A DNA stretch of 64,000 nucleotides from Syntrophomonadaceae bacterium. GTDB taxonomy: Bacteria; Bacillota; Syntrophomonadia; Syntrophomonadales; DTU052. Of this stretch, positions 1-64,000 are shown piece by piece. Location of the stretch: assembly GCA_012729505.1 (NCBI GenBank), contig JAAYDA010000046.1:15384-79383 (forward strand). The letters run 5' to 3'. The notes under the pieces are model-generated. The model had not been told where the DNA came from, searched no databases, and saw only the letters and a program-made list of their open reading frames with translations. The translations under genes were made by a program, and so were the position numbers. How positions within the stretch are numbered: position 1 is the stretch's first letter; each line of letters starts with the position of its first letter.

Positions 1-8
1 CTTCGCTT

Positions 9-1073
9 TCAGTAATGTTTGATTATTCCACGTTTCACTTTCATGGGGTACCAGTTTTGATGACCTGACCTTCCTGCTGAATAACAATACCCGGAGCTAT
101 TAGACACCATAGCGGGGATGTTTGCCCGTATTATGTTTAAGAGCTCTTCGGCCCGGTGTTGGTAGGTGTGTCTGGCATATACCTCTGCTTGACCTGCCCG
201 GGCAATTTTCATGCGTTCTTCCGGCCGGGGGAGATAATGTTTTAACAGCTCCTCAGTTTCTTCGGGTGATTTGGACCATACCAGGTGCCGGTGATTGACA
301 AAAAATCTTTCTATGGCCGGGGTCCATTGAGTAAGATGGAAGGCACCGCATCCCAGGGCCTCAAAGGTTCTCATACTCATCATGGTAGGCGATGTATTAA
401 CCGAATGGAGTCCCAGCACAATCCGAGCCGACGAATAGGCGGTTCGCATTTCTTCATAGCTTAAGTGGCCGCCATAGAATTGCGGATCTATAGAGAAAGG
501 ATTTTTCCGGTCAAGCCACCAATCCAGTCCATATATTTTCAGGTCGGCTCCCTGGGCCATGAGGGGCTTCAATATTATCTCCATGCCTTTAAAGCGGGCA
601 GAAAACTGTCCGTAATTATTGCCGATAAAGATACAATCATGACTAAGACCAGGGTCTGGGTGAACCTGATGGTGAAATGATGGTGTACAGGCAAACATCA
701 TCAGATGGGCCTTGATTCCCCGGGCTTGATACTTGGGGATGCACTCAGCCGCGGTAGTAAATACCAGTTTTGAATTTGATGCCATTGGCAGTGATAAAGA
801 ATCAAAATAGAGAGGATCCTCACTGCCCCAAAAAACATGAGGGATCCTCCGGCGGCGAAGATCCGAAAATACATGTTTGCCAAACCTGCCCCAGCCCCCT
901 TGGGAAAAGACCAGGTCAGGGTGAAAAGAATCCAGGCATTGACCCAGATAATCAGGAGACTGGCTCAGGGCGGCACCCAGGTCGATTATTTGCACCTCTT
1001 TGCCCAGTTCCAGGAGAGTTCGGGCCAGGCCGTGGGTAATCATAGGATTAGTATCAGTAAATAAAAATTTCAA
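9..1073 (-). CDS. CgeB-family spore-maturation glycosyltransferase-like protein (paralog 1)
   Basis: ORF track 9..1148. It is a clear paralog of the 1356..2327 ORF (FTTAAECIPKY/FTTAAECVPGY, SSARIVLGLH/SSARIVLGVN, MRTFEALGCG/MRPYEALGCG), with motifs I recognise from CgeB-type proteins. Start moved to TTG 1073, which aligns with the paralog N-terminus and has AAGGAGG 10 nt upstream. Confidence 0.75.
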   Translation of the reverse strand: MKFLFTDTNPMITHGLARTLLELGKEVQIIDLGAALSQSPDYLGQCLDSFHPDLVFSQGGWGRFGKHVFSDLRRRRIPHVFWGSEDPLYFDSLSLPMASNSKLVFTTAAECIPKYQARGIKAHLMMFACTPSFHHQVHPDPGLSHDCIFIGNNYGQFSARFKGMEIILKPLMAQGADLKIYGLDWWLDRKNPFSIDPQFYGGHLSYEEMRTAYSSARIVLGLHSVNTSPTMMSMRTFEALGCGAFHLTQWTPAIERFFVNHRHLVWSKSPEETEELLKHYLPRPEERMKIARAGQAEVYARHTYQHRAEELLNIIRANIPAMVSNSSGYCYSAGRSGHQNWYPMKVKRGIIKHY

Positions 1074-1355
1074 ATCCCAACTGCCTCCTTTATCTCCGGC
1101 AACAGGGTTTGCCGGCCGAAGACAAACAAATTCCAGCGGGAGCCGCATCTCCCTGTTTGGCTCGGAACTATCTTACTCCCTTTTGGGAGAACAGCAGATT
1201 TCTTTGGCAATATTATCATATGGAGGAATAACCCGGATGGTTCCAAAGTTAGAAGTGAGAAATGAAAAGTTGGATGCCGCAGGTACGGGTGAATTACCCG
1301 TGCCCTGGCATCCATTCCTGTTTCCGCTTCCCAATTGAATTGAGGGGAGAGTTTG

Positions 1356-2327
1356 CTAAAGGCGGCGAAAGGCCTGCAATATCTGTTGAGCCCGCAGCCG
1401 GTAGTTATGTTTTTCGTAGACTTCCTTCTGGGCCACCCTCGCTCTTTCGCGACGCTCATTATCACTCATAGCCAGAATTGTGTTTACCGCTGCCAAGGCT
1501 TGTTCCGTATTGCGCACCTGCCAGATCAAATCTCCAAAAATGTTTTCCTGGGCCTGAGTATAGTGGGCAAGATAAAGGCCTCCTCCGCATCCCAAGGCTT
1601 CATAAGGCCGCATGGAAGTCTGAGTGCTGGAGGTATCGTCACAATTAACCCCCAGGACTATGCGGGCCGAGCTGTAAGCAGCGGGCAGATCTTCATAAGG
1701 AAGCAGGCCATAATATACCCAGGGATAAGATACCAGGTTAACTTCAGCACCGGGATCCATCCAAAAGTGACCCCATATTTTAATAGAGCATCCTTTTTCC
1801 ACCAAGGGCATTATGAACCAGTTAACCTCCTGATAACGGAATGCATAATTACTGGCCACCAGAACCAGATCACAGACATGATCTTCCCGAGGGCCGGTGT
1901 AATAATGGAAGTTCGGATTACAGCCAAAGAGTAAAACCTCTGACCCTTTACCCATAGCCTCATAGCCGGGGACACATTCGGCAGCAGTGGTAAAAATATA
2001 GTCAACTGAGGGTGCAAAGCACATAGAGGTATAATCAGTGGAGACCGGATCCTCAATGGCCCAATATAAATGAGGTATATTAAGGCTGCGGATGGTATGG
2101 CAAACTGTGGGCACATCAAAACCCGGATAACCCTCCGTAAATATAAAATCAGGCTTAAATTCGCCAACCGCCGCCAACAAACGTTTTTTCTGCTCTCTTA
2201 CGGATAATCCGCCCCAGAGCCGCTCTTTCTCACCCTGGATCACTCTGGTCCGACACCCGATCTGGCCAAAGCCCTCCGCTAATCCGTATTTGATTAATGG
2301 AGCTTCATTAGTAAACAGTACTCGCAA
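1356..2327 (-). CDS. CgeB-family spore-maturation glycosyltransferase-like protein (paralog 2)
   Basis: 323-aa ORF with a TTG start preceded by AAGGAG 10 nt upstream. Same family motifs as the 9..1073 ORF. Confidence 0.8.
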   Translation of the reverse strand: MRVLFTNEAPLIKYGLAEGFGQIGCRTRVIQGEKERLWGGLSVREQKKRLLAAVGEFKPDFIFTEGYPGFDVPTVCHTIRSLNIPHLYWAIEDPVSTDYTSMCFAPSVDYIFTTAAECVPGYEAMGKGSEVLLFGCNPNFHYYTGPREDHVCDLVLVASNYAFRYQEVNWFIMPLVEKGCSIKIWGHFWMDPGAEVNLVSYPWVYYGLLPYEDLPAAYSSARIVLGVNCDDTSSTQTSMRPYEALGCGGGLYLAHYTQAQENIFGDLIWQVRNTEQALAAVNTILAMSDNERRERARVAQKEVYEKHNYRLRAQQILQAFRRL

Positions 2328-2392
2328 CCGTAAGTCACTCCTTTGACATCAATATATATCCTGACCTGACAATGGGGCAGCAAGGCCAATAA

Positions 2393-2524
2393 TCCGATGA
2401 CTAATCTGCCCTAAGGCCCCCGCCTCTATAGGCGGCGGGTGCCCAAGGGCAGTTAAGTTCCTGGATCTGTGCGACTAAGCTTCAGATGGAGTCAAAACTC
2501 CACCTGAATCAAGTCTTACTTTAT
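2393..2524 (+). ncRNA. Conserved ~131-nt two-hairpin element, copy 1 (candidate cis-regulatory leader RNA or dispersed repeat)
   Basis: Near-identical to 17508..17639 and 60362..60492 (about 6-8 differences by manual alignment). Lies in the divergent intergenic region, 137 nt upstream of the GT2 gene start. Confidence 0.6.
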
Positions 2525-2660
2525 CAGCTGCATATTAATCTATTCTGTTGAGGGTCAGGCGGTGAAAAGGGTGCCCAGAGACGTTTCGGGGTCTGTTTGC
2601 ATATAAAGTAGTAACGATAATTACATTTTTGGAGGTAACGGAACAATTATATCTGCGCGA

Positions 2661-3347
2661 GTGATGATAGGGTGCCCGGTGCGGGAGCGGGGCTGGATTC
2701 TGCCCCGCTATTTAAAGTGTCTGACTGATTTAGACTATCCGGCCGGCCAGATTGAATATGCTTTCGTGGTAAATGACAGTCAGGATGATACATTAGAGAT
2801 TCTTCAGGAGTTTGCCCGTAATGCTCAGTCACCGGTGGAAATCCGTCAGGTCAACCTAAAAAGCCGCACTTCTCCGGTTCGGGGGGCACACAGCATTGGC
2901 AATTTAGTGGTGTTACGAAACATTCTGTTAGATATGTTTTTAATAAGTACGGCGACTCACCTGTTTTCCCTGGATAGCGACATTTTGGCGGAACCAGACA
3001 GCCTGGCCCGATTAATAGACCTTGATCTTCCGGTGGTATCTATGCTGGTTCCTAACGACAGGCATTTGGAAACGAAAGGTTACTACAATATAGCTAATCT
3101 TCAAGGAGACCAGTATTTACCGATCATGAAATTCCCTCGTGACCAGGTAATTCCTGTTGACTGTACCGGCGCCGGGTATCTGATCAGGCGAGAGGTAATT
3201 GAAGCCGTGGGAGTCAGATATTATCCTCATCGCCAGGGTGAGGATGCAGGCTTTTGCAGGGTGGCCCGGGCCAGGGGGGTAGGTCTCTGGTGTCATACCG
3301 GTATAAGAGCCGCTCATATCATGGTCCGGGAAGGCAAATGTCAATAA
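2661..3347 (+). CDS. Family-2 (GT-A fold) glycosyltransferase-like protein
   Basis: 228-aa ORF with a GT2-like N-terminal pattern (YAFVVNDSQDDT ... SLDSD). Start uncertain: GTG 2661, and the nearest GGAGG (2631) is 25 nt away. Confidence 0.6.
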   Translation: MMIGCPVRERGWILPRYLKCLTDLDYPAGQIEYAFVVNDSQDDTLEILQEFARNAQSPVEIRQVNLKSRTSPVRGAHSIGNLVVLRNILLDMFLISTATHLFSLDSDILAEPDSLARLIDLDLPVVSMLVPNDRHLETKGYYNIANLQGDQYLPIMKFPRDQVIPVDCTGAGYLIRREVIEAVGVRYYPHRQGEDAGFCRVARARGVGLWCHTGIRAAHIMVREGKCQ

Positions 3348-3415
3348 TAATAGCACTAGTACTAAAAGGATTGATAAAAACCCGCCATACTAAAAGAAAA
3401 GGATGCAGCTTAAGC

Positions 3416-3443
3416 ACACTTCGATCCTGTATTTCATAATATA
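3416..3443 (+). promoter_or_regulatory. Possible sigma-K-type promoter (AC-N17-CATAATATA)
   Basis: AC at 3416-3417, a 17-nt spacer, then CATAATATA at 3435-3443. This matches the AC-N16/17-CATAnnnTA consensus and lies about 80 nt upstream of the 3525 start. Confidence 0.3.
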
Positions 3444-3524
3444 TCCTAGAAATTCACCTGCATAGGGGTTCCCTCCCGCCAACAAAGGAGGTTGCGGATT
3501 TCAAAGCAAAGGAGGGAAGAAGAA

Positions 3525-4091
3525 ATGGGTTTGATTTGTGAATACCCTTGTAGACTTGATCTTTTTGCCGAGGTTGTAAAAGCAAAAAACTGCCAGCGCC
3601 AGGAAAAGGTTTTAGATGAGATAATTTGTATACCCAAAGAAGATGTTGGGGGTAGAATCACTGAGATAGACGATATTAAAGTACAGTTAATATCTGCCGA
3701 AGAAACTTTTGTGGGTAACCACCGGGTAAAAGTAACCCTGGCATTTAATGTGGTTCTGATTGTTATAGTCGGAGATGATCCGGGTTGTTTCGAAATCGTT
3801 ACCCTGGAAGGATTCGTTTTTAATAAGAATATCCCCTTGGATCAATTCAACCCGCCCATAAGTCCTCAGGAATTCAAGGAAGAGGTTGAAAGATCACAGA
3901 TAATCTTGAAGAACTGGAGTTTTGAAGGTGAAATATTGGGAAATTGCGAGGATCCCAACAGCCCGTGTTTTGTTGCGACACCCATAGCCGGAACCTGCAT
4001 CTTGCTCAGAGTCTTTGTTGATATAATCGACAAATTGACCAAGTTCCATGACATAGTGGTTTTTGCCGAGCTTGATCCCGACGATTGCTAG
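3525..4091 (+). CDS. Hypothetical cysteine-rich protein (possible spore coat/surface protein)
   Basis: ORF track 3492..4091. ATG 3525 is preceded by GGAGGGAAGAAGAA. The protein has 9 Cys and no family I can name. A terminator follows at 4098. Confidence 0.6.
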   Translation: MGLICEYPCRLDLFAEVVKAKNCQRQEKVLDEIICIPKEDVGGRITEIDDIKVQLISAEETFVGNHRVKVTLAFNVVLIVIVGDDPGCFEIVTLEGFVFNKNIPLDQFNPPISPQEFKEEVERSQIILKNWSFEGEILGNCEDPNSPCFVATPIAGTCILLRVFVDIIDKLTKFHDIVVFAELDPDDC

Positions 4092-4097
4092 TCCCCT

Positions 4098-4125
4098 ATG
4101 CCTGGCTTTTGCCGGGCATTTGTTT
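4098..4125 (+). terminator. Rho-independent terminator
   Basis: ATGCCTGGC-tttt-GCCGGGCAT stem-loop followed by TTGTTT. Confidence 0.6.
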
Positions 4126-4175
4126 AAGTAAAAAGGGGGGGGCTTGGCTGAGTCTCCCCTGTCAGCCTGGGAGGA

Positions 4176-4394
4176 ATGAGTCAGTTGGATTCAGGGCAGA
4201 ATGACCGTAACCAAATCAGAGAACGTATCAGAGAACTGATCAATACCCAAAGGGAGTTCAACGAGCAGGTGCAGCAATTCCGTCAAGAGATCGGAGACCA
4301 GGAAATGAAGCGGATCCTGGAAGAAGTCTCCAGACAAGGGCAGGCGAATATTCAAAAGCTTTCCCGGTTACTAGCAGTAAAATGCATTGTTTGA
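4176..4394 (+). CDS. Small charged coiled-coil hypothetical protein
   Basis: 72-aa ORF with protein-like, Q/E/R-rich composition. The SD (GGGAGG) abuts the ATG, so the start and the gene itself are uncertain. Confidence 0.35.
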   Translation: MSQLDSGQNDRNQIRERIRELINTQREFNEQVQQFRQEIGDQEMKRILEEVSRQGQANIQKLSRLLAVKCIV

Positions 4395-4717
4395 AGATAG
4401 CGAAGCCCTCTGGAAGAGGGATACTAACGTTTTGATTCTTTACCCGCTCTAATTTGCATCAGATATATGTGCGGCTCTCCTGCTGGAATGGTTGGTGGAA
4501 TTTTAGGCCTCTTTATGCGGAAAAATTGATCTGGACGGGTTTGGTCAATAAGAGCAAACTAGTGTGAACAATAAGGGGTATCATGACTTGGAACGGAAAA
4601 TGCGGGGTTTTTGCCCGGTTTTGTAACCCAGGTCTGAATTCCAACATATAATTAGGTAACTAATTGGATAATCTTCCAGCGGTGAAGGCATCACAAAGAG
4701 CAGGGGAGGGGGTCAGA

Positions 4718-4879
4718 ATGGCTACGGATAAATTTGAACACGCAACGTTTTACTTAACACAATTCCAGGTAAATCAGATAAAGAAACTGGCAAAAGATAA
4801 CCAGATCTCACGCAGCGCCCTGGTGCGCATGATTATAAGGGAATACCTTGCCAGACAGGAAGATGGCAAGAAAGAGTAA
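4718..4879 (+). CDS. Ribbon-helix-helix (CopG/antitoxin-like) DNA-binding protein, orphan
   Basis: ORF track 4664..4879. ATG 4718 is preceded by GGGGAGGGGG. The C-terminal pattern ISRSALVRMIIREYLARQ is typical of RHH proteins. No adjacent toxin ORF. Confidence 0.6.
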   Translation: MATDKFEHATFYLTQFQVNQIKKLAKDNQISRSALVRMIIREYLARQEDGKKE

Positions 4880-4907
4880 AGGGATAAACAAATACATGGC
4901 AGGATGA

Positions 4908-4967
4908 AAGCACCCGGGAAAGGGTGCTTTTGGCCTGCCGATGAGTTGGTTGTCGGCAGACTTTTTA
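4908..4967. terminator. Two tandem stem-loop terminators
   Basis: AGCACCC-gggaaa-GGGTGCT+TTTT (4908-4932, flanked by an A-run and a T-run, so possibly bidirectional). CTGCCGA-N11-TCGGCAG+ACTTTTT (4935-4967). Confidence 0.6.
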
Positions 4968-5043
4968 TATTGGAAGGAAAACTACCTCCGACGGTATCGA
5001 AGCCCTTAATATGAGTAAGTTCGAATTTATTTCTTCTGTTTGA

Positions 5044-5430
5044 CTATTTGGCATTGCGCAGCTTAGGCTTTATTACGGTAAGCAGAATGACGACCAAAAA
5101 TAAGATAAGTTGGACTATACCTGCAATTGTCACGGGATAGATGTTCGACCAATAGATGCTGAAGTCTATGCTGCCAGTAGCGAGGACCTGCGCAGTGTAA
5201 TGCGCATTTTTCTTTATAAGTACGCCCATATAGCCTACACCGATGGTGACCAGCAACAAGGTGAGCACCCACTTCACCGTGATCCAGCGGTGGCGGAAGA
5301 ATCCGAAGTTGGTGAACATGCCGTAGGCGATTGCAGTGGCAACGATTCCTACGCCTCCAGGAATTAGGAAAAACAAATCGATGACGTCGGCTGCAGCCCT
5401 CATAGGTAACCTGGATTCCCGGTCATTCAT
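5044..5430 (-). CDS. Integral membrane protein (about 3-4 TM), possibly 5'-truncated
   Basis: 128-aa hydrophobic ORF. Its ATG overlaps the stop of the transposase remnant (ATGA), which suggests the gene was disrupted by an IS insertion. Confidence 0.5.
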   Translation of the reverse strand: MNDRESRLPMRAAADVIDLFFLIPGGVGIVATAIAYGMFTNFGFFRHRWITVKWVLTLLLVTIGVGYMGVLIKKNAHYTAQVLATGSIDFSIYWSNIYPVTIAGIVQLILFLVVILLTVIKPKLRNAK

Positions 5431-5720
5431 AACGAGGAAGGTGGCTTGACGCCTAACTGAATATAAAAATCCTGCTGCTTGGCCGTCATCTCGCCCATCC
5501 GTAAATCGTGGCCCGGTCTACCGAAGCATTCGATGACATCCAATTGATCCAGCAGGCCTTGAATTGTGTACTTCCCAAAAAGATGCCTGTCCTGCATCGC
5601 TTTCTTGACATAAGACAGGAAAATCAGCGCGATGAATTGGACAAAAAGCTTGCCATCCAGGAACTGCTCCGAGGACACTAGAGACGACGCAGACTCAGTC
5701 TTTCCTTCAGATTCGGACAT
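5427..5720 (-). pseudogene. C-terminal remnant of an IS4/IS1634-type transposase
   Basis: The 97-aa ORF resembles only the extreme C-terminus of IS1634-like transposases (LFVQFIALIFLSYVKK...YTIQGLLDQLDVIECF...). No catalytic region lies upstream. Confidence 0.55.
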
Positions 5721-5780
5721 GATTATGACGATTGGCTGTTCTCGGATATTGAACGATCACTTCCTGGCACCATTGTAAAA

Positions 5781-6137
5781 ATGACTATCGAAAGGAGGAC
5801 CACAAGATCTATGAAGGAAGTATTTGACCGATTCGTGCCAGAGTTGGAATCAGGTGAATTCGGTTTTCAAAGGACAACCGTTCCCGTTAAACTACTGCAA
5901 CACGAAGGAGACGCTCTTGTATCTCGATCCCAAGCGAAGAGACTGATCAACCGCTTTGAGATATTCCGGGAAGTAATTCTCGATTTTGATGGGGTGAAAC
6001 TGATTGGTCAACCATTTGCAGATGAGGTGTTTCGAGTATTTACGAATTCACATCCAGATACACACCTATATCCAGTTAATACCAATGAAGACATTGACAA
6101 GATGATCAAGCACGTTACCTCCAAACCAAAACTCTGA
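5781..6137 (+). CDS. DUF4325 (STAS-like) domain protein, probably a fragment
   Basis: 118 aa. The pattern SRSQAKRLINRF...VILDFDGVKLIGQPFADEVFRVF is as in DUF4325 domains. It lacks the N-terminal domain usually fused to this module. Confidence 0.5.
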   Translation: MTIERRTTRSMKEVFDRFVPELESGEFGFQRTTVPVKLLQHEGDALVSRSQAKRLINRFEIFREVILDFDGVKLIGQPFADEVFRVFTNSHPDTHLYPVNTNEDIDKMIKHVTSKPKL

Positions 6138-6425
6138 CATACCTCCGGGGATAAACTGTAGATTCTCTATTGAAGTCCCGAAAATGTCTTATTGCTGGTA
6201 TTTTAGCAGTACTCCGTACCATTCGTGCCAATCATGGGGGATTGGAATATGACTCATTCATGCTTCTGCTTCAAAATGAGCAAAATTTCAATTAATGGTT
6301 TCCAATCTCTTAATTGTTGTGTAAAATAAAAGAATCTAACCTATATTGTGTTACGCCAATTGATAATAATGACTCATTTTTAGGCTGTTTCCTAATAAAG
6401 TATGGTACAGAGTAATGATAATTGA

Positions 6426-6454
6426 TTGAAAAGTTGCGGCAGATTTCGTAAAAT
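6426..6454 (+). promoter_or_regulatory. SigA-type promoter for nifJ (TTGAAA-17-TAAAAT)
   Basis: TTGAAA at 6426-6431, a 17-nt spacer, TAAAAT at 6449-6454. Lies about 70 nt upstream of the ATG. Confidence 0.5.
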
Positions 6455-6522
6455 TATCATTATCTGTGTTATCAAGGTTACTTATTTGTATTAATAAATT
6501 CGAAAGTACGGAGGAGAACGCT

Positions 6523-9500
6523 ATGGGGAGAGAATTGAAAACCATGGATGGGAATACGGCAGCAGCTCATGTTGCTTACGCCTTTACTGAGGTAGCTGCT
6601 ATTTATCCTATCACACCATCGTCACCTATGGCCGAAAGCATTGATGAATGGTCGGCTAATGGCAGAAAGAATATTTTTGGACAGCAAGTAAATGTAGCGG
6701 AATTGCAGTCAGAAGCTGGAGCGGCCGGTACTCTCCACGGTTCCCTGGCGGCTGGAGCCCTGACCACTACCTTCACCGCTTCACAAGGCTTGCTTTTGAT
6801 GATACCAAATATGTATAAAATATCAGGTGAGCTGTTGCCTGGTGTTATGCATGTTACTGCCCGGGCTTTGGCTACTCATGCATTGTCTATTTTCGGTGAT
6901 CAATCCGATGTAATGGCCTGTCGTCAGACCGGATTTGCTCTGTTGGCTTCAGGCAGTGTACAGGAGGTTATGGATCTGGCCGGAGTTGCACACCTGAGTG
7001 CTATAAAAGGCAGAGTACCTTTCATGCACTTCTTCGATGGTTTCAGGACTTCTCACGAGCTTCAGAAAATTGAAGTTCTGGATTACGATGAATTAGCTAA
7101 GCTCGTGGATTTTGATGCTATTCGCAGGTTCAGGAAGAATGCATTGAACCCTGAGCATCCTGTTACCAGGGGAACCAACCAGAATCCGGACATATTCTTC
7201 CAGGCTCGCGAAGCTGCTAATGTGTATTATGATGCTATTCCCGGTATTGTTGAAGGGTATATGAATGAAATATCGAAGCTGACCGGGAGGAAATATGGAT
7301 TATTTAATTATTATGGTGCGGAAGATGCCGACAGAGTAATAATCGCTATGGGATCAGCCTGTGAAAGTGCCGAAGAGGTAGTTGATTACCTGAATAACCG
7401 GGGAGAAAAAGTCGGAGTGGTTAAAGTCCGCTTGTATCGCCCTTTCTCAGTGAAACATTTTCTGGCGGCCCTGCCGTCTACGGTGAAGAAAATAGCTGTT
7501 CTGGATCGCAGCAAAGACTTGGGTGGGCTGGGAGAACCCCTTTACCAGGATGTTCGCACCGCTTTCTTTGAAAATGGAACCAGACCGGTTATTGTTGGAG
7601 GCCGTTATGGATTAGGTTCTAAAGATACCACCCCGGCCCAGTTAATGGCGGTGTTCGACAACCTGAAACTGGAGGTTCCGAAAAACAATTTTACTATCGG
7701 CATAGTAGACGATGTGACCCATCTGTCATTGCCGGTTGAGAAAGAGATTGATACTGCACCGGAAGGAACCATCAGCTGTAAATTCTGGGGATTAGGTTCA
7801 GATGGGACTGTAGGCGCCAATAAGAACTCCATCAAGATAATAGGAGATAATACTGATCAATACGCTCAGGCCTATTTTGCTTATGATTCCAAGAAATCAG
7901 GGGGGGTCACCGTATCCCACTTAAGATTTGGGAAAAAGCCTATCCGCTCCACATATCTGATAAATAAAGCAGACTTTGTCGCCTGTCACCATTCATCGTA
8001 CCTTACCAAGTACGATATGGTATCTGATTTAAAGGACAATGGCATATTCTTAATAAACTGCGGCTATTCGGCAGAGGAGCTGAGCGAAGTATTGCCCGCA
8101 GACATGAAAAGAATCATCGCCCGGCGCAACATAGATGTTTACACTATTGATGCCGTCAGCATCGGTGCTGAGATTGGGCTGGGCAGCCGGGTAAATATGA
8201 TTATGCAGGCCGCATTTTTCAAGCTGGCCAATATTATTCCTCTGGAAGATGCGGTACAGCATATGAAGGATGCCGTCTATGACACTTACGGCAAAAAAGG
8301 TGAGAATATTATCAACATGAACCTTTTGGCCATAGAAAAAGGTATTGACGCACTCCATAAGGTGGAAGTCCCTGCAAGCTGGGCGGATGCTGCTGACACT
8401 CCTAAAGAAGAAGCAAAGGCGCCGGACTTTATCATTAACGTTATGGAGCCGATTAATCGCCAGGAAGGTGATAAACTGCCGGTCAGCACCTTCATAGGCC
8501 GGGAAGACGGTACATTCCCAGTAGGGACTGCATCCTACGAAAAGAGGGGTATTGCCATTGATGTGCCGGTGTGGATAATGGACAATTGCATTCAGTGTAA
8601 TCAATGTTCTTACGTCTGTCCTCATGCGGCCATAAGACCTTTCCTTTTGAATGAAGAAGAGATTAAAAACGCGCCGACCGGTTTTGTGAGCAAAAAAGCT
8701 ATTGGCAAGGATTTAGCCGGATTCAATTACCGGATCCAATTAACGCCTTTGGATTGTACCGGATGTGCCAGCTGTTTGGAGGTATGTCCCAGCAAGGAAA
8801 AATCCTTGATGATGATGCCCCTGCAGAGTCAAATGGGTGAGATTGAAAATTGGGAATACGCTATTAAGCTGGAACCGAAAGACAATGTAACCAATAAAAA
8901 TACGGTTAAAGGAAGTCAGTTCCAGGTGCCGCTGTTTGAGTTTTCCGGCGCCTGTGCAGGGTGTGGTGAAACTCCATATCTGAAGCTGGTAACCCAATTA
9001 TATGGTGACAGGATGATGGCTGCCAACGCTACCGGCTGTACATCCATTTACAGTGCCAGTGCCCCCTCTATGCCTTATACCACCAACAATAAGGGGCATG
9101 GTCCGGCTTGGTCCAACTCACTGTTTGAAGACAGCGCCGAGTTCGGTTTTGGTATGTACCTGGGGGTAAAACAAATTCGGAATAAACTGGCTGATTTATG
9201 CCGGGAGCTTTTGCAGGCGGACGTGCCGGCTGATCTTAAAGAAGCACTGGACACCTGGCTGGAAAAAATGTTGGATGGCGAAGGATCCAAAGCCGCCAGC
9301 GCCAAGCTGGCAGCCGCCTTAGAAGGATATAAGGCGGCCGACGAAAAGCTGGACTCAATAGTCAAGCAGATTCTGGATAAAGAAGAGTTCCTGATTAAAA
9401 AGTCTCAGTGGATATACGGTGGTGATGGTTGGGGCTATGATATTGGCTTTGGCGGGTTAGATCATGTATTGGCTTCCCATGAGGATGTAAACATCTTATT

Positions 9501-10053
9501 GCTTGATACTGAAGTATACTCCAATACCGGAGGTCAATCCTCCAAATCAACGCCCACCGGAGCAGTAGCTCAGTTTGCAGCTTCGGGTAAAGAAACCAAG
9601 AAGAAGGATCTGGGGATGATGATCATGAGTTATGGCTATGTTTATGTGGCCCAGGTAGCCATGGGTGCAAGCCAGACCCAGCTCATCAAAGCCATGACCG
9701 AGGCGGAAAGCTATCCGGGACCGTCATTGATAATAGCCTATGCTCCCTGTATCAATCATGGGCTGAAAATGGGAATGGGACGCTCCCAGCTGGAACAGAA
9801 AAGGGCGGTGGAAGCCGGCTACTGGCATCTTTATCGGTACAATCCACTGCTTAAAGACGAAGGCAAAAACCCGTTTATTCTGGATTCAAAAGAGCCTACT
9901 GCTTCGTATCGCGATTTTATCATGGGAGAGTCCAGGTATTCATCACTTATTAATACCTTCCCTCAGCGGGCGGAGACACTATTCACCAGAGCGGAAAAGA
10001 GTGCCCGTGAAAGATATGAATCCTACAGAAGAATGGCTGACTGGCAAGGTTAA
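6523..10053 (+). CDS. nifJ: Pyruvate:ferredoxin (flavodoxin) oxidoreductase, single-polypeptide PFOR
   Basis: About 1176 aa from ATG 6523 (GGAGGAG SD). Two 4Fe-4S ferredoxin motifs (CIQCNQCSYVCP, CTGCASCLEVCP) and a TPP-binding GDGW motif. The upstream ORF extension to 6466 was rejected. Confidence 0.95.
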   Translation: MGRELKTMDGNTAAAHVAYAFTEVAAIYPITPSSPMAESIDEWSANGRKNIFGQQVNVAELQSEAGAAGTLHGSLAAGALTTTFTASQGLLLMIPNMYKISGELLPGVMHVTARALATHALSIFGDQSDVMACRQTGFALLASGSVQEVMDLAGVAHLSAIKGRVPFMHFFDGFRTSHELQKIEVLDYDELAKLVDFDAIRRFRKNALNPEHPVTRGTNQNPDIFFQAREAANVYYDAIPGIVEGYMNEISKLTGRKYGLFNYYGAEDADRVIIAMGSACESAEEVVDYLNNRGEKVGVVKVRLYRPFSVKHFLAALPSTVKKIAVLDRSKDLGGLGEPLYQDVRTAFFENGTRPVIVGGRYGLGSKDTTPAQLMAVFDNLKLEVPKNNFTIGIVDDVTHLSLPVEKEIDTAPEGTISCKFWGLGSDGTVGANKNSIKIIGDNTDQYAQAYFAYDSKKSGGVTVSHLRFGKKPIRSTYLINKADFVACHHSSYLTKYDMVSDLKDNGIFLINCGYSAEELSEVLPADMKRIIARRNIDVYTIDAVSIGAEIGLGSRVNMIMQAAFFKLANIIPLEDAVQHMKDAVYDTYGKKGENIINMNLLAIEKGIDALHKVEVPASWADAADTPKEEAKAPDFIINVMEPINRQEGDKLPVSTFIGREDGTFPVGTASYEKRGIAIDVPVWIMDNCIQCNQCSYVCPHAAIRPFLLNEEEIKNAPTGFVSKKAIGKDLAGFNYRIQLTPLDCTGCASCLEVCPSKEKSLMMMPLQSQMGEIENWEYAIKLEPKDNVTNKNTVKGSQFQVPLFEFSGACAGCGETPYLKLVTQLYGDRMMAANATGCTSIYSASAPSMPYTTNNKGHGPAWSNSLFEDSAEFGFGMYLGVKQIRNKLADLCRELLQADVPADLKEALDTWLEKMLDGEGSKAASAKLAAALEGYKAADEKLDSIVKQILDKEEFLIKKSQWIYGGDGWGYDIGFGGLDHVLASHEDVNILLLDTEVYSNTGGQSSKSTPTGAVAQFAASGKETKKKDLGMMIMSYGYVYVAQVAMGASQTQLIKAMTEAESYPGPSLIIAYAPCINHGLKMGMGRSQLEQKRAVEAGYWHLYRYNPLLKDEGKNPFILDSKEPTASYRDFIMGESRYSSLINTFPQRAETLFTRAEKSARERYESYRRMADWQG

Positions 10054-10108
10054 ACAGGTAAAGGCTGGTCGTAAAAGACGGTCTCTAAATAGCATGGCTT
10101 ATACAAAA

Positions 10109-10142
10109 GCCCCGAGGGCGAAATAATATCCTCGGGGCTTTT
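10109..10142 (+). terminator. Rho-independent terminator of nifJ
   Basis: GCCCCGAGG-N12-CCTCGGGGC followed by TTTT. Confidence 0.8.
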
Positions 10143-10310
10143 AGTGTGGCTGAAAGCCGAAATAATAAGCAAATACTATGTTCAAGGGCACTCAGCTCAA
10201 AACTTAATAACCAAAAGTAATTAGACATATTACTTATAACTGGCTAAGCTATAGGTGTCTGGAAAAGTATAATTAGCGGCAGAAGGTACAGGCAGCAGCA
10301 GTCAGGCGAT

Positions 10311-11483
10311 ATGGTAAAACAGGAAGAAGGCAATACTTTGGATATTTTGTATATGGACAATGCGGCCACCTCATATCCTAAGCCTGAGAGCGTATATGTG
10401 GCCATAGATAATTTTAACCGTAATATGGGAGGAAACCCCGGCCGGGGCAGCAGCAGACAGGCCCTTACCTCCGGCTCAATTCTGGCAGAGGCCCGGGAGG
10501 CCTTAGCCGCCCTTTTTAATGTTGATGACGGAAGGTGCATTTCGTTCGGGCCCAATGTTACCGAAGCACTCAATATTGGGCTTAAAGGGGTGCTGAACCC
10601 TGGTGATCATGTAATAACAACCAGTATGGAACATAATGCAGTGGCCCGGCCCCTGACTGCCTTATCCCGCCAGGGCATTCAATGGACCCGGGTACGATGT
10701 GATTCTGCCGGTCGGTTAGATCTGGAGGATATGAGGAAGGCGATTCAGACCAATACCCGTATGATCTGTACTCTGCATGCCTCCAATTTGACGGGAACGA
10801 TTATGCCCATCAAGGAAATCGGCGCTCTGGCCCGGGAACACGGGTTAATTTTTATGCTTGACAGCGCCCAGAGTGCAGGGGGATTGCCTCTGGATGTCAA
10901 GGAGCAGAATATTGATATCTTAGCTTTTACGGGACACAAGGGGCTGCTGGGGCCTCAGGGGATAGGGGGCATTTATGTGCGTCCCGGTGTGGCGGTACGG
11001 CCTCTTAAGGAAGGGGGAACCGGCTCTTTATCCGAAGAACTGACGCATCCTGAGTTTATGCCTGATCTTTTGGAATGTGGGACCCCCAATACCCCGGGAG
11101 CAGCAGGACTCCTGGCAGGAGTTGAATTCATTAATGAAGTGGGTTTGGACAATGTTTGCCGGCGGGAAAAAGAATTGACTGCTGATCTTATCACCGGTCT
11201 CCGGGAAATTAAAGAGGTAAGATTGTACGGCCCCCTGAATCCTGCCGAACAGACGGCGGTGATATCTTTTAATATCGAGGATATGGACTGTGGTGATGTA
11301 AGCTTACGTCTGGATTACGAGTATGGAATAGTGACCAGGTCGGGGCTTCATTGCGCACCTCTGGCACACTCCACGGCAGGCAGCCTGACCAGAGGCTCTT
11401 GTCGCTTAAGCCCGGGTTACTTTACCTCCCGGGAGGACATAAAAAAAGTAGTTGAAGCGGTATACAAGATAGCCCGAACATAA
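10311..11483 (+). CDS. Class-V aminotransferase / cysteine desulfurase family protein
   Basis: 390 aa with MDNAATSYPKP, a TGHKGLLGP PLP-lysine region, and SGLHCAP near the C-terminus. The start could instead be ATG 10353. Confidence 0.85.
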   Translation: MVKQEEGNTLDILYMDNAATSYPKPESVYVAIDNFNRNMGGNPGRGSSRQALTSGSILAEAREALAALFNVDDGRCISFGPNVTEALNIGLKGVLNPGDHVITTSMEHNAVARPLTALSRQGIQWTRVRCDSAGRLDLEDMRKAIQTNTRMICTLHASNLTGTIMPIKEIGALAREHGLIFMLDSAQSAGGLPLDVKEQNIDILAFTGHKGLLGPQGIGGIYVRPGVAVRPLKEGGTGSLSEELTHPEFMPDLLECGTPNTPGAAGLLAGVEFINEVGLDNVCRREKELTADLITGLREIKEVRLYGPLNPAEQTAVISFNIEDMDCGDVSLRLDYEYGIVTRSGLHCAPLAHSTAGSLTRGSCRLSPGYFTSREDIKKVVEAVYKIART

Positions 11484-11580
11484 AAGCGGGAATCGCAAGG
11501 GGCCGGGTAAAGGCTCCTTTCGATTGTTGACAAAGTCCACAATCCAGCAACGCAGAGATTCGCTTTTGTCGTCGGTCTGA

Positions 11581-11610
11581 GGAGCCTTGAACAGGCTCCA
11601 TTTATTTTTT
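11581..11610 (+). terminator. Rho-independent terminator
   Basis: GGAGCC-ttgaaca-GGCTCC followed by ATTTATTTTTT. Confidence 0.75.
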
Positions 11611-11882
11611 GGGCCCTAAAAGGGCATAGATAATTCAAAAGCCGGGGTCCATTCGACAAATAAAAGTACTTGTTGGAAATAATAAGCTTCATAAGGTAAC
11701 ATGAAATTAAGGAGAAGCGAATTCCAATATCGAAAAGCTAACCAGCCGATGACAGGAAGGGATATTGGCGTTGGAAGGAAAGTCTGCCTCGTCATCAGCC
11801 TGGGCAGAATGCCGGTCCCGGGAAAATATCGAAACAAATCTTAATTTCCAGTAATGGAACATGAAAAAGAGGGGGAATTTTA

Positions 11883-13208
11883 ATGGAGACAAGATGGCAG
11901 CAAATTTACAAAAGTAAAATTCGGACACCGGAAGAAGCGGCAGCTCAAATTAAAGATGGTGATGGAATAGGCTTTTCCCTGGCCAACGGACAGCCGGTAG
12001 CTTTCTCCAATGCTCTGGGAAAAAGGATACTGGCGGGAGAATTAAAAGATGTTATGGTATTTGCCGGATTGGGCCTGGCCCCCACCATGTTGAACCATCC
12101 GGATGCAGCGGACAAATTTCTTTTCGACTGCCCTTATCTGGGGCCGGTTGAGCGGCATTTTTCCAAACAGGGACTATATACTTACACTCCCGTCAAACTA
12201 GGTGACGCCGACCTGATTGCCCGCAGGAACCTGCGGCCCGGGCAGGTAATGGCTATGACCGTGTCACCCATGGATAGAAACGGTTTTTTTAGCTGTGGAA
12301 TCAATGTTGATTACGGTTATGGTTTAGCCAGAGAACATCCTGGGCTGGAGTGCCTTATTTTGGAGGTTAATGAGCACATGCCCAGGACTCATGGGGTTAA
12401 CCTTTTTCATGTCAGCGAAGTCGATATTATTATCGAGCATAATTCGCCGCTGAAGACTCTTCCGCCTATACCCATAACCCCTGAAGATGAGATGATTGCC
12501 CATCATATAGTTGAGTATATCCCGGACGGCGCCTGTTTGCAGTTAGGGATTGGAGGGATTCCCAATGCGGTAGGGGAATTCCTGAAGGACAAAAAGGATC
12601 TGGGTGTTCATACGGAGATGATTACCGACAGCATGCTAGAATTATGGGAGTGTGGAGCATTGACTTGCCGCCGGAAGAATTATATCCCGCATAAATGGGT
12701 ATCGTCCTTTGCTCTCGGCTCTCAGAAGCTATATGATTTCTGTCATGACAATCCCATGATAGACTTTTACAGTGTTGGTTTTGTAAACCGGGCCTCCATA
12801 ATTGGCAAGAATGATCGCATGGTATCAGTGAATGCCACTCTGGAGGTTGATCTGACCGGGCAATGTGCCTCTGAGTCTATAGGGTCCGTCCAGTATACTG
12901 GAACCGGGGGGCAATTAGATTTTGTTCAGGGTGCCTGGTTGTCCCGGGGGGGCAAATCTTTTATCGCTCTGCACTCAACCTTTACCGACAAAGCCGGAGT
13001 TAAGCATTCCAAGATCGTGCCCATGCTGGCCCAAGGAACCTTTGTCACTACACCCAGGACCGAAGTTGATTGGATAGTTACAGAGTACGGAGCAGTACAG
13101 CTCAAAGGCCGGAATGTCAGACAGCGTACCGAAATGCTGATTTCCATTGCCCATCCGGATTTTCGTGATGAACTCAGATCGCAGGCTAAAAAAATGCTGT
13201 TAATTTAA
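11883..13208 (+). CDS. Acetyl-CoA hydrolase/transferase family protein (4-hydroxybutyrate/butyryl-CoA:acetate CoA-transferase-like)
   Basis: 441 aa with family motifs (GTGGQLDFVQGA). SD is AGAGGGGG. Confidence 0.85.
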   Translation: METRWQQIYKSKIRTPEEAAAQIKDGDGIGFSLANGQPVAFSNALGKRILAGELKDVMVFAGLGLAPTMLNHPDAADKFLFDCPYLGPVERHFSKQGLYTYTPVKLGDADLIARRNLRPGQVMAMTVSPMDRNGFFSCGINVDYGYGLAREHPGLECLILEVNEHMPRTHGVNLFHVSEVDIIIEHNSPLKTLPPIPITPEDEMIAHHIVEYIPDGACLQLGIGGIPNAVGEFLKDKKDLGVHTEMITDSMLELWECGALTCRRKNYIPHKWVSSFALGSQKLYDFCHDNPMIDFYSVGFVNRASIIGKNDRMVSVNATLEVDLTGQCASESIGSVQYTGTGGQLDFVQGAWLSRGGKSFIALHSTFTDKAGVKHSKIVPMLAQGTFVTTPRTEVDWIVTEYGAVQLKGRNVRQRTEMLISIAHPDFRDELRSQAKKMLLI

Positions 13209-13222
13209 TAAAGGTCCATTGG

Positions 13223-13271
13223 AACAGGGTGTTGTCGGATTTTTACATCGTCAGACGATACCCTGTTTCTT
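13223..13271. terminator. Stem-loop between convergent genes (possible bidirectional terminator)
   Basis: AACAGGGT ... ACCCTGTT arms followed by TCTT. Lies between the CoA-transferase (+) and the GntR gene (-). Confidence 0.4.
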
Positions 13272-13286
13272 ATGCATATAATAATA

Positions 13287-13988
13287 TTACGTAGTCAGGC
13301 CGCGTTCCACATGTTCAAGGTGCTTCAGCATTCCTTCTCGTGCCGCAGCCGAATCACAATTCAGAATTGCGTCCAGAATTATTTGATGCTCACCCAAAAT
13401 GCGATCGGCTGTCTTGGGGTCAGAGTACATTTCATTGCGATTGACCAGAAAGGTCTGATGCATCATATTATCCAGGGTCTTGATAATCCTGCGCAGCAAT
13501 GGATTGTGAGCAGCGTCAGCGATAGCGAAGTGGAAGTACAAATCAAATTCCACCCCTTGCTGGGAACGGTCGGCGACGGCTTTCATATCATTGAGGACCT
13601 CTACCATCTTCAGGCGATCCTGTTCTGTTGCCCTTTCAGCTGCCAGGGCTGCTGCTTCAACTTCCAAAATGCGGCGCACTTCCATAAGCTGTGCCAAAGG
13701 GTTGCGCTCCATGGAGAGAATCGCCGCTAATGGCTCTATGGTTTCGTTATTTATGGATTTGCTTACAAAGGTGCCTTCACCCGCTCGAACCACCAGAAAT
13801 CCCATGGCCTGCAGGACAACCACCGCTTCTCTTACCGAGGCCCGGCTGACTCCCAGCATTTGGGCCATGTCCCGCTCCGAGGGCAGCTTGTCTCCGGGAC
13901 TATAGGTCCCGGTGCTAATCAACTCCCGCAGCTGATCAATGATTTCCTCATAAACCTTTCTGGTTTTGATAGGAGTAAACTCAGGCAT
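13287..13988 (-). CDS. GntR/FadR-family transcriptional regulator (wHTH + FCD domain)
   Basis: 233 aa with the pattern PGDKLPSERDMAQMLGVSRASVREAV, typical of the GntR HTH. Confidence 0.9.
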   Translation of the reverse strand: MPEFTPIKTRKVYEEIIDQLRELISTGTYSPGDKLPSERDMAQMLGVSRASVREAVVVLQAMGFLVVRAGEGTFVSKSINNETIEPLAAILSMERNPLAQLMEVRRILEVEAAALAAERATEQDRLKMVEVLNDMKAVADRSQQGVEFDLYFHFAIADAAHNPLLRRIIKTLDNMMHQTFLVNRNEMYSDPKTADRILGEHQIILDAILNCDSAAAREGMLKHLEHVERGLTT

Positions 13989-14200
13989 ATAACCCTCCTT
14001 AAAACAGATCTGGCGCTAACCGGAATCCAATGGTCAGACCACAGCTCAGGTATTTACTATTTTAAAATAACTTCTCAAATAATCATACCTGAAAAGCCGG
14101 AATCAAAGTCTTTGACGGTTGATTTAATAAGTTTAGCACAAGTGCTGCCGGGCAATAATCTGGAACACCACAAAGACTAAATCCAGGGGAGGATTAAGAA

Positions 14201-14758
14201 TTGATTAAGTTCCATCCGATTATGGCAGGACTCATCTTAATAGGATTACTGCTGGGACTTCACCAGTATCAGATTTCCCATAACCCGTGTTATGGAGTTC
14301 TCAGGCTTCATGTAATCGCCAATAGCGATAACCTTTCGGACCAGGCAGTCAAAATGAAGGTGCGGGATGCGGTTATCAGCTTGATGAACAGTGAATTCGC
14401 TTATGTCGATGACGGAGCAGAAGCCCGCCGCATTGCCGGAGAAAACCTAGAGGAAATCGAAAAGGCAGCTGAAAGAATCTTAGCGGTTTACGGCTGCGAT
14501 TATCCGGTCCGGGCCACTCTGGGTCCGTATACTTTTCCCACTCGATTCTACGGTAAAGAAATATTTCCTGCCGGAGAGTATACCGCGGTCAGGGTAGTGC
14601 TGGGAGAAGGTCAGGGAAAGAACTGGTGGTGTGTGTTGTTCCCCCCCTTGTGTCTCGAAGATTTGGAAAAGGGAAAGAGTATGTATTCCCAGGGAGCTGA
14701 AATCAGGTTCAAGCTCTTAGATGTTATCAAGGGCTACTCTCTGGCGGGGAAATCATAA
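14201..14758 (+). CDS. spoIIR: Stage II sporulation protein R
   Basis: 185 aa with an N-terminal TM helix, then the LRLHVIANSD...VKMKVRDAV signature of SpoIIR. TTG start with a GGGGAGG SD. Confidence 0.9.
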   Translation: MIKFHPIMAGLILIGLLLGLHQYQISHNPCYGVLRLHVIANSDNLSDQAVKMKVRDAVISLMNSEFAYVDDGAEARRIAGENLEEIEKAAERILAVYGCDYPVRATLGPYTFPTRFYGKEIFPAGEYTAVRVVLGEGQGKNWWCVLFPPLCLEDLEKGKSMYSQGAEIRFKLLDVIKGYSLAGKS

Positions 14759-14769
14759 TCAGAGGAAAA

Positions 14770-14805
14770 CTGATCCGAAGACTGTCTTTGGATCAGTTTT
14801 TTTTT
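14770..14805 (+). terminator. Rho-independent terminator of spoIIR
   Basis: CTGATCC-N13-GGATCAG followed by a T9 run. Confidence 0.85.
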
Positions 14806-14977
14806 CGGGGAGTAGCTGCCCGGCAGGTGATGGGGGAGGAGTAGCGGCAATGCAGGATTGTTCAAGGTTCAGATTGGATGAGCAATTCAGCGAGCTATCT
14901 GCGTTGGGTACAGAGGGATGTTTCATTTTCTTTTGAAGTGATATATATTGAGATAAAATGTGACGGGGAATTAAGGC

Positions 14978-15847
14978 ATGAGGCGGATTACTGTTGAAGC
15001 TCCGGCCAAGATCAATCTTACCCTTGACGTAGTGGGCAGACGGAAGGATGGTTACCATGATATTGAGACGGTGATGCATCAGATTGATCTTTGTGATTAT
15101 GTAACGGTGGAATTGATACCTGAGACTTTAGAAGTCCGGACTAATAATCCTGATTTGCCGGGGGGACCGGGCAACCTGGCCTTTAAAGCGGCCCAGGTGA
15201 TGAAGGAACATCTTGGCATTAAAACAGGATTTCGAATATCTATAGAGAAGAATATACCTTTGAGTTCCGGGCTGGCAGGGGGCAGTACTGATGCGGCTGC
15301 GGTTATGAAAGCGATCAAGTTCCTGTTGGGGCTGGAAATCGATGGAAGGCATTTGAATGAACTGGGGTCGAGGGTGGGCTCAGATGTTGTCTTTTGCCTG
15401 GAAGGAGCTACTGCAATAGCCAGGGGGAGAGGGGAGCTATTGACCCCTGTTATATGTCGGAACGGGTTGGAGCTGGTGTTGATTAATTCCGGGTTTCCAG
15501 TATCTACAGCCCAAATTTTTGACCTTATTGATGGGGAAAAGCTTACTGATCGACCTGATTCAGCGCAGATGGCCCGGGCTTTAGAGGAGGGCAATCTGGA
15601 TAAAATTGTTCTGGCCCTGGGAAATGTGATGGAGCAGGTAACTATTAAACTATATCCGGAATTGCAGAAGCTTAAAGATGATCTTATTAAACAGGGGGCA
15701 AGGGGAGTTATGATGTCCGGGAGTGGACCTACCGTGTTTGGAATCTTTTCCGGGGCCGAAAGTGCCGACCAGGCTTTTGGACGGATGTTAAGCATTTATC
15801 CGGGGACCTTCAGGGCTTCATCTTACCGAGGAAGCGGGGTTGTATAA
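14978..15847 (+). CDS. ispE: 4-diphosphocytidyl-2-C-methyl-D-erythritol kinase
   Basis: 289 aa, a GHMP kinase with APAKINLTLDV and PLSSGLAGGSTDAAA. Confidence 0.95.
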   Translation: MRRITVEAPAKINLTLDVVGRRKDGYHDIETVMHQIDLCDYVTVELIPETLEVRTNNPDLPGGPGNLAFKAAQVMKEHLGIKTGFRISIEKNIPLSSGLAGGSTDAAAVMKAIKFLLGLEIDGRHLNELGSRVGSDVVFCLEGATAIARGRGELLTPVICRNGLELVLINSGFPVSTAQIFDLIDGEKLTDRPDSAQMARALEEGNLDKIVLALGNVMEQVTIKLYPELQKLKDDLIKQGARGVMMSGSGPTVFGIFSGAESADQAFGRMLSIYPGTFRASSYRGSGVV

Positions 15848-16567
15848 ATGGAAAAGCGATTGATGCCGGTCAACCTTGAAAACCATCGTCCTCTGCGGGA
15901 ATTAGTGTTTGATGCACTAAAAGATGCTATAGTGAGAGGTGCATTGAAGCCGGGCGATCGTTTGATGGAGGTTCAACTTGCCGAAGAGCTGGGAGTGTCC
16001 CGCACGCCGGTGCGCGAAGCTATCAGAAAACTGGAATTAGAAGATCTTGCGGTTATGATTCCGCGGAAAGGTGCCTATGTCTCCAGTATGTCGCTGAAAG
16101 ATATTGCGGATTTATTTGAGATAAGGGTGGCTCTGGAGGTTTTGGCAGCCGGGTTGGCTGCGGAGCGGATAACTCATGAGGAACTGGAAGATTTGGAAAG
16201 AATTCTGGTCATGAAAAGCGAAAGCATTGAAGAGACTGATTTTGATCGTCTGATTGAAATAGATGTTAAATTTCATGATGGACTTTACAAAGCCAGCCGC
16301 AATGAAAAGCTGGCTCAGATAATAAATAATCTGCATGAGCAGATTTATCGTTTCCGGCGAACTTCTCTGGCATCTCCGGGCCGGATGAAGGAAGCCCTGG
16401 AGGAACATCGCAAAATTGTGGAAGCTATTTCACAGCGCAATATAGTACTGGCCCAGGCCCTGGCTCAGGAACATATAGAAAACGCCGAGAACAGTCTTTT
16501 TGATACGATGCAAAATACAGGAGCAATAGCGATGTATTCGCAGGAGGAAGTAAATGAAGAAGTATGA
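15848..16567 (+). CDS. GntR-family transcriptional regulator (FCD domain)
   Basis: 239 aa with the pattern PGDRLMEVQLAEELGVSRTPVREA. Abuts the ispE stop. Confidence 0.9.
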   Translation: MEKRLMPVNLENHRPLRELVFDALKDAIVRGALKPGDRLMEVQLAEELGVSRTPVREAIRKLELEDLAVMIPRKGAYVSSMSLKDIADLFEIRVALEVLAAGLAAERITHEELEDLERILVMKSESIEETDFDRLIEIDVKFHDGLYKASRNEKLAQIINNLHEQIYRFRRTSLASPGRMKEALEEHRKIVEAISQRNIVLAQALAQEHIENAENSLFDTMQNTGAIAMYSQEEVNEEV

Positions 16568-17318
16568 TGCCGTAATATTAGCGGGAGGAATTAATTCGGG
16601 CGAATTAAGGAAATTTGCTCCCTTTGAAAACGAGGCTCTCATTATAATCGGCAGCTCACCCATGATTTGCTACATTCAAAAGGCCCTTAAGAAAACCAGT
16701 TGTGTGGGAAATATTATAATAAGCTGCCCGGGAGATTCTGTGCGGCAAATATTCAGCGAAGATGATAAGCTTATATTTGTGAATTCCGGCGAGGATGCAA
16801 TGGAGAGCTTCGCCAATGCAGTACCCTTTATCAAATCGGATAAAGTTTTGGTCTTGCCGGCTGACATTCCTTTTATTACTCAGGAGGCTATTGAGGATTT
16901 TGTGAACAGATGTGAAGAGTATGAAGCAGATGTCTATTATCCTCTGGTGTCCCGGGAGGTTAATGAAGCTCGTTTTCCCGGGGTCAGGCGTACCTATGTA
17001 AGGCTGAAACAGGGGGTTTTCACCGGGGGAAACCTTTTCCTGGTCAAAACAGAGGCGGTTATCAAGGCCCTGGACATGGGCAAAAAACTAGTGGCAAATC
17101 GCAAACATCCTCTGGCAATAGTTCGGTTATTTGGAGCTGACCTGGTGTTTAAATACATTACCGGTCAGCTCTCCATTCCGGATATCGAGAAAAGATTTGA
17201 AGATGTATTGGGGATTAAAGGGAAGGCAATTATTTCTCAATATGCCGAAGTCGGCGTTGATGTGGATAAACCCAGTGACCTTAAGCTGGCCGAAAAAGTG
17301 CTGGGTCAAGGGATATAA
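16554..17318 (+). CDS. MobA-like nucleotidyltransferase family protein
   Basis: 254 aa with an N-terminal AVILAGG motif of the NTP_transf_3 type. Overlaps the GntR gene by 14 nt. Confidence 0.75.
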   Translation: MKKYDAVILAGGINSGELRKFAPFENEALIIIGSSPMICYIQKALKKTSCVGNIIISCPGDSVRQIFSEDDKLIFVNSGEDAMESFANAVPFIKSDKVLVLPADIPFITQEAIEDFVNRCEEYEADVYYPLVSREVNEARFPGVRRTYVRLKQGVFTGGNLFLVKTEAVIKALDMGKKLVANRKHPLAIVRLFGADLVFKYITGQLSIPDIEKRFEDVLGIKGKAIISQYAEVGVDVDKPSDLKLAEKVLGQGI

Positions 17319-17452
17319 GCTTTGGGAAGAAGCCCTCAAAATATTACCGGGAGTCCGGGAGCAAGTGGAATTAACCCCGTGTTCGGGAAGCCAAATCTTG
17401 CCTCCCGCCGGTCCTGTTTTTCTGATCATTGACAATGATATGAAAAGAGGCC

Positions 17453-17481
17453 TTGGGAGACTAGGAAGATAATTGTATAAT
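17453..17481 (+). promoter_or_regulatory. SigA-type promoter (TTGGGA-17-TATAAT) driving the glmU leader
   Basis: TTGGGA at 17453-17458, a 17-nt spacer, TATAAT at 17476-17481. The predicted TSS is about 20 nt before the conserved element. Confidence 0.55.
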
Positions 17482-17507
17482 ATGTTGTAGACTATAAGAA
17501 AATTTTA

Positions 17508-17639
17508 TCCGATGACTAATCTGCCCTAAGACCTCCGCCTCTATTGGCGGCGGGCGCCTAAGGGCAGTTAAGTCCCTGGATCCGTGCGACTAAGATTCAG
17601 ATGGAGACAAATCTCCACCTGAATCAAGTCTTACTTTAT
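17508..17639 (+). ncRNA. Conserved ~131-nt two-hairpin element, copy 2 (candidate glmU leader / attenuator)
   Basis: Lies between the promoter and the glmU TTG (27 nt downstream). Hairpin I: ATCC..GACT..CTGCCCT..CCGCC-loop-GGCGG..AGGGCAG..AGTC..GGAT. Hairpin II: GACTAAGATTCAGATGGAG / CTCCACCTGAATCAAGTC, then TTACTTTATT. Confidence 0.65.
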
Positions 17640-17666
17640 TAAAAAGTATCCAAGGAAGTGAATTAA

Positions 17667-19043
17667 TTGTCGAAGATAACCGGGGTGGTTCTGGCGGCCG
17701 GAAAGGGTGTGCGTATGCGTTCGGCCCTGGCCAAAGTACTGCACCCCGTTGCCGGAATCCCTATGGTGAGCCACGTGATTCGAGAGGCCCGGGAGGCCGG
17801 CGCAGATCAGCTGGTTCTGGTGGTTGGACATGACCGGGATCAGGTTATGGAAAAGCTAGCGGGACCGGGAATACAGTTTGTAGTTCAGGAGGAGCAGCTG
17901 GGTACAGGTCATGCCCTTCTTCAAGCCGAGCCTGTTGTTAGCAAATCGGATTTGATTATGGTTTTATGTGGAGATACTCCGCTTCTGCAGGCAGATTCCC
18001 TGCGCCGTCTCATTGATTTCCATAAGACACAAAAGTCAGCTGCCACAGTATTGACGGCTCGTATGAGTGATCCTTCCGGCTATGGACGGATAATCCGCGA
18101 TGAGGCCGGGGAATTAATCCGCATTGTTGAAGAAAAGGACGCTTCCCAGGACGAAAAGAAGATTGATGAGATCAACTCAGGGATATATTGTTTTGACTAT
18201 CAGGTGTTTTCCGCTCTCAAACAACTTACTACGAACAATGTCCAGGGTGAGTATTACCTTACCGACACCCTGGTTGAACTGATCAGCAAGGGAAGGCGGG
18301 TTTTAGCCTTGCCGACCGCTAATGAGGAAGACATTTACGGCATAAATGACCGCTCCCAGCTGGCCTTCGCAGAAAAGAAGCTGCGTCAGCGCAAATGCCA
18401 GGAGCTTATGGCTGCGGGAGTCACCATTATTGATCCTGAAACAACTTATGTGCAAAGTCGGGTGACGATTGGACAAGATACTATTATTGAGCCTTTCACC
18501 ATGATCGAAGGGAATTCGGTTATTGGCGAGAGGTGTGCAATAGGTCCCGGGTCCAGGATTGTCAACTCAATAATTGGCGCAGGAACCAAGGTTGACAGCT
18601 CCCGGGTTGTTGAAAGTGAAGTCGGAGACCGGTGTGATATAGGGCCTTATGCTTATTTGCGGCCGGGAACTATTTTAAAGCAGGGGGTCAAAATAGGGGA
18701 TTTCGTAGAAATCAAAAAATCGCTGATTGGTGCCGGAAGCAAGATTCCTCATCTTAGTTATGTTGGTGATGCGACCCTGGGGCAAAATGTAAATGTCGGG
18801 GCCGGAACCATAACCTGCAACTACGATGGAAAAAATAAGTATCCAACCTTAATTGAAGACGGTGCGTTCATCGGGAGCAATACTAATCTGGTGGCGCCGG
18901 TTACGATCGGTGAGAAAGCAGTCACCGGTGCAGGATCAACTATTACCAAAGATGTACCCCCGTTTTCATTAGGAGTGGAAAGAGCTCCACAAAAAGTAAT
19001 TGATAACTGGCAGGAACGAGAGAAAATGGATAATAATGAATGA
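17667..19043 (+). CDS. glmU: Bifunctional UDP-N-acetylglucosamine pyrophosphorylase / GlcN-1-P acetyltransferase
   Basis: 458 aa with LAAGKGVRM at the N-terminus and left-handed beta-helix hexapeptide repeats at the C-terminus. TTG start. Confidence 0.95.
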   Translation: MSKITGVVLAAGKGVRMRSALAKVLHPVAGIPMVSHVIREAREAGADQLVLVVGHDRDQVMEKLAGPGIQFVVQEEQLGTGHALLQAEPVVSKSDLIMVLCGDTPLLQADSLRRLIDFHKTQKSAATVLTARMSDPSGYGRIIRDEAGELIRIVEEKDASQDEKKIDEINSGIYCFDYQVFSALKQLTTNNVQGEYYLTDTLVELISKGRRVLALPTANEEDIYGINDRSQLAFAEKKLRQRKCQELMAAGVTIIDPETTYVQSRVTIGQDTIIEPFTMIEGNSVIGERCAIGPGSRIVNSIIGAGTKVDSSRVVESEVGDRCDIGPYAYLRPGTILKQGVKIGDFVEIKKSLIGAGSKIPHLSYVGDATLGQNVNVGAGTITCNYDGKNKYPTLIEDGAFIGSNTNLVAPVTIGEKAVTGAGSTITKDVPPFSLGVERAPQKVIDNWQEREKMDNNE

Positions 19044-19067
19044 TTATTGGGGAGGAATGGGGCTAGC

Positions 19068-20018
19068 ATGAATGGTTCAAGGTGGAGGCTCAAGGTGTTT
19101 TCCGGAAATGCCAACCCTGAGCTGGCAGCGGAAATTTCGGATTACCTGGGTGTTCACACGGCAGATTCTAATGTAAGGACGTTCTCTGACGGAGAAATTG
19201 GTGTTGCCATCGATGAGAGTGTGCGTGGAGTGGACGTATATATTGTACAGCCCACCTGCCCGCCGGTTAATGATTATCTGATGGAGCTTCTCATTATGAT
19301 TGATGCGGTTCGCCGGGCTTCCGCAGCTCGCATTAACGCGGTAATTCCTTATTACGGCTATGCTCGGCAAGATCGGAAAACTCGGGCTCGTGATCCTATT
19401 ACAGCCAAGATGGTTTCTAATCTGATCACCTCAGCCGGTGCTGACCGGGTGATTACCGTAGACCTTCATGCCGGGCAGATTCAAGGCTTTTTTGATATTC
19501 CGGTTGATCACTTGCCAGGGGTGCCGACCCTGGCCGAATATTTTCGCAACAAAGGCAACATGGATAATGTGGTGGTTCTGTCGCCGGATCTGGGTGGAGT
19601 AACCCGGGCCAGGGATCTTGCCAACCGTCTCCATGCTTCCATCGCCATAATTGACAAATGGCGGCCCGAACCTAATGTGGCCGAGGTGATGAATGTTATT
19701 GGCGACATTGAGGGCAAGGCAGTAATCATTATTGATGATATAATAGATACTGCAGGCACTATCACCCTGGCTTCCCAGGTGATGCTGGACCTGGGCGCCA
19801 AGGATGTATATGCATGTGCTACTCATCCGGTTCTCTCGGGACCGGCATTAGAAAGGCTTACCAAAGCCCCGCTGAAGGAATTGGTTTTTACTAACACTAT
19901 ACCCATACCCAAAGAGAAGAGGCTGGACAATATGACCATCCTCTCCATCGCTCCTTTAATCGGTGAAGCAATCCTCAGAATACATGAAGATTTATCTGTC
20001 AGTAAATTATTTGACTAA
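19068..20018 (+). CDS. prs: Ribose-phosphate pyrophosphokinase
   Basis: Motifs [11 protein letters not shown] and [14 protein letters not shown] 19068 has GGAGG 12 nt upstream (ORF track starts at 19047). Confidence 0.95.
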
Positions 20019-20092
20019 AAATGAGGAACCCGGTTTTATCCATTCGTGGTCAAAAATGAGCGATGATGGCAATCAAATATTAGGAGGTAACT

Positions 20093-20713
20093 ATGGCTAA
20101 GAGTAATGTATTAGAGTGTCAGAAACGGGAGGTATCCTCAAAAGGTAATCTCAATAAGCTGCGCCGGCAGGGCTTAATTCCCGGAGTTGTTTATGGCAGA
20201 GACATATCTCCTGTGGCGGTGTCTGTGAATTATAATGATATCTTCAAGATTTTCAGAGACCGAGGAACAGGCGGATTGTACAGGCTAAATCTCCAGGGTG
20301 GAGACTCGGTGATGGCTTTGGTTCGTGATGTACAGAAAACCCCTGTTACCAAGGAAATAATCCATATTGACTTTATGAAGGTCGTGATGGGAGAAGTTCT
20401 TACTTCCTTGGTTCCGGTTATAGTAACAGGTGAAGAGGACCTGATAAAACAGAAGGCTATTATCCAGATCGGCCTTAAAGAAGTGGATATTGAATGTCTG
20501 CCGGGAGATTTGCCGGACAGCCTGACCCTTGATATATCTGACCGTGAAATAGGTGACAAGGTTACGGTAGGCGAACTGGAATTGCCGGAAGGGGTACGCG
20601 TGCTGACAGATCCTGAGACGATGGTCCTGGTCATATCGTATGCTGACAAAACAGTTGAAGAAGAAACTCCGGAAGATGGAGAAGTTGTGGAGAAGACTGA
20701 AACCGAAGGATAA
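20093..20713 (+). CDS. ctc: 50S ribosomal protein L25 / general stress protein Ctc
   Basis: 206 aa with the L25/Ctc family pattern and an acidic C-terminal tail. SD is AGGAGG. Confidence 0.9.
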   Translation: MAKSNVLECQKREVSSKGNLNKLRRQGLIPGVVYGRDISPVAVSVNYNDIFKIFRDRGTGGLYRLNLQGGDSVMALVRDVQKTPVTKEIIHIDFMKVVMGEVLTSLVPVIVTGEEDLIKQKAIIQIGLKEVDIECLPGDLPDSLTLDISDREIGDKVTVGELELPEGVRVLTDPETMVLVISYADKTVEEETPEDGEVVEKTETEG

Positions 20714-20734
20714 ACCCGATAGGATGGTAAATAG

Positions 20735-21289
20735 GTGAAACTGATTGTTGGTCTGGGTAATCCGGGGCAGGAATATAAAAATACCCGGCATAATGCCGGA
20801 TTTATGGTGGTTGAGGAGTTAGCCCGGCAGTTGCGGGTAACCGGCCAGAAACAAATTCATAACGGAGTGGTTGCCGAGGCCCGCTTCCACGGAGAAAAGC
20901 TCCTCATAGCGAAGCCCTTTACTTTTATGAACCTTTCCGGCCAAGCCGTCAGCCGAATGATGAAAGCCAACCGCATTACTTTGCCGGAATTGATTGTAGT
21001 GATGGATGATATGGATTTGGATCCGGGTATCATCCGCCTTCGGACCGGGGGCGGAAGCGGCGGACACAAAGGTTTACAATCCATTATGGATTACCTGGGA
21101 ACCCGGGATATTGCGCGTTTGCGTGTCGGCATCGGCCATCCTCCTCATAAAGATGTGGTTGATTGGGTATTGACCCGGTTTGACCAGGAGGAGGAGGAAG
21201 CCTTGCAGACCGCTGTCGAACAGGCGGTTGAGGCCTTAAAGATCTGGCTCATATTCGGCATAGAAAAAGCCATGAACAGATTCAATTGA
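20735..21289 (+). CDS. pth: Peptidyl-tRNA hydrolase
   Basis: 184 aa with LIVGLGNPGQEYKNTRHNAGF. GTG start. Confidence 0.95.
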   Translation: MKLIVGLGNPGQEYKNTRHNAGFMVVEELARQLRVTGQKQIHNGVVAEARFHGEKLLIAKPFTFMNLSGQAVSRMMKANRITLPELIVVMDDMDLDPGIIRLRTGGGSGGHKGLQSIMDYLGTRDIARLRVGIGHPPHKDVVDWVLTRFDQEEEEALQTAVEQAVEALKIWLIFGIEKAMNRFN

Positions 21290-21504
21290 CAGATGACTTA
21301 TGATCGGGGACCATCTTACGGTTGCATTTCGGTTATCCTTCCCCAGTTCACGTATTTTTCCATTGGTCCTGGGAGGGGACGGTCCCTTTATTGCTTTATT
21401 ATCAGATCGAAGCATGGTTCGTCATTTTTTAAGCAATAAAACAATACACTTGAGTATAACTCGCGGGTTTTTCCGACACACTAGCAACAAGGAGGGAAAA
21501 CCCG

Positions 21505-21669
21505 ATGAAAGTATATTACATTTGCGAAAGCTGTCAGGACGTATTTTATGAAGGCAAACTCGGCGAAGAAGAAGGCATCTTATCAGTTGATGCCCTCTGC
21601 CCTGATTGTGTGGAGGAATTGGGACATTCGGGGAAAGAAATGAGTTTTACCAATCATTTTTACTCCTAA
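21505..21669 (+). CDS. fin: Anti-sigma-F factor Fin (YabK) family small zinc-ribbon protein
   Basis: Not in the ORF track (54 aa). My translation is MKVYYICESCQDVFYEGKLGEEEGILSVDALCPDCVEELGHSGKEMSFTNHFYS. SD AAGGAGGG lies 5-6 nt upstream. CxxC...CxxC motifs and the pth-fin-mfd position match Bacillus. Confidence 0.75.
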   Translation: MKVYYICESCQDVFYEGKLGEEEGILSVDALCPDCVEELGHSGKEMSFTNHFYS

Positions 21670-21759
21670 CGGCTAAAGTTAGCTTTACCGGCAAAATATT
21701 TCATTTTTCACAGGTGGGGGTCCCGAGGACGCCCACCCCTTGTCGTTGGGGAGGTAGGT

Positions 21760-24700
21760 ATGTCTTTGGCGATTACGCAGGTTGCGGAAGTCCTCCAGTC
21801 AGGACAAAGCAGTCTTTTAAGCGGTCTGGAAGGTACAGCCAAATCATATTTTGTGGCACAGCTGGCCCGGACCATGGGGAGCAGACTAGTCTATATCTGC
21901 AGCGAAATTGAACAAGCTTATGATATGGCCCGAAATTTACGAGGGATATTGGGTAAAGAGCGGGTTCACCTCCTGACTCCCCGCAATTACCTGATCCAAG
22001 CCCAGGGGGAACAGAATCAAGACAATATAGCCCGGATGTCTTTTTTCAGCGAGATATTGGATCATCCCCGTCAGAACGGGGTCTTGATTATGACCGTCCC
22101 ATCCCTTCTTTTTGCAACAGTATCTCCAGTTGCTTTGCGAAAAGCTGTTATTTCCATAGAGGCAGGCACCCAGTTAGATATGGAGTCCTTTCCTAAACAA
22201 CTGATAAACTCGGGATATGTGCGTCGGCCCATGGTTGAAAACCCCGGCCAATTTTCGGTTCGGGGCGGTATTTTAGACATATTTCCTCTCCGGGCCCGAG
22301 AGCCGGTGCGCCTTGAATTGTATGGTGATGAGGTAGAGTCGTTACGGCGGTTCTCACCTCAGACTCAGCATTCCGCCGGCGATTTGAAATCAGTTGAAAT
22401 ATGGCCGGTGGAGGAAACCGGCGATGAGGATAGCCGGGTGTGGGATTATTTGCCTGAAAAATGGCCTGTATGGGCGGATGACTTCATCAAATTACAGGAG
22501 TCATGGGGATCCCATTTGCGTCGTTATCGGAATTTTGAGCGTCAGGCCCGCAAAGAAAAAAAATTAATCAGATTACAGACAGTTGAATGGGATGAACTGG
22601 TAAAAACCCTGGATCTCCGGCCAACGGTTTACCATTCCTTTTTTGCGCGCAGTCCGGGGAATATTCCGGTTCAGCACCTGGGACATATTGCTCAGCGCGA
22701 AGTGGAACCTCTGTGGACTAAACCGGACGGGCTGTTAAAGAATGTTCAGGACTGGCAGAGCCGTGGGTGGAGGATCCTGCTGGCTGTGCCTGATAAATCC
22801 ATCCAGGATCGAATCAAACGGGATCTGGAAGAGAATTTGATTACCACCGGCTATGAGTTTGTCAGATGGAACTTGGAACGGGGATTTGTAAGCTCCACTC
22901 TGGAATTGGCACTGGTCAGTGAAAAGGATTTGGGACGGAGGCGAAAAAACCGGGGCAAGGCAGCTGCCCCCCGGGGAGGAGCAATCATTACTCCTTCCGA
23001 ACTGAGCATCGGCGACCATGTGGTTCATGAGCAGCATGGCATCGGGTTGTTTCAGGGGGTTTCCCGCCAGGAGATTGACGGAGTTTACCGGGAATATCTG
23101 AGTATTCAGTATGCAGGCACAGATCGCCTCTATCTTCCCATTGACAAGCTTAACATGCTGCACCGGTATACTGGCGGCGGCCCGGCCAAGCTGAACAAAT
23201 TAGGAGGAATGGAGTGGGAGAGAACCAAAAGTAAGGTTCGCGAGTCCGTTCAGGAGATGACTGAGGAGCTTCTGGCATTGTATGCTGAAAGAGACAAAAT
23301 CCAGGGATTTGCCTTTTCACCTGAATCCGTTTGGCAGCGAGAATTCGCAGAAGGATTTGAATATGAGGAAACACCTGACCAGGCCAAGGCAGTAAGAGAG
23401 GTTTTGGCCGATATGGAAAAGCCGCGCCCCATGGATCGTTTGGTATGCGGGGATGTAGGCTATGGCAAAACCGAAGTTGCCATGCGAGCAGCTTTTAAAG
23501 CCATAATGGACCACAAGCAGGTGGCTGTCCTGGTTCCTACCACCATCCTGGCCGAGCAGCATCTTACCTCCTTTCAAAAACGTTTTGAAGCTTTTCCGGC
23601 GGTGATAGAAGTATTAAGCCGGTTTAAAACCGCCTCCCAGCAAAAGAAAATTTTGGAGGACCTGCGGAAGGGAATAATCGATATCGTTATTGGCACCCAT
23701 CGTTTATTGTCCCGGGATGTGGAGTTTAAAGATCTGGGGCTATTAGTGGTGGATGAAGAACACCGTTTTGGAGTCAGGCAGAAGGAGCGGATCAAAGCTC
23801 TGACAAAAACCGTTGATGTTCTCAGTCTTACAGCCACTCCTATTCCCCGTACCCTGCATATGGCCATGACCGGGTTGCGAGATCTTTCGGTGATAGAAAC
23901 GCCTCCTCCGGCCAGATACCCTGTAAATACTTATGTGATGGAGTATAGCCCCGATATTGTTCAGGAGGCGATTCAAACAGAGGTCGAAAGAGGAGGACAG
24001 ATATTCTTCGTTCACAACCGCATCCATAGTCTGGACCGGATTTACCGTGAGGTGGCCGACTTAGTTGGTGATTTAACCATAGATATTGCCCATGGCCGGA
24101 TGGATGAAAAGGAGCTGGCCCGGGTCATGAAGAGATTTTTGGAGGGCGAATCCGACATCCTCCTTTCTACCAGTATCATTGAATCCGGTTTGGATCTTCC
24201 CAACGTAAATACTTTGATAGTAGATGAAGCCGATCGTATGGGATTGGCTCAGCTTTATCAGCTTCGGGGCCGGATCGGACGATCCAATCGGGTCGCCTAT
24301 GCCTATATAACCTATCGGCCGGAACGGTATTTGAGTGAGCTGGCGCAAAAAAGATTGAGCGCCATTAGGGAACTGGTTGAACTGGGATCAGGTATGCGGA
24401 TTGCCATGAGAGATTTGGAGATCAGAGGCGCCGGCAACATACTGGGAGCGGAACAGCACGGCCATATTGAAGCGGTTGGATTTGAACTATATTGTCGGCT
24501 TCTGGAAGAGGTTACCTCCCGTACCCGAGGCCACACTCCCCCCCGTACTGAGCTGCCGGTCATGGACATTAAAATCGACAGCTATATCCCGGATAGTTAC
24601 ATAGATGATCCCAGCTTGAAGATTCAGATATACCGTCAGATGATGATGGCGGTGAAAATGGAGGAGATCGCGGAAATTGAGCGAGGAATACGAGATCGGT

Positions 24701-24972
24701 TCGGAGTCCCGCCTGCTCCGGTAGAAAATTTACTGCGCATTTCTCGCCTTCGCTTGCTGGCTCATCAAAAGAATATCCGGCATATAAATACCGACCCCAG
24801 ATCGATAGAAATGACTTTGGAAAAGCCCTTGGGAGAAAGCGCCGCCGGATTGGCCGGTCTCCAGGAAAAGTATGGCTTCAAGATCAGTGTTGCCAATCAA
24901 AACACCCTGGTCCTAAAATCATTTCAAGACCTTTCTCTGGATGCCCTGGAGGACTTGTTGGCCATAATCTGA
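21760..24972 (+). CDS. mfd: Transcription-repair coupling factor
   Basis: 1070 aa with a CarD-like region (VVHEQHGIG), SF2 helicase motifs (GDVGYGKTEVA, DEEHRFG) and a TRCF C-terminus. Confidence 0.95.
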   Translation: MSLAITQVAEVLQSGQSSLLSGLEGTAKSYFVAQLARTMGSRLVYICSEIEQAYDMARNLRGILGKERVHLLTPRNYLIQAQGEQNQDNIARMSFFSEILDHPRQNGVLIMTVPSLLFATVSPVALRKAVISIEAGTQLDMESFPKQLINSGYVRRPMVENPGQFSVRGGILDIFPLRAREPVRLELYGDEVESLRRFSPQTQHSAGDLKSVEIWPVEETGDEDSRVWDYLPEKWPVWADDFIKLQESWGSHLRRYRNFERQARKEKKLIRLQTVEWDELVKTLDLRPTVYHSFFARSPGNIPVQHLGHIAQREVEPLWTKPDGLLKNVQDWQSRGWRILLAVPDKSIQDRIKRDLEENLITTGYEFVRWNLERGFVSSTLELALVSEKDLGRRRKNRGKAAAPRGGAIITPSELSIGDHVVHEQHGIGLFQGVSRQEIDGVYREYLSIQYAGTDRLYLPIDKLNMLHRYTGGGPAKLNKLGGMEWERTKSKVRESVQEMTEELLALYAERDKIQGFAFSPESVWQREFAEGFEYEETPDQAKAVREVLADMEKPRPMDRLVCGDVGYGKTEVAMRAAFKAIMDHKQVAVLVPTTILAEQHLTSFQKRFEAFPAVIEVLSRFKTASQQKKILEDLRKGIIDIVIGTHRLLSRDVEFKDLGLLVVDEEHRFGVRQKERIKALTKTVDVLSLTATPIPRTLHMAMTGLRDLSVIETPPPARYPVNTYVMEYSPDIVQEAIQTEVERGGQIFFVHNRIHSLDRIYREVADLVGDLTIDIAHGRMDEKELARVMKRFLEGESDILLSTSIIESGLDLPNVNTLIVDEADRMGLAQLYQLRGRIGRSNRVAYAYITYRPERYLSELAQKRLSAIRELVELGSGMRIAMRDLEIRGAGNILGAEQHGHIEAVGFELYCRLLEEVTSRTRGHTPPRTELPVMDIKIDSYIPDSYIDDPSLKIQIYRQMMMAVKMEEIAEIERGIRDRFGVPPAPVENLLRISRLRLLAHQKNIRHINTDPRSIEMTLEKPLGESAAGLAGLQEKYGFKISVANQNTLVLKSFQDLSLDALEDLLAII

Positions 24973-24984
24973 CAAGACCATTGG

Positions 24985-25212
24985 CTAGAATACAAATCTA
25001 AGCAGTTCCAATACTATATGCGAAATAGATGCAATGCCTAAAGTCGGGCTGGGCAGGTTTACCTTGAGAGCCAGCAGGATGCTGAGGGTAAAGCCTAAAA
25101 GCCATATACATCCGACGGTAATCAGCAGAGGCCATTCTTTGTCCCGAATTAAAGCAGGAGCTTCGTATATGGCCAGGAGCAGGAAACCAATGGTTATTAA
25201 GAATATATTCAC
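24985..25212 (-). CDS. Small 2-TM membrane protein, putative germinant-receptor D-type subunit
   Basis: 75 aa with two hydrophobic helices. Its start overlaps the GerXC stop by 4 nt, which implies translational coupling. Confidence 0.55.
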   Translation of the reverse strand: MNIFLITIGFLLLAIYEAPALIRDKEWPLLITVGCIWLLGFTLSILLALKVNLPSPTLGIASISHIVLELLRFVF

Positions 25213-26426
25213 TGGGCCTGCCTCACTCCCTCAACTGTCAATCCCGGCTCCTTGAGATTGGCTATGATGTCCAACTGTACTTCCAAGGTGGGGAATATAT
25301 TATCCCAATTATCCTTGATCAGCTGCCATTCGTGCGGATACTTGGAATAAAAGGCCCTTCCAAAACCGAAAATGTCTGATTGAAACTGTTGTTGACCGGC
25401 GGTCAAGGCCATCTGTATTTCATTGCGGATCACAGCAGCCATGCGGCGTTCCATGCTGGCCCAGATCTCTGGATGATGTAAAAAGCTGGCATCCCCGTCG
25501 ATTTCAAGTGGATCACCCTCAGCTTCTACTACTACCCGGATGACCGGTCGGTCATCCACTATTTCCGGTACGATCTTGCTGGAGCTTGCTCCTATTCTTA
25601 TACTGATCAGATTATTATCATCACGGGGATCGCGGATTACCAGGATTCCCCTCTGGGCTTTGCCCAGGACCCACAAAACCCCGCGGCTTTCTCGATCCGC
25701 CAGCCATCCTACCAGCTTATCCTCCTTAAACGCTGCCATGCCGTTAATCCTGACACTGTCCATTACTACTTCCTCCCGGAGCTGGCCCGGCGCCGCCGTC
25801 TCTTCATCAGAGCGGTTTACTACTTCCACCGAAGGAATGACCGGCTCCATTCCTTCAGTTTCAATTTTACGAGACAGCTCCAATACTGACTGGGGAAAGG
25901 AGGTTGAATTTCTGCGCTGTATGCTCCAGAGCAAGCCGAAGAAGCCTTTGACCGGCTGACGTTCCAATTCAAACATAGTCGCCATAACTTCATCAATAGA
26001 GGCGTTTCTGACACTCATGACATCCATACTGCTTCGGACCTCATGATTACGCTGGAGCAGGTCCAATACTTCTGAGACACCTGACTTGGCCATGTTTTCT
26101 CCCAGTAAAGTCAGGCGGTTGTGGCCCCAGAAAATTATGCGGGGCGACTGAGTGGACAGGTTGCGTATTGCCTGATAACAGGTTTGGCCGGTGCTGCTCA
26201 CTGTCCAATAAGGTTTTTCGTCAATAGGTGGTCCGGCACTGGAAGTAATGGCAAAAGGTTTGGCTATCTGAACACTTACTTGAATCAGACCATCGTCGGT
26301 TCGATCAAAAGCAGAGATCTGGACAAAGCCAAGCTCTTCAATATCGAAACCAGCGGTCCGACAACCACAACAAAGCAGGCATGGCAGCAGCAAGCATACT
26401 AAAATAACATTAGCCCTGAGCCCCAT
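25209..26426 (-). CDS. Spore germination protein, Ger(x)C-family lipoprotein
   Basis: Lipobox LLCCGC after a signal peptide, then the GerAC family fold. Start set to ATG 26426 (GGGAGAG SD) rather than 26468. Confidence 0.85.
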   Translation of the reverse strand: MGLRANVILVCLLLPCLLCCGCRTAGFDIEELGFVQISAFDRTDDGLIQVSVQIAKPFAITSSAGPPIDEKPYWTVSSTGQTCYQAIRNLSTQSPRIIFWGHNRLTLLGENMAKSGVSEVLDLLQRNHEVRSSMDVMSVRNASIDEVMATMFELERQPVKGFFGLLWSIQRRNSTSFPQSVLELSRKIETEGMEPVIPSVEVVNRSDEETAAPGQLREEVVMDSVRINGMAAFKEDKLVGWLADRESRGVLWVLGKAQRGILVIRDPRDDNNLISIRIGASSSKIVPEIVDDRPVIRVVVEAEGDPLEIDGDASFLHHPEIWASMERRMAAVIRNEIQMALTAGQQQFQSDIFGFGRAFYSKYPHEWQLIKDNWDNIFPTLEVQLDIIANLKEPGLTVEGVRQAQ

Positions 26427-27537
26427 TGGAATCTCTCCCTTCGATATATTTTCTGGTTTCAAAAGCAATCAACAAGGTTAGCAGAATAAACAGCACAAAG
26501 CTGATTGTGAATACAATCATGGAGCCGGTCAGGACATTAATCACATCCATCAGGCCGTCATAGGACAGCATACTTATCGGCACCAGCAATGCCCCCAGGA
26601 CATAAATCAGCGGATCGTATCTTTTCAGGTTAAGAATCTCAGCCAGGCCTACAGCGGCGGCCCAAAGAAAGAGAGCGGCTTTGATTCCGGCACTCACATT
26701 CCATAATACTGCTATCATGACTTCAAATCGTTCAAAGAAATCGCCCAGAGTTATATTCTGGGCTAACACAAAGGTAGGAAATGTTAAGGTATTCATAAGG
26801 GGGCCAAAAAAAGCTGTTACAATCAGAGACTGAAGAGTGAGAAGAAAAGCAACCATTAATATAGAGCCTATTGATATGGGCATACTCTTGGACGGCACAT
26901 TAACAAAAGGGATAATCATGCCCAGGACCAGAAAATGAGCGTAGGATGACAGAGAACTGCAGGTAGGCAAAATTAGCTCCCGAGGGCCTTCGGGCAGAAA
27001 AAAGGGAGAAAGGTAGCTGAAATCAGAGATGCTGCAGATGCAGGCCAGAGCTCCAATCAGAAGCAGAAGAATAATCATCATAGGCATTAAAAATCCTGCC
27101 ACCCGCCCATTAGCCTCCAATCCGCTGCGAGACAGCCATGCCACCAGGATCAGAGTGGTAATTATGAATACCAGGATGGGGATTTCCGGCAATATGGTTG
27201 TTATCAGGGTCTCACCCAGAATGCGCATATCGGTAGCAGCCACTAAAAAAAAGGACAAGACCAAAAATACACCTAAGATTTTTCCGGTAACAGAGCCCAG
27301 GAGTATTTGGGCGTAACCAATAATGGTTTTATCCGGGAATTTCTGGCCCAGATAGACTATCACCCCCACCAGGGCAATAGCCAGTATACCGGCGATAATT
27401 TCGTTTACCCAGCTAAGGGCCGGAGTCTTTATCAGATTAAAGGTGGGGTTAAGCAGGGATGCCGAAACCAAGCGGCTAATAAGCAGCAGGGAAAAGAGCT
27501 GATAGCCGGAGATTTTTTCTTTGTTTACAAAATTCAA
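26410..27537 (-). CDS. Spore germination protein, GerAB-type (APC-superfamily permease-like) subunit
   Basis: 375 aa with about 10 TM helices and the typical B-subunit N-terminus (KISGYQLFSLLLISR). Confidence 0.9.
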   Translation of the reverse strand: MNFVNKEKISGYQLFSLLLISRLVSASLLNPTFNLIKTPALSWVNEIIAGILAIALVGVIVYLGQKFPDKTIIGYAQILLGSVTGKILGVFLVLSFFLVAATDMRILGETLITTILPEIPILVFIITTLILVAWLSRSGLEANGRVAGFLMPMMIILLLLIGALACICSISDFSYLSPFFLPEGPRELILPTCSSLSSYAHFLVLGMIIPFVNVPSKSMPISIGSILMVAFLLTLQSLIVTAFFGPLMNTLTFPTFVLAQNITLGDFFERFEVMIAVLWNVSAGIKAALFLWAAAVGLAEILNLKRYDPLIYVLGALLVPISMLSYDGLMDVINVLTGSMIVFTISFVLFILLTLLIAFETRKYIEGRDSNGAQG

Positions 27538-29144
27538 GACTCCTCCTCCTTTGCAGAGGCCTTTTTTTCCTCGGGTGTGGGAGGGCTTGGTTTCTGTCCC
27601 GCAGCTTGCCGGGTTTTATTAATTCCTGATACCAGGGTGGGGCGCTTGCGTTTAAGCCACTGAGAAATTCTGACCTGGCTGTCACCCAGGCCTGAGATGC
27701 CTAAAGGCATTATTGGTTCACTATAAGGCACCCCGAAGGAACGTAATGTAGCAGTATGAATCAGCAGTGCGGCCATGCCCCAGATTACTCCGTATAATCC
27801 CAGGATTCCTCCCAGGATAAGAAGAGCGAAGCGGAGCACTCTTATACTGATACTCATGCTGAAGGAGGGAAGTGCCATGGATGCAATTCCCGTAATTGCA
27901 ATGACGATAACCATGAATGGAGAAACCAACCCGGCCTGAACTGTTATTTGTCCTAAGACCAATATCCCCAGAATACTGACAGTAGCGCTGAATACCAGAG
28001 GCGCCCTGATGCTTGCTTCCTGGAGGGCTTCAAAAGAGATTGCCAGCAGCAGAGCTTCAAAAAGGGCGGGAAAAGGCAAGCCTTCCCGTTGAGCGGCTAT
28101 GGCTAAGGCCAGAGGAGTCGGAATCATTTCCGGATGAAAAGCAGTAGCTGCCACATACATGCCCGGCAACATCAAGGAGATCAGAAAAAGGAATATCCGA
28201 AGAAAGCGCAAAAGGCTTCCTATCAAAGAATTTTCATAATAATCATCTGGGGATGATATGAACATGAATATATTGCATGGCACAATGAGGGAAAAAGGAG
28301 TACCCTCCGTCATGATAACAATGCGGCCTTCCAGCAGTGTGCTCAGGGTCCGATCGACTCTTTCGGTGCGCGCAATTGTAGGAAATAGAGAAAAGGGAGA
28401 GTCTTCGATGAACTCTTCCAGCATTCCGGATGATTGAATGCTATCAATGGAGATTCGGTCAATTCTGTTGCGCACCTCTTGGACAATGCTGTCTCTGGCT
28501 ATTCCGGATATATATACAATGGCTATTGATGTTCGGCCTATGGCCCCGATAGTACGTTCTTCAATCCGTAAGCGGGGATCTCTGATATGTCTGCGGATCA
28601 TGCTGGTGTTGGTCCTCATTGTTTCAACGAAGCTTTCCTTGGGACCATGAAGGGCGGGTTCGGTTGTGGAGGCTTCGATATTCCGCTCTTTCCAGCCTTT
28701 CAGATCAGCTATTAAAGCCACATTGTGACCTTCCACCAGGATAGCGGTATTACCGAAGCAAACCTCTGACAGCAGATCCTCAATTCGCCCTACTTCTGTA
28801 AGTTCACTGTTGGTAATCAGACGATTCTTGAGCTGGGCAAAAATTTGAGCTGGAGCGGGGTCAGTCAAAGGCGGCCAATCGGATAAAAGAGTAATTGGCT
28901 TAATAACTGATTCGCTGATGCCGTTATTATTCACCAACCCGTCGATATGTACTATCAGCAGTTTAGTGTCGATATAAGCACCGAATTTTACTTTACGGAT
29001 TACCAGATCAGTACTGTAGCCAAAGGCGGTGCGGATCTGATTTTCATTTTCCGTCAGATTAAGACGAATTTCATCCTTCATCGGCACATCAGAAGAGGGG
29101 GACTGCAGTAATTGGCGTTGTCCGGTTCGCAAATATCTCCTCAT
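27534..29144 (-). CDS. Spore germination protein, GerAA-type subunit
   Basis: 536 aa, a soluble N-domain plus a C-terminal TM bundle. GerA family patterns (DLVIRK..., EGRIVIMTEGTPFSLIVP). Confidence 0.9.
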   Translation of the reverse strand: MRRYLRTGQRQLLQSPSSDVPMKDEIRLNLTENENQIRTAFGYSTDLVIRKVKFGAYIDTKLLIVHIDGLVNNNGISESVIKPITLLSDWPPLTDPAPAQIFAQLKNRLITNSELTEVGRIEDLLSEVCFGNTAILVEGHNVALIADLKGWKERNIEASTTEPALHGPKESFVETMRTNTSMIRRHIRDPRLRIEERTIGAIGRTSIAIVYISGIARDSIVQEVRNRIDRISIDSIQSSGMLEEFIEDSPFSLFPTIARTERVDRTLSTLLEGRIVIMTEGTPFSLIVPCNIFMFISSPDDYYENSLIGSLLRFLRIFLFLISLMLPGMYVAATAFHPEMIPTPLALAIAAQREGLPFPALFEALLLAISFEALQEASIRAPLVFSATVSILGILVLGQITVQAGLVSPFMVIVIAITGIASMALPSFSMSISIRVLRFALLILGGILGLYGVIWGMAALLIHTATLRSFGVPYSEPIMPLGISGLGDSQVRISQWLKRKRPTLVSGINKTRQAAGQKPSPPTPEEKKASAKEEES

Positions 29145-29331
29145 TAGTATCTTTCCACCTGCTTGTGGTTATATTATTTGTTAATTTGCGCATGTTTCCT
29201 CAATCGGAGCCATAAATGTAATATGGCACCAATAAATCCGGTTTTACTAGGGTGAGTTTTCGTTTGCTTTTTTATGCACCTTTCCCCAAATAAGGAAGCC
29301 GTCGGCTACAGCTAACCGCCCGGATGAAAAG

Positions 29332-29362
29332 TGAATAAATGGGGATTATAGGTTATATACTA
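29332..29362 (+). promoter_or_regulatory. Forespore sigma-G/F-type promoter of spoVT (TGAATA-18-TATACTA)
   Basis: TGAATA at 29332-29337, an 18-nt spacer, TATACTA at 29356-29362. spoVT is sigma-G dependent in Bacillus subtilis. Confidence 0.5.
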
Positions 29363-29411
29363 TCAGTGAGAAGCACAACCAAAACAATGGAAAGAAGGAG
29401 GGATAAACCTA

Positions 29412-29978
29412 GTGAAAGCAACAGGCATCGTAAGGCGGATTGATGACCTGGGGCGCGTGGTAATCCCCAAAGAAATCAGGAGAACCCTGCGCATCAGAGA
29501 AGGGGATCCCCTTGAGATTTTTGTCGACCGGGATGGCGAAGTTATTCTGAAAAAATATTCTCCTATTGGTGAACTGGGCGAATTTGCCAAGGAATATGCC
29601 GATTCACTGCATGAGGCTATTGGGCATATTGCACTAATCGCTGATCGAGATAATATTATTGCGGTCTCGGGAGCGCCCAAAAAGGAATTTTTGAACAAAG
29701 CCATTGGCCCGGGAGTGGAAAAATCTCTGGAAGAACGTAAGCTGGCCGTAATTAATGACCTCAAGGAACATCCCCACTGCAAGGATTGTCCGGTCAATAT
29801 GGGGGAGGACCGGAGCTGTAAGGTAACAGCGGAGGTTATTGCCCCTATTATTTCCCAGGGTGACCCTATCGGAGCGGTCATAATTTTATCCAAGGATGCA
29901 GGGGCCAAAATGGGAGAATTGGAAATGAAAGTGGCGGAAACCGCAGCCGGGTTCCTGGCCAAACAGATGGAACCATAA
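29412..29978 (+). CDS. spoVT: Stage V sporulation protein T (AbrB-family regulator)
   Basis: 188 aa with MKATGIVRRIDDLGRVVIPKEIRRTLRIREGDPLEIF. GTG start with an AAGGAGGG SD. Confidence 0.95.
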   Translation: MKATGIVRRIDDLGRVVIPKEIRRTLRIREGDPLEIFVDRDGEVILKKYSPIGELGEFAKEYADSLHEAIGHIALIADRDNIIAVSGAPKKEFLNKAIGPGVEKSLEERKLAVINDLKEHPHCKDCPVNMGEDRSCKVTAEVIAPIISQGDPIGAVIILSKDAGAKMGELEMKVAETAAGFLAKQMEP

Positions 29979-29990
29979 AAACTGACAATT

Positions 29991-30018
29991 AACGGCCTTG
30001 TTATGAGGCCGTTTTTTT
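29991..30018 (+). terminator. Rho-independent terminator of spoVT
   Basis: AACGGCCT-tgttatg-AGGCCGTT followed by TTTTT. Confidence 0.85.
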
Positions 30019-30173
30019 GGCCGCAATTTCAGTATTTTGCTTCTTTTTCGAGACAATCGGTGAAGGTATGGTCTTTTTTGCTGCGGATAGTGGTAAAATA
30101 CTCAAAGGGTTGCGGCGCTTTTAAGCATTGAGTACTGCCAGCACCCGGACAACATGGAAACCGGAGAGGGAAT

Positions 30174-31733
30174 TTGAAAAAGAAAAGCTTTCTTCAAGGT
30201 GCCTTTATACTGGGTATGGCGGGTATCATCAGCAAGCTTTTGGGAGCCTTGTATCGAATACCCCTGGCTCGTCTCCTGGGAGGAGAGGGGATGGGGCTGT
30301 ATCAGATGGCTTATCCCATCTATACTACGATTCTGGCCATGGCCACAGCCGGTGTGCCGGTAGCAATTTCGATTCTGGTGGCCCGTAAAGAATCGGCAGG
30401 TTTAAGCGGAGACAGCCGCAAAATTTTTCGGGCCTCCTTGGGATTGCTGCTGGTGGTGGGGATCGCTTTATCGGTGGCGGTCTTTGCCGGGGCGGAGTTT
30501 TTGGCCCGTGAAGTCTTGCATCAGCCCAAAGCATTCTTGCCCTTGGCCGCTATTGCTCCAGCCATATTTTTTGCGGGGATGATGTCGGTTTTCCGCGGGT
30601 ATTTTCAGGGCTTCCAGTTAATGATGCCTACTGCGGTATCCCAGGTTATCGAGCAAGTATTTCGGGTTACCTTTGTACTTGTTCTGGCCTTTTGGCTCTA
30701 TCCCCGCGGTTTGGAAATGGCTGCCGCCGGCGCCACATTTGGAGCGGTAATCGGTGGAGCAGCCGGACTTTTGGTTTTACTCATTTTTTACCTGCGTTTC
30801 AGCCGCCAGCCTGTTCCCGGAGGGGCCCTTAAATATTCAGGGGAAACTTCTCTGGAACTGGGCAAAGAGCTGATTCGACTGGCCGTACCGGTTTCTTTGG
30901 GAGCTATGGTTGTGCCCTTGGTCCAGATGCTGGATGCGGTAATCGTTCCGGCTCGATTAATTTCGGCTGGCTTTACTGTATCCAGAGCCACCGAGCTATA
31001 TGGTCAGCTATCAGGCATGGCCTCGGTTCTTATCAACCTGCCTACGATTTTTACTATTGCAATTGCCACCAGCTTGGTTCCGGCCGTAGCTGAAGCTATG
31101 GCCACCCAGGATAAACCCGCCCTTTTTGAAAGGATTAATAACGGCCTGCGGGTCGCTATGCTGATGGCCTTACCTTCAGCAGTGGGCCTTTCGGTTTTGG
31201 CGTATCCAATTACCGACCTGCTTTTTGCATCTCCGGAAGCAGGCATACCTTTGGCTTATCTGGCCTTTTCGGTGGTAGTCATGGCTGTATTTCAGATTAC
31301 CAGCGCATCACTGCAAGGTCTGGGACATCCGGAGATTCCCCTTCGTAACCTGCTGGTAGTCGGTGCAATAAAGGTGGTTCTGAACTTTTATTTGACCGGG
31401 CTGGTATTTTTGAATATTAAAGGACCTGCTATCGGCACCACCGTGGCCTTTTTTGTGGGTTCAGCCCTCAACATGATACAATTATCCCATCGAACGGGGA
31501 TCAAATATGAGTGGGGAAGATATCTCAAGCTGGCCTTGGTGAGTGTGGCCATGGGATTAGCAGTCAAATCAGGTTATCAGGTCATGTTATCCTGGGGATT
31601 GATTTCTCATCTCAGCACACTGGCATCAATCCTGCTGGGAGTAGGAATATATGGGATATTATTACTGGTTGCGGGAGAGTTTAACATGGCTTTGATTAAG
31701 AGGTATATCACAATGGGCAGGGGGGCGAAGTAA
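30174..31733 (+). CDS. MOP-superfamily polysaccharide/lipid II flippase (YabM/SpoVB/MurJ-like)
   Basis: 519 aa with about 14 TM helices. N-terminus KKSFLQGAFILGMAGIISKLLGALYRIPL is typical of this family. Position after spoVT matches Bacillus yabM. Confidence 0.85.
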   Translation: MKKKSFLQGAFILGMAGIISKLLGALYRIPLARLLGGEGMGLYQMAYPIYTTILAMATAGVPVAISILVARKESAGLSGDSRKIFRASLGLLLVVGIALSVAVFAGAEFLAREVLHQPKAFLPLAAIAPAIFFAGMMSVFRGYFQGFQLMMPTAVSQVIEQVFRVTFVLVLAFWLYPRGLEMAAAGATFGAVIGGAAGLLVLLIFYLRFSRQPVPGGALKYSGETSLELGKELIRLAVPVSLGAMVVPLVQMLDAVIVPARLISAGFTVSRATELYGQLSGMASVLINLPTIFTIAIATSLVPAVAEAMATQDKPALFERINNGLRVAMLMALPSAVGLSVLAYPITDLLFASPEAGIPLAYLAFSVVVMAVFQITSASLQGLGHPEIPLRNLLVVGAIKVVLNFYLTGLVFLNIKGPAIGTTVAFFVGSALNMIQLSHRTGIKYEWGRYLKLALVSVAMGLAVKSGYQVMLSWGLISHLSTLASILLGVGIYGILLLVAGEFNMALIKRYITMGRGAK

Positions 31734-32500
31734 TGGAAGATCAAGGAATCAAAGCACTGATGGAGACCATGAACAAATTGTTGTCACCGGAGGGCTGTCC
31801 CTGGGACCGGGAACAGACTCATACTTCATTGCGAAGATATCTGGTGGAGGAAACCTACGAAGTGCTGGCCGCCATTGATGATGGCGACATGAATGAGCTG
31901 CGTGAAGAATTGGGAGACCTCCTGCTTCAGATAGTGTTTCATTCCGCTTTGGCAGAAAGAGAGGGTGCTTTTAATCTGAGTGATGTTGCTAATATAGTTA
32001 ACGAAAAGATGATAAATCGTCATCCTCATGTTTTCGGGCATTTAGAGATTAATTCCAGTGATGAAGTCATGCAGCACTGGGAAGGATTTAAGCGGGATGA
32101 AGGCAAGAAATCAATACTGGAAGGCATTCCCCGGCATCTTCCTGCTCTTCTGAGGGCGTACAAGCTACAGGAAAAGGCGGCCCGGGTTGGTTTTGACTGG
32201 CCCCAGGTTCAGGGGGCCCTGAAAAAACTCAACGAAGAAACTGCCGAGTTTATAGCTGCGTCCCAGGACGGCAGCCCGGAGATGATCGAAGAAGAAATGG
32301 GAGATATTCTCTTCACCATAGTCAACATAGCCCGGATGTCGGGAATTGAGCCGGAACAGGCTTTACAGAACTCCAATGCCAAATTCACCCGCAGATTTAA
32401 TCATATTGAAAGCCGCCTGAACGACGAAGGCCAGCTTCTGGAGGAAGCCGGTCTGGAAAAGCTGGACAAACTCTGGGATGAAGCAAAAGCTAATGAGTGA
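31733..32500 (+). CDS. mazG: MazG nucleoside triphosphate pyrophosphohydrolase
   Basis: 255 aa with tandem MazG EExxE motifs (LVEETYEV, EELGDLLLQ, EEMGDILF). Confidence 0.9.
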   Translation: MEDQGIKALMETMNKLLSPEGCPWDREQTHTSLRRYLVEETYEVLAAIDDGDMNELREELGDLLLQIVFHSALAEREGAFNLSDVANIVNEKMINRHPHVFGHLEINSSDEVMQHWEGFKRDEGKKSILEGIPRHLPALLRAYKLQEKAARVGFDWPQVQGALKKLNEETAEFIAASQDGSPEMIEEEMGDILFTIVNIARMSGIEPEQALQNSNAKFTRRFNHIESRLNDEGQLLEEAGLEKLDKLWDEAKANE

Positions 32501-32670
32501 GGCGGGAGACGGGAGGGGTAAGGAGTGAGGCGAGAGGAGAAACGGGAGACGAGAGGCGAGAGGCAGGCGGGAGCCAAATCTTCCTAAAAGATTTGTGCTT
32601 CCCGCTTGGTTCGACGTGGAGCGTCGAACTTCCTATGGTGAAACAGGGGGACGAGAAATCCGGCTCCTGC
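32496..32670 (+). repeat. Purine-rich GAGGCGGGAG-type dispersed element (R1) with internal hairpins
   Basis: An approximately 80-nt G/A tract starts on the mazG stop codon (GTGAGGCGGGAGACGGGAGGGGTAAGGAGTGAGG...). It is followed by the hairpins GGCGGGAGCCAAATCTT/AAGATTTGTGCTTCCCGC and GTTCGACG/CGTCGAAC. The core is shared with 53414 and 62871. Confidence 0.6.
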
Positions 32671-32760
32671 TGGAATTTAAACTGGAAAAGAAGGAAATAG
32701 TTAGAGTACTGACGAATTTGCATAATGTGTAAATTGAATCACTATCAGGAGGGGATATAT

Positions 32761-33033
32761 TTGAATAAATCAGAATTAGTCAGTGATGTAGCCGGGAAAG
32801 CGGGAATGACTAAAAAAGATGTGGAGAAAGTTTTGGGAGCACTTTTTTTGTCAATTGAAGAAGCATTAAAGAATGAAGACAAAGTTCAGCTGGTAGGGTT
32901 TGGAACGTTTGAAGTCCGCCATCGGAAGGCTCGCACCGGCAGGAACCCACAAACCGGTGAAGAGATTCTGATACCTGCGTCCCGGGTTCCCGCATTTAAA
33001 GCAGGAAAGACTCTTAAAGAAAAGGTGGTTTAG
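32761..33033 (+). CDS. hup: DNA-binding protein HU
   Basis: 90 aa from TTG 32761 (GGAGG 8 nt upstream). Sequence LNKSELVSDVAGKAGMTKKDVEKVL...GFGTFEVRHRKARTGRNPQTGEEI. The ORF track start 32725 was rejected. Confidence 0.9.
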   Translation: MNKSELVSDVAGKAGMTKKDVEKVLGALFLSIEEALKNEDKVQLVGFGTFEVRHRKARTGRNPQTGEEILIPASRVPAFKAGKTLKEKVV

Positions 33034-33293
33034 TGCGCCTCGATAAGTACCTTAAGGTCTCAAGGCTGATTAAGCGGCGATCGGTGGCCAAGGAATTTGC
33101 GGAAAATGCCAGGGTCACATTGAACGGAAGGATTGCCAAGCCTTCCACGGAAGTAAAAATAGGTGATTTGTTAGCAATTCAAATGGGAAACCGAAAAGTG
33201 GTAGTTGAAATTCTGGAGATCAAATCCGATGTGAGAAGCGGCGAAGCCCAAAACCTATACCGGGTAATAGACGAACAACCACCCCCAGCCTGA
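33033..33293 (+). CDS. yabO: S4-domain RNA-binding protein YabO
   Basis: 86 aa with MRLDKYLKVSRLIKRRSVAKE... of an S4 domain. Position matches Bacillus. Confidence 0.9.
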   Translation: MRLDKYLKVSRLIKRRSVAKEFAENARVTLNGRIAKPSTEVKIGDLLAIQMGNRKVVVEILEIKSDVRSGEAQNLYRVIDEQPPPA

Positions 33294-33308
33294 GGTGGTT
33301 GTTTTTTT
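33276..33308 (+). terminator. Rho-independent terminator of hup-yabO
   Basis: CAACCACC-N10-GGTGGTTG followed by T7. The stop codon lies in the loop. Confidence 0.85.
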
Positions 33309-33362
33309 AGTGCCCTGAGAACACAAAGGGGAGCTCGTTACTCGTCCCTCAAGGCTGGAATC

Positions 33363-33425
33363 GAATATTTGGTCTCCTGCACAGTTTCGCAGTTGAGCTC
33401 CTTACTCGCAGGAAACCAAATATTC
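33363..33425. repeat. 18-bp inverted repeat (17/18 match) with a 27-nt spacer
   Basis: GAATATTTGGTCTCCTGC at 33363-33380 pairs with GCAGGAAACCAAATATTC at 33408-33425. Flanked by the direct repeats GAGCTCGTTACTCG (33340) and GAGCTCCTTACTCG (33394). Confidence 0.7.
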
Positions 33426-33531
33426 TAAGTTGCATTAATTGAATTATTCGTAGAAATACATATCAATAAGGCTTTTAGAACATGAAATGATTTTATCAAC
33501 CATGATGGCAGCAAGCCGTTCAGATGCCATT

Positions 33532-35070
33532 TTAATACATGCCTATTTCTTCTTCCGTAATAATCATCTCATCAGTTCTTCTCTCAGCTATGTTTAATTT
33601 TTGAATAAACTGATAAGGAGCCAGAGCTTCGGGCGAGACGTCCTTAACGGAGACCCGGGCCCCCTGTTTACGCAGAGCATCCTGTACTATTTTGGCATCC
33701 AGATTCTTAGGAGTTACATTGTTCTTGACCGCCATAGCTGCCCCTGTGCCGGCGGCTTGACCGGTGCAGATTGTTGGCGTGCAGTACCTTATTGCGGCGG
33801 CAGAAAAAGCGCCATTGGAGATGATTGAACCAGCCGCCATAAGATTTTCAACCTCTTTGGAAACCAGAGAACGATAAGGAATGTCATGAGGAAGAATATC
33901 ATAAGCAAATCTGCCGGCTACCTCATAGACATCCGGCGGCATGTTGCTGATGGCTATGCCATCCTCAAAAATCCTGCCGGCCCGCATATCGTTATATGTC
34001 AATACGTGTTCACCAATCAGACGGTGGGGGTTGCCCCATACCGCGTACTGCGAAAACCTGTCGATATAGGAGTTCTCGAACCCATGGACGCTTTGCTTTA
34101 GCACTTTATGAAGCGTCACGGCTTGTTTTCTCATACCAATTTCGCCGGCAGTCAGATCCTTGGTACTCCAGCAAGCTTCTTCTGCCCCATGCAGCAAAGT
34201 CATAATCCATATCTTCCCGTCGCGGTACATATCCCAGTGTTGAGTGACGACTATTTTCTCCACCCTGATGTTTTCGCCTGCGGCTTTGGCTTTGGCCAGA
34301 ATGCCGGCGGCGCCATACATACCCGGCCAGTCTTCTGGGTTGGCGGCTCTAAAGGCATCGAATTTCGCCTGATCCACCCCTCCGATCATGAAGCAACTAA
34401 GATAGCCGCTTTTACTGCCTTTCTTTTCTCCCGCCGGAATGCCTTCGTCGCAGGGCGCGCCGGACTTCCATATGATGTCGCCGGTACCTGTTGTGTCAAT
34501 AATAACCTTACCAAGAACCGCTCTCCGGCCTTCCTTGCCTTCAACCAGGACCCCTTTAAGGAAATTGTCCTCCCGGATAGCTCCGGCAGCGAAGGAATGG
34601 AATAACAGTTTTACTCCGGCTTCCTCCATCATTCCATCCAGCATGTACTTGTAATACTCCGGGTCAAAGCAATATCCCCAACGTCCCCACCAGCCAGACT
34701 CGGTGTCAACCATCCGCTTGGGCAGTTTATCTGGCCCCAGCATCTGCATAAACCTGTCTTTGATCGGAGATCTGGTCCAGGCGGGTATCTCATCGTTGCT
34801 CAATACCGCTTTGGCATCCTTAAGGCGACCCACGATCTCATGCACGATTCCAGAATGAAGTTCGGGATCAACAAAAGAGAAAATGCCATTAAGGCCCTGG
34901 GTCTGAAGTCCGCCCAGGCTCCCAAACCGGTCTATCAGGATAGTTTTGGCACCGGTTCGCGCCGAACCCAGAGCAGCCCCAATGCCGGCCGGGCCACCAC
35001 CGACCACAATAACCTCGGCTTCATCGAGTACCTTAATCTCTCTTTGCGGTTCAATAATTTTCAAATTCAC
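33532..35070 (-). CDS. FAD-dependent oxidoreductase (FAD_oxidored / HI0933-like family)
   Basis: 512 aa with the N-terminal dinucleotide fold VIVVGGGPAGIGAAL. GTG 35070 abuts the SD, so TTG 35064 is an alternative start. Confidence 0.8.
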   Translation of the reverse strand: MNLKIIEPQREIKVLDEAEVIVVGGGPAGIGAALGSARTGAKTILIDRFGSLGGLQTQGLNGIFSFVDPELHSGIVHEIVGRLKDAKAVLSNDEIPAWTRSPIKDRFMQMLGPDKLPKRMVDTESGWWGRWGYCFDPEYYKYMLDGMMEEAGVKLLFHSFAAGAIREDNFLKGVLVEGKEGRRAVLGKVIIDTTGTGDIIWKSGAPCDEGIPAGEKKGSKSGYLSCFMIGGVDQAKFDAFRAANPEDWPGMYGAAGILAKAKAAGENIRVEKIVVTQHWDMYRDGKIWIMTLLHGAEEACWSTKDLTAGEIGMRKQAVTLHKVLKQSVHGFENSYIDRFSQYAVWGNPHRLIGEHVLTYNDMRAGRIFEDGIAISNMPPDVYEVAGRFAYDILPHDIPYRSLVSKEVENLMAAGSIISNGAFSAAAIRYCTPTICTGQAAGTGAAMAVKNNVTPKNLDAKIVQDALRKQGARVSVKDVSPEALAPYQFIQKLNIAERRTDEMIITEEEIGMY

Positions 35071-35152
35071 ACCCTCCTAATTATTCTTATTAGACTCTTG
35101 GGCAGCATGTGGTTTAGCTATAAAATATCACCACCTCCCTTTATTTAGAGAA

Positions 35153-35168
35153 TGCAATAACCATGCCA
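35153..35168 (-). promoter_or_regulatory. Sigma-54 (-24/-12) promoter TGGCATGGTTATTGCA
   Basis: The minus-strand sequence reads TGGCAT-N5-TTGCA, with exact GG/GC spacing. Lies about 85 nt upstream of the oxidoreductase start, with a divergent sigma-54 EBP gene adjacent. Confidence 0.8.
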
Positions 35169-35198
35169 ATAAATAAATGTTCTGAATTTATGGGCAAA

Positions 35199-35240
35199 GC
35201 CAGCCTGGCTGGCCATCGGAGGTGTTACACTGACTGTAAC
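35199..35240. promoter_or_regulatory. Two palindromes upstream of the sigma-54 promoter (candidate EBP binding sites)
   Basis: GCCAGCC-T-GGCTGGC at 35199-35213 and GTTACA-N5-TGTAAC at 35224-35240. A further TGTAACA lies at about 35352. Confidence 0.4.
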
Positions 35241-35407
35241 GATTGAGTTGCATGTGTACTGCCCTAATTACAAACCATGTAATCTGTCCCCGGACAAAAT
35301 GTGTTCATGAGGCTCTTTTAACCTATATACATTGATAATATGTTATTTTTCTGTAACAATCATAGATAGTAATCGGCATATATGCTTTCGAAGCGCGGAG
35401 GTAAATT

Positions 35408-37348
35408 TTGAAAGACATAATGAGGGTATGGGAAGAATTGCACCAGTACGGCAGTTCTGAAGATGTAGTCATATCGGAAGATATACAGCAATCCTGGGAT
35501 CGCAGTGAGCAATTCGGGGTTGATCCCCATAAACGATTCTGTGATGTGACCCTAAGCCCTGATCAGCTTCAAGAAAAACGGGAGAAGAACAGTTCCTTGC
35601 TGGAACAGGGAGTAGAAGTAATCAATATGTTTTACCAGTACTTAGGGGACCCGGATTTTGTACTATTTCTTGAGGATCGGGATAATTACGTTCTCGCGCG
35701 AGTTGGAGGAGAGGAATCTGTCAAACTGGCTGACTATTCCATGCTGGTGGAAGGCTCCAAATGGTCTGAGGAAGTTATGGGCACCACTGTAAGCGCAATC
35801 GCTAAAATCTGTAAAGAACCGGTATTTTTCTACGGCTACGAGAACTATTGCCGGGTAGCTGCCGTGGCCAGCACTTCGGCTTCACCGATATTCGACGACA
35901 GAGGCAGGATAATAGGCATTCTTGGAGTTGCCGCACCTTATCACCTGGCCAGTCCGTATATACTGGGTATGGCCATAACGGCTGCGCGGGCTATTGAGCG
36001 TAAGATGGCTTTGCAGACGGCCTATCTTAGAAGCGAAGTAGCCAACCTCTATAAGACTACCATCATTGAATCAATGTCGGAAGGGGTACTGACTATGGAC
36101 TGCCGACACAGAATAACTCATCTCAACCTGATTGCGGCACGAAGTCTTGGAATTGACCGGGACAGCTCACTGGGCAAGAGAATTGAGGATGTCTTGCTCC
36201 CCGGCAACGACCCTTTCTTTGCCAAGATCTTCAGTAATAAGAGACTGACCGGGGAGACCCTGATAATCAAGCAAAGGAAGAGTGGTGTTAAACTGGCGGT
36301 AAGCTCTACTCCGCTTATCGGCGCAAACAGCAGCATATTGGGAACAGTGGTTATTCTTCAACCGATGAAGCAGTATAAACGGTTGATCGAAAGGATTTCC
36401 GGTGCCAGGGCCAATATTACCTTCAGCAATATCATCGGAAAGAGCGATTCATTCAAATATGCGCTAATGTGTGCTGAAATGGCTGCCAAGTCCGACTCCA
36501 ATGTTCTTTTGTTAGGCGAAAGCGGGGTGGGCAAGGATATGTTTGCCCAGGCGATCCATAATGCCAGCAAGCGTGCTCGGGAGCCATTTTTCGCCATTAA
36601 CTGCGCTGCCTTGCCCAGAGAGTTGATATCGAGTGAATTGTTCGGATATGAAGACGGGGCATTTACCGGTGCACGCAAAGGCGGAAATCCTGGAAAATTT
36701 GAACTGGCCGATCAGGGGACCATATTCCTGGATGAAATCGGTGAACTTCCTCTGGAACTGCAGGGGTCGCTCCTGCGGGTATTAGAAGAAGGCGCCGTAG
36801 TACGTCTGAGCGGAAGAGAGGTAATTCCGGTAAATGTCCGCATAATTGCTGCCAGCAACAAGAACCTGGTGGAAGAGGTTCAAAAGGGCAGCTTCCGGCT
36901 GGATTTGTATTACCGGCTGGGGGTTATGGACATCAAAATACCCGCTCTTCGAGATAGGATAGATGATATCCCGGAGTTGGTCACTCATTTCATAAAATCG
37001 GTCGGTCCCAGGCTGGGGAAAAAGATTGAGGAGGTTGACGAACGGGCTATGGATCTTCTTATGCGATACCATTGGCCGGGCAATGTAAGGGAACTTAATA
37101 ACGTAATTGAACGGGCCATTAACATTGCACCCGGCAAAATATTGTCAGTCAATCTTATAAACATGCCCAATAGCAGTAATGTGAATTCCCCTCGCATCGA
37201 CTTATCCCGAAACAAAGATGCTTTGGAAGCACAATTAATTAGAAGCTGTCTGCAAAAACATAACAATAACAGAAGCAAAGCTGCCGAAGAAATGGGCATC
37301 TCCCGGACCACATTATATCGGAAAATGGAAAGGTACCGCATCCAATAG
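35408..37348 (+). CDS. Sigma-54-dependent Fis-family transcriptional activator (AcoR-like GAF + PAS + AAA+ + HTH)
   Basis: 646 aa with Walker A GESGVGKD, GAFTGA, an ELFGYE region and a C-terminal Fis HTH (AAEEMGISRTTLYRKM). TTG start with a GGAGGT SD. Confidence 0.95.
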   Translation: MKDIMRVWEELHQYGSSEDVVISEDIQQSWDRSEQFGVDPHKRFCDVTLSPDQLQEKREKNSSLLEQGVEVINMFYQYLGDPDFVLFLEDRDNYVLARVGGEESVKLADYSMLVEGSKWSEEVMGTTVSAIAKICKEPVFFYGYENYCRVAAVASTSASPIFDDRGRIIGILGVAAPYHLASPYILGMAITAARAIERKMALQTAYLRSEVANLYKTTIIESMSEGVLTMDCRHRITHLNLIAARSLGIDRDSSLGKRIEDVLLPGNDPFFAKIFSNKRLTGETLIIKQRKSGVKLAVSSTPLIGANSSILGTVVILQPMKQYKRLIERISGARANITFSNIIGKSDSFKYALMCAEMAAKSDSNVLLLGESGVGKDMFAQAIHNASKRAREPFFAINCAALPRELISSELFGYEDGAFTGARKGGNPGKFELADQGTIFLDEIGELPLELQGSLLRVLEEGAVVRLSGREVIPVNVRIIAASNKNLVEEVQKGSFRLDLYYRLGVMDIKIPALRDRIDDIPELVTHFIKSVGPRLGKKIEEVDERAMDLLMRYHWPGNVRELNNVIERAINIAPGKILSVNLINMPNSSNVNSPRIDLSRNKDALEAQLIRSCLQKHNNNRSKAAEEMGISRTTLYRKMERYRIQ

Positions 37349-37549
37349 AAGAGCAGGAAGGGTACAGGCATGGAGGGATCAAATGAATAGTGGAAGCCGA
37401 TACCAGCCATAGTCTCTTTTATAAAAAAGCAGTCGTTACATGTTCATTATTCTTGCCATAAACTTCTTCCTGGGCTGGTGGGGACTGGTTTGGATGATCC
37501 TCCCGATCCCAACACCTGGCCCTTTCCAAGTTCAAGCCTACAGAGTCTA

Positions 37550-37577
37550 CATATTCAAGCCCCCCGCAACATATATT
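37550..37577 (+). promoter_or_regulatory. Possible sigma-E-type promoter for yabP-yabQ (CATATT-14-CATATATT)
   Basis: CATATT at 37550-37555, a 14-nt spacer, CATATATT at 37570-37577. This resembles the Bacillus sigE consensus, and yabPQ are sigE genes in Bacillus subtilis. Confidence 0.35.
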
Positions 37578-37674
37578 TGTTTAGCAGCATGGTCAGCTGA
37601 GAAGATACCTGGCGCAGCGCCCATGGGGTAGGATGCCCGATTGCGCCGGGAGTGAAGTGAAAAGGAGGGGAACT

Positions 37675-37944
37675 ATGCAAACTCATAACCTGGTCCTCAC
37701 TAATCGAGAGTTTTTAGAGGTATCTGGTGTAACCTATGTAAGCAGTTTCGATGATCGGGAGGTGGTTCTGGATACTGGCCAGGGATCTCTGCATGTGATC
37801 GGAGAGGATCTCAACATCAGCCAGCTTAGCCTTGACCAAGGCAATGTAGTGATTCAGGGCAAAATCATGTGTATGGAATATAAGGCAACCGCCAAGAGTA
37901 TGAAAGGCAAGGGTAAGAGTCTGGTAAATAGGATTTTAAAATAG
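37675..37944 (+). CDS. yabP: Sporulation protein YabP
   Basis: 89 aa from ATG 37675 (AAAGGAGGGG SD). Sequence HNLVLTNREFLEVSGVTYVSSFDDREVVLDT. Confidence 0.9.
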   Translation: MQTHNLVLTNREFLEVSGVTYVSSFDDREVVLDTGQGSLHVIGEDLNISQLSLDQGNVVIQGKIMCMEYKATAKSMKGKGKSLVNRILK

Positions 37945-37953
37945 TGGAGGCCT

Positions 37954-38361
37954 ATGGTGATTGTATGGTGGGAGCAGGCTCAACAATTTTTGCTTACAGT
38001 GGCTATGGGGCTCTTTTTAGCACCCGTTTTTCATTTCCATCAAAAAAATGTTAACAGCTTTCCAATCAAAGGAATCTGGTTACGGATTCTGGACCTGGCC
38101 ATTTGGCTGGCGGCTATTCCCCTGGTTTTTTGGGTACTGCTTCGTACCAACCAAGGAGAAATCCGCTTTTTTCTGTTTCTGGGCCTTCTGACCGGTGCCG
38201 GGCTGTATTTTGCTTTTATTGCCTCCCGATCCAATTATTATCTGGAGAGTATGTCGTATCAGATTGGCAAGGTGGTGCGCAAAACAGGGTTGTTTCTATC
38301 TGTGCCCCGGCGCTGGGTAACTAACCGGTTTTCTCCTCCGACTCCTCCCCCCGGAGAATAA
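37954..38361 (+). CDS. yabQ: Spore cortex biosynthesis protein YabQ
   Basis: 135 aa, a multi-TM protein immediately after yabP. Confidence 0.85.
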   Translation: MVIVWWEQAQQFLLTVAMGLFLAPVFHFHQKNVNSFPIKGIWLRILDLAIWLAAIPLVFWVLLRTNQGEIRFFLFLGLLTGAGLYFAFIASRSNYYLESMSYQIGKVVRKTGLFLSVPRRWVTNRFSPPTPPPGE

Positions 38362-38411
38362 GATATTTGGCTCCCTGCTTGCCTCAAATGCTACAGCCAA
38401 AAAAGTTCCTT

Positions 38412-38441
38412 TTGACATTTCAATCCCATTGGATATACAAT
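38412..38441 (+). promoter_or_regulatory. SigA-type promoter (TTGACA-16-TATACAAT)
   Basis: TTGACA at 38412-38417 and TATACAAT at 38434-38441. Confidence 0.55.
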
Positions 38442-38454
38442 ATTTATACACAAT

Positions 38455-38486
38455 TTGTGGATATTTTGTGGATATGTTGTGGAGAG
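38455..38486 (+). repeat. Three tandem 11-bp repeats (TTGTGGATAT x2, TTGTGGAGAG), the last containing the SD
   Basis: Units start at 38455, 38466 and 38477. They lie between the promoter and ATG 38492. Confidence 0.8.
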
Positions 38487-38491
38487 CCTGA

Positions 38492-38722
38492 ATGAAAATA
38501 GAAATTCGCGGAGCTGAAAAGCTTAGCTTTCGGGAGCGTCAGGTGGTGGTCTTAAAAGAAATGGGACGCCGTAATGATGAGATTGCCAAAACTCTTAAAA
38601 TCACCAGCAGCACTGTAGCTACCCTCCTGAACCGAGCCCGATCCAAAGGCTATGAAGTGGTAATAATAATTCCTGGACAGGCTCTGGGCGTTTTTGAGGA
38701 GGATGATGATGACCAGGAATAA
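38492..38722 (+). CDS. Small LuxR/GerE-type HTH protein
   Basis: 76 aa with LSFRERQVVVLKEMGRRNDEIAKTLKITSSTVATLLNRARSKG (a region-4-like HTH) and an acidic tail. Confidence 0.75.
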   Translation: MKIEIRGAEKLSFRERQVVVLKEMGRRNDEIAKTLKITSSTVATLLNRARSKGYEVVIIIPGQALGVFEEDDDDQE

Positions 38723-39011
38723 ATCCCGGCCGCACCCATCCAGAATCAGGTTTGGCATAAGATGGTTACTGCTTTTTGTAGTAGTCTGCAGCGTCTGTTA
38801 TGGACCACAAGTTGTTACTATCTGGGAAATGAAGCAGGAACTTAAGGCCATGAATCAAGAAAAAGAGCAGTTGACAGAAGAGAACCTCCGTTTTCAAGCC
38901 CGAACGCAAGAGATGCAATCTGATGAGATGCTGGAAAAATTAGCTCGTGAAGAACTAGGCATGATTAAGCCCGGAGAAAAGGTGCTGGTTAAAGTAGTTC
39001 CCCAGGATTAG
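38709..39011 (+). CDS. divIC: Septum formation initiator (DivIC/FtsB family)
   Basis: One TM helix plus a coiled coil, ending ...LEKLAREELGMIKPGEKV. Start chosen at ATG 38709 (GAGGAGG 7 nt upstream); ORF track starts at 38694. Confidence 0.85.
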   Translation: MTRNKSRPHPSRIRFGIRWLLLFVVVCSVCYGPQVVTIWEMKQELKAMNQEKEQLTEENLRFQARTQEMQSDEMLEKLAREELGMIKPGEKVLVKVVPQD

Positions 39012-39013
39012 AA

Positions 39014-39043
39014 TTGACATTACCCATCATTGTTCTATACAAT
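39014..39043 (+). promoter_or_regulatory. SigA-type promoter (TTGACA-16-TATACAAT) upstream of yabR
   Basis: TTGACA at 39014-39019 and TATACAAT at 39036-39043. The ORF-track TTG start at 39014 is this -35 box. Confidence 0.5.
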
Positions 39044-39088
39044 GGAGGTGTAAGATTATGTACATTTTTGGGGAGGCCATCTTTTCTC

Positions 39089-39478
39089 ATGCCAACAGAG
39101 CAAAAACTTAATCTGCCCGGGCAGATTATAGAGGGGACTGTACAGGGGACTACTAAATTTGGTGCTTTTATTCAGTTGGAAAATGGTACTGTAGGCTTAG
39201 TACACATCTCAGAAATAGCAGATACTTATGTTCGGGATGTTAATGACTACTTACAGGCTGGAGATCGGGTCCGGGTTAAAATCCTGAATGTCAGTGAGGG
39301 CAAGGTGGGTTTATCCATAAAACAGGCGCGGGAGCGGGAACGTCCCAAGAAGGTGGATAAAGGAAATTTAGATGACAAACTAAATCGTTTTTTTAAGGAA
39401 AGCGATGAACGGCTCCAATCACTAAAGCTGACCAAAGAAACGAAGAGAAGAAATAAGAGTTATTCAGACACTCCTTAA
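39089..39478 (+). CDS. yabR: S1 RNA-binding domain protein YabR
   Basis: S1 domain GQIIEGTVQGTTKFGAFIQLENGTVGLVHISEIADTYV, aligning with Bacillus YabR from about ATG 39089. Confidence 0.85.
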   Translation: MPTEQKLNLPGQIIEGTVQGTTKFGAFIQLENGTVGLVHISEIADTYVRDVNDYLQAGDRVRVKILNVSEGKVGLSIKQARERERPKKVDKGNLDDKLNRFFKESDERLQSLKLTKETKRRNKSYSDTP

Positions 39479-39494
39479 ATCAGAGTGTCTTTTT
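39466..39494 (+). terminator. Rho-independent terminator of yabR
   Basis: AGACACTC-N9-GAGTGTCT followed by TTTT. Confidence 0.75.
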
Positions 39495-39579
39495 CATGAG
39501 TAACCAGCCGACATCGAGGGGTACTGCGCTTCAGTCTCGCTTAGTATGTTTTGCTGGTTTTTTTTCGCAGGAGGGATTT

Positions 39580-40470
39580 ATGAAGTTTGCGGTAAGTGAC
39601 GTGGGAACCAATTCCTGTCGTCTGCTGGTGGCTGAAGTTAAAGATCGAAGCATGAATATTCTCGAAAAAAAAGTGGTGAGCACCCGGATCGGGGAAGGGC
39701 TGGAGAATAGCGGATGGATTAATCCCAATGCTATCAGCCGCACCTTATTGTGCCTCAGCCAATTTGGACAAGATATCAGGAAATTTCAGGTTGATGGAAG
39801 CAGAGTGGTGGCAACCAGTGCCCTGCGAGATGCGGCTAACCGTGAAGATTTCCTGCATTTAGCGGAGAAAACCATCGGGATATCCGTTGAGGTTCTTTCC
39901 GGAGAGAAGGAAGGACAGCTTAGTTATCTGGGGGCAAAAGGTGCCCTGGATTTAAAAAGGAACCCGCTGGTGTTAGATATAGGAGGGGGCAGCACCGAAT
40001 TAATCTATCAAGCTGGTGATATTAAGTCCTTAAGCATTCCTGTCGGTGCCGTAAGAGGGCTGGAAGCCGGATGGAATGAAGAAGATATAAGGGCAAAATT
40101 GATCAACCTCATACCGATGCAGGTGCAATTGCGTAAGATGCCCTTGGTATTGGTAGGCGGCACAGCTACATCCCTGGTCACAATAAATAAGATTATGAAG
40201 GAATATGATTATCAGCAGGTACATGGTGAAAGGCTGACCCTGCGAGAGATTAATCGGATTTACCATGAGCTTGACCAAATGACAGTGGAAGAGAGACGGC
40301 AGGTCCCAGGATTGCAGCCTGAGCGAGCGGATATCATAGTCAAAGGCATTATGATAATCAAGTGTTTAATGGAGCTCCTGAACAGGAGGCAGGCTGTCGT
40401 AAGCGACAGTGACCTTCTGGAAGGGGTGATCATGGAATTAAATCAGGCCAACCAAGGGGAAAAGCTGTAA
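39580..40470 (+). CDS. Ppx/GppA-family phosphatase
   Basis: About 296 aa from ATG 39580 (AGGAGGG SD). Sequence FAVSDVGTNSCRLLVAEV ... LDIGGGSTEL. Confidence 0.85.
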   Translation: MKFAVSDVGTNSCRLLVAEVKDRSMNILEKKVVSTRIGEGLENSGWINPNAISRTLLCLSQFGQDIRKFQVDGSRVVATSALRDAANREDFLHLAEKTIGISVEVLSGEKEGQLSYLGAKGALDLKRNPLVLDIGGGSTELIYQAGDIKSLSIPVGAVRGLEAGWNEEDIRAKLINLIPMQVQLRKMPLVLVGGTATSLVTINKIMKEYDYQQVHGERLTLREINRIYHELDQMTVEERRQVPGLQPERADIIVKGIMIIKCLMELLNRRQAVVSDSDLLEGVIMELNQANQGEKL

Positions 40471-40515
40471 AAAGGAGCTTTCTCCTTAATTGGCCTGAAT
40501 TCAGGGCGTTTAAGG

Positions 40516-41127
40516 TTATTCGAAGAAGACTACTTCACCGGAACTTAGCAAATACTTGGCACCCACCAGAGCTACTTCACCTTTGTCTATCTTCTCCTTG
40601 ATTACCGGACTTGTTCTTAAATCACTCAGAGTCGCTCCCACATTGACATCTGCTGCCATTTCACATAATTCCTTGCCGGCTATTCCCATGGATTGAACCT
40701 TTTGCACAGAGGGAGCTATCATCGCGGTGATGGCACCAATACTTCCGGGAGGGTCGCCGCCTTCAACGGTGGCTATAACCGCGCCGCAGTTTTCATGGCC
40801 CAAAACAACCACCAAGGGAGTATGCAGGTGGTCTACGGCGTATTCGACACTTCCCATTGACACATCATCCAAAACATTACCAGCGGTTCTGATGACAAAA
40901 ATATCCCCCAGCGCTTGATCAAATAAAATCTCAGGAGGTACCCGGGAGTCTGAACACGTTAATACTGCCGCGAAAGGGAATTGCCCTTCTTTAAGCAGTG
41001 TCATCCTGCGGTTAGAGCTCAGGTCTTTGGCACCATAATTCTCGTTGACAAAACGATGATTCCCATCGACCAATTTTTGTTTGGCCTGGTCAGGCGAAAC
41101 CAGGTTTTTTGCATGATTATGACTCAA
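40516..41127 (-). CDS. Beta-class carbonic anhydrase
   Basis: 203 aa with CSDSRVPPE, FVIRTAGN and GHENCGAV zinc-ligand motifs. Confidence 0.9.
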   Translation of the reverse strand: MSHNHAKNLVSPDQAKQKLVDGNHRFVNENYGAKDLSSNRRMTLLKEGQFPFAAVLTCSDSRVPPEILFDQALGDIFVIRTAGNVLDDVSMGSVEYAVDHLHTPLVVVLGHENCGAVIATVEGGDPPGSIGAITAMIAPSVQKVQSMGIAGKELCEMAADVNVGATLSDLRTSPVIKEKIDKGEVALVGAKYLLSSGEVVFFE

Positions 41128-41330
41128 ATACTACACCTCCATCCTAACGTATTATATCCACATAATTATTCTGAACTAACACCTTGTTTACCTTCCTGCT
41201 ATAATAGGAACAGTGTCTGGGAAAAAACTAAGCAGAGAAAAAAGCAGGAATTTCACTTACTCAGTCGAATCCAAATCTGGAATGATTAATGGTATGTCGG
41301 CCAAAAAAAATATAGGATTGTGCAAATATT

Positions 41331-41346
41331 TGTAAATAGTTTCACA
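41331..41346. promoter_or_regulatory. CRP/FNR-family-type palindrome TGTAA-N6-TCACA
   Basis: TGTAAATAGTTTCACA, about 245 nt upstream of the FNT gene. Confidence 0.3.
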
Positions 41347-41576
41347 ATTAAGAAACCGGGTGAAGCCAACGGAAATTAAACTTGTTACCCCGGCAAATAC
41401 AGCCGAGTAGACGGATTCACTTAATAAACTATTATGAAGTGACTTGAAAATCTGGAGAGACCCGAACGGGAAATCAGAGATTCATGACTTCGCAGCGGGA
41501 GGTGATAATACTGCTGGCATATTAGGGCTAAGACCAAAATAACAATCAAGTCGTTTTGAAAGGAGAGTCTACAAAA

Positions 41577-42440
41577 ATGAATTTCTTTACTCCGGCACAA
41601 GTAGCAGCCAATGCCTGTAGCGCCGGGAAAACTAAGGCTGAAATGGGGCTCCTCCCCATGATTATCCTGGGAATCCTGGCCGGAGTCTTTATTGGTTTCG
41701 GGGCCAACCTGGCCACTGTTGTAGGGGCAGACGGCGGCAGTAAATTTCTATTTGGAGCAGTCTTCTCGATTGGTCTGATGTTAGTCGTTATTGGTGGAGC
41801 GGAGTTATTTACCGGTAACAATATGTTCCTGGCTATATGTGCTTTGAATGGACAAACAAGCTGGGGGTCCGTTCTGTACAATTGGACAATAGTATTTTTC
41901 ACGAACTTTGCCGGTTCACTTCTTCTGGTCTATATTATTTTTTGGGGCATGTACTGGATTGGACCTGCAGCAGATGGAGCCGGTTTGGCCCTGACTGCTC
42001 ACGGTGCTAAAGCAGCCGCCATTGCTCAAGGCAAGCTGTCTTTAACCTGGTCATCCGCCTTCTTCCGGGGAATCTGCTGTAACTGGCTGGTTTGTATGGC
42101 TGTTTGGCTGGCATTAACTGCGAAGGATACTATAGGCAAGATATTTGCTATATTCTTCCCCATCATGGGCTTCGTTACCAGCGGATTTGAGCATTCGGTT
42201 GCCAACATGTTCTTTATTCCTATGGGTATCACCATAGTGAACAAGGTCCCGGGATTAGCAGCGGCAGCTGGATTTGATCCTGCTTTGTTTACCTATGGCA
42301 ACTTTATTATGAACAATCTTATCCCTGTCACACTGGGGAACATCGTAGGAGGCGCCTTCTTTGTGGCCTTCCTGTATTATATGGTATATTTGAGACCGGC
42401 GAAAATCGCGGCTCAAAAGAATGCCGGAGTTAGCGCTTAG
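41577..42440 (+). CDS. Formate/nitrite transporter family channel (FocA/NirC-like)
   Basis: About 287 aa from ATG 41577 (AGGAG SD). FNT motifs (GAELFTGN, FEHSVANMF). Confidence 0.9.
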   Translation: MNFFTPAQVAANACSAGKTKAEMGLLPMIILGILAGVFIGFGANLATVVGADGGSKFLFGAVFSIGLMLVVIGGAELFTGNNMFLAICALNGQTSWGSVLYNWTIVFFTNFAGSLLLVYIIFWGMYWIGPAADGAGLALTAHGAKAAAIAQGKLSLTWSSAFFRGICCNWLVCMAVWLALTAKDTIGKIFAIFFPIMGFVTSGFEHSVANMFFIPMGITIVNKVPGLAAAAGFDPALFTYGNFIMNNLIPVTLGNIVGGAFFVAFLYYMVYLRPAKIAAQKNAGVSA

Positions 42441-42496
42441 AGATATACGATTACGGAGTGATGTCCAAGCTTTAGGATCATTATAAACCGACTGAG

Positions 42497-42535
42497 AGGG
42501 GCTGGTCTGACATAGACACAGCCCCTTGATTTTTG
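42497..42535 (+). terminator. Rho-independent terminator
   Basis: AGGGGCTG-N14-CAGCCCCT followed by TGATTTTT. Confidence 0.8.
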
Positions 42536-42744
42536 CTCTCGTCCCTGATCTGAGCTGATGACTCCGGCTGCGGGCTAATAGCAGAAAGCCCTTCCCGCGA
42601 CTGCAGATATTGTCAAAAGAAAAAATCCGGCCGGCCTGATAAATGACAAAAATTGACTATTGCTTAGCGGTATAATAAACCCGATAGTCGCGGTCAAAGG
42701 GGGCGTTTGTTCTGGACAGGCCTGAGATTTACCCTTTCCAACGC

Positions 42745-45159
42745 TTGAATGATACTCAAATTGATCGGCATACCTCCGGGAGGCCGTCCCGGCCCAAAAT
42801 ATTGCTTTTTAATTCCAATCCCTCCCGGCCCTGGACTTACCTGCTCAGATGGCTGGATCTGGAGACCATAATCCTGTGGGCGGTGGCTTTTCTTCTGGGG
42901 AGATCGTTTATTTTGGGAGAAATACTTCCTTTCGCAGCGGCTTATACTGCTGCTTTTGCCACGCGAAACCGCAGGCTGGCTTGGGGAATTCCTCTGTTTG
43001 CAATAATGGGACTGTTGACCATGGCGGAAGGACAGTTGCTGTGGAGCAACGTTGCAGCCATTATTGGAGTGGCGGTTCTGCTCCGGAGGGTAACCCTCAC
43101 CGATAGACGGCGCTGGGTGGCTTTGCCTTTTCTGACGGCTGCCGTAATAATTGTCACCAAGGTAACGGCTTTGTTGTTAACCGGCTCTACCCACTATATG
43201 GAAATAATTATCTTTTTTGAGGCGATAACTGCCGGTATTTTGACTTTTGTGATCATGGTGGCCCGGGAAGCCCTGGAAAAACAAATTTCGCCCCGGGAGT
43301 TCTCTTTTGAGGATATGACTGCCTGGGTGATTCTGGGGGTCGGGGTTCTTATCGGCCTGTCGGGGCTGGAACTGATAGGCTTTTCCATCGCCGGCATTGC
43401 CTCCCGGCTGGCTATATTGCTGGCGGCCTTTGTTTGGGGAATTGGAGGAGGTGCAATCGTAGGAGTGGCTGTGGGAGTCATACCTTCGGTAGCGACTCTC
43501 GCTTTGTCTAAGACTCTGGCTATTTATGCTTTGTCTGGATTGTTGGCCGGAGTATTTCGCGATTTCGGCCGGATAGGGGTTGTATTGGGATTTGTTACCG
43601 GTAATATGATCATGTCGGTTTTTCTTATGAATTCCAATCAAGCCTTGCTGAGTATTTGGGAGACATTGCTGGGAGTCGCCGTTTTCCTGGTGCTTCCCCG
43701 TGATATTGAAGAACGTATGCCGCTAAAATCCTTGGGGAGGTTGGGAGAAGCAGGCCGGGAGGAATTTGACGGCAGTGAGATTAAAGAGTGGACGGCGGAG
43801 AGAATGAATAACCTGGCCCGGGTATTTGAGGAAATATCTATGACTTTTGCCGAGTCTGAGCCAGTTAAATCCGAGGGGGGGCAACCCGCTTACGTGGGCC
43901 GGTTGATGGAGGATATTGCAGAAGGTTTGTGTACCAATTGCGCCATCCACTCAACCTGCTGGGAAAAAGAATTTTATCAGACCTACCGTGATTTCTTTAA
44001 TCTGATGAGCCTGATGGAATTGAAAGGTGAGGTATCCTATGATGATCTGCCGGTGGAGGTGAGAAGGCGCTGCCTGCGAGCTCGTGAATTAGGGGGAGTT
44101 GTCAAACGGGTAATTCAGACTGCACAGGTAAACGACTATTGGGAAGAGAAAATTGAAGAGTCCCGAGACATGTTGTCCCAGCAGCTTAAAGGAGTCAGTG
44201 GTCTTATCAAGAACCTGGCCCAGGAGATAGAATTTAAAATGGTAGTAGACACCGATCTGCAGGCCAGGCTGGCTCAGGAGTGCAAGGACCTGGGAGTGCC
44301 GGTTCGTCAGGTGCTGCCGGTGGTGAGTGATACGGATCAGGTATTTATTCGTATAACGGCTGATGCCTGTTTGGACCGGGAGACCTGTGACAACATATTG
44401 GCGCCGGCGATTTCTTGCTTGATGGAAACCCGTTATGAAGTCAGTCACCGCAAATGCCCCCGGGGCAGTTGGGGAACCTGTGAATGCACCTTAGCACGGG
44501 CCTTTAACTATAAGATTGCCACCGGGGTTTCCCAGCTGGCCAAGTCAGATGTATCCGGGGACAGTTTTAATATAGTGACTCTCAAGGACGGGCGCGAATT
44601 GATAGTCTTAAGTGACGGCATGGGGAGAGGCCGCAAAGCTGCTCAGGAAAGCAAGGCCACCGTAAATCTTTTGGAGGAATTGTTTAATATCGGCTTTGGT
44701 CAGGAGGTGGCCTTGAAAACGGTGAACTCCATCTTGATGTTACGCCATCGGGAAAGCTTTGCCACCGTTGATCTGGCATTAATTGATCTATACAGTGGGG
44801 AATTAGACTCAGTGAAAATCGGCGGAGGTCCTTCCTTTCTCAAGCGAGGACCGCGAGTGGGGATAATCTCCAATAATAGTCTGCCTATCGGTATAGTAGA
44901 GGATTTGGATTTTCCCAGTGAAAGGCGGGCGCTTATACCCGGAGATATTTTGGTCTTGGTCACTGATGGAATTATTGATCCCGGCAAACTGGTGGATGGA
45001 AGGGGATTGTGGCTGCGGGACTACTTGGCCCAGACTAACGAAAATGATCCTCATCGTCTCTCGGAAATGATTATCAACAAAGCCTTGGCCCTGGCCCGGG
45101 GAGAGCCCCGGGATGACATGAGCGTTATTTGTGCCCGGGTCGAGTATAATGTCAAATAA
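42745..45159 (+). CDS. spoIIE: Stage II sporulation protein E (membrane PP2C phosphatase)
   Basis: 804 aa, with about 10 N-terminal TM helices and a C-terminal PP2C domain (VSGDSF ... LSDGMGRG ... LVTDG). Confidence 0.95.
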   Translation: MNDTQIDRHTSGRPSRPKILLFNSNPSRPWTYLLRWLDLETIILWAVAFLLGRSFILGEILPFAAAYTAAFATRNRRLAWGIPLFAIMGLLTMAEGQLLWSNVAAIIGVAVLLRRVTLTDRRRWVALPFLTAAVIIVTKVTALLLTGSTHYMEIIIFFEAITAGILTFVIMVAREALEKQISPREFSFEDMTAWVILGVGVLIGLSGLELIGFSIAGIASRLAILLAAFVWGIGGGAIVGVAVGVIPSVATLALSKTLAIYALSGLLAGVFRDFGRIGVVLGFVTGNMIMSVFLMNSNQALLSIWETLLGVAVFLVLPRDIEERMPLKSLGRLGEAGREEFDGSEIKEWTAERMNNLARVFEEISMTFAESEPVKSEGGQPAYVGRLMEDIAEGLCTNCAIHSTCWEKEFYQTYRDFFNLMSLMELKGEVSYDDLPVEVRRRCLRARELGGVVKRVIQTAQVNDYWEEKIEESRDMLSQQLKGVSGLIKNLAQEIEFKMVVDTDLQARLAQECKDLGVPVRQVLPVVSDTDQVFIRITADACLDRETCDNILAPAISCLMETRYEVSHRKCPRGSWGTCECTLARAFNYKIATGVSQLAKSDVSGDSFNIVTLKDGRELIVLSDGMGRGRKAAQESKATVNLLEELFNIGFGQEVALKTVNSILMLRHRESFATVDLALIDLYSGELDSVKIGGGPSFLKRGPRVGIISNNSLPIGIVEDLDFPSERRALIPGDILVLVTDGIIDPGKLVDGRGLWLRDYLAQTNENDPHRLSEMIINKALALARGEPRDDMSVICARVEYNVK

Positions 45160-45209
45160 AAAACTGCCATAGTCTGTTAATCCCGTATTGAATAAGTTAT
45201 TTCCGCAAA

Positions 45210-45250
45210 CATACCGGATGTGGTGAAAAACACCCGGTGTGTTTTTATTT
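45210..45250 (+). terminator. Rho-independent terminator of spoIIE
   Basis: CATACCGG-N16-CCGGTGTG followed by TTTTTATTTT. Confidence 0.6.
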
Positions 45251-45276
45251 TAGCGCTATTCTGAGATAATCATTAT

Positions 45277-46665
45277 ATGGATGTTTACAGAATTCGCAAA
45301 GAGGTAACCAACTTCATCAAGGAACATAATCTGATTGCTCCGGGCGAAATGGTAGTGGCTGGAGTTTCTGGCGGGCCGGACTCGGTAGCACTCCTGCACA
45401 TTTTGCTGGAGTTGAGGTGTGAGCTGGACTTTGCAGTGGGTGCAGCTCATTTGCATCACGGTCTGCGGGCTGAAGCAGACTTGGATCAGCGGCTGGTTGA
45501 GGATTTATGCCGGGAATGGCAGGTTCCCCTGCAGGTGAAGTGGGTGGATGTGGCCCGTAAAGCGGCGGAGGAAAAAAAATCTCTGGAGGATGCGGGCCGT
45601 GATGCGCGCTATAGCTTTCTGGAAGAGGTCCGCAAGCAATGGGGGGCTCACAAGATAGCGACTGCTCATCATCGGGGTGATCAGGCGGAAACGGTTCTGA
45701 TGCATCTCATTCAGGGAACAGGCGCCCAGGGGCTTCAGGGAATTTTGCCGCGATGGGGAGCCATAATCAGACCTCTGCTGGAATTGAGTCAGGACCAGAT
45801 AAAGGATTATTTGCAAAATCAAGACCTGCCGTATCGTATTGATTCTTCGAACTTTGACAAAACTTATCTCAGGAACCGGATTCGATGGGAGCTCATTCCT
45901 CTGTTAGAGGAAAAGTTTAATCCGGCCATAACTGATTCGTTGTGCCAGTTGGCGGCAGTGATGAAAGAAGAAAACGAGTACTGGGATCAACGGGTGGGTG
46001 AAGCATGGGAAAGAACAGTAACGGTTACTGAACCTGGAGGCCCGGCCTTGAAAGCAAAAATCGATGAAATCCTGGTTCTTCCACTGGCATTGCAGCGCCG
46101 GCTAATTCATTATATGCTGCGAACAGCCGGATGTGGGCGGGGAAGCCGTCATGATGTGCAAAGGATTCTGGACCTGATGAGGGGTGAAGGTTCAAATCGC
46201 CGAGTCCCTGTTTCCGGTGGTATGTGGGTAAGGAAATCCTATAATTATTTGGAGTTTGGAATCGATGCCCACTCCGGAACGGATTATTGCTATCTTCTGG
46301 AGGTTCCCGGGACTGTTGAAGTATCTGAAACAGGCTGGTCTTTTGCTGCTCGCCTGCTGAAGGATAAATCCGCTTTATCCCCTGAGGCTACTTATTTGGA
46401 TTGGGAAAATCTGCAGAAGCCCCTATATATCCGCTCCCGGCAGCCGGGTGACCGTTTCCGGCCTTTGGGAATGAAGGGAAGCAAAAAGCTAAAGGACTAC
46501 TTTATTGATGCCAGAATTCCTTGGGCTGAGCGAAACTGGACTCCGATTGTGGCTTCTGATGATGAGATTTATTGGATAGTGGGTCATCGCCTGGATGAGC
46601 GGGCCCGCGTAACCGACGATACCCGGTGTTTATTAGAAATAAATGTAACAAAGAGAGGTAAATAG
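45277..46665 (+). CDS. tilS: tRNA(Ile)-lysidine synthetase
   Basis: 462 aa with the PP-loop motif VAGVSGGPDS. Confidence 0.95.
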   Translation: MDVYRIRKEVTNFIKEHNLIAPGEMVVAGVSGGPDSVALLHILLELRCELDFAVGAAHLHHGLRAEADLDQRLVEDLCREWQVPLQVKWVDVARKAAEEKKSLEDAGRDARYSFLEEVRKQWGAHKIATAHHRGDQAETVLMHLIQGTGAQGLQGILPRWGAIIRPLLELSQDQIKDYLQNQDLPYRIDSSNFDKTYLRNRIRWELIPLLEEKFNPAITDSLCQLAAVMKEENEYWDQRVGEAWERTVTVTEPGGPALKAKIDEILVLPLALQRRLIHYMLRTAGCGRGSRHDVQRILDLMRGEGSNRRVPVSGGMWVRKSYNYLEFGIDAHSGTDYCYLLEVPGTVEVSETGWSFAARLLKDKSALSPEATYLDWENLQKPLYIRSRQPGDRFRPLGMKGSKKLKDYFIDARIPWAERNWTPIVASDDEIYWIVGHRLDERARVTDDTRCLLEINVTKRGK

Positions 46666-46673
46666 CACATTCA

Positions 46674-46703
46674 TTGCCAAAGAAAATTGAGTTATGCTAC
46701 AAT
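46674..46703 (+). promoter_or_regulatory. SigA-type promoter for ftsH (TTGCCA-18-TGcTACAAT)
   Basis: TTGCCA at 46674-46679 and TACAAT at 46698-46703, with a TG extension. Confidence 0.5.
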
Positions 46704-46733
46704 ATGACAGACTGACTAAGGGGAGGGACAGAT

Positions 46734-48551
46734 TTGGAGAGAACTCTAAAAAACTTGGCACTTTACGCTTTACTTGTGCTGCTGGTCTTTTTTGCAATAA
46801 AAATGACTTCCCCCATTGACGAGGTAACCCAAGAGATTGACTACACTGAATTTTATCAGGCCGTCATTACTGATAAAGTCAAGAGTGTTACAATTACACC
46901 GGATCGGGATATTTACGTTATTGAGGGGATATATAAAGACGGTAAGCTGTTTACTACTATTGCTCTTCCGGAAGAGAATCTTCCCGAGATATTAAGGGAT
47001 CATAATGTAACCGTTATGCCGGAACCTACGCCGGAGCCGAAGTGGTGGGTAGGGGTACTGACGACTTTCTTGCCTATTTTATTGTTGATTGGATTTATGG
47101 TTTTCATGATGCAGCAGTCCCAGGGGGGCGGGAATAAGGTAATGCAGTTTGGCCGCAGCCGGGCGCGGATGATGGCGCCTGAAACGGTTAAAGTGACTTT
47201 TGCGGATGTGGCCGGAGCCGACGAGGCCAAGGAAGAGCTTCAGGAGGTTATAGATTTTCTGCAAAGTCCGGCTAAGTTTACGCAAATCGGGGCAAAAATA
47301 CCCAAGGGAGTCCTGCTTTATGGCGCTCCGGGAACCGGAAAGACTCTGATGGCCAAGGCCGTGGCCGGGGAGGCGGGAGTGCCTTTCTTCTCCATAAGCG
47401 GTTCCGATTTTGTGGAGATGTTTGTGGGGGTAGGGGCGGCCCGGGTTCGTGACCTGTTTGAGCAGGCCAAAAAGAATTCACCCTGTATAGTGTTTATTGA
47501 CGAAATCGATGCGGTAGGCCGGCAAAGAGGCGCCGGATTAGGCGGCGGTCATGATGAAAGAGAACAGACCCTCAATCAGCTTCTGGTGGAGATGGATGGA
47601 TTCACTGCCAATGAAGCAATTATTGTTATGGCAGCAACTAACCGGCCGGACATACTTGATCCTGCCCTGTTGCGGCCGGGCAGGTTTGACCGCCATATCA
47701 CCATTGATCGTCCCGATGTTAAAGGCCGTCGGGCGATTCTGGAAGTTCATATGCGCAACAAGCCTATGGATGATAACATCGACCTGGAGGTTCTGGCTAA
47801 GAGAACTCCTGGATTTACCGGAGCTGATCTGGCTAACATGGTAAATGAAGGAGCTCTGCTTTCGGCGCGGCGGGGCTTAACCGTGGTGGGGATGCAAGAG
47901 CTGGAAGAGGCTATTGAGCGTGTTATAGCCGGACCGGAGAAAAAATCCCGGGTTATATCTGAAAATGAAAAACGGCTGGTTGCTTACCACGAGGCAGGAC
48001 ACGCTGTAGTAAGCTACTTTATGGAGCATTCCGATAAACTCCATAAGATATCAATAATCCCTCGGGGTAGGGCAGGGGGTTATACCTTGCTGCTGCCGGA
48101 AGAGGATCGCAATTATATGACCCGCAGCCGGCTTTTGGATGATGTGGTCATCCTCATGGGAGGAAGGGTAGCGGAGAGTATAGCATTAAACGAGATCAGC
48201 ACCGGGGCCCAGAACGATCTGCAGCGGGCTACCGAAATCGTGCGTCGGATGATAACCGAATACGGAATGTCCGAAACTTTGGGGCCATTAACCTTTGGCC
48301 GTCGTCAAGAGGAAGTATTTCTGGGCCGGGATCTGGGGCATGACCGAAATTATTCGGATGCCATTGCTTATGCCATTGACCAGGAGGCCCATGAATTTGT
48401 GGAAAGATCCTATGAGCGCGCTAAAAATATTCTGGAAAATAACTTGGAAAAACTGCATAAGGTAGCCCAATTCCTAATGACCGAAGAAATTATGGATGGA
48501 GAGGTATTCCGGGAGATCATGGAGGGGGAGAAATCTGAGGAGGACCAATAA
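46734..48551 (+). CDS. ftsH: ATP-dependent zinc metalloprotease FtsH
   Basis: 605 aa with Walker A GAPGTGKT, an SRH and the HEAGHA zinc motif. TTG start with a GGGGAGGG SD. Confidence 0.95.
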
Positions 48552-48956
48552 TTGGAACAGACTTTCTTTATGATTAAACCTGATGGAGTTAGGCGTGGAT
48601 TAATCGGGTCCATTATTTCCCGATTGGAGACTAAAGGCTTTCGCCTGGTGGCGCTGAAAATGTTGACGATAAGTCCTGAGATGGCTAGGGAACATTATGC
48701 GGAACACCAGGGTAAGTCTTTCTTTAATGAACTAACCGATTTTATCACTTCTGGGCCGGTAGTGGCCATGGTTTGGGAAGGGCCTGCAGTAATAAAGGCT
48801 GTCCGTACGATGATGGGAGCAACCGATCCGGCTGAAGCCGATCCCGGCACCATTCGTGGAGATATGGCCGTATCCTTGTCTGAAAATGTTGTGCATGGCT
48901 CCGATTCCCCCATAGCAGCAGCCCGGGAAATAGGTTTATTCTTTCGAGATCTATAA
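48552..48956 (+). CDS. ndk: Nucleoside diphosphate kinase
   Basis: 134 aa with [12 protein letters not shown] and the NVVHGSDS active-site region. TTG start abuts the ftsH stop. Confidence 0.9.
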
Positions 48957-48983
48957 ACAATAAAGAGTGAGGGGGAGCAAACC

Positions 48984-50651
48984 ATGAAGACTGATGCGGA
49001 AATTGCCCAAGAGGCCAGTCTGGAGAAAATTCAGGTCATCGCCGAAAAGGCAGGGTTACGGGAAGATGAAATTGAGCTTTATGGAAGCAACAAAGCCAAA
49101 ATATCTCTGGCAGCTATGGAAAGAGTTCGTAACCAGAAGCAGGGCAAACTGGTTTTAGTTACGGCCGTCACTCCAACTGCCGCCGGTGAGGGAAAGACTA
49201 CCGTCACTATAGGTTTAGGTCAGGCCCTTAACCGCTTGGGGAAAAAGGCCATTATCGCTTTGCGTGAACCCAGTTTGGGCCCCTGTTTTGGGGTAAAAGG
49301 CGGGGCGACTGGCGGAGGCTACTCTCAAGTGGTACCTATGGAGGACATCAATCTTCATTTTACCGGTGATATCCACGCAGTCAGCACGGCTCACAATCTG
49401 CTGGCTGATCTGGTCAACAACAGCTATTATTTCGACAATCCTCTGGGAATTTCCCCCACGCGGATAACCTGGCCCCGGGTGATTGATCTGAATGATCGGT
49501 TTTTACGCCGGATAGTAATTGGCTTGGGAGGCAAAGCCCACGGAATACCTTTGGAAACCAGCTTTGATATTTCCGTGGCCTCCGAGGTTATGGCCTGTCT
49601 GTGCCTGGCCCGGGATTTAACCGATCTTAGAGAACGTCTCAGCCGAATTATCGTGGCTTATTCTGAAACAGGCCGGCCATTAACTGCCCAGGAAATGCAG
49701 GCAATTGGCTCTATGACTGTTTTACTCAAAGATGCCATCAAACCCAATCTGGTACAAACTCTGGAGAACACCCCCGCCTTCATTCACGGAGGGCCTTTCG
49801 CTAATATTGCTCACGGCTGCTCCAGCGTAATTGCTACGGAGCTCGGGCTCCGGCTGGGAGAATATCTGGTTACGGAGGCCGGTTTTGGTGCGGACCTGGG
49901 CGCCGAGAAGTTTTTTGATCTGAAATGCCGCCAGTTGGGAAGAGGGCCTGATGCCGTAGTAGTCGTGGCTTCGATTAGGGCTCTGAAGCTCCATGGCGGT
50001 GCAGACAAAGCCCGTTTGACTGAGCCGGATGAGAATGCGGTTCAAAAGGGGCTGGGCAACCTCCACAAGCATCTGGAAAACATAAGCAAATTCGGATTGC
50101 CTGCCGTAGTGGCACTAAACCGATTCCCCAGTGATACTGACGGAGAAATCGACGTAGTACGTAATTCCTGCCAGAAGATTGGCGCCGGCTTCGCTCTGTC
50201 CGAGGTTTGGGCCCGGGGAGGCCAGGGAGGACAGGAGTTGGCCCAGAAGGTCATGGAAGCTGCTGAAAAGCCGTCTGACTTCCGTTATCTTTATGAGCTG
50301 GACCGTCCTTTGAAAGAGAAAATCGAGACTATTGCCCGGGAGATTTATGGAGCTAAGCGGGTGGATTACCTGGCAGCGGCTGAAAAATCTCTGCAGGAGC
50401 TGGAAAAGATGGGTTTTGGAGACTTGCCCATCTGTGTGGCTAAAACTCAATATTCTTTATCGGATGACCCCGCCTTGCTGGGCAGACCTGATGACTTTAT
50501 AGTAACCGTAAGAGATGTGCGAATATCTGCCGGAGCTCGATTTGTGGTGGTTTTGATGGGGAATATTGTCACCTTGCCGGGGCTTTCTCGCCATCCGGCT
50601 GCACACCATATTGATATAGACGACGATGGTCGCATAAGCGGATTGTTTTAA
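48984..50651 (+). CDS. fhs: Formate--tetrahydrofolate ligase
   Basis: 555 aa with [11 protein letters not shown] and FANIAHG motifs. Confidence 0.95.
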
Positions 50652-50698
50652 ATAACCCAAGGCAAATCGTTAGCATGTTAGTGGCCGGGGAAAATGTC

Positions 50699-50778
50699 GG
50701 GGACGGGAGGCACAAACGTTCAAGATTTGGCTCCCGCCTGGCTGCGTCGGAATTCATCCCGTGCCTCCTCCTCGTCCC
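50699..50778. repeat. Purine-rich / pyrimidine-rich inverted-repeat element (R2)
   Basis: GGGGACGGGAGGCAC at 50699-50713 pairs with GTGCCTCCTCCTCGTCCC at 50761-50778. The inner AAGATTTGGCTCCCGCC is shared with R1. Confidence 0.55.
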
Positions 50779-50799
50779 AATAGTGAGCCGATTATAGCA

Positions 50800-50828
50800 T
50801 TGAAGCTACGCCTTTATGGCTGTATAAT
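50800..50828 (+). promoter_or_regulatory. SigA-type promoter for the HD-folP-folBK operon (TTGAAG-17-TATAAT)
   Basis: TTGAAG at 50800-50805, a 17-nt spacer, TATAAT at 50823-50828. Confidence 0.55.
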
Positions 50829-50876
50829 CAAATTTGAGAGAAGAAATTGAGTGCCAGCGGAGGAGGAGGTTTTGTA

Positions 50877-51398
50877 GTGAGAAGAATCGACAATATCCTC
50901 AAAGACTCTGTCTATATGGAGTATGTGGATCATAATGCTCGGGCTGCCCAAGATGACCCTTTCTGCAAACACGACCTGGTTCACATGGTAGATGTTGCCC
51001 GTATCGCATATATCTTGGTCCTTGAACGTCAGGACATCAATTACTTCATCAAAGAAGCCGGTTTGCGCGGGCGGGAGGCTGCTAAAGAGGTAATTTATGC
51101 AGCCGGCCTTTTACACGATATTGGCAAATGGAAAGAAATCGAGTCCGGGGTGGATCATGCCGCATATGGAGCGCGCCTGGCCCGGGATATACTGGAACGG
51201 TCCGAATTCGATGATAATGAGATCAGCGTAATTACAAGAGCCATTTTTGAGCATCGGAACATATCTCAGGAAATGTCGTTTCTGGGAGAAAGAATGCATC
51301 GCGCCGATAATTTGTCCCGGGTCTGTGCTCAGTGTCTGGCAAAATGTGATTGCTGCAAGTTTAATAATAAAGATGCCGGAGGACTCCTTCTTTACTGA
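50877..51398 (+). CDS. HD-domain phosphohydrolase family protein
   Basis: GTG 50877 with a GGAGGAGG SD 8 nt upstream. H...HD motif (LLHDIGK). Confidence 0.75.
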   Translation: MRRIDNILKDSVYMEYVDHNARAAQDDPFCKHDLVHMVDVARIAYILVLERQDINYFIKEAGLRGREAAKEVIYAAGLLHDIGKWKEIESGVDHAAYGARLARDILERSEFDDNEISVITRAIFEHRNISQEMSFLGERMHRADNLSRVCAQCLAKCDCCKFNNKDAGGLLLY

Positions 51399-51436
51399 AG
51401 TTGAAAACAGCATCATTTTTAGAGAGTGGGAAGAAT

Positions 51437-52624
51437 ATGGACGGGATTAGAGTAGTAAGGATTAATGATACTCACGAGGCGGAAGAACTCCTGAGAGAAA
51501 TAGGTGCTGACGAAATGGGAATCAAGATAATGATTCCCAAATCTGTATTTCGTGCTGTCAAGATTAACGGTATCAGGCCCCATGTTGCCAACATAATCAA
51601 GCAGGAAATGTTGTCCAAAGGCGGAGAAGCAGCAGTTAACCGTCAGACAATACTGGGAGGGGAGAATACTGATATTCTTGTGATGGGAACCCTCAAGCAA
51701 TTCGAGCAGCTGTTAATCAAGCTAAGAATTCAGCCTTTTGGATTGAAAAAGCTGGCTGCTCGTATTGAACAGGCTTTGCAGGCTTCTAATTCTAACCGGC
51801 GCTTCAGCCTGAAGCTGCCCAGGGGGAGGACTATCGAGCTGGGAATGAGCACCTTGATAATGGGGGTGCTGAACGTAACTCCCGATTCGTTTTTTGACGG
51901 CGGACTTTATTTGCAACCGGACCAGGCTTGCCTGAGGGCGGAGGAGATGGTGGCACAGGGGGCCGATGTAATCGACCTGGGCGGAGTATCCACCCGGCCG
52001 GGAGCTACACCCGTTTCTTTTGAAGAAGAGGCAAAACGGGTAATTCCTGCTTTGCGGGAGATTAGACAGAAGCTGCCGGACGTCCCTGTTTCGATTGATA
52101 CTTTTAACGCTCAGACGGCTCGGATGGCTCTCCGGGAAGGTGCGGATTTCATCAATGATCCCAGCGGCCTGAAAGCTGATGCGGAAATGATAGAAGTTGC
52201 GGCTGGCTTCGGATGTCCGGTAATAGTTCAGCATAACCGTATGGGTGGCGGTTATCAGGATCTTATGACTGAGATCTTGGGTGATCTGGAAGAAGCCCTG
52301 ACTATGGCCCATGAGGGTGGTATTCAGGACGGGCAGATTATTATAGATCCGGGAATTGGCTTTGGCAAGACTGCGGAACAGAACTTTACTCTCATAAAGA
52401 ATCTGGCGGAATTCAAGGTCCTGGATAAGCCGATTTTGCTGGGAGTATCCAACAAAGCCTTTATTGGCCGGGCCATGGGTGATATGGATGCAGAGCGCGT
52501 AACCGGTTCACTGGCGGCGGCAGTTGTAGGGGTAATGAACGGGGCAGATATGGTCAGGATGCACAACATCGAGGAAACCCGCCGCGCCTTGGCCGTGATT
52601 GATAAAATCAGGAGAGCTTGGTGA
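51437..52624 (+). CDS. folP: Dihydropteroate synthase with an approximately 135-aa N-terminal extension
   Basis: The DHPS core starts at LIMGVLNVTPDSFFDGG. The start is uncertain (ATG 51437 or TTG 51401). Confidence 0.9.
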   Translation: MDGIRVVRINDTHEAEELLREIGADEMGIKIMIPKSVFRAVKINGIRPHVANIIKQEMLSKGGEAAVNRQTILGGENTDILVMGTLKQFEQLLIKLRIQPFGLKKLAARIEQALQASNSNRRFSLKLPRGRTIELGMSTLIMGVLNVTPDSFFDGGLYLQPDQACLRAEEMVAQGADVIDLGGVSTRPGATPVSFEEEAKRVIPALREIRQKLPDVPVSIDTFNAQTARMALREGADFINDPSGLKADAEMIEVAAGFGCPVIVQHNRMGGGYQDLMTEILGDLEEALTMAHEGGIQDGQIIIDPGIGFGKTAEQNFTLIKNLAEFKVLDKPILLGVSNKAFIGRAMGDMDAERVTGSLAAAVVGVMNGADMVRMHNIEETRRALAVIDKIRRAW

Positions 52625-53445
52625 TGGACCAAATAATTTTGGACGGATTGAAATTCTGGGGATGCCATGGAATAACCCCGGAAGAGAAGAATAAGCCCCA
52701 GCCTTTTGAAGTCCACCTGGTTCTGTATCGGGATTTGAGCCGGGCCGGGCAGACTGATTCCATAGATGATACCGTTGATTATTCTCAGGTTTTTGCCGAT
52801 ATCCGCCATATTGTTGAAAAAGAGAGTTTCAACCTGTTGGAAAAAATGGCGGACAGAATCGCTGCTCATGTTTTGGGCTTGAATAAAGTAATTACGGCCC
52901 GGGTAACCGTGAAGAAGCTTAAGCCTCCTATTGGGGGGGAATATCGATCTTTCGGGGTGTCCATTGAAAGAAAAAGAGTTGCCGGTACTGCCTACTTAGG
53001 GTTGGGAACTAATTTGGGCGACCGGGAAAAAAATCTGACTGAAGCAGCAGGATACCTGGAAAAACTCACCTCTACCCGAGTATTAAAATATTCCTCCCGG
53101 TATTATACTTCTCCTTGGGGAAAAACCGACCAACCCGAATTTCTTAACCAAGCGGCAGCAGTCGAAACCTACTTAACCCCTCGGGAGTTACTTCAAGAAA
53201 TGCTGGACATTGAGACCCTGATGGGACGGAAGCGCCTGGAGAAATGGGAGCCTCGGATTATCGATCTCGATCTGCTCCTTTATGGCCGCCAAACAATTCA
53301 GGAACCTGATCTCACCATTCCTCATCCCTATCTGACTCAGCGGGAATTTGTCATAAGACCCCTTCTCGAAATCGAGCCTGATCTTCAATTACCAGACGGA
53401 CGGTTGTTAAAAAGTGAGGCGGGAGGAGTAAGGAGTGAGCGGTAA
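52624..53445 (+). CDS. folB-folK: Bifunctional dihydroneopterin aldolase / HPPK (FolB-FolK fusion)
   Basis: The N-terminal approximately 118 aa are FolB-like (LKFWGCHG...). The C-terminal part is FolK-like (AYLGLGTNLGD ... RIIDLDLL ... IPHP). ATG 52624 overlaps the folP stop (TGATG). Confidence 0.9.
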   Translation: MDQIILDGLKFWGCHGITPEEKNKPQPFEVHLVLYRDLSRAGQTDSIDDTVDYSQVFADIRHIVEKESFNLLEKMADRIAAHVLGLNKVITARVTVKKLKPPIGGEYRSFGVSIERKRVAGTAYLGLGTNLGDREKNLTEAAGYLEKLTSTRVLKYSSRYYTSPWGKTDQPEFLNQAAAVETYLTPRELLQEMLDIETLMGRKRLEKWEPRIIDLDLLLYGRQTIQEPDLTIPHPYLTQREFVIRPLLEIEPDLQLPDGRLLKSEAGGVRSER

Positions 53446-53580
53446 GGCGATAGGAGTGAGGGGTGAGGAGGGAGGAGCAAGTGGAATAACCCCGTGCCTC
53501 CGGCATCAATGCTGGCTTTTTTAATCTGCGTCCAACGTTCCCTCGTTCCCCTCACACTTTACGCCTCTCGCCTTACGCTC
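53414..53580. repeat. Purine-rich element (R3) forming a long imperfect inverted repeat around a terminator-like hairpin
   Basis: The left arm GAGCGGTAAGGCGATAGGAGTGAGGGGTGAGG (from 53437) pairs with the right arm CCTCGTTCCCCTCACACTTTACGCCTCTCGCCTTACGCTC (53541-53580). The centre holds CCGGCAT-ca-ATGCTGG followed by CTTTTTT. The element's 5' end encodes the last codons and the stop of folK. Confidence 0.6.
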
Positions 53581-53793
53581 CATCGCTTTGAAACAATATT
53601 TTGACAAATCTTAATGATTTGTTGTGTTATGGTGATTTCCGTGCTAAAATATACGCGAAAGTATGGTGCGGAAAAACTAGATACTAGATTTTCTCCCGCC
53701 GAACTCCTTATTATCCGCTTGTACCATTGGGGGCCAAGACGGAAATCCTGAGTAGCGGCTGGCGGTAGTCGTTGCTCTCAAGGGGGGCTTCTC

Positions 53794-54693
53794 TTGAAGA
53801 AGATCGGCATTGTTGGGGCGGGAGTGGTTGGAACAGCTGTAGGTGTTATCCTGGCGTCCAGAGGCTATGAGATTACGGGAGTTTACGACATTATTCCCGA
53901 ATCTACTGAGCGATTGGCAGCTAAGGTGGGAGCGCGGAAATGCACGGCCCTGCAGCAAGTAAGCGAAAACGCTGAAATCTTGTTTATAACCACTAACGAT
54001 TCAGCGATTGCAACAGTTGCAGAAGGACTAGCCAAAGAAGGAGGCTTTAGAAACGGCCAAGTAGTACTTCATATGAGCGGAGCATTAACCTCCGACATTC
54101 TGGAACCAGCCAAAGCGTTCGGTGCTTTGACGGTTTCAGTTCATCCCATGCAATCTTTTGCCAGTGAGGAGAGAGCGGTCAGCAATCTGCCTGGGTCTGT
54201 TTTTACCATTGAAGGAGACATTGAATCTCATCAAGTGGCATCCCAGCTAGTAAAAGATCTGGACGGGAAATACTTCGTTATTGACAAAAAGGTCAAACCT
54301 ATATATCATGCGGGCGCCTGTGTGGTTTCAAACTACCTGGTGACGGTTATTGACGTTGGGCTTCAACTAATGGAGTCTATCGGGATTCCGCGCGCCCAGG
54401 CCCTTCCCGCAATTATTCCTTTAGTAAACGGTACGGTAAAAAATATTGAGAGAATTGGCATCCCCAAGGCGTTAACCGGCCCTATCGCCCGGGGGGATAT
54501 AAGTACGGTGTTAAAACACTTGGAGTGTTTGGATGAATTGGCTCCCCAATTGGTACTGTTGTATAGTTGGCTAGGTTATTATACGGCGGAAGTTGCTACC
54601 GCCAAAGGAACCGTCAATGAGCAAGTTGCGGATAATATCAAGAGACTATTTTTAGCCAGAATGTCGCAACCTATCGGAAAAGCAAGGGGGTAG
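53794..54693 (+). CDS. Rossmann-fold NAD(P)-binding protein, DUF2520-like (candidate ketopantoate reductase)
   Basis: 299 aa with [18 protein letters not shown] start with an AAGGGGGG SD. Lies immediately upstream of panBCD. Confidence 0.65.
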
Positions 54694-54698
54694 CAAAA

Positions 54699-55529
54699 AT
54701 GGGAAGAATTACGACTGCTGTGTTTAAGGAGAAGAAACTCAAAGGCGAAAAAATTACTATGCTTACGGCCTATGATTATCCTACTGCCAAGGTAATTGAC
54801 GAAGCGGGAATTGATTCAATTCTGGTGGGTGATTCGTTGGGCAACGTAGTTTTGGGTTATGAAAATACTCTGGCGGTTACTATGGATGATATGGTTCATC
54901 ATACCAAAGCGGTGACTCGGGGCGCTAAGAATGCTATGGTCGTTAGTGATATGCCCTTTTTATCTTATCATATTTCCCGGGAGGAATCCGTGAGAAATGC
55001 AGGCCGTCTTATTCAGGAGGCGGGGGCCCAGGCGGTCAAGCTGGAGGGTGGTCAGGAAAGAATAGATACCATCAAGGCTATCTTGGATGCGGAGATACCG
55101 GTAATGGGTCATATTGGGCTGACCCCGCAATCAGTGCACCAATTTGGAGGTTTTAAAGTCCAGGGGCGCGATTTGGAAACCGCACAAAAGCTGATCCAAG
55201 ATGCGGTGGCTCTGGCTAATGCCGGAGTATTTGGTATGGTTCTGGAAGGGGTTCCGGCGGCTCTGGCTAAAAAGATAACCGAAATGGTTTCTGTGCCTAC
55301 CATTGGCATAGGCGCCGGCAAAGATTGTGATGGTCAGGTATTAGTTGTTCATGACATGCTGGGATTATATCAGGGTCATGTTGCCAAATTCGTTAAGAAG
55401 TTCGGCAATCTTCATCCCCTGATGCTGGAGGCTGTCAAATCATATAGTGAAGAGGTTAAGGCCGGAACTTTCCCGGCACCGGAACACTGTTACTCTATAG
55501 ATGATTCCATAATCGAAAAGCTGTATTAG
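54699..55529 (+). CDS. panB: 3-methyl-2-oxobutanoate hydroxymethyltransferase
   Basis: 276 aa with [17 protein letters not shown] and VKLEGG motifs. Confidence 0.95.
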
Positions 55530-55540
55530 GAGAAAGAATC

Positions 55541-56386
55541 GTGCAAGTAATAAAAACACCGGCCGAAATGCAAATGTGGAGTCGATCCCAAGGAATGACC
55601 GGGCTTAAGATAGGGCTTGTTCCCACTATGGGTTTTTTGCACGAGGGACACCTGAGCCTGGTGCGTCAGGCCCGGGAGTTGTGTGATGCAGTAGTGGTCA
55701 GCATCTTTGTCAATCCAATTCAGTTCGGAGAGGGAGAAGATTTTGACCAGTATCCGCGAGATCTGTCACGGGATTTCGCTTTGCTTGAAAAGGAAGGAGC
55801 TGATGTGGCTTTTGCCCCAGAAGTCCGGGATATGTACCCGGAGAAGATGTCGACTTTTGTTGAAATAACCTCGATGGATGATAAACTTTGCGGCAGATCA
55901 AGACCCGGCCATTTTCGGGGAGTTGCTACTGTGGTAAGCAAGCTGTTTAATATTTGTCAGCCTCAGATGGGGTTTTTTGGACAGAAAGATGCTCAGCAGG
56001 CTATTATTATCGAAAAGATGGTTCGGGACCTGAACTTCCCCTTGGAGATCGTGGTGGGGGAAATAATCAGGGAAGCTGATGGGCTGGCAATGAGCTCCCG
56101 CAATGTATACCTGTCTCCCGCAGACAGGAAGAATGCTGTGGTTCTTTATCAAAGCCTGCTCAAAGCAAAGGATCTGGTAGCTGACGGGGTCAATAGACCC
56201 GCAGAAATTATTAAAGCCATAACTGATTTAATAAACCAGACTCCGGGTGCGGTCATTGATTATGTTGAAATATTGAGCGGACGGGATTTAAGTGAAATTG
56301 AGGAGATAAAAGGGAAGGTTTTGCTGGCGTTAGCGGTAAAGTTTGGTAACACCAGACTGATCGATAACCTTCTACTGGAGGTGTAA
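55541..56386 (+). CDS. panC: Pantoate--beta-alanine ligase
   Basis: 281 aa with [16 protein letters not shown] start with an AGGAG SD. Confidence 0.95.
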
Positions 56387-56387
56387 A

Positions 56388-56774
56388 ATGTACCGGACGA
56401 TGTTCAAATCCAAAATTCATCGTGCTATAGTAACACAAGCCGATCTGAACTATATGGGGAGTATTACCATCGATACTGCTTTGATGGAGGCTGCCGATAT
56501 ACTCCCTAATGAAAAGGTCCAGGTAGTGAACAACAACAACGGGGCCCGTTTTGAGACTTATGTTATTGAGGGAGAACGGGATTCGGGAACTATTTGCCTG
56601 AACGGAGCGGCAGCCCGCTTGGTGCAGCCGGGAGATTCAGTTATTCTCATAACTTATGCGGTAATGTCAAATGAAGAATGCAGGAATTATAAGCCAACTC
56701 TAGTATTTGTTGATGAAAAGAATCGCATCGTAGAGTGCAAAAAAGAATCCGAACCTGCGAATACTATTGGCTAG
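56388..56774 (+). CDS. panD: Aspartate 1-decarboxylase
   Basis: 128 aa with [23 protein letters not shown], including the Gly-Ser self-cleavage site. Confidence 0.95.
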
Positions 56775-56801
56775 CTGCAAAAAAGATTGGCGCAGCTAGC
56801 C
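56769..56801 (+). other. 10-bp perfect stem hairpin spanning the panD stop (GGCTAGCTGC-N13-GCAGCTAGCC), no U-tract
   Basis: Read directly from the sequence. Lies between panD and nadA. Confidence 0.6.
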
Positions 56802-56830
56802 AATCCCGTACAACAATAAAAGGAAGAGAG

Positions 56831-57745
56831 ATGCTTATGCAAAAAAATCTGGTTGATCTTATTCGTAAGCGTCGTCAGGATTTAAATGCAGTAATTATGG
56901 CTCATTTTTATCAACCACCGGAGATACAGGATATTGCCGACATGGTGGGAGATTCGCTGCAGCTGGCTCGGGATGCGTCCAAAGCATCAGCCGATGTCAT
57001 AGTAATATGCGGAGTCAGTTTTATGGCTGAGAGTGCCAAAATCATGAATCCGGATAAGCTGATAGTTACTCCGGACCCGGCTGCAGGCTGCCCTATGGCG
57101 GAAATGATTACGGGGGCTCAACTAAAGGAATGGAAAGCATCACGACCAGGTGCTCAGGTGGTATGTTATGTTAATACTTCAGCTGAAGTTAAAGCTGAAA
57201 GCGACATATGCTGTACTTCCTCAAATGCGGTAGATGTTGTAAACTCTCTGCCCAAAGATGCTCCCATTTTATTTGTACCTGATAAAAACCTGGCTCATTT
57301 TGTATCTGCAAAAACGGGGAGAGATATTGAGGCCTGGCCAGGCTACTGCCCGATTCACCATCAGGTAACCGCAGAGCAGGTCTTGGCTCAGAAAGCTCTC
57401 TATCCTGATGCTCTGGTAATAGTACATCCGGAATGTCCTCCTGAGGTGGTGGCTTTGGCAGATGTGGCCGTATCCACCGGAGGAATGCTTAAATATGTTG
57501 AACAGAGTCCCGCACAGGAGTTCATAATAGGTACTGAAGCCGGACTTTTGCATCAAATGTATAAGCGATTTCCGGACCGAGAATTTCATATAGTACGTCA
57601 GGACTTCCTGTGTCCGAATATGAAATTGAATAGTCTGGAGAAGCTGCATCGGGTGTTGGAGACTCTCGAACCGCCCATTGAAGTGCCAGAGGATATAAGG
57701 GTACGGGCTTATCAGTCTCTGGAACGAATGCTGGCCATTGGATAA
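56831..57745 (+). CDS. nadA: Quinolinate synthase
   Basis: About 304 aa from ATG 56831 (AAAGGAAGAG upstream). Sequence AHFYQPPEIQDIAD... The ORF-track start 56735 overlaps panD and was rejected. Confidence 0.9.
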   Translation: MLMQKNLVDLIRKRRQDLNAVIMAHFYQPPEIQDIADMVGDSLQLARDASKASADVIVICGVSFMAESAKIMNPDKLIVTPDPAAGCPMAEMITGAQLKEWKASRPGAQVVCYVNTSAEVKAESDICCTSSNAVDVVNSLPKDAPILFVPDKNLAHFVSAKTGRDIEAWPGYCPIHHQVTAEQVLAQKALYPDALVIVHPECPPEVVALADVAVSTGGMLKYVEQSPAQEFIIGTEAGLLHQMYKRFPDREFHIVRQDFLCPNMKLNSLEKLHRVLETLEPPIEVPEDIRVRAYQSLERMLAIG

Positions 57746-57899
57746 GTATTTTGGAACCCACCTGGCATACGAGTTTCAGACTGCTTTTTCACAAGTATTT
57801 AGGCTGGCCCGGTTCAGCCAATATATTAACCTGCAAGCATAGTATCGCAACAGAAACAGGTATTTATGGTGCTGAGGGCACGGGAAAGAACGGATTAAT

Positions 57900-59495
57900 A
57901 TGCAGACCAACCGATATATATCGGCAATCAATGATGATGTGCCGGTTTATAGAACTGATTTTTTAATTGTTGGCAGTGGAATCGCGGGTTTGTTTACGGC
58001 TTTGAAAGCTTCAGCCCTTGGTCAGGTAGTAGTGCTTACCAAAAAAAGCCTCAAGGATTCAAATACCGGTTTGGCTCAGGGAGGAATCGCGGCGGCTGTC
58101 CACGAAGAGGATTCCCCCTTTTTGCATCTTGAGGATACCCTGGAGGCAGGGGCTGGTCTGTGTGATATTGAAGCGGTAGATATTCTGGTTACCCAAGGCC
58201 CGGCTCGGGTCAGAGAGCTTATTGACATGGGAGCCCGTTTTGACACTGTAAATGGCACCGTCTCGCTGACTCGCGAGGCTGCCCACAGCAAAGCTCGCAT
58301 CCTTCATGCGGCAGATGCCACCGGTGAGGCTATCCGTCAGGCCCTGGTGAAGAACTGTCTGCAGGATGTCAATATACATATCAAAGAAGATAAATTCCTG
58401 ATCGATATTATTACCATGGATGACCAGTGCTGTGGCGCTCTGGTTTATGATTCCAATCAGGGGAGAAAAGAAGTCTACCTGGCCAAGGCTACCATTGTGG
58501 CCACGGGTGGGGCGGGACAATTATTTCGGTGCACCACTAATCCGGAAATCGCCACCGGTGATGGAATGGCGGCTTCATTCCGGGCCGGCTGCGAATTATC
58601 CGATATGGAATTCACTCAGTTTCACCCTACGGTTTTAGCCACGGACATAAGCTCCCGCTTCCTGATATCCGAAGCGGTCAGGGGTGAAGGTGCCCGGCTC
58701 CTGAACATTAATCACGAAAGGTTTATGCCCTCCTATCATCCTCTGGGGGACCTGGCTCCCCGGGACATAGTAGCGCGAGCCATCTGGAAGGAGATGGACA
58801 AAACCAAAAGCGACCATGTTTTTCTGGATGTAAGCCATCTGCCCAATCCGGCCCAGCGATTTCCCAACATTTATCGGACATGCCTGGATAATGGATGTGA
58901 TCTTACTCAAGACTTGATTCCGGTTTCTCCTGCCGCCCACTATATGATGGGGGGGATTAAGACTAACACCTCGGGAGAAACCAGCATATATGGATTATAT
59001 GCCTGTGGTGAGACTTCCTGCACGGGAGTCCACGGCGCGAATCGCCTGGCCAGCAACAGTCTTTTGGAAGGGCTGGTTTTTGGTCAGAGAATAGTTGATG
59101 AGGCTCACTCCATGATTTACCGGCGCAATATTAATATGGCAGAGATTTTGGCTGCCTATGATCAGGAGGATCAGCTCCATATTCCCGCCGGCAAACGTTC
59201 TCCTCAACAGGTACGTATAGATTTGAGAAGAATAATGTGGGAAAATGTAGGTATTATAAGGGATGAACAAGGTCTGAAAAATGCGGCGCGAATGGTTGAC
59301 GAATTAAATGGAGAATTAGGACCTGGTGACGATGAGCTGGAGTATTATCAAGTGCTGAATATGCTTACTATAGCTCAGGTCATGATTCAAGCCGCTCTGT
59401 GGCGTAAAGAGAGCCGGGGGGCTCATTTTCGCCGGGACTTTCCCGCCACCGACAATATACGGTGGGCCGAACACCTGATTTTTAGAAATTGGTAG
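57900..59495 (+). CDS. nadB: L-aspartate oxidase
   Basis: 531 aa with FLIVGSGIAGL FAD fold and the RLASNSLLEG motif. Confidence 0.95.
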   Translation: MQTNRYISAINDDVPVYRTDFLIVGSGIAGLFTALKASALGQVVVLTKKSLKDSNTGLAQGGIAAAVHEEDSPFLHLEDTLEAGAGLCDIEAVDILVTQGPARVRELIDMGARFDTVNGTVSLTREAAHSKARILHAADATGEAIRQALVKNCLQDVNIHIKEDKFLIDIITMDDQCCGALVYDSNQGRKEVYLAKATIVATGGAGQLFRCTTNPEIATGDGMAASFRAGCELSDMEFTQFHPTVLATDISSRFLISEAVRGEGARLLNINHERFMPSYHPLGDLAPRDIVARAIWKEMDKTKSDHVFLDVSHLPNPAQRFPNIYRTCLDNGCDLTQDLIPVSPAAHYMMGGIKTNTSGETSIYGLYACGETSCTGVHGANRLASNSLLEGLVFGQRIVDEAHSMIYRRNINMAEILAAYDQEDQLHIPAGKRSPQQVRIDLRRIMWENVGIIRDEQGLKNAARMVDELNGELGPGDDELEYYQVLNMLTIAQVMIQAALWRKESRGAHFRRDFPATDNIRWAEHLIFRNW

Positions 59496-59506
59496 GAGGG
59501 ATGCTC

Positions 59507-60349
59507 ATGAATTGGATGGAAGTGGAACAGCTAGTCCGTCTGGCGCTAAGCGAGGATATTGGTTATCGTGATATTACCACTGAGAACCTCATTGGTCCGG
59601 ACCTTCGATCTATGGGAGTGTTCTATGCAAAACAAGAAGGTATTGTTTGTGGAATTGACGTAGCAGAACGAGTTTTTTCTATACTTGATCCTACTATCAG
59701 TTTTAACATTTTGAAGGAAGACGGCGATTTAATCCGGGAAGGCGAAGAGGTGGCCCGTATTACCGGTCCCACCAGAACTCTCCTGACGGGTGAACGGGTT
59801 GCTTTAAACTTCCTCCAGCACATGTCCGGCATAGCTACCAAGACTAATGATTTGGTGGACCGGATTCGCCACTTTCCGGTGAAGGTTGTTGATACCCGCA
59901 AAACTACTCCCGGCCTCAGGGCTTTGGAGAAATACGCGGTGCGAATAGGCGGCGGGAGCAACCACCGTTTTGGTCTGTTTGACGGAGTATTGATCAAGGA
60001 TAATCATATTCGTGCGGCAGGGGGCATAACCGAAGCTATTCAAGTCCTGCAGCGCAGAATCTCCCACCTGAGCAAAATTGAAGTTGAAGTGGAAAACCTG
60101 GAACAATTGCGGGAAGCGCTTAGTGCAGGCGCCGATGTGGTACTCCTGGATAATATGGAGCCGGATATGATGAGAGAAGCGGTAAAAATCAATGCCGGAC
60201 GCGCTATCCTGGAAGCGTCGGGCGGCATAACCCAGGATACTTTGGTGGAAGTGGCCAAAACCGGTGTGGATCTGATTTCTATTGGCGGACTTACTCATTC
60301 TGCTAATGCCCTGGATATTAGCTTCAATATCATAAGTCTAAAGGATTAA
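59507..60349 (+). CDS. nadC: Nicotinate-nucleotide pyrophosphorylase (carboxylating)
   Basis: ATG 59507 lies 6 nt after GGAGGG. QPRTase family motifs (VDTRKTTPGLR, LLDNM). Confidence 0.95.
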   Translation: MNWMEVEQLVRLALSEDIGYRDITTENLIGPDLRSMGVFYAKQEGIVCGIDVAERVFSILDPTISFNILKEDGDLIREGEEVARITGPTRTLLTGERVALNFLQHMSGIATKTNDLVDRIRHFPVKVVDTRKTTPGLRALEKYAVRIGGGSNHRFGLFDGVLIKDNHIRAAGGITEAIQVLQRRISHLSKIEVEVENLEQLREALSAGADVVLLDNMEPDMMREAVKINAGRAILEASGGITQDTLVEVAKTGVDLISIGGLTHSANALDISFNIISLKD

Positions 60350-60361
60350 AGAGTCTTTTTA

Positions 60362-60492
60362 TCCGATGACTAATCTGCCCTAAGACCCCCGCCTCATAGG
60401 CGGCGGGTGCCCAAGGGCAGTTAAGTCCCTGGATCCGTGCGACTAAGATTCAGATGGATTCAAAACTCCACCTGAATCAAGTCTTACTTTAT
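60362..60492 (+). ncRNA. Conserved ~131-nt two-hairpin element, copy 3 (upstream of bioY)
   Basis: Starts 13 nt after the nadC stop and ends 17-26 nt before the bioY start. Near-identical to copies 1 and 2. Confidence 0.6.
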
Positions 60493-60517
60493 AATTGGCG
60501 AAAGGGTATTGCGGTTT

Positions 60518-61063
60518 ATGAAAACCAGAGAATTGGCTTATGCGGCCATGTTTACGGCGGTAATTGCGGCATCGGCCATTCTGACTCGTATTATTCCGGT
60601 AGCGGTGGTGCCTTTTAGTCTTCAGTCATTGCTGGTTTTTTTAGCCGGGGGTCTCCTGAACAAAAGAACGGCAGCTCTCAGTATGGTGGCTTATGTTCTG
60701 TTAGGATTGATTGGAATACCTGTATTTGCCTCTCCTCCCTATGGAGGACTTGGTTATTTACTGGTACCTTCCTTCGGCTTTTTGCTTGGATTTATTCTGA
60801 CCGCATGGCTGGTGGCCTGGTGTCTGGAACGCTGGGGCAATACAGTGATGGCCCATGTTGTTTCAGTTGCTCTGGGGATTGGGGCCATGTATCTGGTGGG
60901 GCTTCCTTACATTTATGGGGTTCTCAATTTTTATTTAGGTCAGGCGGTGGATGTGGCTTATATTGTTAAGATAGGATTTATACCTTTTATAGGCTTTGAT
61001 CTTCTTAAAGCAGGAGTTGCTGCCGGTATTAGTTTTCAGGTTCGCAAAAGGATGCTCCTCTGA
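60518..61063 (+). CDS. bioY: Biotin transporter BioY (ECF S-component)
   Basis: About 181 aa with 5-6 TM helices and the BioY family pattern ([14 protein letters not shown] ... GYLLGF). Start is ATG 60518 or TTG 60509. Confidence 0.85.
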
Positions 61064-61130
61064 AGGTGTGATATTCGAGGAAATTGAGAGTGAATATATT
61101 TCAGGAGAAATATTTCGAGGGGGGACTGTC

Positions 61131-61898
61131 ATGATACTTGTATTGGATGTTGGCAATTCCAATATTGTGGCCGGAGTATTCCAGGGTGAGGAATTATTGA
61201 CTCACTGGCGGATTAGAACCGACCGCCTGCGTACTGCGGATGAGTACGGGATTCAGTTTGTGGGCCTCTTCTGTCATGCCGGTATCGATCCCAACCATAT
61301 AAAAGGTTCTATTATTTCATCGGTGGTGCCTCCTCTCGTAAGTGAGTTAGAATTTATGATAAGCAAATATTTTAACAATAAGGCTATGACCATCGGGCCA
61401 GGTATTAAGACAGGATTGGCCATAAAGTATGAGAATCCTCGGGAAGTAGGGGCTGACCGAGTGGTGAATGCGGTAGCCGGATTGGAAAAGTACGGGGGGC
61501 CGTTGATTATCGTGGACTTTGGCACCGCTACTACTTTTTGCGTGATAAGCGATAACAACGAATATCTGGGAGGGGCAATTGCTCCCGGGATCGGAATATC
61601 TTTGGAGGCCCTGGTTACCAGAACGGCCAAGCTGCCCCGGGTGGAATTAGAAAAACCTAAGAGTGTGGTGGGCAAGAACACAGTGGTCAGCATTCAATCG
61701 GGTGTATTTTATGGAGTCGTTGGCCAGGTGGATGGCATTATAAAAAGGATCAAAGATGAGTATGCCCTGGATTTTAAAGTAGTTGCTACCGGAGGATTAT
61801 CCGACGCTATTGCCCGGGAGTCAGAATATATTCAGCGGGTGGATCATTTTCTGACCCTGGAAGGCCTGCGGATTATTTATGAGAAAAATTATGCATGA
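61131..61898 (+). CDS. coaX: Type III pantothenate kinase
   Basis: 255 aa from ATG 61131 (GAGGGGGG SD). Motifs [11 protein letters not shown] and DFGTATTF. The ORF-track start 60996 overlaps bioY and was rejected. Confidence 0.95.
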
Positions 61899-61913
61899 GG
61901 GCTGGACAAGAAA

Positions 61914-62888
61914 ATGGTTTTCAAAATTGGTGATCTGGTTTTAAAAAATCGGGTTGTGGCCGCACCTATGGCGGGTATAACCGATAAAGCCTTTCGGACA
62001 ATAGCCGCGTCCTTTGGATGCGGCTTAACCTTTACGGAGATGATTAGTGCCCAGGCCCTTTTGTATCGCCATCCCAGAACCTTAGCAATGTTTGACATCT
62101 CCCGGGATATGGTGCCGGCCGTTGTGCAGCTTTTTGGCAGCCGGCCGGAGACTGTGGGGGCGGCGGCGGCCATGGCCCAGGAATACGGGGCCATGATTAT
62201 CGATATCAATATGGGCTGTCCTACCCCGAAGATTGTGAAAAGCGGGGAAGGATCGGCCTTGATGAAGGATCTTCCCCGGGCCCGGCAGTTGATCCGCTCT
62301 GTGGTAGGGGCGGTTGATATTCCGGTTACCGTCAAGATGCGCAAGGGATGGGACGAGTCCAGTATCAACTTTACGGAGCTGTGCCGTATTGCGGAGGATG
62401 AAGGAGCTGCTGCGGTTACTGTACATCCCCGCACCAGGTGTCAGTTTTTTTCAGGCCAGGCGGATTGGGATGGAATCCGCCTGGCCAAGGAAGCTGTCAG
62501 TATTCCGGTTATAGGCAATGGTGATATCTTTTCACCTGAGGATGCAGTACGAATGATTGAGCAAACCGGCTGTGATGCGGTAATGATAGGCCGGGGCGCC
62601 ATGGGCAACCCCTTTATCTTTTCTGCCACCGCCGCTCTTCTCAATAACGAGCCCCTTCCGCTTTCGCCGTCACCTGCAGAGAGGGTGCAGGTGGCTCTGC
62701 GGCATTTTGACCTTATGGAGGAATCCAAGGGACTTCACAGGACTATTTCCGAAATGCGCAAACACATGGGCTGGTATGTCCGGGGCCTTCCCGGAGCAGC
62801 CAATGCCCGCAATCTCATAAACCAATCCACCAGCCGCCAGGAATTCGAGACTATTCTTCAGGCGATAGCCGAGAGGCGGGAGGAGTGA
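61914..62888 (+). CDS. dusB: tRNA-dihydrouridine synthase
   Basis: 324 aa with APMAGITD, DINMGCP and HPRT motifs. Confidence 0.95.
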   Translation: MVFKIGDLVLKNRVVAAPMAGITDKAFRTIAASFGCGLTFTEMISAQALLYRHPRTLAMFDISRDMVPAVVQLFGSRPETVGAAAAMAQEYGAMIIDINMGCPTPKIVKSGEGSALMKDLPRARQLIRSVVGAVDIPVTVKMRKGWDESSINFTELCRIAEDEGAAAVTVHPRTRCQFFSGQADWDGIRLAKEAVSIPVIGNGDIFSPEDAVRMIEQTGCDAVMIGRGAMGNPFIFSATAALLNNEPLPLSPSPAERVQVALRHFDLMEESKGLHRTISEMRKHMGWYVRGLPGAANARNLINQSTSRQEFETILQAIAERREE

Positions 62889-62920
62889 GGCAGACGTGAG
62901 CCGATTCCGCTTGCTCCCGG
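62871..62920 (+). repeat. Purine-rich GAGGCGGGAGGAGTGAGG element (R4) overlapping the dus stop
   Basis: GAGAGGCGGGAGGAGTGAGGCAGACGTGAG, followed by the partial complement GCTTGCTCCCGG. The core is identical to R3. Confidence 0.5.
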
Positions 62921-62938
62921 GAATTTGGCGTGATAAGA

Positions 62939-62960
62939 TGTGTACAAGGTTGTGTACAAG
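62939..62960 (+). promoter_or_regulatory. Tandem direct repeat TGTGTACAAG-gt-TGTGTACAAG (each containing the TGTACA palindrome): candidate operator
   Basis: Units at 62939-62948 and 62951-62960, immediately upstream of SD GAGGTGG and ATG 62970. Confidence 0.5.
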
Positions 62961-62969
62961 AGGTGGAAT

Positions 62970-63536
62970 ATGGAATTTTTTCGGATTCAGGAGAAGATGA
63001 TCAGTAAACAGAAGCTGATAGAAGCGGTGTCTCAGATTCTTGAAATGCGTACCCGAGGCTTTTCTCAGCAGGAGGTGGCTGATCAATTAGGAGTAGATCG
63101 TTCTTTTGTTTCCCGTTTGGAGTCTTTGGGTGAGCTGCGCAAAGGAAAAACCATAGCATTAGTGGGTTTTCCTATTCTTAACAAGGATGAAATCATGGAG
63201 ATAGCCAATCGGGAAGGGGTAGACTATGTGCTGCTCTGGAGCGAGGAAGAGCGTAATCGCTTTGTCTCCGAGCGCACCGGGGCCCAGCTTATGAATGAGA
63301 TGATGGATATGATTCCCCGGGTGAGGGAGCTGGATGTGGTAATATTGCTGGCTTCCGATTTCCGTTTGAAGCTTCTGCGGGGATTGCTGGATAATGAGAT
63401 TTTAACTGTGGAGATAGGAGAGTCGCCCTTAACTGAAGATAAATGGGTGGATCCCCAGGAGCTTTTGAAGGTGCTGCGAGCAGTCAAGGGGGCCCGGAAA
63501 AAGGAGAAGCCGAAAGATAGGAGGAGTCGGGAGTGA
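62970..63536 (+). CDS. HTH-domain transcriptional regulator-like protein
   Basis: 188 aa from ATG 62970. Contains an HTH (GFSQQEVADQLGVDRSFVSRLE) and a basic C-terminal tail. Confidence 0.7.
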   Translation: MEFFRIQEKMISKQKLIEAVSQILEMRTRGFSQQEVADQLGVDRSFVSRLESLGELRKGKTIALVGFPILNKDEIMEIANREGVDYVLLWSEEERNRFVSERTGAQLMNEMMDMIPRVRELDVVILLASDFRLKLLRGLLDNEILTVEIGESPLTEDKWVDPQELLKVLRAVKGARKKEKPKDRRSRE

Positions 63537-64000
63537 AGCACGTGGTCAGCGTCAGTCTGGGGTCGTCAAAGCGGAATCACGCGATTGAAACGGAGTTTTT
63601 GGGAGAACAGTTTAAGATTGAACGAATAGGAACTGATGGGGACTGGGATAAAGCTCTGAGCCTGGTGAGGGAATTGGATGGGAAGGTGGATGCCTTTGGG
63701 ATGGGAGGCATAAGCCTTTATGTTTATGCAGGCACTCGCAAGTATGTGCTGAAAGATGCCAAACAGCTTCTGGCTGAAGCCAAAAGGACGCCTATGGTTG
63801 ATGGGGGAGGGCTTAAGAACACCCTGGAAAGAGACTCGATTATGAGGGTGGCCCGTGAAGGAATCGTGGATTTCAAAAACAAGCGGGTCCTGATGGTCTG
63901 TGGAGTTGACCGTCTGGGCATGGCCCAGGTTCTGGATAAGCTCAGCGATAACATCGTTTTTGGCGATTTGATCTATAGTCTGGGAATACCTATCCGAATC
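63533..64000 (+). CDS. Conserved clostridial protein (family often annotated quinate 5-dehydrogenase-like), 3'-partial at the window edge
   Basis: Not in the ORF track because it is open at the window end. GTG 63533 overlaps the upstream stop (GTGA), with GGAGGAG 7 nt upstream. My translation is VKHVVSVSLGSSKRNHAIETEFLGEQFKIERIGTDGDWDKALSLVRELDGKVDAFGMGG... Confidence 0.6.
   Translation, partial: MKHVVSVSLGSSKRNHAIETEFLGEQFKIERIGTDGDWDKALSLVRELDGKVDAFGMGGISLYVYAGTRKYVLKDAKQLLAEAKRTPMVDGGGLKNTLERDSIMRVAREGIVDFKNKRVLMVCGVDRLGMAQVLDKLSDNIVFGDLIYSLGIPIRI

Follow-up and report, generated by a model that had tools for sequence, protein, structure and literature searches.

A 131-nt structured intergenic repeat in a Syntrophomonadaceae genome is probably a gene-less mobile element of the bcr1 type

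A short intergenic sequence that occurs three times in a 64,000-nt stretch of DNA from a Syntrophomonadaceae bacterium (hereafter the window, by which the whole of the analysed stretch is meant) is mobile and has jumped in beside unrelated genes. With a probability of roughly 0.8 it is a gene-less mobile repeat of the bcr1 type. The evidence comes from empty orthologous sites in a close relative, from near-identical copies in other Bacillota, and from profile matches to a Bacillus repeat family that fits the published description of bcr1. In genome annotation it is therefore best labelled a mobile repeat and not a regulator.

Position of the copies and empty orthologous sites

The copies were recovered by a repeat search of the 64-kb window as a direct repeat at 2392-2524, 17507-17639 and 60360-60492, all on the + strand; the three structured copies described in an earlier sequence-only reading were thereby found again, each with two strong hairpins. 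The edges are sharp in the three-way alignment (onset ..TTTAT/CCGATGACTAATC, end ..AAGTCTTACTTTAT/, the slash marking the junction), and position 2393, the final base of the flanking pentamer, lies outside copy 1. No further copy was found in the 64 kb by means of a profile built on the copies. The features of the window are as follows.

1356..2327, - strand: CgeB/YkvP-like glycosyltransferase gene, divergent (Glyco_trans_1_2 and DUF3880)
2366..2393, + strand: sigma-70-like match CTGACA-16-AATAAT (10 of 12 matches, consensus match only), abutting the left junction of copy 1
2389..2393, + strand: ATAAT, the pentamer that immediately precedes copy 1 and resembles the TTTAT target
2394..2524, + strand: copy 1, the element proper, CCGATG...CTTACTTTAT, 131 nt
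2392..2466, + strand: hairpin I, a G+C-rich imperfect palindrome (from MFE folds; 97% of cells paired in 33 copies)
2469..2519, + strand: hairpin II, the conserved 3' module GTGCGACTAAG-stem-loop-CAAGTCTTAC (from MFE folds; compensatory changes)
2520..2524, + strand: terminal TTTAT, borne by the element and preceded by CTTAC (non-consensus at 1 of 170 positions)
2661..3347, + strand: Anp1/GT2-like glycosyltransferase gene, downstream of copy 1 (start at 2679 in public gene calls)
17453..17481, + strand: sigma-70-like match TTGGGA-17-TATAAT, 27 nt upstream of copy 2
17509..17639, + strand: copy 2, in the predicted 5' UTR of glmU, with target pentamer TTTAT at 17504-17508
17667..19043, + strand: glmU, downstream of copy 2
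60363..60492, + strand: copy 3, 130 nt, with target pentamer TTTAT at 60358-60362

Copy 3 lies between nadC and bioY, 13 nt past the nadC stop and 16 nt ahead of the bioY start. The sequence differences that had been read between the copies were reproduced throughout. The roughly six differences between copies 1 and 3 resolve into 5 substitutions and 1 indel; the AGTC to AGTT change of copy 1 is present at 2459 and gives a G:U pair, the linker change GGATCC to GGATCT is found at 2468 and the uncompensated A-to-C change at 2480. Likewise, the CCCCC to CCTCC change of copy 2 is seen in the alignment, and the loop variants TCTATA, TCTATT and TCATA are all three present. The distance from copy 1 to the GT2 start, given earlier as 137 nt, is nearly right for the GTG at 2661, to which 136 nt were measured, and changes if the start at 2679 of the public gene calls is adopted.

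A comparator for the insertion sites was reached through GlmU and GT homologue searches, in the form of MAG GCA_012511475.1, which is annotated as Syntrophomonadaceae and the GlmU and GT proteins of which are 85% and 83% identical, respectively, to those of the window. Both of its orthologous intergenic regions, corresponding to copies 1 and 2, are without the element, and same-species assemblies have it at both sites. At the copy 1 site the relative (locus L049) reads GGCCGATTAT/CCGTTGCATATT, and the window reads GGCCAATAAT (131 nt) CAGCTGCATATT; in a longer reading, the sequence upstream of the GT gene is ..GGGCAGTAAGGCCGATTAT/CCGTTGCATATTAAT in the relative and ..GGGCAGCAAGGCCAATAAT (131 nt) CAGCTGCATATTAAT in the window. 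The net difference is exactly 131 nt, the terminal TTTAT included. Since the left ATAAT differs from the element's terminal TTTAT, copy 1 is without a target duplication. At the copy 2 site the relative reads ..ATTTAT/TTTTACAAAAGGTATTCAAGGAAGTG upstream of glmU (locus L042), and the window reads ..TTTTAT (131 nt) TAAAAAGTATCCAAGGAAGTG. Here the net difference is 126 nt and not 131 nt, and it falls inside T/A runs; consequently, the site carries a 5-nt ambiguity, and there is room for a 5-bp duplication model at this locus.

Mobility had not been considered in the sequence-only reading; the empty orthologous sites show it directly.

Spread through the Bacillota and comparison with bcr1

An exact search with a 24-mer from the 5' end returned 8 copies on 8 contigs of one MAG, Bacillota bacterium OH_SFB_195, where the flanks are unrelated and the G+C content is 38-42%, as against 48% in the window. 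A 22-mer was present at no fewer than 30 bioreactor metagenome loci, i.e. at least that many, with up to 6 copies per contig and always on one strand. None of the OH_SFB_195 or metagenome loci is syntenic with the window. The element occurs in several copies, about 95% identical, in each of two or more unrelated Bacillota genomes, and the occurrence of near-identical copies in hosts of different G+C points to recent horizontal spread. A scan of viral contigs and a blastn search of phages for the element returned nothing.

Variant forms were found at several loci. These include a head-to-tail dimer with one TTTAT in common (L038), single-hairpin deletion forms (L029 and L035), and a full copy with a unit of hairpin II only lying 184 nt beyond it (L020/L030). 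Long forms in OH_SFB_195 contain a 53-57-nt insert in hairpin II that is flanked by GGAG and is inverted once, and one copy is split in hairpin II by a DDE insertion sequence, the locus being intact in another sample.

The + strand folds at -60.2 kcal/mol, compared with -34.6 ± 3.5 kcal/mol for shuffled sequences (z = -7.3), and the minus strand folds equally well (z = -7.3). At its foot, hairpin I extends into the flanking pentamer by pairing with the final 2 nt of the latter. When 33 non-redundant copies were aligned and scored on the consensus two-hairpin structure, 97.2% of the cells were paired, and compensatory double changes were observed at 3 pairs, all of them in hairpin II; three or more such pairs arose in just 8 of 500 shuffles. 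Change per site was 0.023 in paired and 0.034 in unpaired columns, and the helices are mildly constrained. It had been suggested that compensatory changes be sought in a larger alignment and in orthologous intergenic regions. The larger alignment supplied the three pairs, and the orthologous regions of MAG GCA_012511475.1 turned out to be empty of the element. The hairpins of this structured multicopy element are under selection.

More distant relatives were reached in two steps. The 3' half of the element matches, in blastn, at least 5 units on a Clostridium beijerinckii plasmid, which start with TTTAT/CCGAT.. and end with ..AAGTTTCACTTTAT or ..ACTTGAT and form a divergent subfamily. From these units blastn links on to a unit of about 150 nt in Bacillus sp. 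N5-665. The genome contains 40 copies or more of this unit, which is also carried on plasmids of B. mycoides, B. cereus, B. thuringiensis, B. tropicus and B. wiedmannii. The Bacillus unit reads TTTAT/CCCGC...AAAGTTTCACTTTAT/, folds into two independent stem-loops and is found as head-to-tail dimers with one pentamer in common (L054, L059). At the level of blastn, no similarity to the Bacillus repeat was seen outside the 3' module. In nhmmer, the profile of the window family matches all Bacillus units over almost their full length (E down to 5e-7 in 12.7 kb), and the Bacillus profile, applied to the 64-kb window, finds exactly the three window copies. The motifs TAAGAC, CCNGAT, ACTAA and AAGTYTYAC-TTTAT are common to both families.

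The fold of the 3' module is likewise kept across these subfamilies, with strong covariation in hairpin II. Among the 14 pairs of hairpin II, 5 are compensatory across the Clostridium and Bacillus subfamilies, with 5:5 swaps between subfamilies of the kinds GC/UA, UA/AU and UA/GC. In hairpin I the outer helix, by direct reading, is flipped relative to Bacillus, with CTGCCC/GGGCAG in place of GGGCAG/CTGCCC around the common TAAGAC. The full-length alignment of window and Bacillus units by MAFFT/RNAalifold misaligned the 3' arm of this hairpin, and its covariation between subfamilies was for this reason read by eye only.

The bcr1 repeat has been described as an element of about 155 bp with 5-bp direct repeats and two stem-loops, which is transcribed, shows compensatory changes and differs in distribution between strains (PMC3184786). 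The 5-bp direct repeats are also described in PMC6199540, TTTAT has been tied to bcr mobility (PMC6542083, PMC6199540), and bcr1-3 are frequently located in UTRs or intercistronic regions (PMC3446304). According to reviews from 2018-2019, the mechanism of integration was still uninvestigated (PMC6199540). We infer that the Bacillus repeat of about 150 nt is bcr1, the match being to the published description and not to a published sequence.

The element of the window resembles bcr1 in being small (131 vs about 150-155 nt), intergenic, multicopy and bounded by TTTAT, in its two independent stem-loops with compensatory changes, and in its UTR and intercistronic sites, its presence or absence between relatives and its tandem copies with a common pentamer. 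The described TTTAT at both ends fits most copies, copy 1 having ATAAT on the left and TTTAT on the right. Differences stand beside these likenesses: hairpin I is shorter in the element and its outer helix is flipped, and bcr1 is described in the literature as restricted to the B. cereus group, whereas the element is present in Syntrophomonadaceae, in the uncultured Bacillota MAG OH_SFB_195 and on a C. beijerinckii plasmid. A repeat family thought to be confined to the B. cereus group would hereby be extended to distant anaerobic Bacillota.

Target pentamer and mode of mobilisation

The left pentamer is TTTAT in most copies, with ATAAT, TTGAT and TTCAT also represented, and the right pentamer is TTTAT in 33 of 34. 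Deviations from TTTAT amount to 12 of 170 positions on the left and 1 of 170 on the right (p = 0.003, 34 copies), and the flanks past the pentamer are random in the same copies. The tail of the element reads TTCAC or CTTAC followed by TTTAT. No terminal inverted repeats were found, the best match being an internal 6-mer that was equalled in 155 of 2000 shuffles. In 31 of 36 copies the + strand of the element coincides with the strand that is locally richer in G, presumably the leading and gene-sense one (p = 1e-5), a bias that is confounded with gene orientation; the + strand of the window has a positive GC skew throughout. Targeting of a pentamer, in combination with strand bias and the lack of inverted termini, gives rise to a testable hypothesis of how bcr1-type repeats move, for which no published mechanism was found.

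Single-strand mobilisation of the IS200/IS605 type is the favoured explanation of how the element moves, at odds somewhat short of even. The hairpins are most plausibly conserved for recognition by the mobilising enzyme; together with the adjacent conserved single-stranded motifs (ACTAA and AAGTYTYAC-TTTAT) they would constitute the recognition structure of a trans-acting enzyme acting on folded ssDNA. The enzyme would most plausibly be a Y1 HUH transposase of the IS200/IS605 type, inserting the element on the 3' side of TTTAT in the lagging-strand template. TTTAT-like sites being common in A+T-rich promoter and leader DNA, the copies would land in 5' UTRs and between cistrons and be co-transcribed there, and any effect of the very stable hairpins on the mRNA would be a by-product.

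Elements of the IS200/IS605 group have neither inverted termini nor target duplications; a hairpin is bound at either end, and insertion takes place on the 3' side of a tetra- or pentanucleotide (PMC7290912). For ISGst2, TTTAT is both the target and the TAM, and the right-end motif is TTCAC (bioRxiv 10.1101/2023.03.14.532601); group A IStrons insert after TTGAT, ATTAT or TTTAT (PMC4227781). The 3' pentamer of the element studied here equals the target motif, and this counts against IS200/IS605 membership. The two motifs, right-end and target, are distinct in those IS200/IS605 elements that have been characterised. A tblastn search with an IS200 TnpA query, validated as Y1_Tnp, gave no match in the 426 kb made up of the window and the loci, no transposase annotation underlies the Bacillus or Clostridium matches, and blastn of the right end by itself against plasmids returned no transposase-linked copies. 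On the C. beijerinckii plasmid, only one CDS labelled 'transposase' had a fitting size, and it proved to be a DDE fragment unrelated to the repeat.

Among described systems, the PATEs, which are non-autonomous IS200/IS605 derivatives associated with palindromes, provide a close parallel, for instance those of ISGst1-5 in Geobacillus. Like these, the element is non-coding, lacks terminal inverted repeats and, at copy 1, a target duplication, carries subterminal hairpins at both ends on one strand, is oriented with a strand bias and is inserted 3' of the pentamer TTTAT, the target of ISGst2; the TTCAC or CTTAC near its right end moreover resembles the ISGst2 right-end motif. It departs from the PATEs in that its right end, after the TTCAC-like pentamer, finishes with the target motif TTTAT, that a cognate tnpA or a full-length parent was not found in the 426-kb tblastn or the plasmid blastn, nor a tnpB near any copy, and that no pairing of a guide with the cleavage site was identified in the element. 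More tentatively still than the IS200/IS605-type mechanism itself, it is proposed that bcr1-type repeats are a Bacillota-wide superfamily, found in Bacilli, Clostridia and Syntrophomonadaceae, and PATE-like passengers of TTTAT-targeting, ISGst2-like single-strand transposases, with the two hairpins as recognition structures of the left and right ends and TTCAC/CTTAC-TTTAT as a right-end motif to which the target motif has been joined. If true, this PATE-like reading explains how bcr1 moves. It is also possible that a duplication-generating mechanism or an uncharacterised recombinase moves the element.

The older view of bcr1 corresponds to a classical MITE, moved by a DDE transposase with duplication of a 5-bp TTTAT target. 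Such an origin accommodates the TTTAT at both ends of most copies and the 5 nt by which the empty-site difference at copy 2 falls short of the full element, and it has the 5-bp direct repeats of the bcr1 literature on its side (PMC3184786, PMC6199540). It is nevertheless an unlikely one: the element has no terminal inverted repeats, copy 1 has ATAAT on the left vs TTTAT on the right and a net insertion of exactly 131 nt in which TTTAT is included, the left pentamer varies significantly more than the right one does, and a strong strand bias is unexpected for double-strand cut-and-paste. A comparable divide separates the element from Correia/nemis, ERIC, RUP and BOX repeats. All are short structured intergenic sequences that are co-transcribed with the genes beside them and can, as a side effect, change how an mRNA is processed or how stable it is, whereas the terminal inverted repeats, the TA or other duplications and the DDE ties of those families have no counterpart here.

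Transcription, strand symmetry and the weaker readings

The -10 region TTGTATAAT upstream of the copy 2 insertion point is invariant in three taxa. Promoter-like sites are located either at the insertion points of copies 1 and 2 or upstream of them; both copies are therefore probably inside + strand transcripts, and copy 2 probably sits in the glmU leader, as judged from the predicted promoter. No intrinsic terminator was found in or after the window copies. At copy 1 the flanking pentamer ATAAT (2389..2393) is at the same time the end of the -10 hexamer of the promoter-like site.

The copies of the element are intergenic, and most of them share the orientation of a gene whose start lies 13-40 nt downstream; a co-oriented gene often ends a few tens of nt upstream of the copy; a few copies are antisense to their neighbours (L035, L001, L008). 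Downstream of the copies at ten other loci lie genes for a glucosaminidase-domain protein, a periplasmic binding protein, an enoyl-CoA hydratase, a class I tRNA synthetase, an AAA ATPase, a DAHP synthase, a DltD-like protein, a PAS protein and two ABC permeases. These are functionally unrelated, and the amino-sugar and glycan theme that had been proposed from two of the window genes does not hold up; the link to spore-glycan and amino-sugar genes is coincidental. An exact-protein look-up of Prs and a GntR regulator, with longest-ORF starts, returned no record.

The setting of the copies agrees with a different reading, in which the element is a cis-acting structured RNA leader or regulator that is selected as a + strand transcript and controls amino-sugar and glycan genes. 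Its very stable fold and the compensatory changes in hairpin II fit this proposal, as do the co-orientation of most copies with a gene close downstream, the probable transcription of copies 1 and 2 from nearby promoter-like sites and the transcription known for bcr-type repeats (PMC3446304, PMC3184786); orientation bias and compensatory changes would be equally expected under selection on a transcript.

The strand argument was followed through the one-sided stem transitions of the 33 copies, of which G:U on the + strand occurs 23 times and A:C on the + strand 21 times, with other mismatches 21 times. An A:C mismatch on the + strand is a G:U pair on the minus strand. When the misaligned locus L035 is left out, the counts are 17 for G:U and 16 for A:C. 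Thus, the + strand is not favoured, as the G:U cases are matched by as many A:C cases, and the G-U changes that had been taken as a sign of selection on a + strand RNA lose this meaning.

Comparison with a second same-species assembly (L046) bears on the same point. Over 5669 bp it is identical to the window save at 2416, 2459, 2468 and 2480, all four of which lie inside copy 1, and L046 has the family consensus at each; under uniform mutation, such clustering has a chance of about 3e-7. The AGTC to AGTT change is one of these four private changes of copy 1 that are absent from L046. As they differ from a same-species assembly, the four changes are strain- or assembly-level polymorphism and not a selected state, and the polymorphism may stem from strain variation, from gene conversion between copies or from repeat collapse in assembly. 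The element may be homogenised between copies, and this matters for how SNPs in such repeats are read.

No match to Rfam 15 was obtained at gathering thresholds in the whole 64-kb window. Relaxing the cut-off to E up to 10, for window, Bacillus and Clostridium units alike, yielded only sub-threshold matches consistent with chance, namely three animal miRNA-precursor families and the Twister-sister ribozyme (13.3 bits vs a gathering threshold of 34, E = 6.4).

In combination, the lack of strand asymmetry (G:U 23 vs A:C 21, with the minus strand folding as well as the + strand), the orthologous genes of a close relative that do without the element, the unrelated genes downstream, the antisense copies, the lack of an Rfam match and the finding that the 'G-U' change of copy 1 is not fixed at its locus render the cis-acting RNA improbable, more so than the DDE-type MITE. 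The identity of about 95% across copies, which extends to the loops, is moreover unlike that of paralogous riboswitches, and a riboswitch was rejected on the grounds that orthologous sites are empty and the genes downstream unrelated. There is no support for a dedicated RNA regulator of sugar metabolism. For the mobile repeat, an RNA effect of copies in 5' UTRs is probably incidental, and effects on the carrier mRNAs, although plausible, would be secondary.

Two further readings fare worse. A vertically inherited REP/REPIN-like element, dependent for its maintenance on a domesticated RAYT (TnpA-REP) present in single copy, would share the extragenic, palindromic and high-copy character, the tandem arrangements and a hairpin-based architecture without inverted termini, but is very improbable: the element has two different hairpins in direct order instead of an inverted REP doublet, its insertion is precise and pentamer-targeted, no Y1 protein was found by tblastn in the 426 kb, and the identity of about 95% in hosts of 39-42% and 48% G+C points to horizontal spread, in contrast to REPINs. 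Least probable of all is a PATE encoding a guide (omega) RNA for a TnpB/TldR-type protein in trans, with the sequence just 3' of TTTAT as the guide; TTTAT is known to serve as a TnpB TAM, omega RNAs are frequent in PATEs, and the element, similar in length to an omega-RNA scaffold, lies directly upstream of genes, but Rfam gave no family match even at permissive thresholds, tnpB was not seen near any copy, and a terminal motif equal to the TAM would make the donor site self-targeting.

Two other contigs stop inside the element; since contigs end within it, the repeat breaks metagenome assemblies.

Copy 1 and the interval before the glycosyltransferase gene

Comparison of the window with a second assembly of the same species (L046) over 5.7 kb revealed differences solely at positions 2416, 2459, 2468 and 2480, all of which fall within copy 1 of the 131-nt element. 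In addition, two contigs, L047 and L048, begin at window positions 2498 and 2497, respectively, so that both end inside the element. In combination, the confinement of the four differences to copy 1 and the two contig ends point to either gene conversion between copies or repeat collapse and breakage during assembly.

The interval between copy 1 and the glycosyltransferase gene (window 2525-2660) contains two CATA-type motifs, conserved in both species (the window and the orthologous locus of the relative, L049):

Motif 1, GCATATTAAT, close to the insertion point on its 3' side
Motif 2, GTTTGCATATAAAGTAG, about 85 nt beyond motif 1

Both motifs resemble the -10 boxes of mother-cell sporulation promoters. 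Should the distal motif be the real promoter, the glycosyltransferase mRNA would not include copy 1.

Rearranged copies at other loci

In half of the sampled element copies from the Bacillota MAG OH_SFB_195, hairpin II carries a 53-57-nt insert flanked by GGAG, and in the L007 copy the entire hairpin top, insert included, is inverted. A search for this insert outside these elements did not find it. The copies concerned, together with two loci at which a full copy is accompanied by a second, partial unit, are as follows:

L001 3330-3523, copy with hairpin II insert
L002 6680-6869, copy with hairpin II insert
L008 545-736, copy with hairpin II insert
L007 707-897, copy with hairpin II insert
L020 10629-11005, full copy plus hairpin II-only unit
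L030 1124-1500, full copy plus hairpin II-only unit

Immediately behind the full copy at L020 and L030 come 184 nt of unrelated sequence, after which lies the unit with hairpin II only; this unit ends in TTACTTTAT, as the full copy does. Such an arrangement could represent a composite that can mobilise the DNA between its two units.

A further locus, represented in two samples, holds the element intact in one (L014, 1376-1512) and interrupted in the other (L032, about 1-4204, minus strand), where an insertion with a 584-aa DDE_Tnp_1 transposase ORF breaks hairpin II after its CTCC.

Other repeat-rich sequences

The bcr1-like repeat occurs at least 40 times in the Bacillus sp. N5-665 record NZ_CP093325.1 (L053). 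This record is chromosome-sized (5.5 Mb), is labelled 'plasmid p1' in a plasmid collection and has only 25 annotated features.

A second repeat family, distinct from the 131-nt element, was observed at three places in the window, its purine-rich tracts (GAGGCGGGAGACGGGAGGGGTAAGGAGTGAGG...) being located after genes:

32491-32570, purine-rich tract
53408-53600, purine-rich tract with inverted repeat
17330-17381, recurrence of a family motif

In the 53408-53600 member, GCAAGTGGAATAACCCCGTGCC and a complementary pyrimidine-rich arm come after the tract, so that a long, imperfect inverted repeat results. At 17361-17381 the motif GCAAGTGGAATTAACCCCGTG is found again, within about 90 nt of sequence that precedes the glmU promoter and that the relative (L042) lacks.

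Follow-up and report, generated by a model that had tools for sequence, protein, structure and literature searches.

The closest described counterparts of the repeats reported here are the G-rich heptanucleotide simple repeats GGGAATC of Xanthomonas and GGGGAYT of Nostoc; those of Xanthomonas adjoin or overlap stop codons and form 70–75 convergent pairs, and G-rich heptamers of this kind are mostly transcribed and vary in length and sequence between related species at positions that are kept (Rehm et al., 2015; PMC4692102). Heptanucleotides are over-represented among the long simple repeats of bacteria, which an earlier survey, as related in two later papers, ascribed to polymerase slippage (PMC4692102; PMC4679880), and the STRR heptanucleotide repeats of heterocystous cyanobacteria (Calothrix PCC 7601) are cited in the first of these papers (PMC4692102). 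A different unit, TAACTGA, occurs as direct repeats in marine Beggiatoaceae, cyanobacteria, and Bacteroidetes; forward arrays of this unit stop all three frames, and therefore sit at or overlap the stop codon of the upstream ORF (MacGregor, 2015; PMC4679880). REP and REPIN sequences are recognized by a fixed imperfect palindrome of 20–40 nt with a conserved GTAG or CGTC end (PMC3733652), and REPs no more than 15 nt from a stop codon reportedly cause ribosomes to stall and reduce translation of the gene before them (Liang, 2015, cited in PMC12306157).

The locus described here lies at the end of a folB-folK fusion gene, within a stretch of 64,000 nt of Syntrophomonadaceae DNA that was analyzed as a whole (the window; Table 1). 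The basic object at this gene end is a period-7 tandem repeat, best explained as one locus of a dispersed family. Tandem Repeats Finder (TRF) reports it at 53413–53477 with period 7, 9.3 copies, the consensus AGTGAGG, and 67% matches; read head to tail and in register, as in long simple sequence repeats (SSRs), its 7-nt units are GTGAGGC, GGGAGGA, GTAAGGA, GTGAGCG, GTAAGGC, GATAGGA, GTGAGGG, GTGAGGA, GGGAGGA, and GCAAGTG. With eight distinct sequences among these ten units, it lacks the near-perfect unit identity of long SSRs, and the stretch 53414–53483 is a decayed or degenerate heptamer array, inside which a weak 21-nt higher-order period can also be found. An earlier, sequence-only reading had described a G/A-only style tract built of degenerate units resembling the Shine-Dalgarno (SD) sequence; the units are borne out as a tandem array with the consensus GTGAGGN, and the tract is purine-rich (83%) rather than restricted to G and A. 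At a threshold of −8 kcal/mol or lower, 23 of 61 10-mers in the array (38%) bind a generic anti-SD sequence, which may not be that of the host, compared with 2.8% of 10-mers across the window. Most GTGAGGN-type units contain TGA, TAA, or TAG and, because seven is not a multiple of three, the purine strand of the array has stops in every reading frame (1, 4, and 2 stop triplets per frame), with no stop triplet on the complement. The array also holds 11 overlapping two-tetrad G-quadruplex (G4) motifs, and with only three runs of three or more G in 70 nt the canonical motif (G3+N1-7)x3 G3+ is absent from it.

To the 275-aa ORF that runs into this array, the database protein P0001 (273 aa) is 100% identical, beginning at the third codon (ATG at 52624). 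Its stop codon, TAA, falls within unit 5 of the array (GTAAGGC), and the residues before it, SEAGGVRSER, were proposed in the sequence-only reading to be encoded by the repeat. This proposal stands, as both the tail and the stop lie inside the array and the tail is shared by 0 of 15 aligned homologs; nor did any of these 15 have the same C-terminal residues in a FolK protein lacking the repeat, the finding that would have marked the tail as ordinary coding sequence. The last 10 codons and the stop of folB-folK are thus provided by the heptamer array. Of the three frames, that of folK closes last, in unit 5, which argues against selection for the tail; it looks like a by-product rather than a selected extension, and would be a neutral one, tolerated at a naturally variable C-terminus.

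Table 1. Repeat arrays, hairpins, and associated genes in the 64-kb window (window coordinates).
Feature	Position	Strand	Evidence
folB-folK fusion gene (dihydroneopterin aldolase + HPPK)	52624–53445	+	ORF; Pfam FolB + HPPK; called gene in L001–L006
C-terminal tail SEAGGVRSER (53413–53442), array-encoded, and stop codon TAA (53443–53445)	53413–53445	+	sequence, ORF, homolog alignment
Purine-strand heptamer array, ~10 units, consensus GTGAGGN, 83% purine	53414–53483	+	TRF, array scan
Module B (GCAAGTGGAATAACCCCGTG), dispersed 20-nt motif adjoining the array	53477–53496	+	recurrence; absent from L008 at the folK locus
Weak intrinsic-terminator-like hairpin with T6	53500–53522	+	6-bp stem, 4-nt loop; −7.3 kcal/mol (predicted); homolog in L008
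Reverse-orientation heptamer array, ~5–6 units, pyrimidine on the + strand	53539–53580	-	array scan, inverted-repeat search
Second array, across the TGA stop of the MazG gene (31733–32500; Pfam)	32495–32571	+	TRF, array scan
Hairpin modules C (GGCGGGAGCCAAATCTT...AAGATTTGTGCTTCCCGCT, 32566–32606) and D (TTCGACG-tggag-CGTCGAA, 32610–32628), after the MazG array	32566–32628	+	
Third array, across the TGA stop of the tRNA-dihydrouridine synthase (Dus) gene (61914–62888)	62864–62898	+	array scan; Dus Pfam in L001
Further array, weak or short, across the TGA stop of a gene with an HTH domain (62940–63536)	63508–63539	+	repeat-family member
Small composite 3' of the FTHFS gene: purine 50699–50713, C half 50722–50738, B-like 50744–50763, pyrimidine 50764–50778	50699–50778	.	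repeat comparison

Between the purine array and the next operon (DUF2520-panBCD) lie module B, a small hairpin, and a second array in the opposite orientation, which is located 20–60 nt upstream of a conserved TTGACA (53601–53606). Module B has a second copy in the window at 17361–17381 and two copies with one mismatch in the contig L149 (6975–6995 and 7261–7281). A more divergent copy was read by eye at 50744–50763. The terminator-like hairpin with T6 noted earlier between the arms is present (53500–53515, CCGGCA-TCAA-TGCTGG, then T6 at 53517–53522) and weak, and on its predicted fold it answers to the description of an intrinsic terminator, i.e., a GC-rich hairpin and a U tract 3' of a gene, as the arrays do not. 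The best ungapped inverted repeat at the folK end is 27 nt long at 81%. In the minimum free energy structure predicted for the RNA, 53414–53473 pairs with 53539–53576 through 35 outer pairs (20 GC, 11 AU, and 4 GU), so the folding that was suggested as a check does join the arms; the locus folds at about −75 kcal/mol, with z = −2.7 against dinucleotide shuffles, and RNA of the + strand folds 12–16 kcal/mol better than that of the − strand. On this model the two arrays can pair as an imperfect stem of ~35 bp around the weak terminator. Of the mirrored ~40-nt arms described in the sequence-only reading, the facing tracts with their 35 predicted pairs are therefore retained, and the equality of the arms is not, the purine arm measuring 70 nt vs. 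~40 nt for the pyrimidine arm.

The complementarity of the arms is not specific to this locus. When reverse-complemented, the pyrimidine arm matches other arrays of the GTGAGGN family about equally well, and a unit-shuffled purine arm equals or exceeds the alignment score of the real one in 11% of trials (p = 0.11), from which it follows that the inverted repeat is a consequence of two arrays of the same family facing each other. An inverted duplication between the arms was rejected, its score being above neither the unit-shuffled controls nor the other arrays, and neither the unit-shuffle nor the cross-array alignments gave any sign of compensatory maintenance of the pairing.

Comparison of folK 3' ends among relatives, in which gene calls at the foreign loci are mechanical ORFs, found the purine array missing in all three (83%, 62%, and 55–57% identity). 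In the closest relative (L008, 83% protein identity) the gene ends ...GRCLKDF*, two codons past the shared Lys, and there is neither a purine array nor a module B at the folK locus; this genome keeps a homologous hairpin, and the conserved promoter motif is again preceded by pyrimidine heptamers, in a degenerate tract that was read by eye and is below the array-scan thresholds. The next (L010, 62% identity) has no purine array after folK and a clear pyrimidine-strand array elsewhere in the same intergenic region, at a distance to the promoter that differs from that in the window, while L011 (55–57% identity) has neither a purine nor a pyrimidine array at this locus. The presence of the purine array thus differs between species, and since it is absent from L008, L010, and L011, parsimony places its gain at the folB-folK end in the window lineage. 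Judged from these alignments, the array, with module B, was acquired by the window lineage after the 83%-identity split and displaced the native stop. The earlier suggestion that an element had inserted into, or been recruited onto, the 3' end of the gene therefore holds as far as a gain at the gene end is concerned. Insertion of a single long inverted-repeat element as one unit does not agree with the data, as the arms are unequal, no target-site duplication is visible in the boundary alignment of the window with L008, L008 and L010 have a pyrimidine tract without the purine arm, and the arm alignment is no better than stated above (p = 0.11).

A scan of the 64-kb window for period 7 returned four arrays vs. 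0.08 expected in shuffled sequence, i.e., more than chance allows, as is required of long SSRs, and the 14-mer GAGGCGGGAGGAGT with its near variants occurs six times vs. 0.47 expected. The core had been noted as recurring at 32499 and 62873: the site at 62873 is the only exact second copy of GAGGCGGGAGGAGT, and the one at 32499 matches only the first 10 nt. Three of the window arrays have GAGGCGGGAG near their start. The units do recur at other gene ends: all three + strand arrays and the weak fourth overlap the stops of real genes (MazG, FolBK, Dus, and the HTH protein), and arrays in L149, a contig that shares its JGI sample with L003 and has seven arrays in 8.3 kb, adjoin or overlap the ends of the enoyl-CoA hydratase, Ogt, and ABC ATPase genes. 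At the Dus gene the tail reads AIAERREE* where the ortholog has SLIER*, with 'REE' added and the array beginning within the native Glu-Arg codons. Partial composites, in which arrays stand beside other modules, occur in the window at 32495–32660, 50699–50778, and 17340–17410; that at the FTHFS gene (50699–50778) does not fold better than shuffles. Hairpin C has a 17-bp stem, and the order A-(B)-C-D of the MazG locus is also found in the contig L250, which carries a 259-nt array with a multi-unit repeat visible by eye. A hammerhead-like reading of a CGAAAC...CAGATGA segment in L149 was rejected by eye, the core U being replaced.

The folK arrays are best filed with the G-rich heptanucleotide simple repeats known from Xanthomonas and Nostoc (PMC4692102), with GTGAGGN as a new unit. 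They share with these the tandem 7-nt G-rich units at dispersed intergenic sites, the location of the G-rich strand on the coding strand at or over stop codons (FolBK, MazG, Dus, HTH, and the L149 genes), and the convergent pair with the G-strand first, here 53414–53483 (+) and 53539–53580 (−), which is capable of forming a stem-loop. They differ in the absence of four or more G3 tracts: because GTGAGGN has runs of GG and not GGG, it lacks a canonical G4 motif, unlike the repeats of Rehm et al. (2015), and the folK array has two-tetrad motifs only. The folK units are also far more degenerate, SD-like, and stop-bearing, the host is a Firmicute (a Syntrophomonadaceae MAG), and arrays of this family are joined to other dispersed hairpin modules. 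With the repeats of the 2007 heptanucleotide survey the folK array has in common a period of 7, a length beyond chance, an intergenic location, and a proposed origin by slippage, although those are near-perfect, and the survey, as summarized in the two later papers, describes no GTGAGGN unit, pair polarity, or capture of gene ends. The TAACTGA arrays (PMC4679880) resemble the folK family in the genome-wide use of a single heptamer, in stops in all frames, and in overlap with upstream stops; unlike it, they are AT-rich, are not SD-like, consist of 2–6 copies, stand mostly just upstream of start codons, and form essentially no inverted pairs. STRR sequences, as far as they are described where cited, are likewise dispersed, intergenic tandem heptanucleotides of several families, with different units and no reported tie to gene 3' ends.

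Among elements of other kinds, the folK family recalls the REP/BIME elements of enterobacteria in being composed of dispersed, modular, intergenic imperfect palindromes, often just after stops, but its stems are tandem heptamers of variable length with ends that lack GTAG or CGTC, and so differ from the REP/REPIN palindrome as that is delimited in the source cited above. The BOX elements of pneumococci are also dispersed, modular, intergenic imperfect palindromes, and their middle module varies in copy number. A MITE is not indicated, as comparison with L008 reveals no duplication and L008 has the pyrimidine tract without the purine arm. Rfam 15 yielded nothing at gathering score over the window and nothing at E ≤ 1 near the locus, scans for tRNA and tmRNA were empty, and a literature search by unit sequence returned nothing relevant. 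A family of intrastrand-triplex motifs (PMC4666352) was set aside, being described as motifs of a different kind, intrastrand triplexes and not tandem heptamers.

Pattern scans of species-representative genomes, JGI metagenomes, and IMG/VR viral contigs (at least 120 matches each, with ~360 loci listed) give the distribution and polarity of such arrays among the matches listed, rather than a census of the source genome. Many phyla are represented among these matches, including Nostoc and other cyanobacteria, Planctomycetes, Acidobacteria, Nitrospira, beta- and gammaproteobacteria, and Bacteroidales, and most of the listed matches repeat GTGAGGN, GTTAGGA, GTAAGGC, GGGAGGC, or a similar unit almost perfectly. 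As the scan patterns fixed G..AGG, information is carried only by unit positions 2, 3, and 7; among the listed matches of the genome scan, 68% of the units bear a stop vs. 50% if the allowed units were used equally. Where arrays of opposite orientation lie within 200 nt of each other, the purine array comes first in 92 listed pairs and the pyrimidine array in one, with counts in the three collections of 28, 37, and 27 vs. 0, 0, and 1. The neighboring genes of these pairs may be co-directional or convergent and are in rare cases divergent, which means that the polarity cannot be put down to convergent gene ends; these were rejected as the cause of the pairs. At the 5' edge of the listed purine arrays a same-strand stop was found 138 times vs. 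68 for an opposite-strand start, with a median stop-to-array distance of 0, figures that are inflated because an array ends any ORF running into it. Two further general associations were rejected: canonical hairpin-plus-T terminators occur within 100 nt on either side of only 6 of 601 listed arrays (~1%), and a sense-strand folding advantage, which could have been a sign of selection at the RNA level, is inconsistent in direction across loci.

Several other explanations can be weighed against this material. Chance repetitiveness of ordinary coding or intergenic sequence, or an artifact of assembly, is refuted; it could appeal to the degeneracy of the units and to nothing else, while the array and motif counts (4 vs. 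0.08 and 6 vs. 0.47) and the lack of conservation of the SEAGGVRSER tail speak against it, and six other, independent metagenome assemblies are clones of the window in this region with 0 mismatches, so that the folK array is not an assembly artifact. We judge it unlikely that the feature is a modular palindromic element that moves or once moved (MITE, REP/BIME, or BOX-like), with the heptamer arrays as its outer inverted repeats and one copy landed on the folK stop. Composites from the same lineage do have the layout expected of such an element, with a purine array at the 5' edge, then module B and hairpin C (and D), and a pyrimidine array at the 3' edge, and they fold far better than shuffles (z = −6.6 in L250 and −4.5 in L149); yet the order and orientation of modules B, C, and D vary among sites. 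Modules B and C recur at several sites in the window, three arrays begin with a common motif (GAGGCGGGAG), and the purine array with module B is present in the window and missing in L008, but the boundary with L008 is free of a target-site duplication, relatives lack the purine arm where their folK intergenic region has a pyrimidine array or tract, the arms are unequal in length and similar in a manner that is not locus-specific, and an unsystematic look over the 64-kb window noticed no transposase or RAYT gene.

A functional device for gene exit that works at the RNA level would be a stop in all frames combined with a multi-SD trap that catches ribosomes as they terminate, with the pyrimidine arm as an anti-SD mask in cis, or else a polymerase insulator made of purine-rich, R-loop-prone RNA. 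The unit itself, in which GG or an SD core comes directly after a stop codon, is suggestive of this, as are the strong anti-SD binding (38% vs. 2.8% of 10-mers) and the ribosome stalling attributed to REP hairpins within 15 nt of a stop (Liang, 2015, in PMC12306157). The median distance of 0 from stops across the phyla of the listed matches is inflated in the mechanical way already described, the folding advantage of the + strand at folK (12–16 kcal/mol) is inconsistent at other loci, many arrays of the same lineage lie 100–700 nt away from gene ends, and the frame of folK stays open until unit 5. The purine-first excess (92 vs. 1 in three independent collections, among matches listed) weighs in favor, and on balance this device, too, has little probability. 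A still broader proposal, which we regard as quite doubtful, is that heptamers combining a stop codon and an SD core (GTGAGGN, GTAAGGN, GTTAGGA, etc.) form a gene-flanking class that crosses phyla and extends to viral contigs, with the polarity of 92 of 93 listed pairs reflecting a directional function or origin and not a side effect of slippage. Modulation of the DUF2520-panBCD promoter or of replication by non-B DNA (G-quadruplex, i-motif, or H-DNA) is, finally, highly improbable: the strands are G-rich and C-rich, the 11 two-tetrad motifs overlap within the purine array, the pyrimidine array is just upstream of the conserved TTGACA, and a precedent was proposed for the GGGAATC repeats (PMC4692102), but there is no canonical G3 motif among the three G3+ runs in 70 nt, interruptions by T break the mirror symmetry that H-DNA requires, and the distance from pyrimidine array to promoter differs in L010.

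The reading we favor, with a probability of roughly 0.6, is that the folK feature is one locus of a dispersed family of degenerate GTGAGGN heptanucleotide arrays, G-rich and SD-like. Once the purine array had replaced the native end of the gene, translation continued through 10 codons of the array to the earliest TAA in frame, that of unit 5. Such arrays may lengthen and shorten where they stand, through slipped-strand mispairing or unequal recombination, as the 21-nt and longer higher-order periodicities suggest. Neither the recurrence of a single unit family at every locus nor the 92:1 polarity among the matches listed is accounted for by slippage alone, purely local slippage does not explain why three arrays in the window share GAGGCGGGAG near their start, and an array with 67% matches is unlike typical simple sequence repeats. 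Among the six other assemblies, all of them clones of the window with 0 mismatches, no strain-level variation in copy number is seen. The stem between the arms would probably form only in read-through RNA or in single-stranded DNA; because the terminator sits inside the stem, terminated RNA would lack the 3' arm. If active, it could reinforce the weak terminator or insulate the folBK 3' end from the promoter of the pan operon, as REP-type hairpins do, and by this analogy its structural role would be at most REP-like. The lack of enrichment of canonical terminators beside arrays across phyla (the 6 of 601 listed) counts against the favored reading. Since the stem begins 30 nt before the stop codon, a translational side effect on folBK is also conceivable.

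The folK locus offers a clean, dated example from a Firmicute, in which an array was gained after an 83%-identity split, and it shows that an array closing all frames can overwrite the C-terminus of a conserved enzyme and donate its stop codon. Testable handles on the mechanism are provided by the 92:1 purine-first polarity and by the occurrence of stop-plus-SD units in many phyla and viral contigs, among the matches listed. A directional function, if true, would consist of closure of all frames together with 30S capture, or of a block formed by purine-rich RNA or R-loops; a directional origin, if true, would involve repeats added to 3' ends at DNA breaks, with the ends then joined head to head in the manner of telomere fusions. 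For annotation, these observations carry the warning that, in genomes of this kind, repeats may be the source of a gene's final residues.

Heptamer arrays of the G..AGG type, i.e., tandem 7-nt units, have a bacterial distribution spanning many phyla, and IMG/VR viral contigs carry them too, as judged from the matches listed in three collection scans (species-representative genomes, JGI metagenomes, and IMG/VR; loci L012-L371). Among those matches, arrays of different heptamer families often adjoin each other (e.g., L132, L171, and L241), and 92 of the 93 opposite-orientation pairs lying ≤200 nt apart have the purine array in first position. The most complete composite of arrays and modules that we observed is on L250, a contig of the same lineage as the window. 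Its array (2372-2630; 259 nt, about 37 units) has, by eye, a higher-order repeat about five units long, and is followed on the 3' side by module B, module C, module D, a second half of C, and a short pyrimidine array. The C and D hairpins are dispersed (see table), are distinct from the heptamers, and usually lie between a purine array and a pyrimidine array. Module C has the sequence GGCGGGAGCCAAATCTT-loop-AAGATTTG(G/T)GCT(C/T)CCGC, and module D comprises TTCGACG/TTCAGCG-tggag-complement. Together, the hairpin modules and heptamer arrays are a mosaic, BIME-like repeat system of the window lineage.

Coordinates of dispersed modules, repeats, and the conserved leader
Feature	Window	Other loci	Remarks
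Hairpin modules C/D	32566-32628, 50722-50738, 17386-17408	L149 2284-2320, 7340-7380; L250 2664-2756	
Module B (GCAAGTGGAATTAACCCCGTG)	17361-17381, 53477-53496, 50744-50763	L149 6975-6995, 7261-7281, 7078-7095	both orientations
~130-nt repeat, 3 copies	2392-2524, 17507-17639, 60360-60492		all + strand; 78-92% identical
Leader upstream of DUF2520-panBCD	53640-53793	L008 1060-1200; L010 11235-11380; L011 3700-3850	

Because module B is present in both orientations, its copies are able to pair with one another. On L149, a second contig of this lineage, a 75-nt segment that contains module B is present twice, at about 6925-7000 and 7205-7290, with 285 nt between the two positions. At the end of the folB-folK array, the strongest SD-like stretch, GGGAGGAG (53470-53477), is followed 3 nt later by a two-codon start-stop mini-ORF, GTG GAA TAA (53481-53489); its SD spacing is short, and it is not kept in the module B copy at 17361. 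At the other end of the gene, the stop codon of folP (TGA, 52622-52624) shares bases with the folB-folK start region (TTG 52618, GTG 52621, and ATG 52624, the last being where the database protein begins), which is ordinary translational coupling.

The ~130-nt repeat lies directly 5' of bioY (start 60517) in one copy and of a gene starting at 17667, presumably glmU, in another, while the third (2392-2524) is located between a - strand ORF (end 2327) and a + strand ORF (start 2661). Two long hairpins are predicted for it (consensus fold -60 kcal/mol), and no Rfam match was found for this repeat. Candidate identities for it are a small RNA, a MITE, and a mobile promoter/terminator cassette.

The DUF2520-panBCD leader is nearly invariant among relatives, although their FolK proteins share only 55-83% identity. 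Promoter motifs are conserved ahead of it (TTGACA at 53601 and TGcTAAAAT at 53642), as are helices within it, and a stem covers the ribosome-binding site and the TTG start. A comparison with Rfam returned no match to the leader at thresholds up to and including E ≤ 1, and we regard the leader as a candidate for an unclassified cis-regulatory RNA of the pantothenate genes.

Follow-up and report, generated by a model that had tools for sequence, protein, structure and literature searches.

We found that the 131-nt repeat between nadC and bioY is best explained by the recent arrival of a non-coding, non-autonomous mobile element related to the Bacillus repeat bcr1, and not by a dedicated control of bioY; we put the probability of this reading at about 0.8. 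The repeat is the third of its kind (copy 3) in the window, by which we mean the whole 64-kb stretch of DNA that was analysed. The original prediction had placed two readings side by side, a generic control module acting as an attenuator, processing site or stabiliser, and a mobile intergenic repeat that inserts near start codons. It is the latter that our data support, through an empty site in relatives and through the 13 of 31 copies with a same-strand downstream gene that stop 14-45 nt short of its start.

Copy 3 and the empty junctions of relatives

The junction reads GGATTAA (nadC stop codon at 60347-60349), AGAGTCTT, TTTAT, the inserted block CCGATGACTAATC...AAGTCTTACTTTAT, AATTGGCGAAAGGGTATTGCGGTTT and the ATG of bioY, a TTG at 60509 being the alternative start codon (Table 1). 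The element had been predicted to begin at 60362, 13 nt after the nadC stop, and to end 17-26 nt before the bioY start, with no convincing promoter in between. The element is real and both distances hold, the only correction being a shift of the start by 1 nt, as position 60362 is the last T of the flanking TTTAT. Consensus scans of 60350-60520 agree with the prediction on the promoter, finding neither a sigma-70-like promoter nor an intrinsic-terminator-like site between the two genes. The genes around copy 3 were assigned by Pfam (NadA, NadB, NadC, BioY, CoaX and Dus), and metagenome contigs encode a protein identical to the window's BioY, which is listed under the name 'Syntrophomonadaceae bacterium'.

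The + strand of copy 3 forms two hairpins side by side, with an energy of -59.4 kcal/mol (z = -6.8 relative to shuffles) and with the last two bases of the left TTTAT pairing into the base of hairpin 1. The minus strand folds just as well, at -67.8 kcal/mol. Hairpin 2 is followed only by CTTTATAATT, and not by the arrangement of G+C-rich stem and T run that defines an intrinsic terminator. The 25 nt that separate copy 3 from the bioY start are colinear with the spacer of the relative and contain an AAAGGG Shine-Dalgarno-like motif, which starts 13 nt past the end of hairpin 2.

Table 1. Positions of the repeat copies, their parts and the neighbouring genes in the window.
Feature	Position	Strand	Remarks
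Copy 1	2394..2524	+	Between divergent glycosyltransferase genes (Pfam); left flank ATAAT
Copy 2	17509..17639	+	27 nt upstream of glmU ORF; prs and glmU downstream (Pfam)
nadC (quinolinate phosphoribosyltransferase), upstream neighbour of copy 3	59489..60349	+	Pfam QRPTase_N and QRPTase_C
TTTAT target pentanucleotide, left flank of copy 3	60358..60362	+	
Copy 3 of the mobile element	60363..60492	+	130-nt inserted block, CCGATGACTAATC...AAGTCTTACTTTAT; 165 bits with covariance model R1
Hairpin 1 of copy 3	60361..60434	+	Long G+C-rich stem-loop with internal loops (fold)
Hairpin 2 of copy 3	60437..60487	+	GTGCGACTAAGATTCAGATGGA...TCCACCTGAATCAAGTCTTAC (fold)
Terminal TTTAT of copy 3	60488..60492	+	Right-end motif carried by the element
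bioY (biotin transporter S component), downstream neighbour of copy 3	60518..61063	+	Pfam BioY

The contigs of the closest BioY homologues keep the gene order nadB-nadC-bioY-coaX-dus, and the element is missing from the syntenic nadC-bioY junctions of L069-L075. The spacer measures 38 nt in L069, whose BioY is 88% identical, 31 nt in L070-L072 (BioY 74%) and 39 nt in L073-L075 (69%). With the join marked by a slash, the empty site of L069 is GGATTAA GTGTCCTTTTTAT/TTTTCCACAAAGGGAGTTGTAGCAT TTG, the right half beginning TTTTCCAC; around the join it reads ...TTTTTAT/TTTTCCACAAAGGGAG..., or in short ...TTTTTAT/TTTTCC.... The filled site of the window is GGATTAA AGAGTCTTTTTAT/[130 nt]/AATTGGCGAAAGGGTATTGCGGTTT ATG. 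The 130-nt block thus directly follows TTTTTAT, and the distance left to the start codon is 25 nt in the window as in L069. The TTTAT pentanucleotide to the left of copy 3 is also found in the L069 site and, taken alone, this site cannot separate a target duplication from a TTTAT carried by the element. Among the fetched loci, no further empty allele was present beyond L069.

A second empty site, that of copy 1, was reached in L080/L081 via a glycosyltransferase homologue of 86% identity. The relative reads GGCCGATTAT/CCGTTGCATATTAAT... and the window GGCCAATAAT/[131 nt ending in CTTACTTTAT]/CAGCTGCATATTAAT.... Here the target pentamer (ATTAT in the relative, ATAAT in the window) is present once, and the right end is TTTAT, after which the conserved flank follows directly. 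Since the target is single and the right end differs from it, the right TTTAT belongs to the element and the target was not duplicated. This conclusion is based on one informative empty site, that of copy 1, together with a handful of left flanks other than TTTAT. Such flanks could also be explained by later mutation.

The original prediction had proposed a comparison with relatives for empty sites and target-site duplication. Its first part stands, as the nadC-bioY junction provides a clean empty site, which counts against the regulatory reading; a strict target-site duplication, on the other hand, was not observed.

A repeat family related to bcr1

Repeat finding and an nhmmer profile gave exactly three copies in the window, all on the + strand. 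They are 92-95% identical, their similarity ends sharply at both borders, and each folds into two stable adjacent hairpins; for a 44-nt core, 0 matches are expected by chance. All three lie upstream of a gene and in sense orientation to it. A promoter-like site, TTGGGA-17-TATAAT at 17453-17481, stands just upstream of copy 2 and thus places this copy in the glmU leader. The neighbours of the three copies are functionally unrelated, in line with the earlier remark that bioY has no obvious functional link to glmU or GT2. The only link between the bioY, glmU and glycosyltransferase leaders is a TTTAT-like pentamer in an AT-rich leader.

Beyond the window, a 20-nt pattern from the 5' part, searched against a species-representative genome collection, retrieved ten further copies, all in one MAG (Bacillota bacterium OH_SFB_195, JAEWZB01) and with flanks unlike those of the window, while a 21-nt pattern from the 3' end matched 53 loci in anaerobic-bioreactor metagenomes. 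After removal of duplicates, about 54 distinct insertion sites were obtained from Syntrophomonadaceae-type bioreactor metagenome contigs and the one Bacillota MAG. By our own simple ORF calling, no ORF of at least 100 aa contains a copy at any of these sites. One 107-kb metagenome contig carries at least seven copies, and on long contigs of the uncultured syntroph the density is about one copy per 15-20 kb, which gives the element value as a marker and also makes it a cause of breaks in assemblies. The element had no match in a phage collection, nor did the hairpin-2 palindrome in viral contigs.

Several structural variants accompany the full-length form. Head-to-tail tandem dimers with one common TTTAT occur in L023, L051 and L068, and 5'-truncated copies in L022/L027 and L039. 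Copies with deletions between the repeated GACTAA feet of both hairpins (L053, L067) were also found, as well as one with a shortened hairpin 2 (L010) and a form whose hairpin 2 loop is longer by about 55 nt (L006, L007, L009, L015). Finally, subfamilies with an unrelated hairpin 1 retain hairpin 2 and the TTTAT tail (L048, L050, L061, L056, L066, L035, L034). Hairpin 2 is the most conserved module across subfamilies and genera.

The family also has relatives outside the Syntrophomonadaceae. A blastn search of PLSDB plasmids with copy 3 matched hairpin 2 in a Clostridium beijerinckii plasmid (E 2e-4), where the element has the same layout: TTTAT followed by CCGAT..., hairpin 1, CCTGGAT, hairpin 2 (TTCAGGTGGAG...CTCCACCTGAA) and ...TTTCACTTTAT. 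A query composed of variant elements, among them that of C. beijerinckii, extended the matches to plasmids of B. cereus, B. mycoides, B. tropicus and a Bacillus sp., whose elements are 155-157 nt long, form the same two hairpins and have TTTAT as their right end. Their left flank is TTTAT, except for CTTTA in the Bacillus sp. copy (one of three copies read). The Bacillus elements have compensatory changes of their own, for example GACCCCCACC/GGTGGGGGATC as against GACTCTCACC/GGTGAGAGGTC. Used in turn as query, the Bacillus element was found in 54 Bacillus records and also in Pseudalkalibacillus and Cytobacillus, with one 5.5-Mb record showing it in at least 40 places. The covariance model R1 (alignment A2), although built from 21 Syntrophomonadaceae copies only, matched the Bacillus elements L077, L078 and L079 over all 136 positions with 59-76 bits (E 1e-12 to 1e-16, 136 kb searched) and the C. 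beijerinckii element with 61 bits.

These properties recall bcr1, the most abundant repeat of B. cereus, an element of about 155 bp that is flanked by TTTAT, forms two independent stem-loops with compensatory changes, is transcribed and is mobile by an unknown mechanism, its mobility having been called 'site-specific recombination-like' (PMC6542083; PMC6199540; PMC3184786). It has been listed among MITEs with 5-bp direct repeats, TTTAT being possibly duplicated on insertion (PMC6199540; PMC3184786), and has been described as confined to the B. cereus group. That the Bacillus element of about 155 nt is bcr1 is strongly suggested by its size, flanks, fold, copy number and host range, a match made by description. 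Judged by sequence, the window element and this Bacillus repeat belong to one superfamily, in which the former represents a homologous sister family and not bcr1 itself.

Like bcr1, the window element is non-coding, multicopy and intergenic, occurs as full-length, partial and tandem copies whose positions differ in close relatives, carries TTTAT at both ends, and has two independent stem-loops kept by compensatory changes. The strings TAAGACCCCC(A/G)CCTC, the hairpin-2 arms and ...CACTTTAT are common to it and to the Bacillus element. On the other hand, it is 131 nt long instead of about 155 nt, owing to a shorter apical loop of hairpin 1, and its right TTTAT is not a duplication, as judged from one informative site. 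Its host belongs to an anaerobic Clostridia lineage, the Syntrophomonadaceae, which lies outside the published restriction of bcr1 to the B. cereus group. The window element is a Syntrophomonadaceae addition to the known bcr1-type repeats with two hairpins and TTTAT specificity. Although such repeats had been assigned to the B. cereus group alone, clear homologues exist in other Bacilli and, among Clostridia, in Syntrophomonadaceae and C. beijerinckii.

Copy 3 in a probable nadC-bioY transcript

Copy 3 is probably carried passively within a nadABC-bioY-coaX transcript. The operon layout and the lack of a terminator-like site make it likely that nadC and bioY are co-transcribed, and the relatives' spacers of about 30-40 nt, which leave no room for independent signals, fit a single transcript. 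From the position of hairpin 2 near AAAGGG, side effects of copy 3 on mRNA stability or translation are possible. In the best explanation, any such effect on bioY would be a by-product and not designed control. In this case bioY has no special shared riboregulator; its spacer to nadC has gained a selfish insert, which should be masked as a repeat in annotation.

The opposite view, in which the repeat is a host cis-regulatory RNA (attenuator, processing site or stabiliser) or a small-RNA gene controlling bioY, glmU and GT2, could draw on the very stable fold, on the sense orientation of all three window copies upstream of a gene, on the many copies that end 14-45 nt before a start codon, on the subfamilies with compensatory changes, and on the reported transcription of bcr1 (PMC3184786). 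We nevertheless consider it highly improbable. The element is missing at the same junction in all relatives examined. Across the family all four gene-orientation contexts are occupied: of 52 copies, 31 have the downstream gene on their own strand, whereas for the other 21 it is encoded on the opposite one. The minus strand of copy 3 forms as stable a fold as the plus strand. The genes beside the copies have unrelated functions, and promoter or terminator signals are lacking at copy 3. Rfam 15 at gathering score had no match anywhere in the 64-kb window, and with E up to 10 it gave only chance-level matches on 60300-60560. Together with the decay of individual copies regardless of pairing, described below, these observations led us to abandon the generic control module, attenuator or stabiliser of the original prediction in favour of the mobile element.

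The decay is seen across the 45 distinct full-length copies, in which 1796 stem cells are Watson-Crick paired. If two G-T pairs that the whole family has fixed are set aside, single stem changes produced 22 G-U pairs, 26 A-C and 27 other mismatches. This absence of a bias towards pairing fits neutral decay, and not purifying selection acting at each locus on a strand-specific RNA.

A different pattern emerges between subfamilies. A compensatory change from U-A to C-G is present in 10 of the 43 scorable copies (45 aligned), and CUGCCC/GGGCAG has become CCGCCC/GGGCGG in a subfamily. The sequence of hairpin 1 differs between subfamilies, with wholly different modules in L048, L050 and L061. The compensatory changes between subfamilies and genera suggest that the fold matters for the 'master' copies that propagate, as expected if the hairpins are the target of a mobilising enzyme.

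Insertion signature and mobilisation

Of 41 distinct full-length sites, 32 have TTTAT as their left flank, and the other nine have CTTAT (twice), ATAAT, TTCAT, TTGAT, TTAAT, CCTAT, GTTGT and TTTGT. To the right of the element, no sequence conservation was detected at these 41 sites. The right end itself is TTTAT in every full-length copy retrieved, including all 13 matched by the 5'-anchored pattern, and the constant right end was therefore not forced by the search. We found no terminal inverted repeats: when the first 30 nt are compared with the last 30 nt in reverse complement, TAAGAC is all that they have in common, a score that 161 of 2000 shuffles also reach. Tandem copies sit after the TTTAT of the preceding copy.

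In nine copies, the ORF of a converging gene overlaps the right end of the element by 1-9 nt. Six of these overlaps are exactly 4 nt, the stop codon being the TAA in the reverse complement of the terminal TTTAT. The end of the element equals the target pentamer, so each flank keeps the sequence context that it had before insertion, which may explain why insertions beside ribosome-binding sites and stop codons are tolerated.

The element, a unit of about 131 nt made of two adjacent hairpins and TTTAT, integrates directly 3' of a T-rich pentanucleotide, usually TTTAT. Most likely, integration would occur by single-strand 'peel-and-paste' transposition, carried out by a Y1 (HUH) transposase of the IS200/IS605 family supplied in trans, and the element would then be a palindrome-associated transposable element (PATE). 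The insertion signature leads us to give this mechanism an even chance. Insertion 3' of a T-rich pentamer, recognition confined to the 5' side, an unduplicated target, the lack of inverted termini and hairpins near both ends point to movement of the IS200/IS605 type, these five features being those by which the IS200/IS605 superfamily and its non-coding PATE derivatives are defined (PMC4810608). IS200/IS605 elements of Firmicutes insert 3' of TTGAT, ATTAT or TTTAT (PMC4227781). In Geobacillus, where PATEs exist, the transposon-adjacent motif is TTTAT for ISGst2 and TTCAT for ISGst5, and one TnpA mobilises several families in trans (bioRxiv 10.1101/2023.03.14.532601). The rare left flanks ATAAT, TTGAT and TTCAT of our element fall within this known target spectrum. 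One empty site lacking a duplication and the TTTAT, ATTAT, TTGAT and TTCAT targets thus point to the Y1 transposases of IS200/IS605 as the mobiliser.

The likeness to IS200/IS605 PATEs extends to insertion 3' of a T-rich pentamer (TTTAT; also TTCAT, TTGAT and ATAAT) with specificity on the 5' side, to the absence of duplication (one informative site) and of inverted termini, to subterminal hairpins at both ends and to the lack of coding capacity. Some differences should be mentioned. The right-end motif of the window element equals its target motif, TTTAT, whereas that of ISGst2 is TTCAC. No more than about 5 nt separate hairpin 1 from the left cleavage site. In IS608 the hairpins of both ends resemble each other, whereas those of the window element differ apart from a shared GACTAA...AAGTC foot. 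By analogy with the TTCAC of ISGst2, we also considered a true right end at CTTAC/TTCAC, and rejected it because both empty sites put the following TTTAT inside the insert.

An autonomous partner with a Y1 gene and the same ends was not found in the 628 kb of fetched loci or among three IS605 elements. A crude regular-expression scan of these 628 kb for Y1 transposase or TnpB motifs gave only two spurious matches; in no fetched locus do left and right element ends lie more than 371 nt apart, and no transposase-like ORF adjoins the partial copies. The three IS605 elements (tnpA and tnpB) come from the B. cereus group, where a tblastn search located them with an IS200 TnpA query that matches Salmonella IS200 at 99%. 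R1 does not match their ends; two of these elements appear to be of the TTAC/TCAA type, and one ends in TTCAC.

Other classes of short repeats resemble the element in part. Classical MITEs such as RUP, Correia/NEMIS and ERIC are likewise intergenic and foldable, 100-170 nt long, close to genes and often co-transcribed; they have terminal inverted repeats of 15-30 bp and a true target duplication (e.g. TA), neither of which is seen here. REP/BIME sequences are also short extragenic palindromes, and their movement is attributed to RAYT, a Y1 HUH enzyme from the kinship of IS200 TnpA. REPs, however, are single palindromes of 20-40 nt with a GTAG or CGTC tag, often arranged as inverted pairs flanking a RAYT gene, whereas the window element is a 131-nt unit of two hairpins with a TTTAT target. 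Spread by a reverse transcriptase, as for SINEs, came into consideration from the conserved 3' module and the 5'-truncated copies, and was rejected as there are no duplications of variable length and no poly-A. Several of the shortened copies look like deletions between the repeated GACTAA(G/T) feet.

Two further mechanisms would leave TTTAT on both sides of a copy. The first is that of a classical MITE, in which a DDE transposase makes a 5-bp staggered cut at TTTAT and both TTTAT are the target-site duplication. A MITE with such a duplication is the usual description of bcr1. TTTAT does stand on both sides of most copies, bcr1 is listed in the literature among MITEs with 5-bp direct repeats, and the nadC-bioY empty site is as compatible with a duplication as with an element-borne TTTAT. 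We still regard this mechanism as unlikely, given that the element lacks the terminal inverted repeats to which a DDE transposase would bind, that copy 1 combines an ATTAT/ATAAT target with a TTTAT right end, and that the left flank deviates in nine of 41 sites, the right TTTAT never, even in the 13 copies from the 5'-anchored pattern.

The second is a site-specific recombinase (tyrosine, serine or DEDD/IS110-type) with a crossover in a TTTAT core shared by the target and a circular form, ...CTTAC-TTTAT-CCGATG.... The tandem dimers contain exactly the CTTAC-TTTAT-CCGATG junction, and a core sequence on both sides is the expected leftover of such a recombination. It faces the difficulties that about 40 targets share only a 5-nt motif, far shorter than typical attachment sites or IS110 targets, that no recombinase gene adjoins any copy, and that the core of copy 1 is mismatched (ATAAT against TTTAT). 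Mismatched cores are poorly tolerated by tyrosine recombinases. We consider this mechanism very unlikely and retain the Y1 transposase as our working model.

By extension of the Y1 model, bcr1-like repeats would form a Bacillota-wide superfamily of IS200/IS605-type PATEs, ranging from Bacillus to strictly anaerobic syntrophs. If true, this would resolve the mechanism of bcr1 mobilisation, which the cited literature describes as uninvestigated. In the boldest version, the two-hairpin unit would be a stand-alone guide-RNA scaffold, similar to an omega-RNA, whose transcript into the right flank may guide a TnpB-type nuclease, acting in trans, to the empty site (TTTAT plus flank). The 131-nt element would in this way enforce its own retention. 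We offer this proposal as speculation that is unlikely to hold. None of the Rfam models picks up the Bacillus element, nor the right ends of true IS605 elements, and the silence of Rfam is therefore uninformative on omega-RNAs.

For 33 of 46 copies, the top strand of the element coincides with the G-rich strand (binomial p = 0.005), a count confounded with gene orientation, and the strand of the element is that of most flanking gene length at 31 of 46 loci. This moderate bias, with the same confounding, is in the direction expected for an IS200/IS605 active strand on the lagging-strand template.

Target use and gene junctions

Head-to-tail dimers of the element were found at three loci (L023, L051 and L068), and in each a single TTTAT is common to both units (...CTTACTTTAT|CCGATGAC...). 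The presence of one TTTAT per junction implies that a second copy uses the 3' TTTAT of the element itself as its target.

The right end also meets converging genes. At six loci the stop TAA of the converging gene lies inside the reverse complement of the terminal TTTAT, and the overlap between ORF and element is exactly 4 nt in all six cases. Insertion thus exchanged the original stop context for an identical one. In the window, a good match to a sigma-70-like promoter (TTGGGA-17-TATAAT, 17453-17481) precedes copy 2 by 27 nt, and this copy, the one before glmU, therefore sits inside the probable glmU leader.

Structural variants of the element

Several copies in MAG OH_SFB_195 carry an extra segment of ~55 nt (CCTTACAGGACTACTGATTTTATGTTCGC...TTTATAATGGAG) within the loop of hairpin 2, bordered by an ATGGAG repeat. 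At L014 this ~55-nt segment is inverted and flanked by the hairpin arms CAGGTGGAG/CTCCACCTG, which suggests either an inversion across the arms or an insertion that can occur in either orientation.

In the modular variants hairpin 2 and the TTTAT tail are retained, but the 5' hairpins are unrelated or additional ones (three of them in L034). Most have ATAA 5' of the hairpin 2 foot, which can pair with the terminal TTAT; this pairing is reminiscent of that between 'guide' and cleavage site at IS200/IS605 ends.

Contigs of other assemblies (UMGS/UMED) contain nothing of the element but its final 22-25 nt (CCTGAATCAAGTCTTACTTTAT), which lie directly upstream of gene starts and in antisense orientation. 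These segments may be solo right ends or may reflect another use of the motif. Judged by eye from sequence, the genes that follow look like uroporphyrin methyltransferase-like and FeoB-like N-termini. One mini copy in the same group of loci consists of hairpin 2 only.

Coordinates of element variants, the IS605 right end and purine-rich repeats
Feature	Locus and position	Remark
Head-to-tail dimers	L023 2131-2397; L051 4323-4589; L068 1927-2193	
Right ends supplying stop TAA	L018; L041; L043; L053; L063; L067	
Long forms	L006 3331-3522; L007 6680-6868; L009 5397-5586; L015 545-736	extra hairpin 2 loop segment
Inverted loop segment	L014 708-897	
Modular variants	L050 5916-6042; L061 134-206; L056 4388-4532, 10860-10939; L066 183-272; L035 1161-1275; L034 730-911	
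Right-end-only or mini copies	L020 1181-1201 (= L060); L038 763-783 (= L058); L038 9908-9982	
IS605 right end	L088 4497-4650	B. thuringiensis pCT127; tnpA-tnpB element
Purine-rich degenerate repeats	window 32491-32575; window 53408-53480 and 53536-53581; L047	in L047, upstream of its element copy

Bacillus relatives and a second repeat family

In L079, the 'plasmid p1' of Bacillus sp. N5-665 (PLSDB, NZ_CP093325.1), the bcr1-like element occurs at least 40 times. The record is 5.52 Mb long and lists just 25 features, which makes it almost certainly a chromosome deposited as a plasmid. The bcr1-like elements of Bacillus and Clostridium show ...GTTTCAC before the terminal TTTAT, similar to the IS605 right end of L088, which terminates in ...GGGTAGTTCAC and whose TTCAC motif is identical to that reported for ISGst2. 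Beyond this TTCAC-type motif, no wider similarity was detected between the L088 right end and bcr1-like elements.

The purine-rich degenerate repeats are a second intergenic repeat family of the organism that carries the window, unrelated to the 131-nt element. Their units (AGTGAGG / GGCGGGAG) recur with a period of ~7-14 and are placed just past the ends of genes. The second site also has a complementary pyrimidine-rich tract, ~60 nt further downstream.
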